A stretch of 64,000 nt of DNA. Source: the human T2T-CHM13v2.0 reference genome, Homo sapiens. Position 1 is the first letter of the stretch. The number at the start of each line of letters is the position of its first letter. Shown here in pieces: positions 1 through 64,000 of the stretch. Position numbers and translations under genes: made by a program. The notes beneath the pieces are model-generated. The model did not search any database and was not told the origin of the DNA. It was given only the letters and a program-made list of their open reading frames with translations. The stretch lies in the NCBI RefSeq assembly GCF_009914755.1, contig NC_060942.1. One strand, written 5' to 3'.

Positions 1-3000
1 ATGCCGCCATTCGGTCTGTCCCAGGGATCAGGGACTGAAGGTCCCTCTGGAAGCAGTGTCTCTATCTCTGCATTGTATAGCATATTGTTGCCACACACTA
101 CCTACCCCCATTTTATTCTTTTCTATATTAGAGATCCTCTTTGGTGCCCTAATCCATATCCCATCACTCAAATCTGATGGGTCTGCCTTTCTCGACCTGC
201 TTTCTGTGTCAAGAATAATAGAAACCTTTGCATTCCTTTTCACAGTGGTACCACTGCAACCTGAAATAGTTTACGTAACTGCTAGGGAGGTCCGATTCTA
301 GAAGAGGACTGAATATCGCCCAAAAAGAATGAAATGCAAATAATGGTTTCTTTCGGTAGATGGAGTTTCCAGAAATGCTTTGGAACATTTCAATTCTAAG
401 AGCAAGTCATGCTAGGCTACAAACCACCCCATTATTGGTTTTACCCATAGATATCTCTTTGCTTTATGCAACATAGTCACAATCAGATCTCTTCAACTTG
501 TTCTTAAAATTTCTTCCATATACAACCATGTTTTATGTCAGTAACTAGGCCAGGACTGTCCGCTCCCCACTAAAAGAAGATAGGCAGAATGGTTAATGAA
601 AGCCTACACTCTAGAGTTGCACAGCCTAGGCTCAGATAGCAGCTCTGCAAGTAACCTCTCAATAGATATTAGCTACTTATTGTTATTATCATTTTGTATG
701 TTCCAAAAGACATATCTCTCAATAGCAGAGAAGCAGTTCAGGTTTTAACCCTAGTATAATGTATACTCATATAGTTTTCATGAAAGCTGATACATCCTAC
801 ACCTGATAATGCTTCCTTCCAGAAGGATGTATCAAAGGGAGCCACTTAAGTGTGCACCAACATCCTGTACTCCCTCCAGAGTACAAAGAGTGCCATCATT
901 GTTCACTGTTAAACTGTAGACAAACATAGGTTGGAAAGACAACAGCTGCATCCTAAGCTGGAAAAGCATATTTTCCTTCTGTTTTTGAAGTCTTGCTGAA
1001 ATTGAGCAGCCTTGATAGCAGCGCCAGCTCCACGTCTTGGTGTTCTGAAGGCTTCCCTGGTGCACACTTAAAGTCAGATGACATGTGAGTGAAAACAGCT
1101 TAATTCCAAAGACCAGACAAGTTCCTTCCTAACAGGCTTCATTGAAAGCAGTTCCTGAGATAAGAATTACACAGGGGTGTTTTAGAGAGGAGCTTTAACA
1201 TGGTAAGTTCCTTATATTTCTTAGGAAGAAAATGGCTATTGATTAAATTTATCTTTATTATAAAGACATACTAAATAATATCTACTATGTAATTATTTGT
1301 CCTTTTTGTTTTTAAACATTTCATAATCATTTTAATTGAATAAACGATTAAAAGAAAAGATTATTAACCAGAAAAGAGAAAATAGATGATGGTTGAAGGG
1401 TTGTATAGCATATTATAGACAGAGGTTTCCCAGGCTATTTTAGTGTTTATTTAAAACCTGTCCGTTAATGTTTGGTTTATGCCAATTTTCTCTTAATGAA
1501 ATTTGACATAACCTTTTGGTGTCCAATCAGGATTTCATATGTTTTAGAAATACACCCAGAAACAAACATTCCATGAAACTAAGTATGTAGAGAAAGCCAC
1601 AAATAGTCACATGGTTTATATTGTCACACTTTCTTACTTCAGTCTGAAATGAGAATTTTGGGGAATGGAATGAGTGAAATGTAAGCATCAACATGTGGGT
1701 TGTGTGCGCTGGAGAAAAGGCTAATCGTGGATACAGCGGAAAGTGTATGCCGGATTTTAGGTATAAGAAGAGTACACACCTGCAAGGCAATTTAGAAGAA
1801 ATTGGGCAAACAGCAAGTACCCGCCAACCAGAGAGGGCCAGGTGAGGGGAAAAGACTCTTGTCACAGGAAACCCTACTCCAGTTGAGAAGAGATGTGTCA
1901 TTGTGTGGCATCACTGTAATTTATTAACAAAACACTCTTTAACATTTATTATTTAAGTCATCACTTTCAACACTACTTCTAATAAGGTATATTTTATTAT
2001 AGCTTTTCTCTTCTTTTACTGTCACCAAATTGAAATTCCAGTGGACCAGTGAACACTTCTAACCCTATTATGTAATTCTAGGCATAAAGAGTTTTTCATG
2101 TGAGAGTTGTCCTTAGAAAATGCGATTTTAACAGGCCAGTTATATTTTTGATTTTAGGTTAAAGTATTGCCGAGTTTTCCCCATCATAGAACAATTCTCA
2201 GTGTGTTTGCTTGTAATTCATTAGTTGATTTCCATTGTTTCCTTTAAATGGTAATTTTCTTGGGATATTCTTAGCAATTCGGGATAATGAGCAAATCATG
2301 TCCCTTGTACCCACCCATCTCAACTTTGCTTTTCCTTTTCTGCAGCTGAAACAAAAAATATTTCATGAAAGTTGCATGATTTTAACATAAGTAGCCTCAG
2401 GGGAGAACAAATGCAACTATCAAATAAGTGATGTTAAGGATTATTAATGCTGAAGCCAAGTATATTCTGTGTCACTGTTACCACTTCTGTGACACATGAG
2501 GCAGATTCAGTTTGTAAAGCATGGTGGCATATTTTACCGTTTACATCTCACTACTGTAAAAATGAAAAGCTACTCAATGTAAAATTATAGACTTAAGTGT
2601 TATGGAAGCATCATATTGAAAAATCACATAAAGCTTTATAATAAAAACTTAGAAAACCACTGAAGGGACAACTAGTTCTCTAAATGTTGAGTAACTGACT
2701 TCGTAACCCTTATTATAGATTATCACCAACAGCAACAGGAGCAATCATGGATCAAAAATTTAGGACCACTTTTATTCCTGTAGCAAGAGCTTTAAAATGA
2801 ATGCCTCTCAGGCTCATCGTCTTCTGTGGTTAAGTCCCACCTTCAGCCATCTTCATTGCTGATGGAGGGAACTGGCTGCCAGTGCCCAAAGGAGGGAGCC
2901 CAGGTTTCCTGCAGCTGCTTTGCCTTAACATCCCTCCCCTTTCCCTTCGCACTTCTGCCATTCAGTGTGTACCCCCACCCACCACACACTCCCTCCTTCA

Positions 3001-4861
3001 GGTCCCAGAACCACGCTAGAAACAAACATTCTGGTGATGCGCTCAAACGGGCCCTGGTCTCGGGCAGTTCAGTTCATTCTGCAGTCAGAATAGTGGTGCT
3101 GGGCTGACCTGAATTGGAATTCCAGCTTTGCCACATACTGGCAGTGCTGCTGTAACAAAGGCACTTCATCTCCTAAGCCTGTTTCTTGGGCTGGAGTAGG
3201 TGCCTCACACTGCTGTGTTGGGGAATGAATGAGATCGTGCATATAAAGAGCAGCATCCAGCACCTGCCTGGCAGGGAGCCATCTAGTTGTACCTATTTAT
3301 TTGTCCAACACCCTTGTCCTGGGTTCCCCTTATTCCAGCCTAGAAGCCTTGGTTCTCTTATTGCTGACAGAGCTTTAGGGATGGCAAGAGTCCCCCTTGG
3401 TTTTAACACTGTCTTCCTAGTACAGCCCCAGTCCTCCCTGGTCTGAATCAAGAGGTCAGCCTATCCACCAATCCCCTGGTTCCTGAGCCCACCTGAGCCT
3501 CATTGCCACACTGGGGAGCCTTGGAGCCCACGCTGGCCCTGCCAGCCACACGTGGCCGGCTTAGGGCCTGCCCCCTGCCCTATAGGCTCTGACCTTCCTG
3601 CCCCCAGGCTCTCCCTGTGCTGAGCCATCACCTGCAGCCACATTGCTGCTGTCTGTTGGATTCCCGACCCATCACCACCTGGACATTTCTGCTGCAGATC
3701 TCCGCCAGCCATTTGGATGCCCAGGGAGCTGTTCTTGCCATAATAATTGTAAAATTATAAAATATGTTTAAACTTTGCCTCTCATTAATCAATACGGACC
3801 ATCTTTTTGTTCACTGTTCTTTACTGTTCACATTCAACATATTCCTGTTTCTTAGGAGTTGTTTTGTTCAATGGAAAGAGTAGACCCTTCTGCTCTGGAC
3901 ACTGGCATCTGTCCAGAACATGCAGGAGAGCTCAGTGGGAGCCTTTGGACTTGGCTTTGGATAGCTGGGCTCAGTTTACCATTTCTCTCAGCCCACCGTA
4001 CCTTGCTCCTCCTGTTCCCACTTCATCCTCAGCTGCTGATGGCTGGTCACACCTAAGGCTGAGCCCACACCTGATCAAACCTCCTTGCAGTACAGGTGCC
4101 CCCCGTAGAGTCCGTTCCAACAACCAAACACTTCTTCCTCTGTTTTCTTTCTCTGATTTTTCCCGAGCTTTGATTCTAAAACCGGAACTTTCCTTAGTCA
4201 TGTTTTTTAGTATCTGTCATGGTTGTCTTCCACTCCTAAAATCTGAACTTGCAAATCTTATCAGAATTTTACATTTCCTACAAGAGGGCCCCATGGGAGT
4301 CTCCTTCCCTCCCAAGTGGCAACAAGTGGCTCCTGCTGGAGGACCTGCTATCCCCACCCTCCCTCCCCTCTCCCCTCCTTCAGAGTCATACCCTGTCCTT
4401 TGAGACCTATGGCAGGTACCTGACTTCAACAATGCTAGTCCTGCTACTGCGTCGCCAGTCAGACCTAAGCTCTTCCTGACTTTGACTGCCACAGGCGTCC
4501 TCATACATCAGTTACCGACCCTGGCCTTCAGACTTTTCTTCTTGTGTATCCCCAAAAGAAGTTTGAAGAAATTATGCACCTGCTCTAAACATTTGAGTTT
4601 GATATCGAAAACTTTCATCACATGTTTATGTAAGTGTATTTGTTAATAAGAGATAGACAGTATGAAATACTTTCTAAGACAAAATGAGGATTGGTGTAAT
4701 TAAGATAAATATTTTATGATATGTGGTGTTTTTTAACTGCCTTACAGATTCAAGCATACCAAACCTGAAAGAAAACTCATGAAACTTTCACTTACGGGTT
4801 TCATCCAAGAAAATTTGGCTCTCCTCGAAAGCATTCTGGTTCCATTTAAAAGAGTAAATAT

Positions 4862-5247
<386 letters not shown>

Positions 5248-5394
5248 TTACTCCTCACAGAATTGTTTCAGACAGGGAAGTGAGTTTCTGGAGCCAGAAT
5301 TCCAGCCCAAACCTGTAGGTTTTTACACCTGGGCAGTGCCCCATGGTCATATTTGAGATAGGTGGTTTTTCAAGTGTATGAAAGACTATTGTGA

Positions 5395-5681
5395 GGCTGG
5401 ACACAGTGGCTCATCCCTGCAATCCCAGCACTTTGAGATGATGAGGCAGGCAGATTGCTTGAATCTAGGAGTTACAAACCAGCCCGGGCAACATAGTGAG
5501 ACCCTATCTCTACCAAAAGTACAAAAATTAGCTGGGCATAGTGCCTGTGGTCCAAGCTACTCAGGAGGCTGAGGTGGGAGGATCACTTGAATCAAGGAGG
5601 TCAAGGCTACAGTGAGCCGTGATCATACCACTGCACTCCAGCCTGGGCGACAGAGCTAGACTCTGTCTCAAAAAAAAGAAA
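5395..5681 (+). mobile_element. Alu (AluJ-like)
   Basis: Diverged Alu dimer with J-type right arm (GGATCACTTGA...GGTCAAGGCT). Confidence 0.88.
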
Positions 5682-5828
5682 GAAAGAGAGACAGACAGAG
5701 ACAGACAGAGAGAGAGAAAAGAAGAGAGGAGGAGGGGGAGGGAGAGGAGGAGGAGGAAAAAGAAGGAGAAGAAGGAGGAGGAGGAGGAGAGAAGGAGGAA
5801 GAGAGGGGAAGGGAAGGGAAAGGGAAAG
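5682..5828 (+). repeat. Purine-rich low-complexity tract (GACA/GAG/GGGAA repeats)
   Basis: Nearly pure purine run continuing from an Alu tail. Confidence 0.9.
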
Positions 5829-5835
5829 GTAGGGT

Positions 5836-6285
<450 letters not shown>

Positions 6286-6326
6286 TTATGTATCTCCAAG
6301 GGTATGCATAGCTCAGTTTGAGGAGG

Positions 6327-6428
6327 TTTTTTTCAATTTTTTGAGACAGGTATGTTGCACAGACTGGTCTCAAACTCCTGGGCTCAAGCAATCCTCCCAT
6401 CTCTGCCTCTGAGTAGCTGGAATTACAT
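6327..6428 (-). mobile_element. Alu monomer fragment (FLAM/AluJ-like)
   Basis: ctggtctcaaactcctgggctcaagcaatcctccc. Confidence 0.75.
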
Positions 6429-7370
6429 CAGTTGAGGTTTAAGTGTCCCAGGATGTTTGCCTTACTGTACTTTACATGAGAGTGTGGGCTGTTCTTATCT
6501 TATCTCTACCTTAGAAAATTTCAAGCTTCTGGATGGTGGAGACCATGTATGTATTACTCACCTTTACATCTCTACTATACCTCACAGAATGCCTGGCATT
6601 TAACACTAGGCTGAGTGCTTAACTGCTGCACGCAGGGGTGGCCACTCATACCCACTGGGGCCAGGACAGTGGTATAAACGAACAAAGCAAGTTAGGCATG
6701 AGGCCACGTTAGGAAAATGTGCATGGAAAACACACTGGCAGCACAACTCACTTTAAACATCATGAAGAAACAGGGAGCCTCCACTTGGGTCTTGGAAAAG
6801 TGACCTGAGGAAGTGACTTTTGGACTGCTCAGCTGAAACCAGCAAGGAGATGTGCAGGCTTTAAGTGACGCATCAGCAGAGGGGGGTCTTGCGGGAGGAC
6901 GCTGGGAAGGAGCGTGAGGGAGATAGATGGTCAGGGAGGGGCAGGTGCCCTGACACAGTCCAGGCACAGACTGTGTGGGACCGCATTTGCCTTATTAAAG
7001 AATTTAGGGCTTACTCTGAGAGCAGCGGAAAGCCGTGGGAGGATTTATGCAGGAAAATGACATGTGGGGTTTACAGTCTTCATAGATGAGCCCTGGCTGA
7101 GGGATAGGGAACGGATTCAGGGGAGGCCCCATGTGGGTTTGGGGTGTTGTATTCATCCACTTGGTAAATAGGTGAGTTGTCATGGTGGCTGGGGTTTGGA
7201 GGGGGACAGAAATGGAGTGGAGGAAACAGGGTGTGCTGTGCTCTTGAAGTAGTCCTACCGGGTAAGCACAGACGCTTGGGGGCTGGCTGTGCTTGTGAAG
7301 CTGAATTTGATTCTGTATCAGTGGGAGGCCCTTGGATTGGAGTAGTTAAAGGAGGGAAGTGACCTGAGAT

Positions 7371-7439
7371 CATGTACCCTAGAACTTAAAGTATAATTTA
7401 AAAAAATATATATATATATGGAAAAAAATTAAAAAAAAT
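7371..7439 (+). mobile_element. Extreme 3' end of a primate L1 (L1PA-like) with A/AT tail
   Basis: CATGTACCCTAGAACTTAAAGTATAAT is the L1PA terminal sequence. Confidence 0.8.
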
Positions 7440-7644
7440 GAAAACCTAGAAAGATACAAGGTTCTATGTCATTACATTAAAATTGTAATGCTTAAAAAAA
7501 AAAAAACACCTTTAAAGAGGTGGTTTCAGTGTGGTTAATATGGGTTCTCTCCTGTTTTCTTCTTGCCGGGATTGTGAGGACTGTGTGGTACACACCTGTC
7601 TGGTAGAGCCCTTCTGAGTTGCTTCCGATGTTCAAATGAGGCGG

Positions 7645-7880
7645 TATGATGTAATGCAGTCAGACTTCTGGTTCAAAACTCAGCCCTATAGCTCACTAGC
7701 TGTGTGACCTTAGACAGCTTGTTTGACTTCCCAGTGCCTCAGTCTCCATCAGTAAAATGGGGGTGAGCAATAGGACCTATTTCATAGGATGGTGTTTTCT
7801 AAATTTAATGCAATAGTACATGTAAACTACTTCAAACAGGACCTGGGAAACAGTAAGTGTTTAAGGGACATTAGGTATTA
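7645..7880 (+). mobile_element. MIR
   Basis: MIR core: ctagctgtgtgacctt...gcctcagt...gtaaaatgggg. Confidence 0.75.
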
Positions 7881-8067
7881 TTCTGTTTATGATGGAATGC
7901 CAATTTGTACTTATATTATCTTTCTTTACTTCAAAAAACTCGAAAATGCCACTGTGAGCTTAAGGGACCTTGACTTCTCAGCAGCTCTAGTTAATGTAGA
8001 AAACATAGTGTATAGAAATTCAAATGTGAAAAGCAGGGGTACAAGTCATCAAGGTTTGAAAATGATC

Positions 8068-8174
8068 ATTTTTATAGATGTAGGGGTACAAGTGCAGTTG
8101 TGTTACGTGGATATATTGCTTAGTGGTGAAGTGTGGGCTTCTAGGGCACCCATCACCTGAATATTATACATTGT
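8068..8174 (-). mobile_element. L1 (L1PB/L1MA-like) 3' end fragment
   Basis: ggggtacaagtgcagttgtgttacgtggatatattg; degenerate flanking duplication gt(t)tgaaa.gat. Confidence 0.75.
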
Positions 8175-9899
8175 TGAAACGATGATTTTTGATATCTCTC
8201 ACTTCCCATGAACTAGAGAACTCATCTTATACAATAAAGCCCATCCTTGAATGTCTTTCATTAATGCTTTTCATTGCTTGTTAAAGGTTAATGTTTTTTA
8301 TTGAAAAAAAAAAACGTTCCGCCCCCTTTTTTTTCCCTTTGGGGCTTGGTGGTGGCAGGAATGGCCCCCTGCACCTTTCCTTCTCAGTAGAGGTCTCTGT
8401 GTGCCTGCCAGCTGGAGGAGACGGAATGTATTACTGGCCTGATATTATAGAAATTTCTAGATGTTACCTTTCAGATTTCCCACAGGGGGACAACTGCTGA
8501 GATTAACCGTGTTGCCTATTGTGCAAACATCTGTAAACGCACCACCACAGCAATTGCAGTGGCTCCCCGCCAGCCAGAAACTGCGGAAATCAAATGCCCT
8601 GTCTTGCAAACACATCTGTTCACACCTTGAGAGAGGGAGGCTTTTCAGAGCTCCTTGCTCTGAAAAATCTTGGGAGTTTGTTTGTTTGTCCACTCTGTGA
8701 GCAATCCACAGTGATCTTGGGAGTCAGAGGTCAAAGGCAAAGGCTTACTGACCTCCCATGCTGTTCCCCCTGTCTTTAGGTCCTTCAAGGGCATGGGTGC
8801 TAAGAGGAGCCTCCCTGTGTACCAGGCTCACATCTTTGGACTTGTGATGTTGGCTCATGATGGTCGTGGTCACTCAGACCCCACCAGGAGCTGCTGAATC
8901 CAAATGGAGTAGCTCTTGGTGACAGTAAAGTCCACCCCTCCCCTGGCCTGGAGGGTATGTTCTGATTTTGCCAGGAGACAGGTAGCTGAGTAATACTTGA
9001 GATCTTGGGAAATGATTTGAAATATGTGGAAGAGAAAAGAAAAAACAGGATTGATACATTCTGCATTAAAAACCTTATTTGGGCACCTTCCCTATTTTCT
9101 ACCCTCAAAAAAAAAACCCCACAAAAAACAGGATTTGAATGAACATTTGGAAAAATGCCTGGAATCATCAGCCACGAATCACCAGTGCCCACCCCTGAGC
9201 AATTTTACTGTAGAGCCACCACAGTGACCAGGCCAGGGAGGGAGCCATGCGTGTGGCAGAAGGAACGGCCGCCAAGTGTTGGCTGCACAGCGCCCCGCGC
9301 CTGCAGGAGAGCGGAGACAGGAGAAAGCGAGGCCAGCTGCACTGCAGGGAGATGTCTCTGCCTGTACTTTTTTTTTCTTTCTGGGATCTATTTAGAATAA
9401 TCTTTGTGTTCAATTTCATTTTTAGATTTTAACACCGAATTCTTTTTGTTCTTCTGGATCCACATATCTAATTTTAGCATTGAAAAGAATTTCACCTAGT
9501 TTATTTTTGTATCCTAATCTTTTTTTAGCGTAGGTCAATGGATAAGAAAATCACAAAAACTAAGTGTATATTATCAGCCAAGTGAGCTGCTAGTGCTTAT
9601 AAACACCCTTTATTTTAAAGACAATGCGAATTTCATTATGTAAACATGTAAAAACCCAGGCCATCTTAACTGATGCCCAGCCGCAGAGGTGAGGTGGCAT
9701 GGTCATGTTCCTAGATGACATGTTATGAATGGAGTTCCTTCTACATCCAAGCAAAACAGGATTCCATGATTCACAGAGCTTGCAGGCAAGGTTAGACTAG
9801 TCAGGAGATTCAGAACAAACAAATCTTTGGTGTTTCACAGTTACAACTCCATAGGAGAGCACCTGATGGTTATACTGGAAGACGAAGCCGATGTCCTTG

Positions 9900-10048
9900 A
9901 TGCTATAGATCAGGAGAGATCTGAAAACACACCCAGACCCACCTCCACCCCAACCCAGTTCAGTCAGAGTCTCTTGGGTTAGGACCTGAGAATTTAAAAA
10001 AATCTCCACAGTAATTTTAATAAGCAGCTAGAGTTGAGAAACATTGCC
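9900..10048. mobile_element. MER5-like hAT-Charlie DNA transposon
   Basis: ccccaacccagttcagtcagagtctc...gagttgagaaacattg resembles MER5A. Confidence 0.6.
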
Positions 10049-12555
10049 TCCCGTAGAGAACAGTCACTGGGAAGCTAGGATTGTACTGTGGTTACCTAGG
10101 GTGATGGACTGAGCTAAGCTGAAAGCAGAGCCTTGGGTGGGGAAACTGAGAGGAGTGATCTGTATAGTGCTTGGGAGCAGTGGTTTAATTCCAGAGCTCC
10201 AAGGCTGTGCTGTGAGGACAGTGATAATTATGCTCCTTCTGAAGAAATCCTTGCAGAAGATGTCACCTTTCCATGAATTGAAAAGGAGGAAAGGTGCTGT
10301 GTTTTCAAGCTTCTCCAGATAATCTTAGAAATGTAAGTCGAGAAAGGGAATCATACAAACATCATGTCTTAATTTGACTTAGTACCTAGTATGGGTTTAA
10401 CATAACACTGTCATAATAATATGGTTTACACACATGCATACAGACTTACCATCCATTCATTGATTCACTGGGTTCCTGCTATGTGCCAGGCATTTCCTAG
10501 GGCACTAAGAAAACAGCAGCAAACGAAGAAGGCTGAGTTCCCCTCCGGGAGGGGTCTTACACCGAGCAATCCCAGAATGTCGGCTGGCAAGAAGGGGTGA
10601 GTGAGGAATATGCTGGAGGCAGAATGGGGCCCCTAGCCTAGAGTGCCTATGAGAAGACCCCTGTTGGGCCCTGACAAGGGAAGTGGCTTTGCTCTTCCTG
10701 CAGGCACAAGCTGTCCATGATGCTGGGACCTCTGATTCATCCACTAGAGCCATTGTCATCAGAACTATTTCTGGAAGTTTCTGAGTAGGTGGCACAGCCC
10801 TGTGTACCTAGTGAAGCCCCCCCCCTTTGATTCAGGGGTCACATTGGGCTGTTTGCGCAAAGAAGGACTCACTGCTTCTTTTTCCCCTTGTGAATAAGTA
10901 ACAAGCTGTTAAGTACACAATGAATGTACCTCTCTGCAAGCCAGAACTGTAGTGATTGATGGAATCCGATGTTTACTTGTCCCCTCTGTAACCTTAGATT
11001 AAAGTCACTGAAATCTTCAGCCTCTACATCAGGAGAATGGCACGCACATGCCAAGGGACGTGGCCAAAATGGCTGGTGGAGCTTTGTGGGAGGCAGAGTG
11101 CATGGTCCCTTCCCCAAAGGGATTAGATGCAGAGACATCAGGAGAGCAAGTCAGCTTTTATGGGGAGGGTAACAGTGTAGTCAGAAGCGGCAAGGGAGAA
11201 ATGATAGGAATTTGTGTTGTGGAGAGAAAGGAAGGAGGCCTGGACAGGGAGGAAGGAGAAGAAACATTACACAAGAACCGATTGCTAATTGGTCAAGAGG
11301 GATGGGGAGTGACTGAAGGGCCCCTTGGGTGTGTCACTATTGTTCAGTGTCCAGGCTGCTGCAAAAGGACAGCTATTAATAAACATCGTTAAATGCATCT
11401 TGTTTTCTTTCTATTGCTTTGTTGTTTATAAAATGCCTGAGTATACATTAATTCCAAGAATCCTCAAAATAACTTTGAGAGGTGTTACTGTGATCAGTAT
11501 ATAAAGAAAGAAGACATTGAAACTCATAGAGGCTAAGTAACTTGCCCCTAATCACACAGCCAGTTAAAAGGCAGAAGCAAATCTCAAATTCAAATATTTG
11601 AGCTCCAGCTCCAGCAATCTGAAATGTCAAGATACCTAGTACAATTGGGTTCTGGTCCTGGATGTGCCTGAACATTTTTATGATTTCACATATATCATGT
11701 GACTCTCCAAGCCTTTGAAGTTGCATTTCTCTCATTTCCTTGCCTTTCTACATGTCTTATAAAGATTTCTACGCTTACATTTATACCCTCAAGTATGCAT
11801 GGACACAAAGTCGAGTTTGGGTTTTTTTAAAATCTGGATTAAAAGAAATTTTAAATTCCAACTTTCTTTACCTGATTCTCTCTGTAGCACTGGCCTTTTG
11901 TAATATATATTTTTCCAGCCATAGGAAAGAGCTTTTTAATGCTCAGATCCCAAGAGCTAAGGAAGTAGATGGCTATTTATGTTCTGCCAGGAATCTTTAT
12001 GTTCAGTGAGAGGAAGTGCAACTGCTTAAAACTCTTAACTTCTCTCTCTTACTTTAGAAAGTCAAGCAGAAAAAAAAATGGATTAATTTGACAGATGGCA
12101 CAGAATAAGAAAAATATTAGAAACAAGAAGAGGCCATTTTTCCTATAGAGGCTCATTTCATTCTATATACCACTTCCCTGGGATATCTGCTAATTGTTAG
12201 CAGAAAGAGTAATGTTATCTATTTTTTAAAATTTCACTCTTGAGTACTATGGAGATAATAGCTAAATGATGGAGAAATAACTTTCTTTCACGGTAGTAGT
12301 TTAAGAAGGGTAAAAAGAGCTCAAAGGCAGATGTTTGATGACATGAGAAAATTCAGCGACAAATGACAAATTTGATATTTCTATAGGTGCAGTTTTAGAA
12401 AGAGTATCTTTTTGCATTGACACTAGAGACCTGTGTCCATCTGTACAAGTGAGGGAACTGCATGTGGGTATTAATAGATGTATTTGTAAGCCCCGGAAAT
12501 TTTCCAGTTGAAACTTACAACAAAAACAAAAAGTTTCTGTTGTGTTTTGCTGCAG

Positions 12556-12653
12556 GGCCAATGCAGGAAACCATCTATGACTTCTGGAGGATGGTGTGGC
12601 ACGAAAACACTGCAAGTATCATCATGGTGACCAATCTTGTGGAAGTGGGAAGG
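12556..12653 (+). CDS. PTPRM: PTPRM coding exon, D1 domain ((G)[32 protein letters not shown])
   Basis: ttttgctgcag acceptor and AGG|gtgagt donor; 98 nt, phase 1 to 0; classical PTP motifs (Q)GP, DFWRMVW and IVM; sequence recognised as RPTP-mu. Confidence 0.97.
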
Positions 12654-13515
12654 GTGAGTGGACCGTCTGCTGCAAATGGCCATTTTGTTCCTTGCTTAGT
12701 TGGTAACAGAAAGTAAGGCATGAGGCAAGCTTTTGAACTATTATGTGTACTCCCCAAAACATTAACTACTCCAGCTCCTCCTATTGCTTGCTGCACTTGC
12801 TTATAAATTATCAGTAAACATAGCCTGAATTGCTTTCATTTGTTGCGATAGCAACAGACAGGAAAGGCACTCAAGATTTAAAAGCAGTTGTTATCGGGCC
12901 ATATTGAGAGCACAAAAATACCTCTAAGCATGAATGCTGATTGTTGAGTGTCAAAACTCAATGGGTGCTGCATTAGACATGACTACCTTCCCAAACTCCC
13001 AAAATTGGCTCTAAAAACAGTGTGCAGCTCTAGATTCAATCCTTAGATTAGAATTCCAGCATCTTCTCTTGCTTAAATTGGCCTTTCCTGTGTCTCAGTT
13101 TCCAAACCTGTGGAATGGAAAGCATCATCTTTCTGAAGGTCTTGTACTACCTTCTCCGTAGTAACTGTTTATGAGCAGTGCTTTTATTTAACCAGGAAAC
13201 TTTTACATAGTTGTAATCTCAGTAGTAGTATGCTATAGGATTATTTCCAAAGTGAAATTTTAAAATGAGCAAACACACAGCGTGCAGTTGCCTTTTTTAC
13301 AGTAGGTTGAATTCCATGGTTGTGCTAACTGAAGAGAAGTTGGCATCATGAGATTTGCCCTCAGCAAAGGCAGCCTAGAGGTTATCCTAGAATTGAAACA
13401 GTGAGACAGGAGCCATAAAGGGGTTGTCTCTTAAGATTCTCAGGTTTCAGGAGGCACAAACCAGGAAGAAGAAAGACATCACAATTCTCTCATAATGAGA
13501 ATATTCAGTAAGTAG

Positions 13516-13554
13516 GATATATATATATATACATACACACAATATAAGTAGGAG

Positions 13555-13622
<68 letters not shown>
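13516..13622. repeat. Compound (TA)n/(TG)n microsatellite
   Basis: Seen directly. Confidence 0.95.
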
Positions 13623-13624
<2 letters not shown>

Positions 13625-14199
13625 AGCAAAAATGGCACATTAACCTGAAAATCCCCCTACAGACATCTGGAAATTCTAGATAAAAATATAAATATGTATT
13701 TTAATATGTTTATATGTATATCACATGCATATGCAAATATATATATTTTAAATGTTTAGCTTAGCCCTTAATAAAGACAGCTACTACAGACCAGAAATAA
13801 AGTGAGGACTAGAGATCCTAGGGAGTGTAGCGCTTGCATGCACCCTTAGGAGGCTGGGCAGGGGGTTCTGTGTGAGTGTTGGGGGAGGGTGGGCAGCACC
13901 AGTCTTTGTGATCTTGGATCCCGGGTTTTAAAGCCCACTGAGGGCAGGAAATAATGTGGACACGTACAATGCTAAGAATTTAGATGTTGACTGCCACACA
14001 GAACCAAAACCCACAAACAGTAGACCCTCAGAGAAAGGGCAAACTGGGGAAGTGGAGGTAGGGAGAGGGAGGAGGGAGAAGGGAGAGGAGCACCAGCCAG
14101 CCCAGGGAATTGGCAAGGAAGTTACACCATTTTCACTTAGGTAGGATCTGTGGGGGTAAAGCACTTCGGCCAACTCCAGGGTCAAAGTAAACACCTAAT

Positions 14200-14960
14200 A
14201 AAATCAGAAAATAATTAGAACTGTGAATCATAAAGTATCATGATAGTGTTAAAGTTGTCACATGCAAATAACATGGTACCAGAGAAGGAAATACATGTTT
14301 TTAAATGTTGTTATTAGAAAAGAAGAAATACCAACTAAGCATCTAATTCAAGAAGATAGATGAAGAACAGAGCAAAACCAAAGAAAGAAAAAAGGAAATA
14401 ATAAACATGAATAGAAATTTATTAACTAAACAGCACAGAAGCAATAACAAAGTTCAACAAAATAAAAAGCTGGTTTTGTGAAAAGGTTAATAACATGGAC
14501 CTCTGGCAACAGATCAGAAATAAATAGAGAAAAACCACATATAGCCAATAGCAGATTTTTTTTGTACTGCAATAGAATAATATGAATAACAATATATTTG
14601 ATGAATTAGGTAATTTTCTAGAAAAATATGACTTTCCAAAACTGACTCAAAAAGAAACAGAAATTCTGAGTAGATAATAATTATCTTAAACTCGAATTCT
14701 GGTTAAAAATTGACGCATGGAAATGTACCAGTGTATTTATAGGTACTAAATATTCAAGGAACAGATAATTCAAATGTTGTAAATGTTAAAAATATATAAC
14801 ATTTTATAAATATATAAAAATACATAAATTATATACATTTTATAAAAATTATTCTAAGAGAACAGAAAAGAAAACTTGTTCCCCCATTTCATTTTAAGAG
14901 GTTAGTATAACCTCAATATCAAAACCAGACAAGACTACAGTAAAAGGTAAAATTATAGGT
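14200..14960 (+). mobile_element. Old L1 (L1M) ORF2-derived fragment
   Basis: A-rich degenerate L1 sequence (aaagctggttttgtgaaaaggttaataa; aactgactcaaaaagaaacagaaa). Confidence 0.7.
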
Positions 14961-15367
14961 GCCACACATAGATAGGAAGAGATGAATAGACCAGTAGGTC
15001 CAAGCAGGCCAGATGTAAGACACCAAAAGCCCAACATATTAAGGAATAGGATAGGAAAATGTATGATAGTAAGATTTACGTAAAATTATCTGTATTACAA
15101 AGGGTATAATAAGTGACCAGACAAGGGGGGAGGTACTATGGGGCTATTATGCAAAGTTTAAACACTTCCAGAGCAATATTTTATATACTAAAAGTATAGA
15201 AACCATTTCTTTCTTTCAATGATGTCTCTGCTGGGAGCCAGCATGGGAGTGCAGGTGAGCTGGTGAGGAGGCTACTGAGGCAGGGAGGACCACCAGCCCG
15301 GCCTAGAAGAGGGTGCTGGGCCTCTCCTTCCACAGACCTTTCTCTGGAAAGAGGAAACTAGCAGTAC

Positions 15368-15746
15368 TGTGTGTCCACCTGGTTGGGCTGCCATAACCAA
15401 ATGCCACAAGCCAGGAGGCTTACACAACAGACATGTACTATCTTCCTGTTCTGGAGGCTGGAAAGTCCCAATCCGGGTCTGGCAGGATTCTGCTTCTGGT
15501 GCAGGCCCTCCTCCTGGCTTTCATGTGGCCACCTTCTTGCGGCAACCTCACGTGTCAGAGAGAGCGCACGCTCTGTGGTGTCTCTTCTTACAAGGACACG
15601 AATCCTATTGGGTGAGGGCCCCACCTTAATGACCTCATTTAACCATCATTATCTCCTTGGAGGCCTGTCTCCAAATACAGTCACACTTGGGGTTTAGGGC
15701 TTCACCATTTGAGTTTTGGGGGTACACAAATATTCAGTCCATAACA
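15368..15746. mobile_element. MLT1 (ERVL-MaLR) solo LTR
   Basis: gggctgccataacc...ttctggaggctggaaagtcc...attcagtccataaca. Confidence 0.85.
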
Positions 15747-18700
15747 GCCTGCTTAATGGGGTTCTCGTAAAGATTCAGTGAGTTTCCACATGTCAGGAGG
15801 TTAGAGAAGTTCCTGCCCATTCCGAGGACTCAATAATACAGCTATTAGTGTAACCGTAGGTTTCCACCAACAAACCTAAGACTGAAGAAAAAGACCCTTT
15901 TTGTTCCGCACACCAAATCTACCTACTTTTACTATGAAAACATTAATGACTATTGAAAAAAAAAAAGGCCAACTCCACTGGAAAGCAAGTTCCTTGAAGG
16001 GAAGAGATGGCCTTGCTCAGCAGCCTCTCCCTCCAGGCCCAGGGCCCTGAGCAAATGCCCAGCAAGGTGAATAAAGAGAGTACCTCGCCATAGTGTCACG
16101 GAGCACACCAGAGCCACCTCATGTAGCCTAAACATTTCATCTGCTTTCATGTGCTTGTGTTTCTTCCCCTGAGAGGTATAGTCCCATCTGACTCCTTCAT
16201 TTACTTCACACATCCTTGCTGACCACCCACATGTGATGGGGAGAAAGAGGTACCTGGAGCCCACTCTCGGGTGCCTTCCTTTCACAATCCCAGCACTCCC
16301 AGAAAGTTGTGCACCCGTGCACACGTTCAATATTTGCACTGGAGCTCGCTTACAGGAAGAGTCCTCAGTAAATTATTTTGAAAAGTAGATAATTGCTAAA
16401 TAACAACTATTACTGGATTTTTAAAAATAAAGGCACATGTATTTTTTGCTTAATTGGAATTCCAAAGGACACCACTGTGTCTGGACTCAGTGGCTTAAAA
16501 GGTTAAGCTGATTTTGTATGATACAGCCTTTTACTTTAAGGAAAGATGAGGACAGCATAGTCTTTGGTTGAAAAGTCAAAAGAAAATTGTGCTGTAAAAT
16601 TACTGCAGCAAAAAATAATAATTACACACTAAAGCCCACTGTGTCTGAGACATGGCACAATTTTCAGGGAGCCAGGTTTCATTCAGAGCGACCTGGGTTT
16701 AGAAAAGGAATGAAAATGCTATGCAGTGGTGGTCGCTGTTCCTTCCATCAGGCACCTGGACCCGTCACATCCAGGGTAGTCACTGGTGATTTTTATGACA
16801 GCAACTATTCCTTCTGACAAATAACCATGGAAATTTTGTTTCCAATAAGGTGTGGCTGAAGTGGGTGGTGGTAACTAGGTTTCTGGTTTACCCATAAATC
16901 TAAGTCCGTAGATTTAAAGTAACTCAACCATTTCAGGTCTGGTAAGGTTATTAAAAAAAAAAATTTCTTCCAAATCCTTACCAGGTTTGTGGGGACACGG
17001 GTAAGCTCTGAAGAGGCCCCACCTCATTGCCATCAGCCCCTTGGATGGGCCTGACTTTAGTAATGAAATTATGGCATCTGTCCTTGAAATGTCTGGCATG
17101 ATTTGGGGGTTTTGACAAGAGGTCATGTTCCCTCATGGGAAAAGCACTCTCCTTGTTCCAGGCTGTTTCCCATTGTTAATCCTGCACATTTGTTTACAGA
17201 TAGCTCCTCCATTTTTAGCTTAAAAACAACAACAACAAACCACCCAAGAAATCAAAATGACATGGTTTTTAAGGGCAATAGCTACCTACTTAACATGTGT
17301 ACCGCACATAGTGCGTCCTTCATGCATTAAGCATGAGCTAGGCGGATGCGTGTTTGTTTACACAGACTTGCTGCCGATTCATTAAGGCAGAGCTGGGGAC
17401 CTGCTTCCCCCCATTTTGCCCTGAAGCGCTCTGCATTAGGCGGCCCTAATTGCTGGTGTTGGAGCCGCCAGGAGACCTTTCCTGTCGCAGCACCTGGTGC
17501 AGAAGACACAGATGCTGCACTTCCCTCCAGCGGGGTCCCCGGTACATCTGACAGGACCTGTCATTATCTAAGACTTCCTTGTCACCACCATGCCTCCCCT
17601 TTTAGCCCACGTGTTCTGGGAAGAGACCCTTGTCAGTTTTCCTGGCACCTGCCACCGGCTGCACACCTGGCATTGAAATGGCGCTGGAACGTGTTGTGAT
17701 TATTTTCCCTCTTTAATGAACCCACCTGAGGGACATTTAGTTTCTTAATCCAGTCGCCTGTTTCCCAGGCATTCCCATTTACACCGTTTGTGTGGAGATT
17801 CAAAAACTCTGTTGTGGTATTGAGCTGTTCCATCTGCCAGAAGTCTTATAACCAAATCTGCAGGACTCCCAAAGGAGACTTTTTACACCGGTAATTTAAG
17901 CTAATTATTTCTAAACATATTTAGTCAGTTTTATGAAGACCTCATTAGAATGTGACTGTTTATTAAAAATCCAAATGAGGTCTCACAGTCACTTAGGAAA
18001 ATTATTGTTGAGTCACTCTGAATAGTTCTGATAACAGAAGATAAAATGTTTTGGAGCTGAGAGAAGTGGGGACCAGAGCTGTGGACCTCTATCACAGTAG
18101 GGGATGGGAAGAAACCACCTACATGGATTCTTGGATATTTTCCACCCAAGGAGCCTGCCCTAAAATTCCTCTCACAGTACTTGTCACTAAAAGAGTCATG
18201 AAAGGAAAAGTTTACTATGAACACTAGACGTCAGAACTAACAACTTTCTAATTCACATACAAGGAAGGTATATTAAGATTCCAGGTGCCCCTCTCACAGC
18301 CAAGAAAAAAACATCTTCTTTTGTGCAACAGCCACCAGACCCAGGATCAATGAGGAAGCAAGAGAGAGGCAAGGTTGCCCTTTTATAAAAAGTGTGGAAA
18401 TACTGGTTAATTATAAGAATAAAAATATTAGTAATCGTTTTTACTACAAAATCTCTTGAGTTGTTCCAAGACATCAAACTCATAAGAAAGGGAAGAGGGA
18501 AATTGTTTTTATAGACATTGCTGACAGTTTTCCGTCTTGAGCACTCACTGTTACTTTCATAGGTCCTTTTTCATAAACTGATATTTAAGATTGATCTTTT
18601 GTGACCTGTGTAATTACAGTCTTAGCCTTTGAATAATTTATGCTCATTCAGCAAACACTCCTCATCTCAATCTACTGTCATCCTTTCGCCTATCATAGGA

Positions 18701-19141
18701 TGAAGCTGACATAAGCCTTACCTCCCTCCTGCATGTTACCCCTGGGCATTAACTGCTCATTGGCCATCTCTACCTCTGTGTCCCACAACTGGCACAAACC
18801 AAGCACCTTAGAAACTAAGCTTGTCCATTCATCTTCAGACTCCTGGTCCCCAGTACCTATTCTTATCATTCAGGCTTGAAAACAAATTTCATTTTGTACT
18901 CAGCCCAATCCAATGTCAAGCCATAAAAACACCATGTGAACAGCACACCTGCCTCCTGTTTTCAAGGTGCCTCCAGTGCAGCTTGGGAATTCACAGTCTT
19001 TCATATCAGTCCCAGTAGCAGCGTCCCCACTGGTCACCCTGGTGTTCACACTGGTCACCCCAGCATCCACAGTGGTCACCTTGTGCTGTTGTGGTCTCAG
19101 AGGCCAAAATGGATGCCCCATTATCAACTAAGACAGAAAGG

Positions 19142-19723
19142 TGAAGGAAACAGAGTTACCTACAGGTTGAAGGTTCAGGGCCTGTCGGGGCAAATCCTCT
19201 AAGTTCCTATGGCCAAACTCCCTACCAATAGGAGCTACAGCTCTGAGTCACAACCCAGACCACTGCAACTCTGATTGGCCAGAGGACCAGCCTTGAAAAC
19301 ACTCTTTCCTGATAAGCAGCTGTAGATCTTGAGCCCATTTCGGCAGCTCATAGAGGCTGCATACAGACTGTCTTTGTGTCCCATAGCTGACCTTTTGATG
19401 TAAAGAGCCAAATGCCATTTTCTTTTCATGGTAAAAACCCCACCCCAAAGTGAACATGGGATGTATGGTACATGTATGTTTACCTATTGCACATGTGCTC
19501 AGCTCCCCTTATAAATATGTATAGCTTTCCCCCCAAACCTGCTGATATGTATGACTCTGTTGTGTGATACAGACCTGGTGAGGCATAAAAGCCAACCTGT
19601 CCTTCTTTCTGAAGAGAGAGCACCTTCAGTCCATGCTGGAGACTCTTCCCAGCTTGCAAACCGATAACCCCCATAAAGCTCTCCTTTCTACTGTCCAGCC
19701 ATCCTGGTGGTCTTTTAGACAAC
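19142..19723 (+). mobile_element. ERV1-class solo LTR (MER57-like)
   Basis: TG...CA ends; ccccaccccaaagtgaacatgggatgtatg...cccaaacctgctga; CCAAT and TATA-like elements. Confidence 0.7.
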
Positions 19724-20104
19724 ACCATCTTCTATCCATTCCATGTGTCAGTGCTGCATTAATTTTTATAAACATTGGCTCCTGACACACCACTCATCTG
19801 TTCAGAATCCTTCAGTGATTCCTGTCGAATCCAGAACAAAGCCCAAACCTCAAGATCCCTCTATTCTGTGCCTTCACAGTGTGGCTCTAGTCTACGGCAA
19901 GCTTATTTCCCAGCATTCTCTTACAAGTGTTTGAAGTGCCAGGCAGACAAAGTATTTGCCATTTGCCACACACGCCCAGCACTGCATTCCTTGTGCTTTT
20001 GGTGCTGTCTGGCCCATGCACAGTGGAGCTCTCCAGGAAAACCCCTGCCAGTTTGGAATGCTCTAGGTCTACACAGTCGCCTGCAGAGCCTCTAGTCGCA
20101 GGGG

Positions 20105-20230
20105 TCTACTGAGTATTTTCAGTGTGGTTATTGTGACTGAGAGATTGACTTCTGAGGTTTATTTCATTTGTATTAATTTAAATTGAAATGTCCACATGTG
20201 ACTAATGGCTTTTGTCTGGGACATTGCAGG
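20105..20230. mobile_element. MER3-like DNA transposon fragment
   Basis: tattaatttaaattgaaatgtccacatgtgactaatggc. Confidence 0.6.
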
Positions 20231-21437
20231 GACAGCACCTCCTTGCCTTCCTCCTTATGCCTGCTTAACCAGGGCCCTTCATTTAATACTAATTGAAAAT
20301 TCCACCCTTTCTAAGAAGGAAACCCGACCTGATTATTCAACTGGCTATTTTATCTCCCTCATCAGCATCCTCTCTGTATGTCACTTGCCATATTCTGTCC
20401 TTTAGTATAAGTTTTAGCCCTTCCTCATTTATAGTAAGTCAGTCAGAGAATCAGAAGGCCTTGGCTCTTCCCATGCCCATTGCAACATCTCTGAGCCCCA
20501 GATTCGTCATCTGTTAAGCATAGGGAATGATGCACTAATACCCTTCTGTGTCACGGGATTACTGTAAGGATTACAGAATAAATTGAGCATCTGTTGTGCC
20601 TGTTTCCACTTCTGCAAACTCACCTTCTCAGCCATTCCTGTGCACAACCACCAGGCTGTGGGTCCTTCCAGGTAGGCCCAGTAGAAGCAATTGGTCAAGA
20701 ACCTTTCCCTAAATCTGGCCACAGGGACGGCGTCTCTGTTGTCAGAGATGGTGGAGTTTGCACCTTGCCTTGAATTCCTTCAATTCTGTAGGTCGTGAAT
20801 TATCTGTTTCTGCTGGAAATAGCAGCAATTCCTAAACTAGAATTGCTGTAACTTTAACACAAAACTAGAAGTCAAAGAGGAGATTGGCAGTGTGGCCTGT
20901 GATGATTCCCATCCAGACACTGCCAGGCTTCACGCCACTACCCCCAGCACATCAGCCAAGAAAGGAGGCACTAACGAATACTGAGCTATCAGCAGCAGGA
21001 GAAAGGCCTTCTACAGACTCCTCAACACCAGCTCCTCCAGGAAAGATGGTTCCCTGGCTGCCCTGGTGAACCTGGAGGTTTTCTCTGCCTGAAAACCTCA
21101 GTTCCCCTCTGTAAAAAGTTCAACCAAAGAGCTCAATTTGTCATGTTCACAAATTAGCCCAAAGATAGGCTTTTTAATCCCTTCTCAGCACAATTTAACC
21201 CAACATTTAGTGCTGTACTTACTGTATCTATGACACTAATAATCCAAAGATAGTTATAATTCACTTGTCCTCAAAGAATATCACCTGTGGTCATTGAGAA
21301 CCGTATATCAACAATGAACTGTGATACATGTTCAGAATGTGATAGTACCAACAAAGGGACTCATTCTGCCTGTGGCAATCTAGGTCTTCTCGGAGCACGT
21401 GGTAAAGAGCTGGACCTTAGTAGGAGGAAGGATTTTA

Positions 21438-22217
21438 TTTTGTCTTTATTTTAGATTTAGGGGGCACATGGGCAGGTTTGTTAAATGGGTATATTTAGTG
21501 GTGCTGAGGTTAGGGCTTCTAATGATCCCATCAACCAAACAGTGAACATAGTCCCCAGTAGGTAGTTTTTAAACCCTTTCCCTCCTTCCTCTCTCCTCCC
21601 TTTTATATTCCCCAGTGTTTATTCCCATCTTTGTGCCGTGTATACCCAACGTTTAGCTCCCACTTACAAGTGAGAACATAGTATATTTGGTTTTGTTTCT
21701 GAGTTAATTCACTTAGGATAATGGCCTCCAGCTGTACCCATGTTGTACCAAAGGACATGATTTCATTCTTTTTCTTTTCTTTTTTTTTTTTTTGGTTTGG
21801 TTTTTTTTGTTTGTTTGTTTGTTTGTTTTGTTTTTTGAGATGGAGTCTCACTCTGTCACCCAGGCTGGAGTGCAGTGGCACGATCTTGGCTCACTGCAAC
21901 CTCCGCCTCCTGGGTTCAAGCAATTCTCTGCCTCAGCCTCCCAAGTAGCTGGGATTACAGGCACCCACCACTACGCCTGGCTAACTTTTTGTATTTTTAA
22001 TAGAGATGGGGTTTCACCATCTTGGCCAGGCTGGTCTTGAACTCCAGACCTTGTGATCCACCTGCCTTGGCCTCCCAAAGTGCTGGGATTACAGGTGTGA
22101 GCCACCCCACCCGGCCCGATTTCGTTTTTTATGGCTATGTAGAAAATGTGTATATACCACATTTTCTTTATCCAGCCTACCATTGATGGACACCTGGGTT
22201 GATTCCATGTCTTTGCT
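21438..22217 (-). mobile_element. L1 (L1PB-like) 3' segment interrupted by an Alu; TSD GAGGAAG(G/C)ATTTTA
   Basis: L1 3'UTR match (tttagctcccacttacaagtgagaacat); TSDs at 21424-21437 and 22218-22231. Confidence 0.88.
21770..22116 (-). mobile_element. Alu (AluS-like) nested in L1, antisense, (TTTG)n tail
   Basis: Full Alu dimer in reverse orientation. Confidence 0.93.
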
Positions 22218-22988
22218 GAGGAAGCATTTTAAATGGCAGGAGTGAGACAGTAACCACTTCAGCAGCATAAGGAAGGGAAAGCACAGGAAGGGGAGGAAAT
22301 GGCAAGATGGAGAAAGAGCTAGTGGCCTGCCTGATGCAGCTGATGAGGGAAGAACTCTGAGGCCGGGAAGCTAACTGCAGGCTTGTTGATGAGGATTTGA
22401 AATGTGTTTCTAGGAAGGAAGGAGAGGTAGCAAGTGGGCAGTGTGTGTGTTTGTTTGTTCACTTTAATGGAAGGCATTGAGGTAGTGAATCGTGTTCTAA
22501 TTGGTATTGAAAAGCAATCTTGGTGACCATTAAGAAAAGGCTGAGAAAGGCTATGGAAGAGTATGGAGACACGTTTAGGAGGTTAGAGCAAGGCTCTAGG
22601 TGAAAGATGATGTGGGCTTGAGTTTGGGCAGAGGTGTTGGGAGCTTATGAGGAGTATACAGTTTGGGTGTTATGGTGGGTAGGTGGTGCTGATAAGGAAG
22701 GAGGAGAACTTGAGAATGAACCAGGGTTTCTACCACTGTGACTTGGGTTGCTATAAAGGATATTAACCAAGAATGGGTATCTCTTTCCAGCCCACCCCCA
22801 CACCCCCAAATAAAAGTAGGTGTAAGGAGAGGCAATGTGTTTCATCTTGGACATGCTGAGTTTAAGCTGAATGAGCAATAATGTGGTGCTTTCCAGGAAG
22901 CTCAAGAGAGAGATGTGAGCTGAAGACACAGAAACAAACTATGAAATATTAGCGTCCCCCTTTATTCACAAGCATCTACTGTGTGTTA

Positions 22989-23608
<620 letters not shown>

Positions 23609-26600
23609 TCACGAGCTACAGAAAGGCCAGGTAAACAGGAATCAGAGAGCAAGGTAGAGAGAAAGAATGTACTGAGTCAGGCATCCTGCTAAATGTTTCA
23701 CAAGCCCTATTGCTCTTATCACAGCTACCCTGAGTACATTTAAAGATTCCTATTTTTAAACTAAGTAAGGCTTGGTGTGGTTAAATAATTTGGCCAAGGG
23801 CATAGAGCTAGAATTGAAACTTTGGTCTGTCCAGTTCCAAAGCCCATGCTCTCTCCCCATTCCACAGTGCCCCCCGTTAGCACTGGAGATGTCTTTGGTA
23901 CGTACCAAGTTCCCATGGGATGATAGAACCAGGAATCCAGCAGCAGTAGAACAGTGGCTAAGTGTGCAGCAAAGATGCAAATGTAGCTTGTTCTTGGAGC
24001 AGCGAGTCACAGGAGAGAGATGAAGCAGCACCTAGAAGGGAACAGGGTCTAGACAGTGATTATAATGGTTGGGAGTGTGTTTTTAGTGATAGAGTAGACA
24101 TAAGAGTAACTGGGAGTCTGAAAAGAAGATGTAATTGCCTTCTCAAACTAAAGGTACAAGAAAAGGGGAAAAGTGACAGAGGAAAATCACAGACAAGACA
24201 GAAGGGGATGCCTTCAGTTCATAAGCATATGCTGCATTCACACCACTCAATGTGCAGTCACAGAAAGCCAGGGATGCTAAGACAAATTAAGTGTGTCCCT
24301 GTACACAGGGAGGGGGCATCAAGCAAAGGGATGAAATTCCGTGATAAAGGTTTCACAGCATGCTGTGGAAGTTCATGAAAGAGGCACCTCATCTAGCTGT
24401 GGAGTTGAGTGGAGGTTGAAGGGATTTGTCAATAAATGCATCTCAGAACAAGGGGTGCCTGGTGCTGAGTACAGGAGGTGGGAGAGCAAATGAAAATTAA
24501 TTGGCAAAGGAGGGAGGGAAGGTGTTCCAGGCAGAGGCAACCACAGGGCCCTGGAGGGAAGCTGCAGGGATTCAGTATGAACCAGGGGAGATAGGGAATG
24601 GGGATTCTAGGGAGAACTGAGGCCTTGTCATGGATATACCACGTCAGGAATTGGGCTTCAGCTCATGAATGACAGAGAGCCCCAAAGGATTTGGGTGTGG
24701 AAGTGACAAGGGGAAAGGGCCACACTGGAGATACTGCAGAGACAGAGTGGATCATCCAAAGGCAGAACAATCAGCATCTGACTTAACAAGGAAAAGGTTA
24801 CTGGCAACCTTTTGCCTCAGTGTTTTCAGACTGATGGCCTATCTGAGTTCTTTGATTACATGCAACAGAAATCAACTCTGGCTAATTTCAGGAAAAGGGA
24901 AAAGAATATTATAAGCTCAAAATGTTGATGTGAAGAGTAAGGCTTACAAAAGATAGGAAAGAAGGTAACAGCTCCAGAGGGCTAGTGAGCCAAATGGGTC
25001 TCACAGCCAGACAGTCTAGTCAAGGCGCTGATGCGAAGACAGTGAGCTCTCTGGTCTCTTTGTCACTGTGCTCAGGATTCTAATAACAAGGATAGAACCT
25101 CCGACTCCCAAAGGTTGGTTCATGTGCTCATCCCTCGCTGTCCAGGGCCTCTAATTGACAAGCCACCCAATAGGGAAGAAGTAATTCCCCAAAAGGAAGT
25201 CAAGGATCCATTAGGAAGGATGAATGGATGAAATGGATGTTGACAGACCAAATGATGCATTCAGTACAAACGGCAAGCACTGAAGCCAGCCTGCAGCGTT
25301 GAGGCAGGAGTAGCAAATGAGGATGCATAGACTGAGTGTGGACTTGACAGAAGCTTAGCTCTGCAGGGAAAAGAGAGGAGTGCAGCTGTAAACAGAGGAG
25401 CATTTCTGATCAAAGGATATTTATAAGGTGAAAGACCCTTGACAGTAGTTATGTGTTAAGGAAAAGAATCAGAAGAGAGGGAGAGACTGGACATCTTGGG
25501 AAGTGGACGGAGTCTTTGCCAGGGAGCCAGGAGGGAAGGGACCCTGAGTGCAGGTCCTCCATTCAACCTTACAAGAGATGACATCTTTTCCTCTGAGCCT
25601 GCAGAGCAGAGACAGGCGTGGACACACTTAAATAAATTGAACCAAACAGAAACACACTCAGGATGGCACCCTCTCCTGGTAACAGTGGTTTTCCCAGTGT
25701 AGTAAGGAACAAGGCCATGGGCTGAGAAGCTGGACGAAAAGGGAAGTAGCTATTTTAGGGATGCATCAAGGACATAGGTAAAGGTGTTCGCCTGGAATGG
25801 GAGTGACCTCTTCTCTGGGGAGAAGGTAAGGATGGGCAGATATAAGTGAGACTCCAGTTGGCGGCTACAGGATGCAGGTAGGTGGAATCCCAGGACAGCC
25901 AATAGCCCAAATCCTCCAGGTACTAGTGGCAGGGGAATGTGACTCCAAGGAGAATAGGGTGTTGTGAGCGTTTCTAGGTGAACTGAAAACCAACCCATTC
26001 TTACCCCACACCTTACTTTTTGCAACCTTGGAATGAAGGGAATTATCCATATGAACTCTAAAATTCCATGTTTATATGAGAGATATTTTCCTGTTTGCTG
26101 TTTACATTTTGGTGACGGGATCCATTTGAATAACAAAAGCATCTGCACTCCAGATCCAGTTTAATCCACATGCTTCCAGAGTCCTTGATGCTTCCTGTAC
26201 ACTCTGAATACCACCAACAGCAGAAAACGATTGAGTGTGGATTGTTAAAGGGGAAAGATTCAGGACAAAAACATGAGGACTGTCACTCCCTTGGGAGAGA
26301 GCCCTCCGCTCCCATGTCCTCTGCACTGTTTTCACATGAATTGTGTAGAGGATCTGGAATGGAATGTTGCCATGTGATCAGGTACCAGTGAGACAAATTC
26401 TGTCAGTGATCCTTCTGTATTTTAATTTATGCAGACCATAAAAGATATTCAGTCTGTTCTCTAATTTATAGACCTTCTTTTGAAAATAATCTAATCTGAC
26501 TACAGTAAACTAAGATTTTTGAAGAAATATATCCTTTTCAGAAGTTCTCAAAATTACTTAAAGCTATCCCCCCAATTTGTCAACTGCCACAATCAGTCGC

Positions 26601-27279
26601 ACCCGGTGAGCACATTTCCGTGTCTTTACCTAGTGATCAGCAGGGCCGCAGCGGGTTCCTGCCTGCAGTAGGGAGGGGGTCCTTGGAGAGAATGTGGTTT
26701 CTTTGGAGGACTCTCACGATCGTTTAATGAAGATATCTATGCATGCCCCGTTGTGTTCTGTATAATTGCAAGTGTGACTGTTACCTCTGGAAGATCTCCT
26801 TAGGCAACGAAATGGCTATTTTACTCAAAGTGTTTAATCAATAGAGAATCATCGTTTCACATCCGTCAATTCAATTTGGACAGCAAATCCATTTAATTAA
26901 AGGTAAACTGTGGTTTAAAGGAGATGCAAAAACATATACAAGTATAAAACAACTTCATTTAACCAGGAAACACTTAATTGACTACAAACTGGGTAATGAT
27001 TTTGAAAAATATGAGACTAAAAGAAACACATACTCGCAGACTAAAGCAAGGAGAAAACCATATAACTTTTTTCTCCAATCTTATTGAAGGCTTATTCAGT
27101 ATTTTAAATACTAAGTTCTGCATTTTATAACTTAGAGTAATGAGGTTTCTTATATAAAACTTCATATCATATGCCAACCCCAACCTCTGTAAACTTTATT
27201 CTGATAGTATTCCTGCAAATACATACATACACAACATATTTACACACGCACATTTTTGTTTAAGGCTAGCTATTCCCCC

Positions 27280-27388
27280 CACACACACACACACACATTT
27301 GCCTGCGTGAGTAACCAGACTAGATCTCTTTTACAATTTTCACATTCCCCATATCTGATCAGAGGTTCTTCCCAAATGTATGCACATG

Positions 27389-27421
<33 letters not shown>

Positions 27422-27451
27422 TGCATACACTTGGACATGCACACACACACA
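27280..27451. repeat. (CA)n microsatellite cluster
   Basis: Seen directly. Confidence 0.85.
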
Positions 27452-30400
27452 TCCCTATCTCCATTTCAGAAATGTTCTTTGCTTTGTTGGGAGCAGCAAG
27501 CCACTGTTTGTTCTGAGTGCAGACCATGGTCTCTCTTGTTCTGAATTCTGGTGAGTTGTCACCATGAATGAATGAATTTCCTGTGGGGAAGACAGGATCA
27601 TCTTCCTATCTGTTTCTCACGCCTCCTGTGTCTCTGCTGTTGCCAGTGTTAGAAACCTTAACCCCTTGGAGTCTGTTCATCTCTCTTGCTGGTTCTGCTC
27701 CCTGGTATGCGTGCAGCTAGTGACTGTGCAGGCATCAGGTGACCTCTCCGCCTACTTTAGGCAAAAGCCAGAGAATAAAAGAGAGGATCCTTCAAGACAT
27801 GTACAACCCAATTATAGAGGTATTACATAAGGTTGTACACGAGAAGGAACAAAACACCTTCAGCTGCCATGTTGCCTTCCCTGCCAGACCATAGGCTTCT
27901 GTGAGCAGAACCCCGAAAGGCTGGACACAGAGAAAGTATGAGTGACTGTTTCAGGAGAGGTGGAAGAATAATTACAAAGGAACATGTAAGCTGCTGCAAA
28001 ATAACTGAGTGCATACGAGGGGAATTTCTGTGTACTGCCCTCCTTCTGTTGATTTCTTCTACATTGGAAGAAGAGACTTGAATCTGAAGCCATACAAATA
28101 TGTATAATATATTCACTAAGGATGTGAGTGAAGGTCACTACACCTGTTTGAAATGACAGAAATGTGTCTACATTTAGCCTACCCAATTAATCCTTTTGTA
28201 TTAAATACTTGGTAATTCAGCCTAATCCATTATGTCCCTTTAAAAAAAACAAAAAAAAGCAAAAGTCGTTTTCACTCAAATATCGATGAAATACAAATCA
28301 GGCTTCAGAGACAATTCTTTATGTGCTATAAGTCATCTGACACTTTTGTGTCAGCCATCTCTCATGCTGCCACAGTGGCAGGATATTACAGGATCAAAGC
28401 AAATTTGCAGGTCTGAATAACAAGTGCTGCTCTGAGCACGCTCTCCTGGCTCCTCCAGGTAACTGCGAGCTGGGTGCAGATCAGCTCTTTCACATTGTCT
28501 AGCTGAGCCTATGGAGACACCTGTGCCTGGGCACCTGCCTCCATGGTCACCCCTGCGGAGCCCTGTCGCTAGCCTTCAATGGACACTCTTGCTGCTTTGC
28601 CATAATTGGCCGACCCTGGAAAATCCTCACTTACATCTGTGCCTGGACTTCTTGTCTCTTTGCCATTTTACTGGCCTGGGCTTGGGGCCTCTGTTGTGTC
28701 ACTCTGTCACCTCTAACTTTGTCTGCCACAGTCTTTGGGGTACATACAGGTGGTCACCTGCCTTTGTATCTAAAAAGTGCTTCAGAGGGCAGGGAGCCTG
28801 CATGTGTAGCAGATGGACAAGTGCACCTGGGACCGATGCATCACAGCCTGAGCGGTTTTACAGTGTGGTTCCAGCACATTCCTACCTGCTCGGGTGTGCA
28901 CAGCTGGAGTTTCCCGGCACCATCATTGGACGCAATATGGGACAGTCTCAGAGCTGCAATAGCCTGCCTTCCTTGTTCTGCTCACGAGCCCTTGAAAGTC
29001 AGTTTTTCTCCCGTTTTGCGCACAGCAGGTATATCCTATTCTTGAACAATTTGCTGAAAAGCAGTAAATGAGGTCCTTTCTTGAAGGCAGGATTCTTTTC
29101 TCCTTTCTCTACTTTCCAAATCTACTCCCTGAGCCCTTCCTCTGCCTTAGAAGGCTTAGGGTTGTCTGGCCACATAAATACATGAGTAACCACTGGGGCC
29201 TCTCCCAGGAGGATAGGACCAAAGAAACAGAAAAATCCAGTAACTGGTTTTAGATAGAGCCTTTACACAACTGCGTTCAGACTAACAAAGTGGCAAAGAC
29301 ATCAGTATCTCTACTTTAGTTTCATGAACTAAGGAAATAAATAAGGAGAAATGTAATTCAGTAGGCTACAGACAACCAGAATTCACTGCCTCAGAATTTT
29401 TTCACTGAAAGTGCCTGCCACATGTCTAAGACCAGAGAAAGACAGCAACTTATGCATAAGCTACCACTCCCTGTCTGTAGGACCAGGTTTCTAGCAGTGA
29501 GAAGGTGGAACAGGTCTGGACACACCTCTGCCGTGAAATCTATGCAAAAAAAAACCCTTCATACCCGACAAGAAGATAGTGTGTCAGTTGCTTCCCTATG
29601 CCTGAATTACAGGTTTGTAGAGCTCAGGACAAGGAACGTGCATTTGGGTAACATTATTTGAAAATTGTGGGGGTGCTGCTGAGTTCCAAAAGTGGACTGG
29701 TCACCTTGGCCAATACTAGCTGAGGAAGCAGAGGTGAGTTAGCCCCCTGGTATTGCACTGGATTACTTGCTAGGACTTTGTATAAAGAAGCACAGTCTGA
29801 AACAGACGCACTGCAGGAGACCAGGGATGAACAGTGGGGAACACTGCCTGCAGAAGGGGATGTGAAAGGAAGCTGGGAGTAGATGTTTCAACACCCGACA
29901 CTGTTTGGATTTACATCTTTTAGCTTTAGATTGTCTACTGTAAAATAGAAGCAGAACTCTTATCACTTAAAATTGTAAGTAAACAGATGTCTTTATTCTA
30001 GAGTAACATAGCACATTTGTTATCTCACCAAAAATAGATTCTTTTCTGATGTTGTAGAGTAGAGAATCTGAAACCAACAGTGTACGTGTAGGAGCTTCAA
30101 TCCATTCAACTGGTGGCATCATATACTTCACATCCTTAGGACTGCTTATGTGATGTGCAGTCAAGGATTGGGCAGGTCATATATCATGTCACTCCATCCT
30201 TCAATGCCTTTTGATCTGTTTAGCAGCTCCTTGTGACAACCTAAGGAAGAGGGTGAGGGTGGTGAGACTCAGATTGACCCGTGTCTTTTGTAAATTCTTC
30301 TTCCTTTCTTCCTTCCTTCACCCCTAGAGCCCTTTATTTCCTCAAAGAGATGAACTGGGACAGGTACGCACTTCAGACTGTCTCAGAGGCATTTAGCCCT

Positions 30401-33400
30401 GATTAATGCCTCTGAAATTAAAGCTTGTTATCTTCCTAATACTGATACAGACCATAAAGCATTGTGTGTTACAATAAATGGAGCACCCGGAGCTCTATAC
30501 TGAGTGCTGTTCCCTTCTCGATAGCAGAAGTGCTGGGGGATGGTGACCACCACTAACAGTTACTGGACATTTCTTATGGGTAAGTCAATGTGGTGAGTCT
30601 TTAGCTCATCAGAGTGATTAAGAAATAGACATGATTGTTATTCTATTCTCCAGATAATAAACAAACTTAAAAGACATTAATAAATTGGTCCAACTTCATA
30701 CAGCTAGTTAATGTGGGACCCAGGATTTGAACTCTGGAACCCATGCTCCTGACTCCTAAGGCTTCCAAAGAACCACATTCTAGAATCACATAATCAGATA
30801 ACTGTAGGACTCAGAATACCTTTAACAATCATATGGTCTTGTATCCTCTTTTGCCAGTAAGGAAACTGAGTACTAGAATGGTTCAGTGACTTGCACAAGA
30901 TCACAGAGCTAGATTGGAACACAGCTAGGATTAGCCCCAAGCCCTCCTGCCTGCCTGCCAGGCTTCTTTCTGTTACAGCACACTGTGTCATCATTAAATG
31001 TTCATTTTTAAGATAGGCTACAAAAACTTTATCCGAGGTTCTTAAAAATAAAATGTTATCCTTCTATCTAGAAGAAAAGAATATCGTGTGTGTGTTTCAA
31101 GAACTTTCCCAGGTCTTGACTAAGTCAGAGAGGTCACATCTTGGCAACTTGGGAGACACAGGAGACCCAGTGCCTGAGCTCACCAGCTCTAGGAACCCTG
31201 ATATGTGCCTGTTATCCTGCCACCCCAGTCCTGAAGCTGCTGCCCTCTTCTCAAGCAGTGTGAAGGATCCAAGCAAGCCGCTGGTGATGGGGTTGCCTGA
31301 CACCTAGTCCTGGGTGATCCCCGGCCCCAACTGCTCCCAGCTCTGCCATATCCGACCTACTCACACATCCCTTGTCGCAATTAGTTCGCACCTTGCACTT
31401 AGCAGCCCATCCCAGCAGGGCAGCTGCCTCAGCTGCAGAGAGCCCCATGGTGGTGGCAGTGATTACATACACCTACACAAAGGAACTAGGTACCCTTTAA
31501 AAACACTGCTCCTACAGAAAACCCATTCCTGTGTCTTCCTGCTCCTGTTGAATACAAACTTTCCTTCCCAATACAATTCCCTTTATTTCAAAGTGTAGCA
31601 TCAAAGTGCAGCAAGAAGGGCCTCAGAAGCAGCTGACGGTCACAAAATAGTGACTGCTTCCTGCTGCTGTCGGAGGATCGCGCCCTCCCAGCCCCCACCT
31701 GCCAGAGCCTCAAGACCACTCCAGCTGCCCTCTGCCAACTCCCCAAGTCTAGAATATCCCTCTCTTCCATATCCACCCATAGAAACAGCACTCCATATTT
31801 CTGTCTCATTTGTAAGGTAGTTTCCCTTATGAAGCTTTGCATACCTTTCTTTGGAATTAGCATACTTCTGACTGCCAACAGCAGTTTTCATTTTTAAAAT
31901 TTTAATGAACATTTACTTGTGCTGAGCATGTTCTAGGTGCTTTACAAGGAAAAGAATTGAGTTAATATTCATAACAACTCTCTTAGCCCATTTTACAGAT
32001 GGGAAAATGGAGCCAAAGTCACACAGCTAATAAATGGGACCTGGCTTTGAACCCAGACAGTGCGGCTCCAGGGAATGTGCTCTTGACCAGTCAGCTTGCC
32101 CCTTATTCTGCCTTGAGTTGAGTTTGTTGTTTACACATCTGTCTCTTAGTGACTATTAGAACTATGTCTCCTTGCTCTCTGCATCCCCAGCAATGCCCAG
32201 TCCGGGCTCTGCTTGTCATGCGCTTTCAGGGCTGTCTGAATGACTGGCAGGACAGCCTGGACACCACAGCCCGGAGCTAAGCACAGGATTTCCCTCATTG
32301 CAGCCACAGTGTTGGTCCCTTAGGTCTCCTATCTCTTAATCTCTCCCAGCTTTACGTTATGTGTTTGTAAAATAAGGATAATAGTACTTACCCCACAAAG
32401 TTAATGGGAGCGGGCGTATAATCAGATAGCGTTAGGAGTTGGAATCGTTTTCACCAGCATGTGATCTAGTCTTTGGCACATAAGGAAACTGAGGGCCAGA
32501 ACGGTTCTGTGACTGGCACAAAGTCGTAGATCTATACTGTGACCCTGACACATGTGAAGACTGACAATGACAGAAAATACGGATTTCTTTTCTCAACAGA
32601 TATATCATGTACCACTCTAAGAAACGTCCTCTCTGATGTACCTGGCGGCATATATATGTATTCTAATAATGTCATTGCTCAAAAGATTTCTGAAGTTCTT
32701 ATTTCAGAATAATCTGTAGAGTAGTATGTGACACTCTCTGTTTATTGCCCTTGCTGGTGGCAAATCTCCCTCCCCTGGCAGGAGGACTTACATTTGGGGA
32801 ATAGCTAAAAGTCAAGCTGAACCTCTTGAATAAGATGGGGAACAAGCAGTGGAAATAACATGTCTCCTGAAAGTCTGGTTGTAGTTTGAGTGATGCTGCT
32901 TTCTGATTAAGTTTTCATCAAGATGAGGTAAGAGAGAAAAGTAACAAAGACAGATTTCTCGTGTGGTTTGTAGGATAACACTTAAAATTCCACAAGGGGA
33001 CCAGGCTGCATGTTTCTTTACAGCTGATGAAAACCAGCGTTGTGGGTACAGATGCGGCCTTGTGCTTATAAGTATTGTATGCCCATTAAATAACAACATT
33101 AACGAATAGATGCAATTGGAAAACAGACGCTTTGTGAGGGTACTTTAAGGCAGGACCGTAAAGGCATGAAAGAGGGATTTACTTATGATATGAAGTTATT
33201 TCCCAAACTGAAACTATCCAGACTTCCAGAAGCTCTTGATGTAGTGCCAGTTTTGAAACAATCTTCAAGGATGTTTCCCAAGGAAGGTCCCCCTTCCAAA
33301 TAAAGCCAGTATGAAAGGAAGAATCTAGGAAAGCTATGATAAGCCAGGTACTTAATCAGCAACTTTATATATACTTTAAAAAATCTCATCTAATCTTCAC

Positions 33401-35097
33401 ACCCTCCCTAAGAAGTTAATAATAGGATCTCATATTATGCATGAGAAAACAGGCTCGGGGTGGAAGTCATGGAAGTCACCTGCCGCATGAGAAGACTGAG
33501 GCTCAGGGGGTGTAAGTCACTTGCTGCAACATCACAAGGTAGATGGAAAAAAAATCCATGTGCATCTTACTCCATCACACTGAGACCAGAGCAATCTGTG
33601 TTCTCAGGATATTTAAATGAGTAATATTTTATTCCTGTGAGACCTCTAAACCAAAAGGTTTGGGGATACAATAAATCTGTTATCTTGGAAACAAAGCTGG
33701 CAGCTGCTCTTGGCTGGGCTCTATGTGGTAGCTGTGCTTCATGGCAGTGTTTTTGCTCTCACTATCCAATATCCATCCACCCTCTTCTCAGCGGGCCCAA
33801 ACACAACTATTAATAGAAGTATGGATACTCGGTTTGGATATCTCTTTCAAAACAAAGAAGAGTCTCTTAAAAACTCTTGAGAAATCAAAACTTGTAACTG
33901 CCTTATTCTTTTTCATCCCTTCTTCCCCTTTAAAGTTGTATTTATTGGATCACATTATGGTGCCCCCAACTTAAGAGCTAACAAGTACATTTCTTAGTCC
34001 TTCTTCATCATGGGTTTCTTAGCAAAATGAGTACTCATGCGCATGCACATAAACACACCTTCAGTTCTGCCCAGACTCCTTCCTGTGGATGGGGAGAGTT
34101 GCTGACACAGGAGTCAGAGTAGAAACGCAGCAGCTTGTGCTAATGGAAAAAGGAGGATGATGGTTTCAGAGCATGCATTCTGCTCTCCTGCCCACCCCTC
34201 CACCCGTCTCCAGTTCTGCCCCCAAAAAGGCAGCTGAAGTCATTTCAAGGCTTCCTACTTTGTTTCTGTTCCAGAGGCCAAGCCTCCTGGTAAGACTGAG
34301 GAAAGCGTAAAGCACCTTGAGTTCCATCCTCCCAAAGGGCCCTGTAGCTGGAGTCAGAGCCTGCGTTTCAGCCTCTCCTTCACCACCATCTAATTTATTG
34401 CCTTGAGCAAGCCACTTGCACTCCCTAGGCCTGCCTGTTGCTTCTTCCTTCCAGAGCACGAGGAAATACAAGGAATGAAAAGGATCGAGACCAGCCTGGC
34501 CCTTGCTAGGTCTCTTCTGGGCAAATCACATGCTCTTCCATCCACTAAGTGAGGCCACAGATGTCAGAATGCAGCCATCCAGTGTGTCCAGTTCAAAGTA
34601 GAAACTGCTCGGTGGATGGGAGTTGCAATGATCTTGAAAATTAGTGTTTGGAAATTGACTGTCTCTGAGATTCCTCGCAGCTATATTTGATTTGAATCCC
34701 CTTCCCCAAAACCACCTATTGTGTTGGGAGTTAATCAAACCACACTGATAGGCAAATGGACATGCCAATCTCTCTCTCCCTCTCTCCCTCTCTCTCCTCT
34801 TGTCAGATAAGGTTTGAGGGAGAGAGGAATCAGCAGGGGTTCCCCCTAGCTGTCCCTCCACCATCATAAGCCATGCACAATTGTCAGTACTCACCTCTGC
34901 CCTCCTCCTTCTCCGGGACACCCTGCCTCCTCTCTCCAGGCCTCCATGGGCTCCTTGGCCTCTGAATTCCTGTAGACATCTAGAGTCCAGATCACAAAAC
35001 AATCACTTAATAGTCGGAATTTTCATTTGTTCAATTTCCATTTTTGGATAAACTGGGCACATGGCTAAATGTTTTCATCACATTGTATCAATTAATC

Positions 35098-35290
35098 CAG
35101 TGGTTCCCAAATGTATCTACACTTCAGAATGGCCTGGGGAGAGGGGGGCTTCAATAAACTACTGATACCTCTGTCCCACCCCAGAAATTATGATTTAATT
35201 AGAGTATGGCCTGGGCTGTAGAATTTGTTAAGACCTCCCTCCCCCCAGCTAAGTGATTCTAATGTGCAGGCAAATTTGGGAACTGCTGAC
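35098..35290. mobile_element. MER5A-like DNA transposon
   Basis: cagtggttcccaaa...gtgattctaatgtgcag...tttgggaactgctg terminal inverted ends. Confidence 0.7.
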
Positions 35291-35857
35291 TTCTTAGAAC
35301 TCTCTGCCATAGGACTTATAATCATGTCCTATTTACAGATGAAGCTCCTGCAGTTGAGCAAACTCCAGTGAGCCCCTCAAGCTCACGTCCACACTGCGTG
35401 AGAGCCAGCACTCCAGCCTGGCAAGACTGCAGCTGTGCTGTCTCAATCCTTGCTACCCACAGTGTGGTCCAGAGACCACAGCATCACCTGGGAGCTTGTT
35501 CAAAGCGCACATTTTCAGGCCCCACAAAGTCAGACCTACCGAATTTATTCAGAATCCCTCCAAGGGAGTCTCATGCCTGCTTCACTTTGATAACGGCTGC
35601 TGTAGTCATGTCAAATGCCCTGAAGGTTACAGTCATGTGCTGGCAGCCTCGGGAGCCACAGCTCTGGCCCCTAGCCATCCTCTGACTTTAATTTACCTGA
35701 GTATTATCTGGGCTGCTGGTTTAAAATGACCCACCTCAAAGATCTTTTTTCAGGAAGTTAGAAATCCTGGAGTTATAGCGTTTCTGTGCTGTTTCGTGTT
35801 TGTGAGTTTTAAAGCCAATAAGGATCACCCCTTTGGAGCAGGGACCACACATCTATT

Positions 35858-35876
35858 CCTGCCGCCCTCTGGCAGT
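35858..35876 (-). promoter_or_regulatory. CTCF motif
   Basis: Reverse complement ACTGCCAGAGGGCGGCAGG matches the CTCF core; a weaker opposite-orientation match GAGCAGGTGGCAG follows at ~35880-35892. Confidence 0.6.
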
Positions 35877-35989
35877 AATGAGCAGGTGGCAGGGCTCGGG
35901 ACTGTTAGCCTGATTGATGGCCTGGTGGAACCACCACCAGGGCACTAAGGTAATTAGACGATCTGTTTCTGGACCTTGCTTTCTGGGCT

Positions 35990-36900
35990 GGAGGCTGCCG
36001 CCTTACGTGATTAGGATGCGTGGGAGGCGCCGCCTCTCCTAGAAGCTGTGCAGGTAGCGCTGGGCTGCAGGAGGCAGCCAAGCCAGGCGCACGATCAGAG
36101 CAGGGACGCCTCCCGTTCCTTGGTTCCTGGGCTCCAACGGGCACCTCCAAACCAATAGTTCCAGCATCTCTGTATGCAGACCTTAGAGGACAGGAAGCGA
36201 CTGCGAGCCCCACACTCTCCAGACACGGAAACTCTAAATGCAGAGAGAACGAAGCATATTTTGTCTTCCTTTTCCTTTTTTTTTTTAAGCAAAATAATAA
36301 CTTGACACAAGTCCAAGTAGTTAAAAAGATACTAAAAGAAACCCAATTTAGAAGGGCTTTTAGTAGGCTGAAAACAGATGTGGCAAACCATTTCGGGATA
36401 TTCTGGGAGATGAGATGGGGAGGACCGGATTCGAAATGCCTGGGCCGCCTGTTCTGGGCCCGCCCCGCCAGGTGCCTGTGCTCGGGAGGGGCCTTGCCCA
36501 GCACGCATTCTAGAAGGAAGCGGCCCCGCGCCTCCTCCCTCGCAATTACCGCCGGGTCGGAGGCATCCGGGCGGTGCGAAGTCAGCACCGTGCCGAGCAG
36601 TTGAGAGCAGACGGTGTTTTCTTTTCATTGTTCCCTCGCTTCGCTGGGAGAGCGGCGGCACCTGTTCCGCGGAAGCGCGGCCAAAGTTGGAAGCCCTGGC
36701 GGCTGCTGCCTGCAGCCGACGCGCGGGGGCGCCCGGCTTCATCCGGCCGCGGGGGACCAGGAGCCTGAGAGCCTGGAACTGGGTGCGGGGGGACAGCCAG
36801 CCCGAGAGGGCCCAGGGTCGGATTTCGGATGGAACCAGAGCTCGCTCCAGGGAGTTGAAGGAGTTGGGAGCGCATCTCCCAATAATCCCAAAGAAACCGA
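35990..36900. promoter_or_regulatory. Intragenic CpG island / probable bidirectional promoter
   Basis: Dense undepleted CpG in non-repeat sequence; GC box CCCGCCCC (36459-36466); palindromic ETS/STAT-like TTCCGCGGAA (36665-36674). Confidence 0.85.
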
Positions 36901-36908
36901 GCTTTCAG

Positions 36909-36980
36909 TGCATGCAAGGGGCATTTGATTTCCCTCATTTCTGAGCACTGAAGCACTCCACTGTCATATTTTTGAAATTC
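36909..36980 (+). repeat. Left arm of a perfect 72-bp long-range inverted repeat
   Basis: Exact reverse complement of 39372-39443, checked base by base; flanking bases mismatch on both sides. Confidence 0.97.
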
Positions 36981-38822
36981 GAGAACAAGGAGGTTAAAGA
37001 GTCTAAATGGAAGACTAGGTGACCATCCAAAATATCATACATCAATTGCATCTTGTAATTAGTAAAATCATTTTTATTACTTAAGGTAAATCTTGATAAG
37101 GTGTTTTTATTAGGTAAGATAAACCTGGTATAACATACGTTGCGGGTGTGTGTGTTTTGTTCAGTTGTCATTTTCAGAGAAATAAATGAATTTTTAAAGT
37201 GTATATTTATTCATCAATAATTATTTTTAAAGTGTGCCTGTATACCATATATGTAGTTTTATATCTATCCCACTACCTTCTGCTTGCATAACTGAAGTCA
37301 CAAAAAGGTAAAAACTAATCCCCCAATATACAGAAGAATCTAGTATGTCCCATAAAAGCATCTTTGCTAACTGGCATCGTGAAAGTATGGTGCTGGACAC
37401 TCTTGAAATGAAATCATTGTTACTGTCAAATTAGACATCTCCACAAATATACATGATCTGCTCAAACTGACTTTACATCTGGGAAAGGAGAAATTGTAGG
37501 TCTCTCTTACTCTGGGATATTTTTGATAGAGCAAAGGTATCCATGATGTAAATTTCTGAGATATTATAGATAAGCCCTTTATAAAGTCACAAATAATATT
37601 CCCATAATGAGGGGGGAAAAGATTCCAAAGAAGGCTGAGCACTTACTGAGGGCAGGGACCATCATTGTCTCCTGCTTTACAGTATCTGCAACTCCTAGCA
37701 TATCTGGTTTACGTCTTGCCAACTAAAGGTAATGAGGCTTCCCTGGAAGGGCACTGAATCCATGGCCAGAAAGTTTCACAAGGAGGCAGCTGAAATAACC
37801 AGCCACATAGCTCATGGGGGAACATCAGTGCACCTCAGGGGGTTGGCATTCTGGGAGAGGTCCTCTCAGCTCAGATTTCTTTTGTAAACTTTCCCAGTCT
37901 GGGACTTTCCTTCCTACACTGATCCTATGACTCTGCATAAAATTCAGTTTTATATGTATACATTGCATATTTAGTGCACACAGGACACAGCGATCAGGTG
38001 TTGCAGGGTTTGCAGAAATAAGCAAAACAACACCCTTTATGTGCTGGCCAGGAATAAGTTTACAGTCAAACAGTGCAAGAAGGGCATCATACCAGGGTCA
38101 GAACAAGCATGTTTCATCAGGGCAGCAAAAAGAGCTCACATCTATGGAGGAGTCTTTGAAGGAGTGCAGCGTGTGAGATGTACTTTAAAGAATGCAAAAA
38201 ATCTTCAACTGGGAAGAAATGGATGGGAGGAGAATATTCTGAACAGAAGGAATGGTGCGAGTAGGAGTTTGGATCATGGGGTATGTTTGGGGAACAGGGC
38301 AAACACTTGTCCTTGAACATAAAATATATGTGCATAGAAAAGAGAGCTATAAAAGATAAGGCTGGAAATGCTGGTTGGGGCCATATTTAAAAACTCGTTC
38401 TTACCTGCCTGGCCAAATAATTTGTATTTAGTTTCAGAAAGTAGTTAGAAATAGGAGATTCTTGAGCAGAACAAGTAAATAGCACTGGGATTACACATTG
38501 AGAGAGTTTTTGTGGTATTGGGACACATAGAATGCCCATGCAGGAAGACAGTAGAGCCTGAATTTAGGATTGTGGCAGAGGGATTAAGAAGTTGGAAAAT
38601 ACACTTTGAGAGCTGCTTCAAAGACACTCCTAGCCTTGGCAAATGGTTGGGTTTGCGAGAAGGAATGGGTTGGTTAAGGGAATCATAGCAGTCACATAGG
38701 AAGTCAGGAAGAGCGCAGTGACTGTGGGGCAAAGAATTCTCTTTTAGACTTATGGTCTTTGAGGTGCTGGCAGGACCTCCAAGGGAAGATGCTCACAGAA
38801 GAAGTTAGAAATCAAATTCAGA

Positions 38823-39132
38823 AGGTTGGGCACAGCGGCCCATGCCTGTAACCTCAACACTTTTCGAGGCCAAGGCAGGAGGATCGCTTGAGGCCAGGAG
38901 TTCAAGACCTGGCAGCATAGCAAGACCCCATTGCTATAAAAAATAAAAGATTAGCTGGGCATGGTGACATGTGCTTGTAGTCCTAGTTACTTGGGAGGCT
39001 GAGGAGGGAAGATCGCTTGAGCCCAAGGATTCAAGATTATAGTGGGCTGCGATCACGCCACTGCACTCCAGCCTAGATGGCAGAGCAAGACCCTGTCTCT
39101 AAAAAAGAAAACAAAACAAAAACAAATAAAAA
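38823..39132 (+). mobile_element. Alu (AluJ-like), inside the inverted-repeat spacer
   Basis: ggatcgcttgaggccaggagttcaagacc; A-rich tail. Confidence 0.88.
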
Positions 39133-39371
39133 ACATTAAATTCAGCACATGGAGAAACAGGGCTAGAGTTACAGAATAGAAATTCATCCATGGAGGGGCA
39201 GGGACAGGAATAGATGAAAATGCCAGGAATCCTGGGGAGGCAGAAGAGGCCAAGGACAGAGCTTTGAGGTGGTCACGTGTTCCTGCCCAGCCTCTGGTCC
39301 TGCTCTCCTCTCGTTGATGTCTAGAAAAACATTCTTACCAAAAAAAAAAAAAAAAATACAATTTGCTAGGA

Positions 39372-39443
39372 GAATTTCAAAAATATGACAGTGGAGTGCT
39401 TCAGTGCTCAGAAATGAGGGAAATCAAATGCCCCTTGCATGCA
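39372..39443 (-). repeat. Right arm of a perfect 72-bp long-range inverted repeat
   Basis: Exact reverse complement of 36909-36980; spacer 2391 bp. Confidence 0.97.
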
Positions 39444-40039
39444 AAATTCTTCCACCTGAGATTAGTTAGAGGCTTCAGACAATATGGAAAGACAATTTCA
39501 GATTTTAGGAAGTTTTGTTTATTGAATTTATTTATACTAAAATGAATCTGTAGTTCTAATTTGGGAAAATGACTTAGCTACTTCCTTCAGAAAAAATATA
39601 ATTCTAATCTTTAGTGTTCAATCTGATTTTCTGCCCACTCCTCCTAAAAAGTTTTCAATCACTTTCTGAAACTAGAAATAATTCAAAAGAAGAGCTAAAA
39701 TATTGCAAACTTCCTTCACAGTTTATTTTTGCAGGCCGTTCTCTGAGTAGAGATGCACAGGAAATGAATGGTTACAGTAACTGGGATGTTTGTGGTAAAA
39801 ATACAATTTTTTAAACTTAGACCATTTTTCCAGGTTTTACGTCTCCCATAACTCAAATATTGTTTTCTTCTGAGAAGAATAAAAACACAGGTGATCTACA
39901 AAAAATAGACCTTCCTCTTGAGTATACAATTAACTTTTGTGTGCAAATTTTGTCCTATAAATCATAGTGTGACCCATCATGGGAGGAACTCCAAAAAAAC
40001 CAAACTGTAAACCCATAATTTCTTTTATGTTTTCTAAAG

Positions 40040-40156
40040 GTCAAATGCTGCAAATACTGGCCAGATGACACAGAGATATATAAAGACATTAAAGTTACCC
40101 TAATAGAAACAGAACTACTGGCAGAATATGTGATAAGAACATTTGCTGTTGAAAAG
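40040..40156 (+). CDS. PTPRM: PTPRM coding exon, D1 ([39 protein letters not shown])
   Basis: ttttctaaag acceptor, AAG|gtaagt donor; 117 nt, phase 0-0; KCxxYWP motif. Not in the supplied ORF track; found by reading the sequence. Confidence 0.97.
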
Positions 40157-41207
40157 GTAAGTTTTCATACTGCTTTTAAAAGCTATGGTCAGACACTAGT
40201 GGTACCATACTAGCCTCATTAACTTACCTAGGATACTTTACACATGCTCATATCTCAATGCAGGTAGGCTCTATCTGATGGTTTCTCAAGATTGCATCTT
40301 GCTCTCTGATTCTATAACAGCTCAGTTCCATCTTTAAAACAAATCATTCTCATTTCATAAGAATCTATATTTTGCAAGTAAACCAAAAGTTAATGTCTAT
40401 TTGTTTATTTTCTTTCCCTGGTTGATATTGTTCTGCCCGTCTCTCTTTCTTTGTTCACAGAACAAAGTTTGCTAAATTTTGATAAATGTCCTTCCAGTTT
40501 GGTAAATTTCCTTCATGGTGTATGTCGATATGCATTTTCCAGTAGGGAGTTAGTATCAGTGTTGAGACACAGGTCCTAACTCCTCCTGGAATCTCTCACT
40601 TCCTTGTGGCTTTCGAAACCTCTGGTTTAATGTGGACTGATGGATTTTCCAGGTGGAAGTGACCTACCTGGAAACCTAAGTGACTGATCTCCATCAGACA
40701 TGGGACACTCTTGCATGAACCAGCGCATTCATTCATGCTCACTCCCATACTGGTTTTCCCCTTTTGTAGTTGCTGGTGTTGGGTCGGTGAATGTTCTGCT
40801 TTGGTTCTGCCCTGCCTCATCCCATGTGCATGGATGGGGCTTCTTCTCTGGGATGCACTGTAGGGCATAACAGGGAATTTCCTTATTCCCCCTCTTTCTG
40901 CTGACATAGGGAGGGGCCGGAGGTGAAGCAAACTGCAGTCCATCCAGAGAAGTGTCACAGGTAGGCTCTGGGGAAAGTGGAGGTGATGTGGCTGAGGAAC
41001 ACTCTGCCTTCCAAAGATCCACAGACTTTTCTATCCAGAGTTGATTCTCCATAACCGAGCCCTGCACAGCTGCCCTGGACTTAGGGATCTTGGTGTGAAT
41101 TTGTTAGCTTCTACTCATGTAATAGTAGCAGGTCTTCTTGGAAGACCTGGGTTATAGGCAGATTGCTAGGGAATTGGATTTTGGCCTTCCTCTCCACTCT
41201 ATATTCT

Positions 41208-41523
<316 letters not shown>

Positions 41524-42885
41524 TCCACTCTATATTCTCACTGCATCTAAATGCGCTTTTTAGATGAACAAGACCAGTTTTAGGAAATCAAGGAAATTGC
41601 AACATCTGCTTATTGGCTAATTTAGTCTGATGTTTTGAACTACCTTTCCTGGTTTGCAGATCCAAATTTGTCATAGAATCACAAAGCTGGAAAGACTTTA
41701 TTTTAATCTGTTTCTCATACTATTTAGCATTTTTTTTCTTAGCCTGTCTTTTTTAATAAGCAGGCAGAAAGCTTGGAGACTTCAAAGAATGAGGAGTTCT
41801 GGTTGACTCAGTTCTTCAAGTTCTGAACCTCACACTTTGATGTCAATTTTTTCCTTCTTAGGCAGAATTGGAAAAAAAAAAAACACATGGAGGATTTTTG
41901 TATGGCTGTTGGCAAGAGCACTCATGAATAACCGCATTAAAACAGCGATAAAAGACCCTCAATATTTTTTTCTTTAAAAAAAAATCCAAAAGCCATCATT
42001 TAAACATGGAGTTTTTTTGAACAATAGTCAGCTCTCTAATAAGCTGAAAATGCACCTCTGTAGCTAAAGGAAGGGTTTGTTTGTTTCTTTCCTCTTTTTT
42101 TTTAACCTCTTATTGTACTCCCCTGAATTCCCAGCTGCACAGAAATGTGTCTGAAATATCCAGTCATTTTAGTCACTAGACAACCAGTGAAGAGGTGGTG
42201 GAGGGAAGAGAAGGAATAAGGAGCTTGTTAATGCATTTGGGGAAATCAAAATGACACATTAGTGATTTTCTAACCGGGCAATTGGAATCTTTAAGGAAAA
42301 CAAATCATTAGTACTTTTGTAGAGCATTTCTTATAGGTTTTAAACTTTCTCATTAGAAAGGAAAGAAGAGAACAGGTAAGCATGTACTTTGAGATGCCTG
42401 CAATTCTGATTCTATTTTGAGAGCATGTTGCATCGAGGGACCTAAAGGTGAAAGTGGATTAGGGCTCTGCTCTGCAAAACAAGCAGATGCAATGCACTTT
42501 GGAACTCATGAATTCCTGCTTTGCATCTGATTGTTGTCTTTTATTTCCCACATAGCTGATGATTCCAAGCTAAACAGATTTTAAATAATACACAGTACCC
42601 AGAGTGTCAGAAGGAAGACACCCCTGAAGTCTCCATGCATTTAGGCTGTCTGGTGAATCTATCCCTGACTATTCTGGGAGAAACAAAGTTGACAATGGTC
42701 ACTGAATTCTCGCTACCCAGGAGCTGCCTAGGATTCAGAAAGGGCATGAGAAGATGATCCTCCTGTCTCCAAGACAGAACATGTATTATACAAGACAGAA
42801 CATGACTATTCATTTCACAAGTATTTCTTAAGCACCCACTTCAGGCCAGGGACTATTGTATGACTTGGATCAAAATTAAGTGACT

Positions 42886-43051
42886 AACTGGGTGTGGTGG
42901 CTCATGCCTGTTAATCTCAGCACTTTGGGAGACTGAGGCTAAAGGATCGCCTGAGCCCGAGAGTTCAAGACTGCAGTGACCCATGATTGCGCCATTGCAC
43001 TGCAGCCTGGGCAACAGAATGAGACCCTGTCTCGGAAAAAAAAAAAAAAAA
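42886..43051 (+). mobile_element. Alu monomer (FRAM/FAM-like), TSD AAAATTAAGTGACT
   Basis: Single-arm Alu with poly(A); TSDs at 42872-42885 and 43048-43061. Confidence 0.8.
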
Positions 43052-45194
43052 TTAAGTGACTCTCACATTTTTGTATATAACATTAATGCTTGTTATGATG
43101 AAAAACCAGGAAGTAATAGTATCAAATTGGGAGGTATTTGGGCTGTGATAACTGATGACATCTATGATGTTCTTCCCCAAATGTATTACATTCCAAAACA
43201 GAAAAAAGGAGACACTGCTATGTCAATGAACAAGAATGAAAACTGGATCAGAAGCCGTTTCCTTTGCCACTCTTGTCAATAGCAAACATATTCAAGGGTG
43301 GAGGTTTAATTTTGAGAAATGTTTTCTACTTTCCAGAAACTGATATTTACCTTGCTCAGAAAAAGAGTCTTAGATCAGTTAAGAGCTGTAGTTCAGCACT
43401 TGAGGTTGCTGGAACTGAAATCTAACAAAGCTAGAGAGAGAAGCACACCCCATGCTCCCACTCCCCAAAAACCCCACACCCCAAAAACCCACCAGGACAT
43501 GGAGAAAGATATGCCCCTTTTTTCCCCTTTGGAATAAAGTATTTACCGTCAATAAGCTTTCCCAGTTCATATATGGGAATGCATACCACCAAAATGGGAT
43601 CACTCCTATGTGGGTCATCATGCAGAAAGCTGGGGGAGCTTTCTAGGGGTTTTGAGGGTGACACAGCCTCAGCTGTATGTTTTCTAAGGGAGACCATGGC
43701 ACTGGCAAACATTCCCTTGGTTTTAGGGATAAGGAATTTGGGCTCCTAACCACCTAATCATACTACTCTGGGATCACAGAGCCTATTTAGCAGACAACAA
43801 TATTGATTTGCATTTGTGAATCCCCGACTGCTTAATTCCTTATAGCTTAAACTCTAGTAAAGAATGGCATTTTCACAGAGAAGTAAAGCTTCAGCATTTG
43901 TGGGTTATTAAATGAAGACATGTTAACACATGGGTGCCAAGGAAGTCTTATCTCGAAATCTGCAGTTGTTTGCTTTTCTGGTCTTTCAAAGCACATAAAA
44001 ATTCTGAATTTCTTCTTTGCTCACTAAGTATGTGTGAACAATGATTGATGGTGAAAGTGATGAGGTTAATGAGTGTTTACTTTTAAGATACAATAAAACC
44101 AAATGCAGAAATGGTTCAGAAAATGATCATGGAATGAGAGAAGGAAGAAAGTCTAATTTGATCCTAGATGTACATCCAGCGTTGATTCCGGTTTTGTTTT
44201 CAAAACAGTCTTTTGCTTTAAAACACAGTCTTAATATATAGGCTTATACTTAGAAAACAAAATTGACAGGTATAAATTACCTTAATTATTCTCAAAACAA
44301 AAGTAAATTAAAACCAAGAGCAAACCGTAAAGTCTCTTTCTTTCTGCCTTCACTACAGTTGAGTGGCAGGCAGCTCCCCTTCGATTTACTGACCTAGCCT
44401 AGAATTCCAGCAAAAATATCTTTCGATTCCCATAGTATGTATTGGCTTACATGCCTGTTTGCCACAAGCAGACTGTGACAGCCACTCAAAAACATATTTC
44501 TGTAGCCCTAGCACCTCCCATAATGCCTGGGGCAGTGTAGTCACTCAGATTGCTAGCAATTGGATGAATGGGTAAAATATTTACCCACATTAAAAAGAGA
44601 AACCTAACAAACAGAGCTGTAAATGCAAATGAGCTCTCTGACCTGTCTAGTTGGAAAGGTGTCCTCATTCATTCCTACTGCAAGCATCATCTGAGCATGC
44701 TCAGTGAGTGTGCACCACTCCAGTCCCTGCTGTGAGAGGTACCAGGATGCCGGAAAGCCCCAACACGGAGTTGGTATTGAGCACACAGACATCCTTTAAT
44801 TTCTTCAGGCCCCTCTTCTGTGCCTCTTTCTCTACAGACTCTCACCTCACCAGCCACCTTGTGATCTAAGTGAGACAAACCTTTAACATAGTCTACTTTT
44901 TAGAAAGGAATTTCAAACAACCCAACCAATTCATCCATTTGCTGGAATTACACCTAAAAATTAGCATTTTCCCCAAACATCATCCCCCTTTCATACCCAG
45001 ACATCTTCCTAAGGGTACAATGCCTTCCACATTGTGTGTGAGATCTAAGGATGGCCTCTTTCCCCAGCAGTCCACTGTTTCCTGGCCCTAGACTTGCTAC
45101 CTGGGGACTGTTTCCACTCCCCCAGCTATCCCTGCTTATTTGTGGTTTGTTTTCCCTTGTTCTCTTCCTTGTTCTGGCTAACCAACTACTGCAG

Positions 45195-45349
45195 AGAGGT
45201 GTGCATGAAATCCGAGAGATCAGACAGTTTCACTTCACTGGCTGGCCGGATCATGGGGTCCCCTACCATGCCACCGGCCTGCTGGGATTCGTGCGGCAAG
45301 TCAAGTCCAAGAGCCCGCCCAGTGCAGGCCCACTGGTGGTGCACTGCAG
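45195..45349 (+). CDS. PTPRM: PTPRM coding exon, D1 WPD loop to catalytic Cys (RGVHEIRE...WPDHGVP...GPLVVHC)
   Basis: ctgcag acceptor, CAG|gtaagc donor; 155 nt; [10 protein letters not shown] and VHC motifs. Confidence 0.98.
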
Positions 45350-45404
45350 GTAAGCAGAGCTCCAGAGCCTCTTGAAGGAAACGCAGTGGGTGATGGGTGC
45401 AGGG

Positions 45405-45553
45405 CCACCTTTGGGGATGATGAGTATGTTTTAGAACTTCAGAGGGGTGATGATTGCACAACATTTTGGGAGCACTAAATGCCACTGGAGTGTACCTTTT
45501 AAGAGGTTTAATTTTATATTATGTAAATTTCACCTCGATAAAAAATTTAAAAA
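45405..45553 (+). mobile_element. L1M (L1MB-like) 3' end fragment in the 261-bp intron splitting the D1 HCS codon
   Basis: gattgcacaacatt...aaatgccactg...attttatattatgtaaatttcacctc + A-tail. Confidence 0.7.
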
Positions 45554-45610
45554 GCAGCAGCAGCAGTGTGGTCCTTCTTCCTCCACTGACAGACCCCCCT
45601 TTTCATTCAG

Positions 45611-45746
45611 TGCTGGTGCAGGGAGGACTGGCTGTTTCATCGTCATTGATATCATGTTGGACATGGCCGAAAGGGAAGGGGTCGTAGACATCTACAACTG
45701 CGTCAGGGAGCTGCGGTCACGGAGGGTGAACATGGTGCAAACAGAG
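45611..45746 (+). CDS. PTPRM: PTPRM coding exon, D1 P-loop and start of Q-loop ((S)AGAGRTG...RVNMVQTE)
   Basis: ttttcattcag acceptor, GAG|gtactc donor; 136 nt; completes [10 protein letters not shown]. Confidence 0.97.
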
Positions 45747-47413
45747 GTACTCCCGCTCATCACCTAGCCTGGGGCCTTGGTCCCTGGGCTCCCTCCTGCA
45801 TCTCCCCATTTCAGGGCCAAGGGCACAAGGAATCCAGGCAATTATCTGTTCAAGTGATCTACCTGGCATTCCCTGTTCCTTCCCTCCCTCCCTCCCTTCC
45901 CCCTTTTTGTTTTTCCTCTCATAAACAAACCAAACAAACCCAGGAGTTTTCCAGGTAACAGAATCAAGAGCCCAAATTTGCACACTTTTCTGTATTAAGG
46001 GACCCAAAAAAGTCTCTGTTAAGTGCTCAGACTTTCAATACCATTTCCTTTTATTATCTCTTTTAAACTAGCTGGTAACCAGAGCAAGACCGCTCCTGAG
46101 AATAGTGGCTGAAGGGTTATCTCTGTGCACTTTGTTCTTCTCCCAGGGTCCTGGGAAGAACAGAAGCCTCCTGACCCTAAAAATTCTGCCCAGTGTCTGG
46201 CGTCCTGGGGATTTGCCCATTTTGTGAAGTACTGTATACTAACTAGTAACTCTGTAAGTGGAAATTCAAGGTATATCGGGAATTTCCATTTTTTCAGAAG
46301 CAATGTTACATCCTGCTCTTAGGACATTCGTATTTTTACTCATATTTGATTGTTTTAAGTAGGCGTCACACCGACCACCTGGAAAATGATTCATGAAGTG
46401 AAGTGAAGAAGAAGTAAGAATCCCTTACATTTAGATGGTGCATTTAAGTTTATGAAAGCCTCTGGGAAACCTAATCCCATTTTTTTAGCTAACATAAAAA
46501 TAACAGAAACTTTAAATGCTGCTTTCATGGGTTCTTTTCCTTAGAAAGGGGATACTGTGTTTGAAAGATAATAATCGTAATAATTTATCTTTTAATGTAC
46601 TTTATAGTCAATCAAATGTTGCCACTCGCATTTCTCACTTGGATCTTCCATTTTCAGGTGTTGTTTACTGGTAGTGTGCTGTTTTTGGGAATCAATCTGT
46701 TGGACAAGAGGTTGTTGAAAAAAAATAATTAAAGGTCATATTTATGTATAGAAAAAACCGAATTAACTGTAATAAGAGGCTTTTTAAACTTCCCATATAA
46801 CTAAAGATTAATAATAAATATGATAAGACTCTACCAATGAATTTTAAGAAAAGTCAGTGCCAAATCAGAATTAGAGGCCCCATATTTACACTGTGAACTC
46901 ATTGAAGATATATATGAGAACAGCTCTCTGTACTTCTAAGAGGTTTCATAATCATATTAACTTTTATGTTCTGAAATAAGAACTTCTAAGTACTTTTATG
47001 TTTTGAATTAAGAACTTCCAGACTTCTTGTCTTCACAGTAATGCCAAGTTTTTCTGGACCTTCTTTGCACTATTATTTTGACCAGCAAATCCTACCATAG
47101 ACAAAATTCTGCTCATTCCTCATGTGAAATACTGAGTTCCAAGTGAGTAGGATCAGAATGACAGAGGTCTTCAGCCACAGTTTTCATGGTGCTGCAGTGC
47201 GTGTGGTGGTTTGTATTGGGTCCGATTGGTTTTAATCAATCTGTGTAATATTTGGCATTGCACCCCAGTCTCCTAGCACTTGAGCCCTTGGACCGTGTTT
47301 CTCTCTGGAGGAACTGTCTCCACTCTCTTGATGATGTGGGGCTAAAATTGATACCGTCTTTCCTCCTTCTCTGGTTCTCTAAAGTTAGTAACTCGTTCCA
47401 TCTCCTTCTCCAG

Positions 47414-47563
47414 GAGCAGTATGTGTTTATCCACGATGCGATCCTGGAAGCCTGTCTTTGTGGGGACACCTCTGTGCCTGCTTCCCAAGTTAGGTCTCTG
47501 TATTATGACATGAACAAACTGGATCCACAGACAAACTCAAGCCAGATTAAAGAGGAATTCCGG
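47414..47563 (+). CDS. PTPRM: PTPRM coding exon, end of D1 and D1-D2 linker ([19 protein letters not shown]...IKEEFR)
   Basis: ctccttctccag acceptor, CGG|gtaagt donor; 150 nt in frame. Confidence 0.97.
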
Positions 47564-47729
47564 GTAAGTGATGCCTAAGGGAGGGGCACTGCACGGTGAC
47601 TTGCTCCTCAAGAAGGATTTCAAGGTCAGCACCTGAGTGAGCCCTTGAATCACAAGGTTCCTTGGCCTCCATAGCACTGTTCGTATTCAGGGCTGGGTAA
47701 CCCAGAGCTCTACCCAGGAGACGTCTATG

Positions 47730-47812
47730 GTATCACCACCACACAAAAATGTGTGTAGACATTGCCAGGTGTCCCCCTGGGGGACAGAAATACCTGGTTG
47801 AGAACCACTGGT
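47730..47812. mobile_element. MER20-like DNA transposon fragment
   Basis: caaaaatgtgtgtagacattgccaggtgtccccctggggg...ggttgagaaccactg. Confidence 0.7.
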
Positions 47813-48315
47813 CTAACAACCATTTCCACTCCTTCCCTCTGAAGGCAGACATGGACTAGTCCCCAACACCATGGCTCCTTGTCCACAGCATAACCATGGC
47901 ACAGTTACACCATGGAAGTGTGTGTTCAGACTTTCCAACCAAGAGCTCTCCATTGTATTCCTCACATATGCATTTTGTCCAGATGTACCCGAGTCAAGGC
48001 CAGACTCTTCCCCCACCTCTGACCTCCCAAATCCCCAGGTGCCTCACTCCACTGGGACTTGAGGGCTCTTAATTCTAGGGACCCACAGTGGCCCTTACGC
48101 CTCTGCCTCTGGCCCCTGTGTCTGATGGGCACTGTCAGTGGACGAAATCCAAGGAGCAAAAGAAAGAAAACTCGAACTATGGTGGGTTGGGGAGGGAGGG
48201 GGAAGGGACCGTCTTGCAGTCAGCCACAGGAAGTTTGCATCTTTCGAAAACTGCACGTGAGAGGAGTCCGCTGCCAAGGCTTCTTGTCCTCATGTTCCTT
48301 TCTTTTCTCACGCAG

Positions 48316-48489
48316 ACGCTAAACATGGTGACACCAACGCTGCGAGTAGAGGACTGCAGCATCGCACTGTTGCCCCGGAACCATGAGAAAAACCGGTGCA
48401 TGGACATCCTGCCCCCAGACCGCTGCCTGCCCTTCCTCATCACCATCGATGGGGAGAGCAGCAACTACATCAATGCTGCCCTCATGGAC
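48316..48489 (+). CDS. PTPRM: PTPRM coding exon, D2 start (TLNMVTP...[11 protein letters not shown]...NYINAALMD)
   Basis: ttttctcacgcag acceptor, GAC|gtgagt donor; 174 nt; KNRx and YINA motifs. Confidence 0.97.
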
Positions 48490-49444
48490 GTGAGTGCCCC
48501 GCTTCCCGCACGGGTCCGAGGCTGGGGTGTTTGGGGAGACTGCAGAACAGGCTTGGGTCTTCCCCATTCTGCTCACCAGCCCTTTTGTTTTTTAAGACAC
48601 AAACTTTTTTTTCCAACAAAAAATAGATTTCAGATTCCACGTATGTTTTTGTGTCGGGGCTGATATCCTTCGTTTCTCAAAGACCACCAGGCCAGGAGTA
48701 TCCGTAAATGCAGCATGGCACAGTTGCCCTCTGAGAGCTGAGACTTTTAACCTGCTGGCTGGGGAACAGGGGACACCATGGCAGGAAAATGGGTTAATAG
48801 GTTTGCAGCATTATTTTAGTTCATTTTCCTGTAATTTAGCCTGCAGTTAACATAGGGGAAAGTTCAACTCATTACTTCCTGCCAGTCTGTTTTCTTATTG
48901 CTATTCCGTTGATGCAAAGAGTGAATGGGTATGTTCTGTGCTAACACGGAAATTTTAATTCTGTTGGTGTCATATCATAAAAGGTACCTGAACTTTTTTG
49001 AAGCTCTTCAGAGCTGTAAAAAAAAAGTACATGTATTCTTTACGGCAGAAATAAGAACACTGTCACACATACAAATTGCTAGCAAACAAGTTTTAGAAAA
49101 AGCAGAACTTTTAATTATGTGTAATTTTAAAAGTAAAGTTAAATTTTCTCCATCAAGATAATTATGTATAGATTCGATATTGCCTCTCTACCAGAAATAT
49201 TTTAAAAATTGATAAGAGATACTAATTAAGTTTTCTTGGTATCAAAGTAAGACTTTTATCACTATTATTCTGCAGAGAAGTTTATATTTAGTCTATGTTG
49301 GTGCTGACAATGGTGACAGAATTCAACAGCTGTTAAACATGTTCAGTGTTTTGTGCCACAAGCTTCCTTCTGCATGAAATAACCTAGCTTCTTCTCTTCC
49401 CATTTTCCTGAGTATATTTGGAGCATTCTTGTTTGTGTTTGCAG

Positions 49445-49576
49445 AGCTATAAACAGCCTTCAGCTTTTATAGTCACCCAGCATCCTTTGCCAAACACAGT
49501 GAAAGACTTTTGGAGACTGGTCCTGGATTATCACTGCACATCCGTAGTTATGCTAAATGATGTGGATCCTGCCCAG
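49445..49576 (+). CDS. PTPRM: PTPRM coding exon, D2 ([26 protein letters not shown]...DPAQ)
   Basis: tgtttgcag acceptor, CAG|gtgaga donor; 132 nt. Confidence 0.97.
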
Positions 49577-52166
49577 GTGAGACCCGGACTTCTTACAGTC
49601 AGAACTAGTGCCAGGGGGTCAAGTTTGTTTTTACACTGAGTTTGTTTGCACCCGAGAAGTGCAGGCCCTAGTGCCAGATCTCAAGTGCCAGTTGAAGTTG
49701 AGAACTGGGGATGCTGAACACAACGGTTAAAAATCAGGCGGAATTAGGGGTTAGAAAGTCAGTTGAAACCAGAAATACAGGCTGAAATCATAGATGGTTG
49801 AGGTGACAGGGCAAGACACGGCCAGAAGTTGAGCTGTTCCTAAAAGATGGAAATACTCACTGGAGGTTGACAAGGTCGCAGACCGAGTTGGAGCTCAGCA
49901 GGAACCTGAACATCGCAGAGCCAAAGCAGAATGAGCAAACCAGAGGACAGTGGAGAAGGGAAGATAGCGTTTGACCCAGCCCAGATCCCATTCCTGGAGT
50001 GACTGTGTGCTTCCTGGCACAGCTCACCGGGAGCCTACAGGTAGAGATCGTCATGCAGGGCAGGTAGAGATTGTCATGCAGGGTGACAGTGTCGGGGTGA
50101 CAGCAGAGACAGGCAAGCAATTTTAAGGCACAGCAATTAGTTTTCTCAATGCTTTAGTAAAGATATTAAAAAGAAATAATACTGGGACTTGGAGATAAGA
50201 GAAGTTTGGAATGATAAATGGGGCTTTTGCATAGTTACTCTTAAACATTAAAGAGAAAGAATTGGACAGTGATGACTCAATGTTAGTAATGGAGTTAGAC
50301 ACATTTTCTTGAAGCAGGTTGTCAGGCAAGCATTAGCACAGTGGTCCTTTAGGAGATGAATTTATTGCTTTGGGATGTGCCTATACCAATCATAGACAAC
50401 CACCATGACAGTAGGCATTATGGGAAGTTTGACCTTAGCGTGTTTTAAGAAAAAACTTGTTCTGGAAATGAATTAATTTCCTGTCCAGTAGACACAAATT
50501 CTTTTTCTTAAAAAAAAAAAAAAAAAAAGTCTGAAGCATTTCGGCATCCCAACTGGACATGATGGCAAGATTTTTCCTTCCTACAATCTGTTTTCTTGCC
50601 ATCATCCAGCCATAAATGGCATGGACATTCAATTCAGTTCTATAAGGTTTTTAATTATGTCTGAGGCACTGCATTATATTGTCAAAGCTCTTGCCTGAAA
50701 GCTGGTTAATGAAATAGTAATGATAATCTTTGTTCTTATCCAGTCCTTTTGGCTTAAGAAGCTTAAATATTTTAAAACTCTTCCCCACTGATGCTCTGAG
50801 AAGGTTAGCTTACAGTCATTTATAAAGACAAGCAGACACCACGGCTTGTGAAGCTTCAAAGACCCAACTCAAAATAGAACCAAGGGTCCTGATTTTCTCA
50901 CTTACAGTGGCACGGCCGAAATTTCACTAATTCTAGAGTCTTAAGTTGCAGACACTTATAGAATAAGGGACTTCTTCCTTATTTAGAATCATGATGGTTT
51001 TTTTCTTAATGTGAATCCTGAAATGTGGAGATATTTTTGTTCATATTAGTGAACAAGACATCAGTGATTCTAGTGCATTCTTTTTGAAAAACTGCATTGG
51101 AATTCTAAAGCCGCATTCTAAACCCGAACTATCTGGACTCAAACCAAGCCTTGGCTGGCTCATGGGTAGGAGAGACAAAAAGACTCCAGTTCTATTCAGC
51201 AGACAGAGCTGATTTTCAGAGTGAGAGAAAAGAGGCTCCTGGGATTCAGTCTTTTAGCGAACACTAAACTGAGCATTTGAATGTAAAGGCTTTGCAATTC
51301 TACAAGAATAGCACTCAACTATTTTAAGTATTTATAGGTCCGGTTCACGGACGTGTTATGCACCATTTAAGCCATTTTCTACATGGTTTACTTGGGCAGA
51401 GCATAGAATGCAATGTGCCAAGAGGCAAGTGCAACCCACGTCACTCATATTTCTTTGGTGTAAGTGGCAAGCTTTTGGTCAGGAGCTTGAACTGAGAAAG
51501 CAAGCAGAAAGCAGAGTAAGCTCAGGCAGTAGAAAAATGGGCAGAACGGTTCAGATGTACATGTTACAGCTTTTATTAACATCTCGGCTTCCCATCATAA
51601 TGCCTATTAATTTCAACAGTGGGTACACTTTGGGCATCAAAAAGAACATAAACATCACATGCTATTATTTGACAAGGCAGTTTTATAACTTGTCACCAGG
51701 AAGTGCTGGTGAGGAAGGAAATATTTCACGGAAGCATTATTTAAAAATAAATAAATGTAATTTTTAAAATACTGTCAGCATAGCTAACATAAAAGGCACC
51801 CTTGGTTACCCTACTTTCATTCTTACTTATAAAATCCCAACCTTAACTGTTCTGTGATGGAGAGAGAGATACTGCTGTTTTGATTGGCCCACTGCTAACT
51901 GAAAACTATCCTGCAATCTTGGGTATAAATCAACCTTAGCAACCTTTGACAATGAGATTTTAGATCCTTTGGAAAACAGAAGTCATCTAGAAATTCAGCC
52001 AGTGGATCCTCCTTTCCTGACACATCATTCTGCATAAAATTAGGTGATTGTCTTCCTCTGCTCTTGGCCCAGGATAGAAACAGGTTGTATAATAAAGTAG
52101 TTCTCCCCTTGCCTTTCCATAGGCCACCTGTCCCTCAGCTAAATCAGAAAGATAAAAGTTAGATGC

Positions 52167-52444
52167 GGCCAGGCGCAGTGGCTCACACCAGTAATCCCAG
52201 CACTTTGGGAGGCCGAGGCGGGTGGATCATGAGGTCAAGAGATCGAGACCATCCTGGCCAACATGGTGAAACCCCCTCTCCACTAAAAATACAAAAATTA
52301 GCCGGGCGTGGTGGCGCATGCCTGTAGTCCCTACTACTCAGGAGGCCAAGGCAAAAGAATCGCTTGAACCCGGGGGGCGGAGTTTGTGGTGAGCCGAGAT
52401 CACACCACTGCACTCCAACCTGGCGACAGAACGAGCTTCTGCCT

Positions 52445-52480
<36 letters not shown>
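52167..52480 (+). mobile_element. Alu (AluSc-like) with pure A35 tail
   Basis: Full dimer; TSD AAAAG(T/G)TAGATGC. Confidence 0.92.
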
Positions 52481-52482
<2 letters not shown>

Positions 52483-53334
52483 TAGATGCTACTCAAAAAA
52501 AAGTTATAGGAATAAGAAGTCCCAAAGGAAGAGTAATTTCAAACTTTAAATGCCTGTTAAGGTTTCGGGGCTTTGAGAAGGGTTTTTGAAGAAAAAAATC
52601 TTAGCAGTTCTTCCTTCCTGACTATTTCCAAGGGTAGGAATTTTGTGGGGTGCTGGCTAATAAGCACCTTCATAAGCCACCATGCCCAGCACCACTCCTA
52701 CTGCCCTGAGTTGTGCATTTACATTCATGCAAATGTTTTAGTTACTCAGTATCAACAATACCTAGAGTTTGAGGCTGTAGGAAATTGCTTTTTTAATTAG
52801 GCCACTTCCAGGCAGAACAGCAAAGCATTTATTCTTATTACAGCAGATTTGCTAGATCTGAGCTGCAAGGGTTTGGACTGGAACATAAAAATGCAACCCA
52901 ACAATGTTATCAGTTCCAAACCTTGTCACAAAATAGCCTTATTCCCAATAGTGGTTATAAATCCACATGCAATCCCAGCCAGCAGAGCGTGGAGATCTGG
53001 GCATTAAGAGTTGTATAGCCATCTTGAGTACCTTACATCCTGGGGTGGCACCTAGTGCCTCTCCCCGGGGCCTGATGAGAGTTCCCTTCACCATGCAAAA
53101 GGGGACATGGCGACTGCCATCCACATGACCTCGTTGGAAAGCAGAATTACTCATGGCTTAAAAGGTGCTTTCTGAGAAAATGAAGGAAAAAGTCCCAGGA
53201 AAAGGACAGGTGGAGTTGAGGAATCAGCCAGCAAGGAAGTCCAAAAGCCTACATTGCTGGGAGGAAAAGAGAAAGAAAAGAAAACAAAGGGAGTCAGTGA
53301 AATCTTCAGAATTCCTGAATGATGTCTCCAAACA

Positions 53335-53618
53335 CAGCATCCCACATCCGTAATCCCAGCAATTTGGGAGGCTGAGGCAGGAGGATCACTGGAGAAGAGG
53401 GCTTCAAGACCAGCCTGGGCAACATAGCGAGATCCCTGTGTCTCCAAAAATACAAAAATTAGCCAGGCATGGTAGCACACACCTGTGGCCCCAGCTACTT
53501 GAGAGGTTTAGGTGCAAGGGTTGCTTGAGCCCAGGAGCTCAAGGCTGCAGTGAGCCATGATCGCACCACTGCACTCTAGCTGGGGAGACAGAGCAAGACC
53601 CTATCTCTTAAAAAAAAA
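53335..53618 (+). mobile_element. Alu (AluJ-like)
   Basis: Diverged dimer ending ~90 nt upstream of exon 53711. Confidence 0.85.
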
Positions 53619-53710
53619 GGATTACTGAGTGTCAATACTAACCTTATCCAAACTGTTAGGAGTAAATTTCCTCTTATAACTAACCTTGTGTTTATATGTT
53701 TTGAATTCAG

Positions 53711-53836
53711 TTGTGTCCACAGTACTGGCCAGAAAACGGAGTACACAGACACGGCCCCATCCAGGTGGAATTTGTCTCTGCTGACCTGGAAGAGGACATC
53801 ATCAGCAGGATATTCCGCATTTACAATGCCGCCAGA
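53711..53836 (+). CDS. PTPRM: PTPRM coding exon, D2 ([10 protein letters not shown]...IFRIYNAAR)
   Basis: ttgaattcag acceptor, AGA|gtaaga donor; 126 nt; CxQYWP motif. Confidence 0.96.
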
Positions 53837-54019
53837 GTAAGAGACGGGCCTGTCATGCCTGTGATTATGGTTTCATTTATTTTCTCACTCACTGAATACT
53901 TGGAGCACTCACTCTATGTCAGTCACTGTTCCAGGAGTTTGGAGTATGTCAGTGAACCAAAAAAACATAGATTCCTGACCTTATGGAGCTTACATTCTAA
54001 TAGGAGCAGTATTTAGAAA

Positions 54020-54462
54020 GTAATGATACTTATTAAAGCACGGCAAGGCAGATTTTATTCAAGACCATCACGATAGGTGCAGGGACCCCTGTCACAGGAC
54101 CTTGCAGTGGGTGAGAGAGAGTGGGCTCAACTCCGAGTGTGGCATGGGCAGGCAGGAATTTATAGCCAGCAGGCAGGGTGGGGGTCAGTGGATGGAAAAT
54201 TACTAAGGGGAGGCATGAAGAGTAAGGGGGGTTCTGGCTAAACTGACTTAACAGGATTCTGGCTGAAGGCAGGCCAGGTGACCAGACATCCGAGGAACCT
54301 GATCAGATATCAAACATGGTCAGGTATTAAGGGTGGGTGGTTCTTGCCCACGGTGACTTAACAGAAATTGCTAAAACTGGATTTTACAAGGAAGTTCATG
54401 GATAGGCCTAGGAGAATATTCAGGAGCCTGACGAAAGTTTGGTCAAGCAAAGAATTATTGTC
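54020..54462 (-). mobile_element. ERV1-class solo LTR (MER31-like) inserted into L2
   Basis: tttattcaagaccatcacgatagg...gggctcaactccga...tggatggaaaattactaag. Confidence 0.65.
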
Positions 54463-54469
54463 AGAAATC

Positions 54470-55640
54470 AGACAATAAATAACAGATACAATAATAGATG
54501 TAGTAAGTTAGGAAGTGACAAATTCTACAGGAAAAGAAGTACTGGGGTTAGAAAGTGCTAGGGCCTTACAGTGGGGAGCAAGCTCTGTTGTAAGCATGTG
54601 TGCCCTGTGAGCCAAGACGGAGGAGTCCAGGGAGCACCGAGGCTCTCTGGGGAGGCAGCTTTCCAGGCAGAAGGAAGGGTCAGTGCAGAGGCCCCAAGGC
54701 AGGGCCTTGCATGTGAGTGCCAGGACAGCAAGGAGGCGGCATGGCCCAGGCTCAGTGAGCAGAGGCAAGAGTAGCTGATGGGGAGTGAGCAGTTCACCTG
54801 GAAGGACAGTGGCTTGGGGGCCCCGGCTGGAAGGGCCTGGCAGTCACTGTCAGCATTTGGACTTTTGCTTTGAAGGAAATAAGGAGCCATTACAGAGTTT
54901 TGAGTGCAAAAATCCAATGGTGTAATTTACATTTTAAAAGGAGCACTCTGGCACCTGTGTTGAGAATAGACTGGAGGAGAGAGGCATCAGGAGGCTGTTG
55001 GGATAATAATCCCCGTGAGAAATGACAGTGATAGGAGAGGAGATCATGGTGAGACGGGAGAGAGCAGGAGTGGAGGTCATGAGAAGGGGGAGGTTCTGAT
55101 ATTTTCTGAAGGAAGAGCCAGCACAATCCTGGGGAATGGAGTGGGCTCTCACGGTTCCTGTCCTGAGAGCTAGGATGATGGAATGGACACTGACTGAGTT
55201 GTTGTCCAGGCTGCCCGTGTAACCGGATTGTTTGTGGGTGGGGGGCATTGTGGAGAGAGGATCAGAAGCTCAATTGTAGACATACTAGGTTTGGGATGAC
55301 TTTTAGGCCCCTAAGTGGGAATATCAGGTGGGCCTTTGAAAATATAAGGGTGAAATTCAAGAGAGAGGGCTGAACCAGATATATGAGTTTATGACTTATT
55401 GGGATATTGGTAATATCTAAAGCCGTGAGCCTGAATGAAATCAAATGAGAGGCAGAGGAAGAGGAAGGGCCCCAGGGATTGAGCCTGGGGGCTTCTGTCA
55501 GCAAGAGGTCTGGGAGAAGGGGAGACTGAGGCAGAGAGAGAGGGAGGGACTGCTGTGGGAGAAGGACCAGCCAGTGAGGAAAGCGTGTTGACAAGAAGAG
55601 AGTGTCACCCATGTCAGATGCTGCTGAAGGCCACAGAAGA
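54470..55640. mobile_element. L2 fragment
   Basis: Degenerate L2 sequence (ttccaggcagaaggaa; ggagccattacagagttttgag; tgagaatagactggagg). Confidence 0.7.
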
Positions 55641-56221
55641 TACAGTCCAAGTGATTTAGCCGTGGCCAGATTAAAGCTGTTTTCATGTTTCTATCATAAG
55701 CTAAGTAACACTTTTTTGAATTCTGCAATTCTATTTCACTATGACTAAGGATTAATTAACTATTGCTATCTTAGCAAGATTCAACATCAATAAGCAAAAC
55801 CATATTATGCTCACAGGAAGCAGTGTTCTCTATCTTCACACTGAGCTCAGAGACATTTCCAGGTTATAAATTATTCATTACCTGTAATTTACCTGTAATT
55901 GAAGTTATTTTACCACTTAACATGACAATGTGGTCAGTGCTTATGCTGTGTTATTTTTCTCTTGGCTTTTGCAGAATGGGAAGCATTCTGCCTCACTGGC
56001 CTGTCATTTGTCTGGCCTGTCATTTAAAACCCCTGGTTGTTTTTAACTGCTCGAGATTAAAAACCATAACTCTTCAGGCCAGCAGAAGCCACGTTGGTAA
56101 TTTGTAGGCAGGACTCGCCTTTAATAATGGGAAGATCAAGTAAGTGGAATCAGCCCACTGGAATTCAGTAAATAATGCCTGTTTTCTTTCCACTCCCCGA
56201 TTGTTGCCTTGTTCTTCGTAG

Positions 56222-56385
56222 CCCCAAGATGGATATCGGATGGTGCAGCAATTCCAGTTCCTGGGCTGGCCGATGTACAGGGACACACCAGTGTCTAAGC
56301 GCTCCTTCTTGAAGCTCATTCGCCAGGTGGACAAGTGGCAAGAGGAGTACAATGGCGGGGAAGGCCGCACGGTTGTGCACTGCTT
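56222..56385 (+). CDS. PTPRM: PTPRM coding exon, D2 ([23 protein letters not shown]...GRTVVHC)
   Basis: ttcttcgtag acceptor, TT|gtaagt donor; 164 nt; translated by hand (absent from the ORF track on +). Confidence 0.96.
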
Positions 56386-56669
56386 GTAAGTGCTTGACAG
56401 AGCTCTTCATTTCAGAACAGCGAGGCCCCACACTCACTCTCACCTCCTAGTTCTCTGACTTTTGTTTCACTAGAAATGGAGAAGAAATAAGTAGGTCTAG
56501 GTGAAGGGGTGATCATGACACTCAGTGAGGGATTGGTTGGCTTTTCAGGAAACAGGATATGCACATTCTGCATTTGGATGGTGTGCCGCTGCCGCACAAG
56601 CAAGCACTGACCGTTTCATTAGGACCCCTGCCTCCGCCGCCCACTGCCAAGAGGAAAAAAAAAAAAACA

Positions 56670-56840
56670 CTGGCTCTTGAGAGCCAATTGTTAAGTTTTC
56701 AGGAATTTTCTGAGCTGGGTCTTCAACTGTTGGTAACTTGAATTCATCCATGGTAGAAGGATTTACATCATGGAAATCAACAAATGCTACAACTCAGGGC
56801 TCCTTCCCACCAGCCAAAGGCCAGTTTACCACCACATTAC
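56670..56840. mobile_element. MER63-like DNA transposon
   Basis: gagagccaattgttaagttttcaggaatttt...ggaaatcaacaaatgctaca. Confidence 0.6.
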
Positions 56841-57829
56841 TTGATTATTCAATTGGAAATCATGTCAGGTCTCAAAGGACCTGGAGTGTGTGTGTGTGCG
56901 TGTGTGCGTGTGTGTGCGCGCGCGTGCATGCTTTTTGGGAGAATGTGTATATTGGGAGCATTTGGTTACAGCCAGTGTCCCCAGAATGAGGCTTCCAGGC
57001 CAGCAGGTTTTGCAGGTGCTAAATATGGGCACCCCTGCTACACATAGCCCGCAGCCTTACCTGCACATTGAGAATTATTTGGGGAGCTTTACATGAAAAA
57101 AAAAAAAAGCCCACACCTAGGCCACACCCCAACCAATTAAATCAAAATCTCTGGGAGTGGGGCCCAGACATGGGTGTTTTTTTTAAATGCCTAGGTGATT
57201 TCAATGTGTTGAGATAATAAGGTTGAGAGCCACTGAATGGAGAATGCCATGTTTCTCAAAGCACTTTCACCTGCATTTTCTCATTGGCAGTGATATGTAG
57301 CTAATCAACCAGCTGCAATCGGCTTAATAGAACAGGCAATTAGAAAGTCACGGCAGATAAGGAAGATGTTTAGAGAATTTGGGGAAATTTAAAGGATAAG
57401 CGAATGTCACTTTTCAGTGAAGTATCATTAGAAGTACACAATGAGATCTCTCTTAAATTGAAGGCAAAATAAAGTTTCACTCCGGGTAGATCAAGCCTAG
57501 TTAAAGTTGCAGACCTGGCTCAGGGCGTGGGTTACTCTCCAGTCAGTGCCCTTGTCTGATGCAATGCCACCTCCTACCCCGGGCCTGCAAAGTCTCCCTG
57601 GAAGCCCAGGACTCTGCCTGCCTCTCAACGATCAAAACACGATAGTGTCTCATCCTGCAGGAAACTGATATTCCTTTGGAAGGAGCCTTAAGAACCTACC
57701 CACAGTTGTCTTCAACCAGAAGTTCCAATCTTTTGTCCTCTAAAAAGCAGTTTATTAACCTCACCTTTCTCTAGTTGCTGTCATCCCCCCTTTCTTCTCA
57801 TGGACCCAGTGCATTAAAAAATCTCTGTT

Positions 57830-58176
<347 letters not shown>

Positions 58177-59796
58177 CTATTTTTATTTCTCTTCAATCCA
58201 GATCCAACCTCTGATCAGAACAAGAGGCTCACGCTGAGATGATACAATCCCAGCAAAGAATATTAACATTGTAGTTCGTTTGTATTAGATATATCAGATT
58301 TTTCTAAAATACTAAAAATAGGTTGCAGTTACCCCTGCCTGCATCTGGAGACCCCCAGCGTCTGGAGCTAGATGTATAATGCATCGCTCCCCCCGGGATT
58401 AGCAGCTTTCTAAAAAGGGTCAGTGCTTTAACCCACAGGACTAAGTTACTAGTGACTCGAAGAAGTTGAGGCACCAGGACAGGCCTAACAAGAAGACATA
58501 AAGACTTCTTAAATCACTGCACCTTGTCAACAACACACTTCCCAGAGGCAGCTGTGACCACAGAACTAACCAGTGACATTGCTGTTCCATGTAAAACCTA
58601 AAGCAATCAGCCGTTCTTCACAGTGGACGGTGGGAGGCATCCGTTGTTTCTTCTCTCCTGCCTGTGCAGCATCTCTTCCCATTTTCCACTGAGAGAACCT
58701 TGATTATTCTTTGGAATACTCCCCCCTCCCTAAAGCCCCGCCTCTGTTCATGTGGGGCTGTCTCTTGCTCTCTTAGCATCAAGGTGGGCATGAGACCTAG
58801 GCCTGGTGAGAATGTTTATTTTTGTTTACATTTATATATCTAAATCTAAGGCTTTTTTTAGCTATAAGAAACAAAGTTAGTTTACATTGGCATCCCCCAG
58901 TACTGGCCAGGAAAGAATCAAACCACTCCAGTCTTCCTCTTGGAGGTAAGAGCATGGCATTCAGCATAGTGTAGCGCCACCTAACGGCTGTGGGTGGAGA
59001 GTTCCCGGCTGAGACAAGACCTGCCGGTGCTTTGAAGTGAATGGTTCCTTGAGCCACAGATATTCAAGGTAGGCAAATAGAGAGTGTTTTTCTTTATATG
59101 TGTCTCCCAGCTAATAAAGCTAGATTAAATGGATAGAATTAAGATTTCACCACTTTGCAACTCTTGATGAAAATAATAGATTAGACAGTGGTCTTCAACA
59201 GCTGCCGAAAGTATTAGGTGCAAAGCTGATAGGAAAAGCGGTGTAATGGTAAGGCAAGGATAGAAAACAGCTAATCTTCTAATTAGCAGAAGAGACAGTC
59301 CAGGGACAGATCCGTACCTCAGCGTCATCTGACTTACAACAAAGATGCCATTGCAACGCAGCACTGCAGTGGGTGGGGAAGACTGCCTGGACACGTTGGT
59401 CTCCCTCACTCCATGTACAGAATCCCTTCTAGATAGATGGTAGACCAAAAGGGGAAAGTAAAATAACAAAGCTTCTAGAAGAAAACATAGGAGAATATCT
59501 TCACGACCGCGGGTAGATTTGTTAAACAGGACACAGAACAATAGCCTTAAAAGAAATATTGACAACGTGGACTTTCATTAAAATTGAGCCCTTCTCTTCA
59601 TCAAAAGATGGCAATAAGAGGGTGAAGAAGCAAGGCAGTGGGAGGAGACTTTTATAATACATGTGTCTGACAAAGGACTCGGCCACAATGTCGAAGAACT
59701 GCTGTACTGCAAGCCAGTAGGAAAATGATAGACAACTCAATTTATTAAATGGGCAAAAAACTTGACAGGTACTTCACTGAAGACAAAAGATGTCCC

Positions 59797-60167
<371 letters not shown>

Positions 60168-61492
60168 TCATTTTTAGGCAAATCCACATTGAAACCAGGA
60201 TCACATGCCACTGTGTACTCACCAGAATGGCTGAAATTTTAAAGACAGACAAATAAATGATAATCCCAAGTGTTAGTGAAGCTGTGGAGTAACTGGAACT
60301 CTTATACACTGTAGGAAGGAAGTAAATACTGTACAACCATTTGGAAACTGACAGCATTTACCAAAGCTAAACATATACGCAGTCTGAGGCTGAGCTCTTC
60401 TGTTCTTAGAGAAATGACTGCAGAAATGAATCATCTACCAAAAGATAAGCTTATCACAGGTTTACTCATAATATTTAAAAACTGGAAACAGCCCAAACAT
60501 TCATCAGCTGTTGGATAAATTGTACAGTGGGTATTCATTCAGTGGAATTCTTCTTAGCAATATAAAACAATAAACTACCAATATAACACCGTGGGTGATT
60601 CTCACACAGACAACACAGAGTGAAATAAGCCAGTCTCAGAAGAAGACATAGTGTATGGTTCATTTACACAAAGCTGAAAAACAGGCAAAAACAATTGATG
60701 ATGCTAGGCTTAAGAATGGATTCTCTTTGGTGATACTGATGGTATTGTTGAGGAAGGAACGTGAGGGAGCCTCTTGGGGACTGAACGTGGTTTGTATCTT
60801 GATCTGAATGGTGGTTACATGGTGTATGCATTGGTAAAAATTGACTGAGCTGTCTACTTACGGTCTTTATTGTAGGTATATTATACTTTAGTTAAAAAAC
60901 TGATTCAGAATTTCATAATGGGCTGATCAAGCTGATATCCGAACACGATGATCTCTCTTAAAACCATAAAACAAGGGACAACCAGATATTTTTGGCTTGC
61001 TTCCTAATGAAAGTATACTTTAAGTATCCTTGTATAAATAAATCAATCTTGAATTCTTACCAAGCCCTGGAACTACCTACCGATTTACAGGAAATACAGA
61101 GTTAGAAAGCAGCATATTAAATAATATCACAGAGATGTGATGAATGAGAAAAATCTAGGATGTGGGACTCTCTACAGGACACAGATGAACTTGTTTCCTC
61201 AACAAATAAATTCTCAAGAAAAAAGAGAGAGCAAAGAGGAACTCACAGAGTAAAATAAATTTGCAAGACATACCAACCAAATCCAATCTGTGGACTTTGC
61301 CTAGATGTGGATTTTTTAAAAAGCATCTGTAAGAAACAATCTGAGAGTGGATTTTTTAAAAAAGCAGCTGTAAGAAACAATCTGGGAAACTGGAACACTG
61401 ACTAGAAATTTGATAATTTTAAAACAGTAATGTTATTATTTTAGGTATGATAGTTATACTGTGTACTGTGTTTAAAAATAAAAAGGTCCCAT

Positions 61493-61997
<505 letters not shown>

Positions 61998-62909
61998 TTA
62001 GCTGATAGAATAAAATTATTATGTATAAGCTCACACTGAAATAAACAAATCATAAAATAAATAAACAATAATAGGGAAGAAGAGACAGCTCTTTCTTAGT
62101 GTAGAATGTTGAAAGAGAGGGAAACAGGAAATCACCATTAGGCAAACACCACAGTGATAATTAATTGTTGCAGACAAGATCCACCAACGGATGCTCAAAT
62201 CAGTGGGCGAGAAACAAAATATTTGCGTAGTCCCAAAATATCTTCCTCCCAGATATTTATTGACTGCAAAGAGAAAGATGATAACTTTATGGTGAGAAAA
62301 TCTGGCAGACACCATCTTAACAAGTGAGCAAGTTAACATCACCAGTAATAAGACAGATGGACATCCTGAACCCCTGGGAGGAGGGAACATCCCCTCTCTG
62401 GTTTTCTTACCGAAATGCACGGCCTTGTTTCCAGTCATGAGAAGACATCAGACAAACCCAAATGAAGGGATGGTCTACATGTTATAGTTTGTGATGACTT
62501 CTCAGATTGCGGCTGGGGACGACAGCTACTTTCTACTTCTGTGTTCTACATTCTTTATATTCTACAAATCACTGATCAGTGCTCTTCAAAAGTGTCAAGG
62601 TCAGGAAATACAAGGAAAGACTGAAGGAAACTAAGGAGACAGGACAACTACATGCACGACTGGATCCTGGACCAGAAAAAGGACATTCGTGGAGGAACTA
62701 GTGAGATGTGACTACAGTCTGTGGTTTAGTTAATAGTATTGTCCCAGCATCACGTTCTTGGTTTGCATAATGCGCTGTGGGCAAGTAAGGTGTTCATATC
62801 AGGGAAGTTGGATATGCATTCTCTATGCTATTTTTACATTTCTGCACATCTAACATGGGTTCATAGTAAAAAGTTTTCTTTAAAAAGAGCCTCTATGTTT
62901 TATAGATAA

Positions 62910-63240
<331 letters not shown>

Positions 63241-63625
63241 TGCTAATGGATGTTTTTAAAGGCCAGATACGTCTTTGAACGTAACCCGTACTTGTCACAG
63301 CAATTTTCCTGGCAGAACCTAAATAAGGTTCATTGAAAATTTTCTACCATGGGCCCTTATCGATGAATTGCTGTATCAGAGAATGTGACCAGGGCTGAGG
63401 TGAGCTGGGAAAGGCTCTGCAGTCAGGTGACCTGTGGCCAAACACTGCGGATGGCTTGCTCTGTTTGCTTTAATTAAAAGAATCTGCCCAGGTAAGAGGT
63501 CCCCCGGCCTCAGAGCCCTTTGTTGTTACTGTTCCCCAGGGTTTAGACAGCTTGTTTCCACAGGTGTTTGCAAGATGCAGTGTAAAGACAGACCGAGTGC
63601 AGTCATCTGATCTTTTTCACGACAG

Positions 63626-63761
63626 GAACGGGGGAGGCCGCAGTGGGACGTTCTGCGCCATCAGCATCGTATGTGAGATGCTCCGGCACCAGAGAACCGT
63701 GGATGTCTTTCACGCTGTGAAGACACTGAGGAACAACAAGCCCAACATGGTCGACCTCCTG
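63626..63761 (+). CDS. PTPRM: PTPRM coding exon, D2 P-loop ((L)[15 protein letters not shown]...KPNMVDLL); the final coding exon lies beyond the window
   Basis: tttttcacgacag acceptor, CTG|gtagga donor; 136 nt, phase 2 to 0. Confidence 0.96.
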
Positions 63762-64000
63762 GTAGGACACCCCCTCTGAGCTGTTCCATGAGACACCCCA
63801 TTAGCATTAGAATCCACTCCAGCTCCCAGATTTGCAGGGAAACTGATGCGTAGAGGAAGAGACTCATTTTCAAAATCACAATGTAATCACTTTGCTTGTA
63901 GGGCTTTTTTCTTCTTTCTTGTTCTCCCTCTTCCTCTCTTTGTTCTTCACACGGAGACTTTGTCTCCAGCTCATTCGAAATGCGGAAATAGCTGAAACTC

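What the first reader, a model, noticed from the sequence alone, without database searches (positions are those of the whole stretch)
36909..39443. Perfect 72-bp inverted repeat of apparently unique sequence, 2.4 kb apart, between the CpG island and a D1 exon
Seen: 36909-36980 (TGCATGCAAGGGGCATTTG...TTTTTGAAATTC) is the exact reverse complement of 39372-39443, 72/72, with sharp mismatching ends. I do not recognise it as any repeat family. It has no TSD, and the 2391-bp spacer holds old AluJ and L2-like relics, so these are not decayed transposon TIRs. The left arm abuts the CpG island; the right arm ends ~600 nt upstream of the 40040 acceptor. Both arms carry the palindrome TGCATGCA at their outer end, so the RBFOX motif UGCAUG is present on the sense strand in both. 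The right arm is framed by a short imperfect inverted pair (GGAGAATTT / AAATTCTTCC), reminiscent of template switching. Inference: it is either (a) a recent templated inverted duplication, (b) a pair homogenised by gene conversion that may support inversion of the spacer, or (c) a selected 72-bp pre-mRNA duplex (RNA bridge or ADAR substrate) that loops out 2.4 kb of PTPRM intron.
Basis: partly seen in the sequence, partly recalled or inferred. Interest (0 to 1): 0.85.

Follow-up and report, generated by a model that had tools for sequence, protein, structure and literature searches.

The report
Short inverted duplication scar in PTPRM intron
A 72-base stretch beside a CpG island in a PTPRM intron was copied backwards into a tiny palindrome 2.4 kb away, most likely by a DNA copying slip, which is a known and ordinary kind of human structural change.

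Summary
Positions 36909-36980 and 39372-39443 are 72/72 reverse complements with 2,391 nt between them. The ends are sharp, and these are the only two copies in the T2T genome.

The flanks show no diverged homology. There is no target-site duplication and no transposase reading frame, so it is neither a transposon nor a converted tract of an older repeat.

One feature points to an origin. The six bases after the right arm (AAATTC) equal the last six of the left arm. Without 39378-39443, the right site would be a perfect 7+7 palindrome. That geometry occurs at 18 of 63,854 window positions.

My best reading (about 0.55) is a templated inverted insertion of 66 nt, primed on 6 nt of microhomology. 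The left arm is the source and the right arm is the copy. This matches the known "inverted duplication" class of human variants, in which stretches under 1 kb are inserted within 5 kb of the original.

The main rival (about 0.2) is a 2.4-kb inversion made by staggered breaks.

Perfect identity only limits the age to roughly 20-50 million years or less, so neither gene conversion nor selection is needed to explain it.

A 72-bp pre-mRNA duplex is possible, but it is probably incidental. No outgroup or pangenome data could be reached.

The parts
36909..36980 (+). Left arm. Inferred to be the source copy. It directly follows the CpG-rich block 36401-36908.
   Evidence: It is a 72/72 reverse complement of 39372-39443. 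It is one of only 2 genome matches. It contains no CpG.
36975..36980 (+). AAATTC at the inner end of the left arm. Inferred to be the 6-nt microhomology where the switching 3' end annealed, or from which it returned.
   Evidence: It is identical to 39444-39449, the first six bases beyond the right arm, and complementary to 39372-39377.
36981..39371 (.). The 2,391-nt spacer. It is unique intronic sequence apart from one Alu, and it holds no annotated exon.
   Evidence: The parts tested are unique in the genome. The longest stop-to-stop frame wholly inside it is 115 aa, and 13 frames scanned against Pfam gave no family with E below 0.1.
38824..39137 (+). Alu element with an A-rich tail, flanked by its own target-site duplication (38814-38823 and 39138-39147, 9 of 10 identical).
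   Evidence: Rfam Metazoa_SRP, mir-1268 and mir-3135 matches, all below the gathering score. The duplication was read.
39340..39356 (+). An uninterrupted run of 17 A, ending 15 nt before the right arm. It is a possible site of polymerase stalling.
   Evidence: Read. Any role in the event is inference only.
39369..39377 (+). Left half of the short quasi-palindrome at the insertion site (GGAGAATTT). Its last six bases are also the first six of the right arm.
   Evidence: It pairs with 39444-39453: 7 perfect pairs, a 1-nt bulge, then 2 more pairs.
39372..39443 (-). Right arm. Inferred to be the derived copy.
   Evidence: It is a 72/72 reverse complement of the left arm. It is the second of 2 genome matches.
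39378..39443 (-). The 66 nt inferred to be newly synthesised (the templated insertion proper).
   Evidence: Taking these out would put the 7+7 palindrome together. The same geometry gives an arm of 7 or more at 18 of 63,854 window positions. Five other 'remove one copy' tests gave an arm of 0.
39444..39453 (+). Right half of the quasi-palindrome (AAATTCTTCC). It is the outer flank of the right arm.

Best explanation
This is the scar of one DNA-level mutation: a templated inverted insertion, also called a local inverted duplication.

Inferred sequence of events:
1. The right-hand site originally carried a short AT-rich palindrome. Its halves were AGAATTT and AAATTCT, each with a few more pairing bases outside.
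2. During replication or break repair, a 3' end stopped at the centre of that palindrome.
3. The end paired through six bases (GAATTT with AAATTC) with the same strand 2.4 kb upstream, at 36975-36980.
4. It copied 66 nt, as far as the TGCATGCA at 36909, and then rejoined its own site without microhomology.
5. The mirror order, with a blunt first jump and a 6-nt homology on the return, gives the same product.

The '72-bp repeat' is therefore 66 new bases plus 6 that were already there. The left arm is the source and the right arm is the copy.

Shown: the structure, the two-copy status, the sharp ends, and the palindrome with its microhomology.

Inferred: the order of events, which arm is the copy, neutrality, and the age.

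Consequences are by-products. PTPRM pre-mRNA can form a perfect 72-bp duplex that loops out 2.4 kb of a 27.4-kb intron, and such a duplex is a plausible ADAR target. The arms could occasionally support inversion of the spacer.
For: Structure:
- 72/72 identity with sharp ends.
- Only 2 copies in the genome, and the tested flanks are unique.
- No diverged homology around the arms.
- No target-site duplication, no long reading frame and no Pfam domain in the spacer.

Insertion-site evidence:
- The first six bases after the right arm are the reverse complement of the arm's first six. A frame of 6 or more occurs at 54 of 63,900 window positions, and the three other junction comparisons gave 0, 0 and 1.
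- Without 39378-39443 the site is a perfect 7+7 palindrome with 2 more pairs after a bulge. That occurs at 18 of 63,854 positions, or 4 of 63,854 with the extension. The seventh pair and the extension lie outside the arm. Five alternative removals gave an arm of 0.

Literature (passages read):
- The described signature of an MMBIR templated insertion is an insertion near to, and inverted with respect to, its template, with junctional microhomology. Such insertions were seen as germline variants, some of them in quasi-palindromes (PMC8421209).

Age: with 144 CpG-free bases and assumed rates of 0.4-1.0e-9 per site per year, zero differences are compatible at the 95% level with ages up to 21-52 million years.
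Against: - No outgroup or second human assembly could be examined, so which arm is derived, and the event itself, are inferred from one haplotype.
- The palindrome argument was built after seeing the data. Six removal tests were run, and other kinds of coincidence would also have caught my eye.
- Only one junction shows microhomology. The other is blunt.
- A GC-gradient test points the other way. With the spacer flipped, GC would fall smoothly from the CpG island into the AT-rich intron. The statistic is 0.23-0.33, reached by 0.25-0.8% of window positions. However, 2-4 other independent loci in the same 64 kb reach it too, and the composition change sits about 46 nt before the right arm rather than at it.
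- The published tools for short template switches look only within 100-250 bp. A 2.4-kb jump is outside what they document, although it is inside the 5-kb range.
Confidence: 0.55

Rival explanations
1. The repeat is the footprint of a 2.4-kb inversion made by staggered breaks. The ancestor had one copy of the 72-mer next to the spacer in the opposite orientation. Paired single-strand nicks on either side of the 72-mer, plus a break at the far end, were filled in and rejoined. This flipped the spacer and left the 72-mer at both ends in inverted orientation.
For: The anatomy fits the model of Ranz et al. 2007 (PMC1885836, passages). In that study 17 of 29 Drosophila inversions carried inverted duplications of non-repetitive sequence at the breakpoints. 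In 12 of those 17 the duplicated sequence came from only one breakpoint region, and the shortest duplication was 46 bp.

The GC profile would be smoother with the spacer flipped. The present order gives flank GC of 0.67, 0.29, 0.44 and 0.29 at f=243, and the statistic lies in the top 0.25-0.8% of window positions.

Human non-homologous inversions often carry small insertions or deletions at their breakpoints (PMC6748972; bioRxiv 10.1101/2021.12.20.472354).
Against: This model gives no reason for the 7+7 palindrome and the 6-nt match at the right arm (18 of 63,854 positions). I worked through the junctions by hand from the flanks and found no usable microhomology for replicative versions of this model.

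The GC statistic is reached by 2-4 unrelated loci in the same window. Strand skews of the spacer are unremarkable, at the 19th and 88th percentiles.

In the human survey, inverted duplications outnumber simple inversions, 54% to 20%.
Confidence: 0.2
2. It is the same kind of templated inverted copy, but with the opposite polarity: the right arm is original and the left arm, beside the CpG island, is the copy.
For: The 72/72 identity itself is symmetrical and does not say which arm is derived.
Against: Removing the left arm, whole or keeping either six terminal bases, gives no palindrome or microhomology (arm 0 in 3 of 3 tests). The right arm sits in a 7+7 palindrome whose pairing continues into unique flank.
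Confidence: 0.07
3. It is an older inverted repeat kept identical by gene conversion, acting as a substrate for recurrent inversion of the spacer by homologous recombination.
For: Perfect identity. A lenient 50-bp cut-off for breakpoint homology has been used in human inversion surveys. Microinversions between human and chimpanzee are flanked by inverted repeats of 3-75 nt (PMC8755829), though those inversions are only 17-33 nt long.
Against: There is no diverged homology beyond the 72 bp at word size 7, so no older repeat exists to be converted.

The inverted repeats behind the recurrent human inversions studied were 654 bp to 24.2 kb.

Zero differences are expected by chance for tens of millions of years, so homogenisation is not needed.
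Confidence: 0.04
4. It is a selected RNA structure. The 72-bp duplex in PTPRM pre-mRNA is kept because it bridges the intron, recruits ADAR or presents RBFOX sites, and so tunes splicing of the exon at 40040.
For: Both arms lie in one intron (12654-40039) on the sense strand. The predicted duplex energy is -135.8 kcal/mol, against -7.2 and -11.5 for the arms alone. Its 72 contiguous pairs exceed the median of 30-31 for edited human dsRNAs (PMC11838218).
Against: Exact DNA identity with no G-U pair and sharp ends at a microhomology is the mark of copying, not of selection for pairing.

No annotated exon lies in the loop (hub table). UGCAUG inside a duplex is not available to a single-strand binder (established knowledge). 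TGCATG is not enriched in the window (20 found, 14.7 expected).

Conserved human dsRNAs were reported to be the least stable class, with shorter contiguous pairing.
Confidence: 0.05
5. It is an assembly artefact, or a transposon with terminal inverted repeats.
For: None found.
Against: Against a transposon: no target-site duplication, a single copy in the genome, and no reading frame above 115 aa and no Pfam domain in the spacer.

Against an artefact: both arms lie in unique sequence 2.4 kb apart, well inside one long read. That is an inference, because the reads were not available.
Confidence: 0.02

Closest known systems
'Inverted Dup' class of human structural variants (Sudmant et al. 2015, PMC4617611; passages read)
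   Same: A short stretch (under 1 kb; here 72 bp) is present a second time in inverted orientation within 5 kb of the original (here 2.4 kb). There are no retrotransposition marks. The class is ascribed to replication errors.
   Different: Those variants were called as polymorphisms against a reference. Here only one haplotype was seen, so the derived state and the frequency are unknown. At 72 bp this is near the lower size limit of what such surveys call.
MMBIR templated insertions, MMB-TI (Osia et al. 2021, PMC8421209; passages read), and short-range template-switch mutations (Loytynoja 2022, PMC9435742)
   Same: The insertion is an inverted copy of a nearby template. Microhomology is present at a junction. 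The site is a quasi-palindrome. The length, 66-72 nt, is within the reported range (longest 90-318 bp).
   Different: The template is 2.4 kb away, whereas those methods search within 100 bp or 250 bp. Only one of the two junctions shows microhomology.
Staggered-break inversions with inverted breakpoint duplications (Ranz et al. 2007, PMC1885836; passages read)
   Same: A non-repetitive sequence is duplicated in inverted orientation at the two ends of a segment. The duplication size is within the reported range (46 bp to about 1.9 kb).
   Different: Those inversions are chromosome-scale events in Drosophila, shown by comparison with outgroups. Here the inversion of the spacer is untested, and the palindrome at the right arm is not explained by this model.
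Non-repetitive intramolecular dsRNAs of the human transcriptome (dsRNAscan preprint, PMC11838218; passages read)
   Same: Two non-repeat intronic arms have a loop of about 2 kb. About 0.5 million such predictions were reported, 4,597 of them edited.
   Different: This one is perfect over 72 bp, against medians of 14 (unedited) and 30 (edited) contiguous pairs. Whether it is in their tables could not be checked, because the supplements were closed.

Membership tests
Local inverted duplication ('Inverted Dup', Sudmant 2015) | The duplicated stretch is shorter than 1 kb. | tested here: met
   72 bp.
Local inverted duplication ('Inverted Dup', Sudmant 2015) | The second copy is inverted and lies within 5 kb of the first. 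| tested here: met
   2,391 nt lie between the arms, which are in opposite orientation.
Local inverted duplication ('Inverted Dup', Sudmant 2015) | It is not a retrotransposition product. | tested here: met
   There is no target-site duplication and no poly-A tail on the copy. The 72-mer has only 2 copies in the genome.
Local inverted duplication ('Inverted Dup', Sudmant 2015) | An ancestral or alternative allele lacks one copy. | not testable with these tools
   No primate or second human assembly could be reached. A 28-mer of the arm was absent from genome contigs and viral contigs.
MMBIR / template-switch templated insertion | There is microhomology between the insertion site and the edge of the template. 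| tested here: met
   6 nt at one junction, a geometry seen at 54 of 63,900 window positions. The site is a 7+7 palindrome (18 of 63,854). The other junction has 0 nt.
MMBIR / template-switch templated insertion | The template lies close by (within 100-250 bp in the published detection methods). | tested here: not met
   The template is 2.4 kb away. The limits are those of the methods.
Staggered-break inversion (Ranz 2007) | An inverted duplication of non-repetitive sequence lies at both ends of a segment. | tested here: met
Staggered-break inversion (Ranz 2007) | The segment between the copies is inverted relative to the ancestor. | tested here: inconclusive
   The GC-gradient statistic favours a flipped spacer, but 2-4 unrelated loci in the window reach it. 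Strand skews are uninformative. No outgroup was available.
DNA transposon with terminal inverted repeats | Target-site duplication, multiple copies, or a transposase gene or its relic. | tested here: not met
   The outer flanks are unrelated. The genome holds 2 matches, both of them the arms. The longest frame wholly inside the spacer is 115 aa, and Pfam gave no family with E below 0.1 for 13 frames.
Recurrent inversion by homologous recombination between inverted repeats | Inverted repeats of several hundred bases or more at over 90% identity. | tested here: not met
   Only 72 bp, with no further homology. The studied set had repeats of 654 bp to 24.2 kb.
Recurrent inversion by homologous recombination between inverted repeats | Both orientations are found among haplotypes. 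| not testable with these tools
   Only one assembly is held (one search states that the genome has no relatives here).
Functional long-range intronic RNA duplex / ADAR substrate | Both arms are on one transcript and can pair. | tested here: met
   Both arms lie in the intron 12654-40039 on the sense strand (hub table). The duplex energy is -135.8 kcal/mol.
Functional long-range intronic RNA duplex / ADAR substrate | Conservation with compensating changes, A-to-I editing, or duplex-mapping reads. | not testable with these tools
   No alignments, editing tables or duplex data were available.
Functional long-range intronic RNA duplex / ADAR substrate | The loop or its neighbourhood holds a regulated exon. 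| tested here: not met
   No annotated exon lies between 36981 and 39371 (hub table). The nearest exon, at 40040, is in the selected transcript.

The most novel reading that the evidence does not exclude
The pair may be more than a scar, in either of two ways. First, the perfect 72-bp duplex in PTPRM pre-mRNA could be heavily edited or processed and so affect use of the phosphatase-domain exon 596 nt downstream. Second, the arms could let the 2.4-kb segment beside the CpG-island promoter flip between orientations in some human haplotypes, moving promoter-proximal sequence.
Probability: 0.06. Interest if true: 0.6.

Novelty: new member of a known kind. Interest (0 to 1): 0.25.

Why it matters
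Taken alone it matters little. It is one more example of a common class of small structural change. It lies deep in an intron and has no demonstrated effect.

It is still a clean single-locus illustration of how a short AT-rich palindrome can capture an inverted copy from 2.4 kb away. That distance is well beyond the 100-250 bp that current template-switch detectors search. This suggests that such detectors miss a longer-range tail of the same process.

It also shows that a perfect 72-bp inverted repeat of unique sequence does not call for gene conversion or selection. For CpG-free sequence, zero differences are expected for tens of millions of years.

If the duplex forms in the transcript, it would be a convenient natural substrate for studying editing of a perfect non-repeat dsRNA.

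Tried and rejected
- Repeat family: the 72-mer and three flanking stretches each matched only themselves in the genome.
- Paralogous copies to test whether an old repeat runs across a junction: a sensitive blastn of five flank and spacer pieces against the window gave only poly-A matches and one weak hit (37147-37268 against 14524-14649, 63.6%, E 0.004). The test could not be made.
- Known RNA families: 5 matches at E up to 1, all below the gathering score. Four are Alu-derived and none touches the arms.
- Transposon: rejected.
- Strand skews as a sign of an inverted spacer: uninformative.
- GC gradient as the same kind of sign: suggestive but not specific.
- Outgroup or other haplotypes by exact 28-mer scan: 0 matches in genome contigs and 0 in viral contigs.
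- Hairpin at the right site as it now stands: the minimum-energy DNA fold of 39355-39465 contains the framing stem, but at -7.3 kcal/mol it is no better than shuffles (182 of 200 fold at least as well). The present allele is therefore not a notable hairpin.
- Literature on this locus. 'PTPRM' with 'inversion' or 'inverted repeat' (at least 2 of the 3 terms): none of the 15 papers listed, out of 4,445 matching, mentions PTPRM. 'PTPRM' + 'inversion' + 'structural variant': 11 papers, 10 listed, and judging by titles and abstract openings none concerns this site. 'LOC100192426': 1 paper, a lung-cancer marker screen, seen in the listing only.
- The passages on 'staggered' in PMC3961182 concern restriction enzymes and are irrelevant.
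Published inversion, inverted-duplication or dsRNA tables may list this site without my being able to see it.
- The second inverted pair in the region (38422-38451 and 39652-39681, 30 nt, 77%) rests on a seed of about 12 nt, which is roughly what chance gives in 5.5 kb. I set it aside on my own estimate.
Full report
**The observation.** Window 36909-36980 is the perfect reverse complement of 39372-39443, 72 of 72, with 2,391 nt between the arms. The ends are sharp. In the 40 positions beyond the arms on the outside 9 match, and on the inside 10 match, which is what chance gives. A blastn with 7-base words between the left half (34900-38150) and the right half (38151-41500) finds the 72/72 match at E 2e-25. 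The next best hit, at E 0.012, is a low-complexity T/A run elsewhere. Both outer ends carry TGCATGCA, so TGCATG is on the + strand at 36909 and 39436. The left arm follows a CpG-rich block, 36401-36908, with GC 0.66 and CpG observed/expected 0.82. The right arm ends 596 nt before the exon at 40040, which translates as [10 protein letters not shown].... That this is a phosphatase-domain motif is my recollection.

**It is not a dispersed repeat.** In the whole 3.1-Gb assembly the 72-mer matches only these two places (2 candidates, 2 scored). The stretches 36981-37700, 39444-40039 and 39106-39371 each match only themselves. Rfam gives five sub-threshold matches in 35500-41000. Four are Alu-derived and none touches the arms. 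Across the window there are 12 inverted pairs within 10 kb. The other 11 are 80-92% complementary and fall in stretches listed as masked repeats.

**It is not a transposon.** The outer flanks share nothing. The longest stop-to-stop frame wholly inside the spacer is 115 aa. Thirteen frames scanned against Pfam gave no family with E below 0.1. The spacer does contain one Alu, at 38824-39137, with its own target-site duplication (9 of 10 identical).

**What perfect identity means.** The arms contain no CpG. With 144 bases at risk and assumed neutral rates of 0.4-1.0e-9 per site per year (my assumption), the chance of no difference stays above 5% for 21-52 million years. The median waiting time to the first difference is 5-12 million years. 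'Perfect' therefore means 'within primate history'. It does not have to mean recent in human terms, and neither gene conversion nor selection is needed. Conversion is further disfavoured because no older, diverged repeat surrounds the 72 bp.

**The informative detail.** Measured properly, the six bases just beyond the right arm (39444-39449, AAATTC) are the reverse complement of the arm's first six (39372-39377). They are therefore identical to the last six bases of the left arm (36975-36980). For a 72-nt segment placed anywhere in the window, such a frame of 6 or more occurs at 54 of 63,900 positions. The three other junction comparisons at this locus give 0, 0 and 1.

If 39378-39443 (66 nt) is taken out, the site becomes a perfect 7+7 palindrome, 39371-39377 against 39444-39450, with two more pairs after a one-base bulge. 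The seventh pair and the extension lie in unique flank outside the arm. With the same 66-nt gap, an arm of 7 or more occurs at 18 of 63,854 positions, and with the extension at 4 of 63,854. Five other ways of removing one copy give an arm of 0. The window as it stands holds 29 zero-spacer palindromes with arms of 7 or more, so such sites are ordinary.

**Mechanism I commit to (confidence 0.55).**
1. The right site was a short AT-rich palindrome.
2. A growing 3' end stalled or broke at its centre. A run of 17 A lies 15 nt away, at 39340-39356, and may have contributed.
3. The end paired by six bases with the same strand at 36975-36980 and copied 66 nt, up to the palindromic octamer at 36909.
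4. It then rejoined its own site without homology. The mirror order of events gives the same product.

The left arm is therefore the source and the right arm the copy, and the '72 bp' is 66 new bases plus 6 that were already there. The structure and the statistics are shown. The order of events, the polarity and the neutrality are inferred.

**Comparison with what is known.**
- In the 1000 Genomes structural-variant map, 229 inversion-type sites were validated and 54% were inverted duplications. 'In nearly all cases' these were stretches under 1 kb inserted within 5 kb of the other copy. They were not typically tied to retrotransposition and were attributed to replication errors (PMC4617611, passages). 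This locus meets those criteria.
- The published signature of MMBIR templated insertions is an insertion close to, and inverted with respect to, its template, with junctional microhomology. They were found as germline variants, some in quasi-palindromes (PMC8421209, passages).
- Short-range template-switch events reach 90-318 bp (PMC9435742, passages).
- The difference here is the 2.4-kb distance, beyond the 100-250 bp those methods search, and microhomology at only one junction.

**The main rival (0.2).** Inverted duplications of unique sequence at the two ends of a segment are also the hallmark of inversions made by staggered breaks. This was seen in 17 of 29 Drosophila inversions. In 12 of those 17 the duplication came from one breakpoint region only, and the shortest was 46 bp (PMC1885836, passages).

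One test favours this rival. With flank windows of 150-500 nt, flipping the spacer would make GC fall smoothly from the island into the intron. The statistic is 0.23-0.33 and is reached by 0.25-0.8% of window positions. However, 2-4 unrelated loci in the same 64 kb reach it. The difference between the two ends of the spacer alone is exceeded at 7-10% of positions. The composition change sits about 46 nt before the right arm. Strand skews are uninformative. This model does not explain the palindrome and the 6-nt match, and I found no usable microhomology for replicative versions of it when I worked through the junctions by hand.

**RNA reading.** Both arms lie in the 27.4-kb intron 12654-40039 on the sense strand. 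The duplex energy is -135.8 kcal/mol, against -7.2 and -11.5 for each arm alone. A survey of predicted human dsRNAs reports about half a million non-repetitive ones, 4,597 of them edited. The median contiguous pairing is 14 (unedited) and 30 (edited), and loops of about 2 kb are typical. Conserved dsRNAs were the least stable class (PMC11838218, passages). The duplex is therefore a plausible ADAR target.

Nothing points to selection. There is no exon in the loop. UGCAUG would be sequestered in the duplex. TGCATG is not enriched in the window (20 found, 14.7 expected). Exact DNA identity ending at a microhomology is the signature of copying.

**Limits.**
- No other primate or human assembly could be reached. 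The assembly has no relatives in the tool, and a 28-mer of the arm is absent from the two sequence collections I could scan.
- Three literature searches on the locus returned nothing relevant in what I could see.

**Verdict.** This is a real, statistically unmistakable structure with an ordinary explanation. It is a new example of a known kind of mutation, with an unusually legible insertion site. Interest is low to moderate.

Noticed in passing
window 40712 and 40827: Two TGCATG motifs lie 83-198 nt upstream of the 51-nt alternative exon 40910-40960 ('exons of other transcripts' in the hub table). This is a more conventional place for RBFOX-type regulation than the arms of the repeat.
   Followed up: no
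window 36401-36908: A CpG-rich block (GC 0.66, CpG observed/expected 0.82, 45 CpG) lies 220-720 nt upstream of the annotated start of the minus-strand lncRNA LOC100192426 (36184) and overlaps the RefSeq enhancer feature. On the + strand, donor-like sites follow within 200 nt of the left arm (TTAAG|GTAAAT near 37087 and TTAG|GTAAGA near 37115, read). An unannotated sense transcript starting here is conceivable.
   Followed up: no
window 39340-39356: An uninterrupted run of 17 A ends 15 nt before the right arm. Such a pure tract is likely to vary in length and may be a site of polymerase stalling.
   Followed up: no
window 38814-39147: The Alu in the spacer has a clear target-site duplication (AAATTCAGAA and AAATTCAGCA), which shows it is an intact, ordinary insertion lying wholly inside the spacer. 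Part of it scores as mir-1268 (51.7 bits against a gathering score of 83), which is Alu-derived.
   Followed up: partly
window 57835-63242 and 21826-23367: Clusters of inverted Alu pairs (87-92% over 90-203 nt) lie within single PTPRM introns. These are far longer potential dsRNA than the 72-mer.
   Followed up: no
window 36909-36916 and 39436-39443: The copied segment ends exactly at an 8-nt palindrome, TGCATGCA (3 in the window against 0.9 expected, and two of the three are these arms). My model does not explain why copying stopped there.
   Followed up: partly
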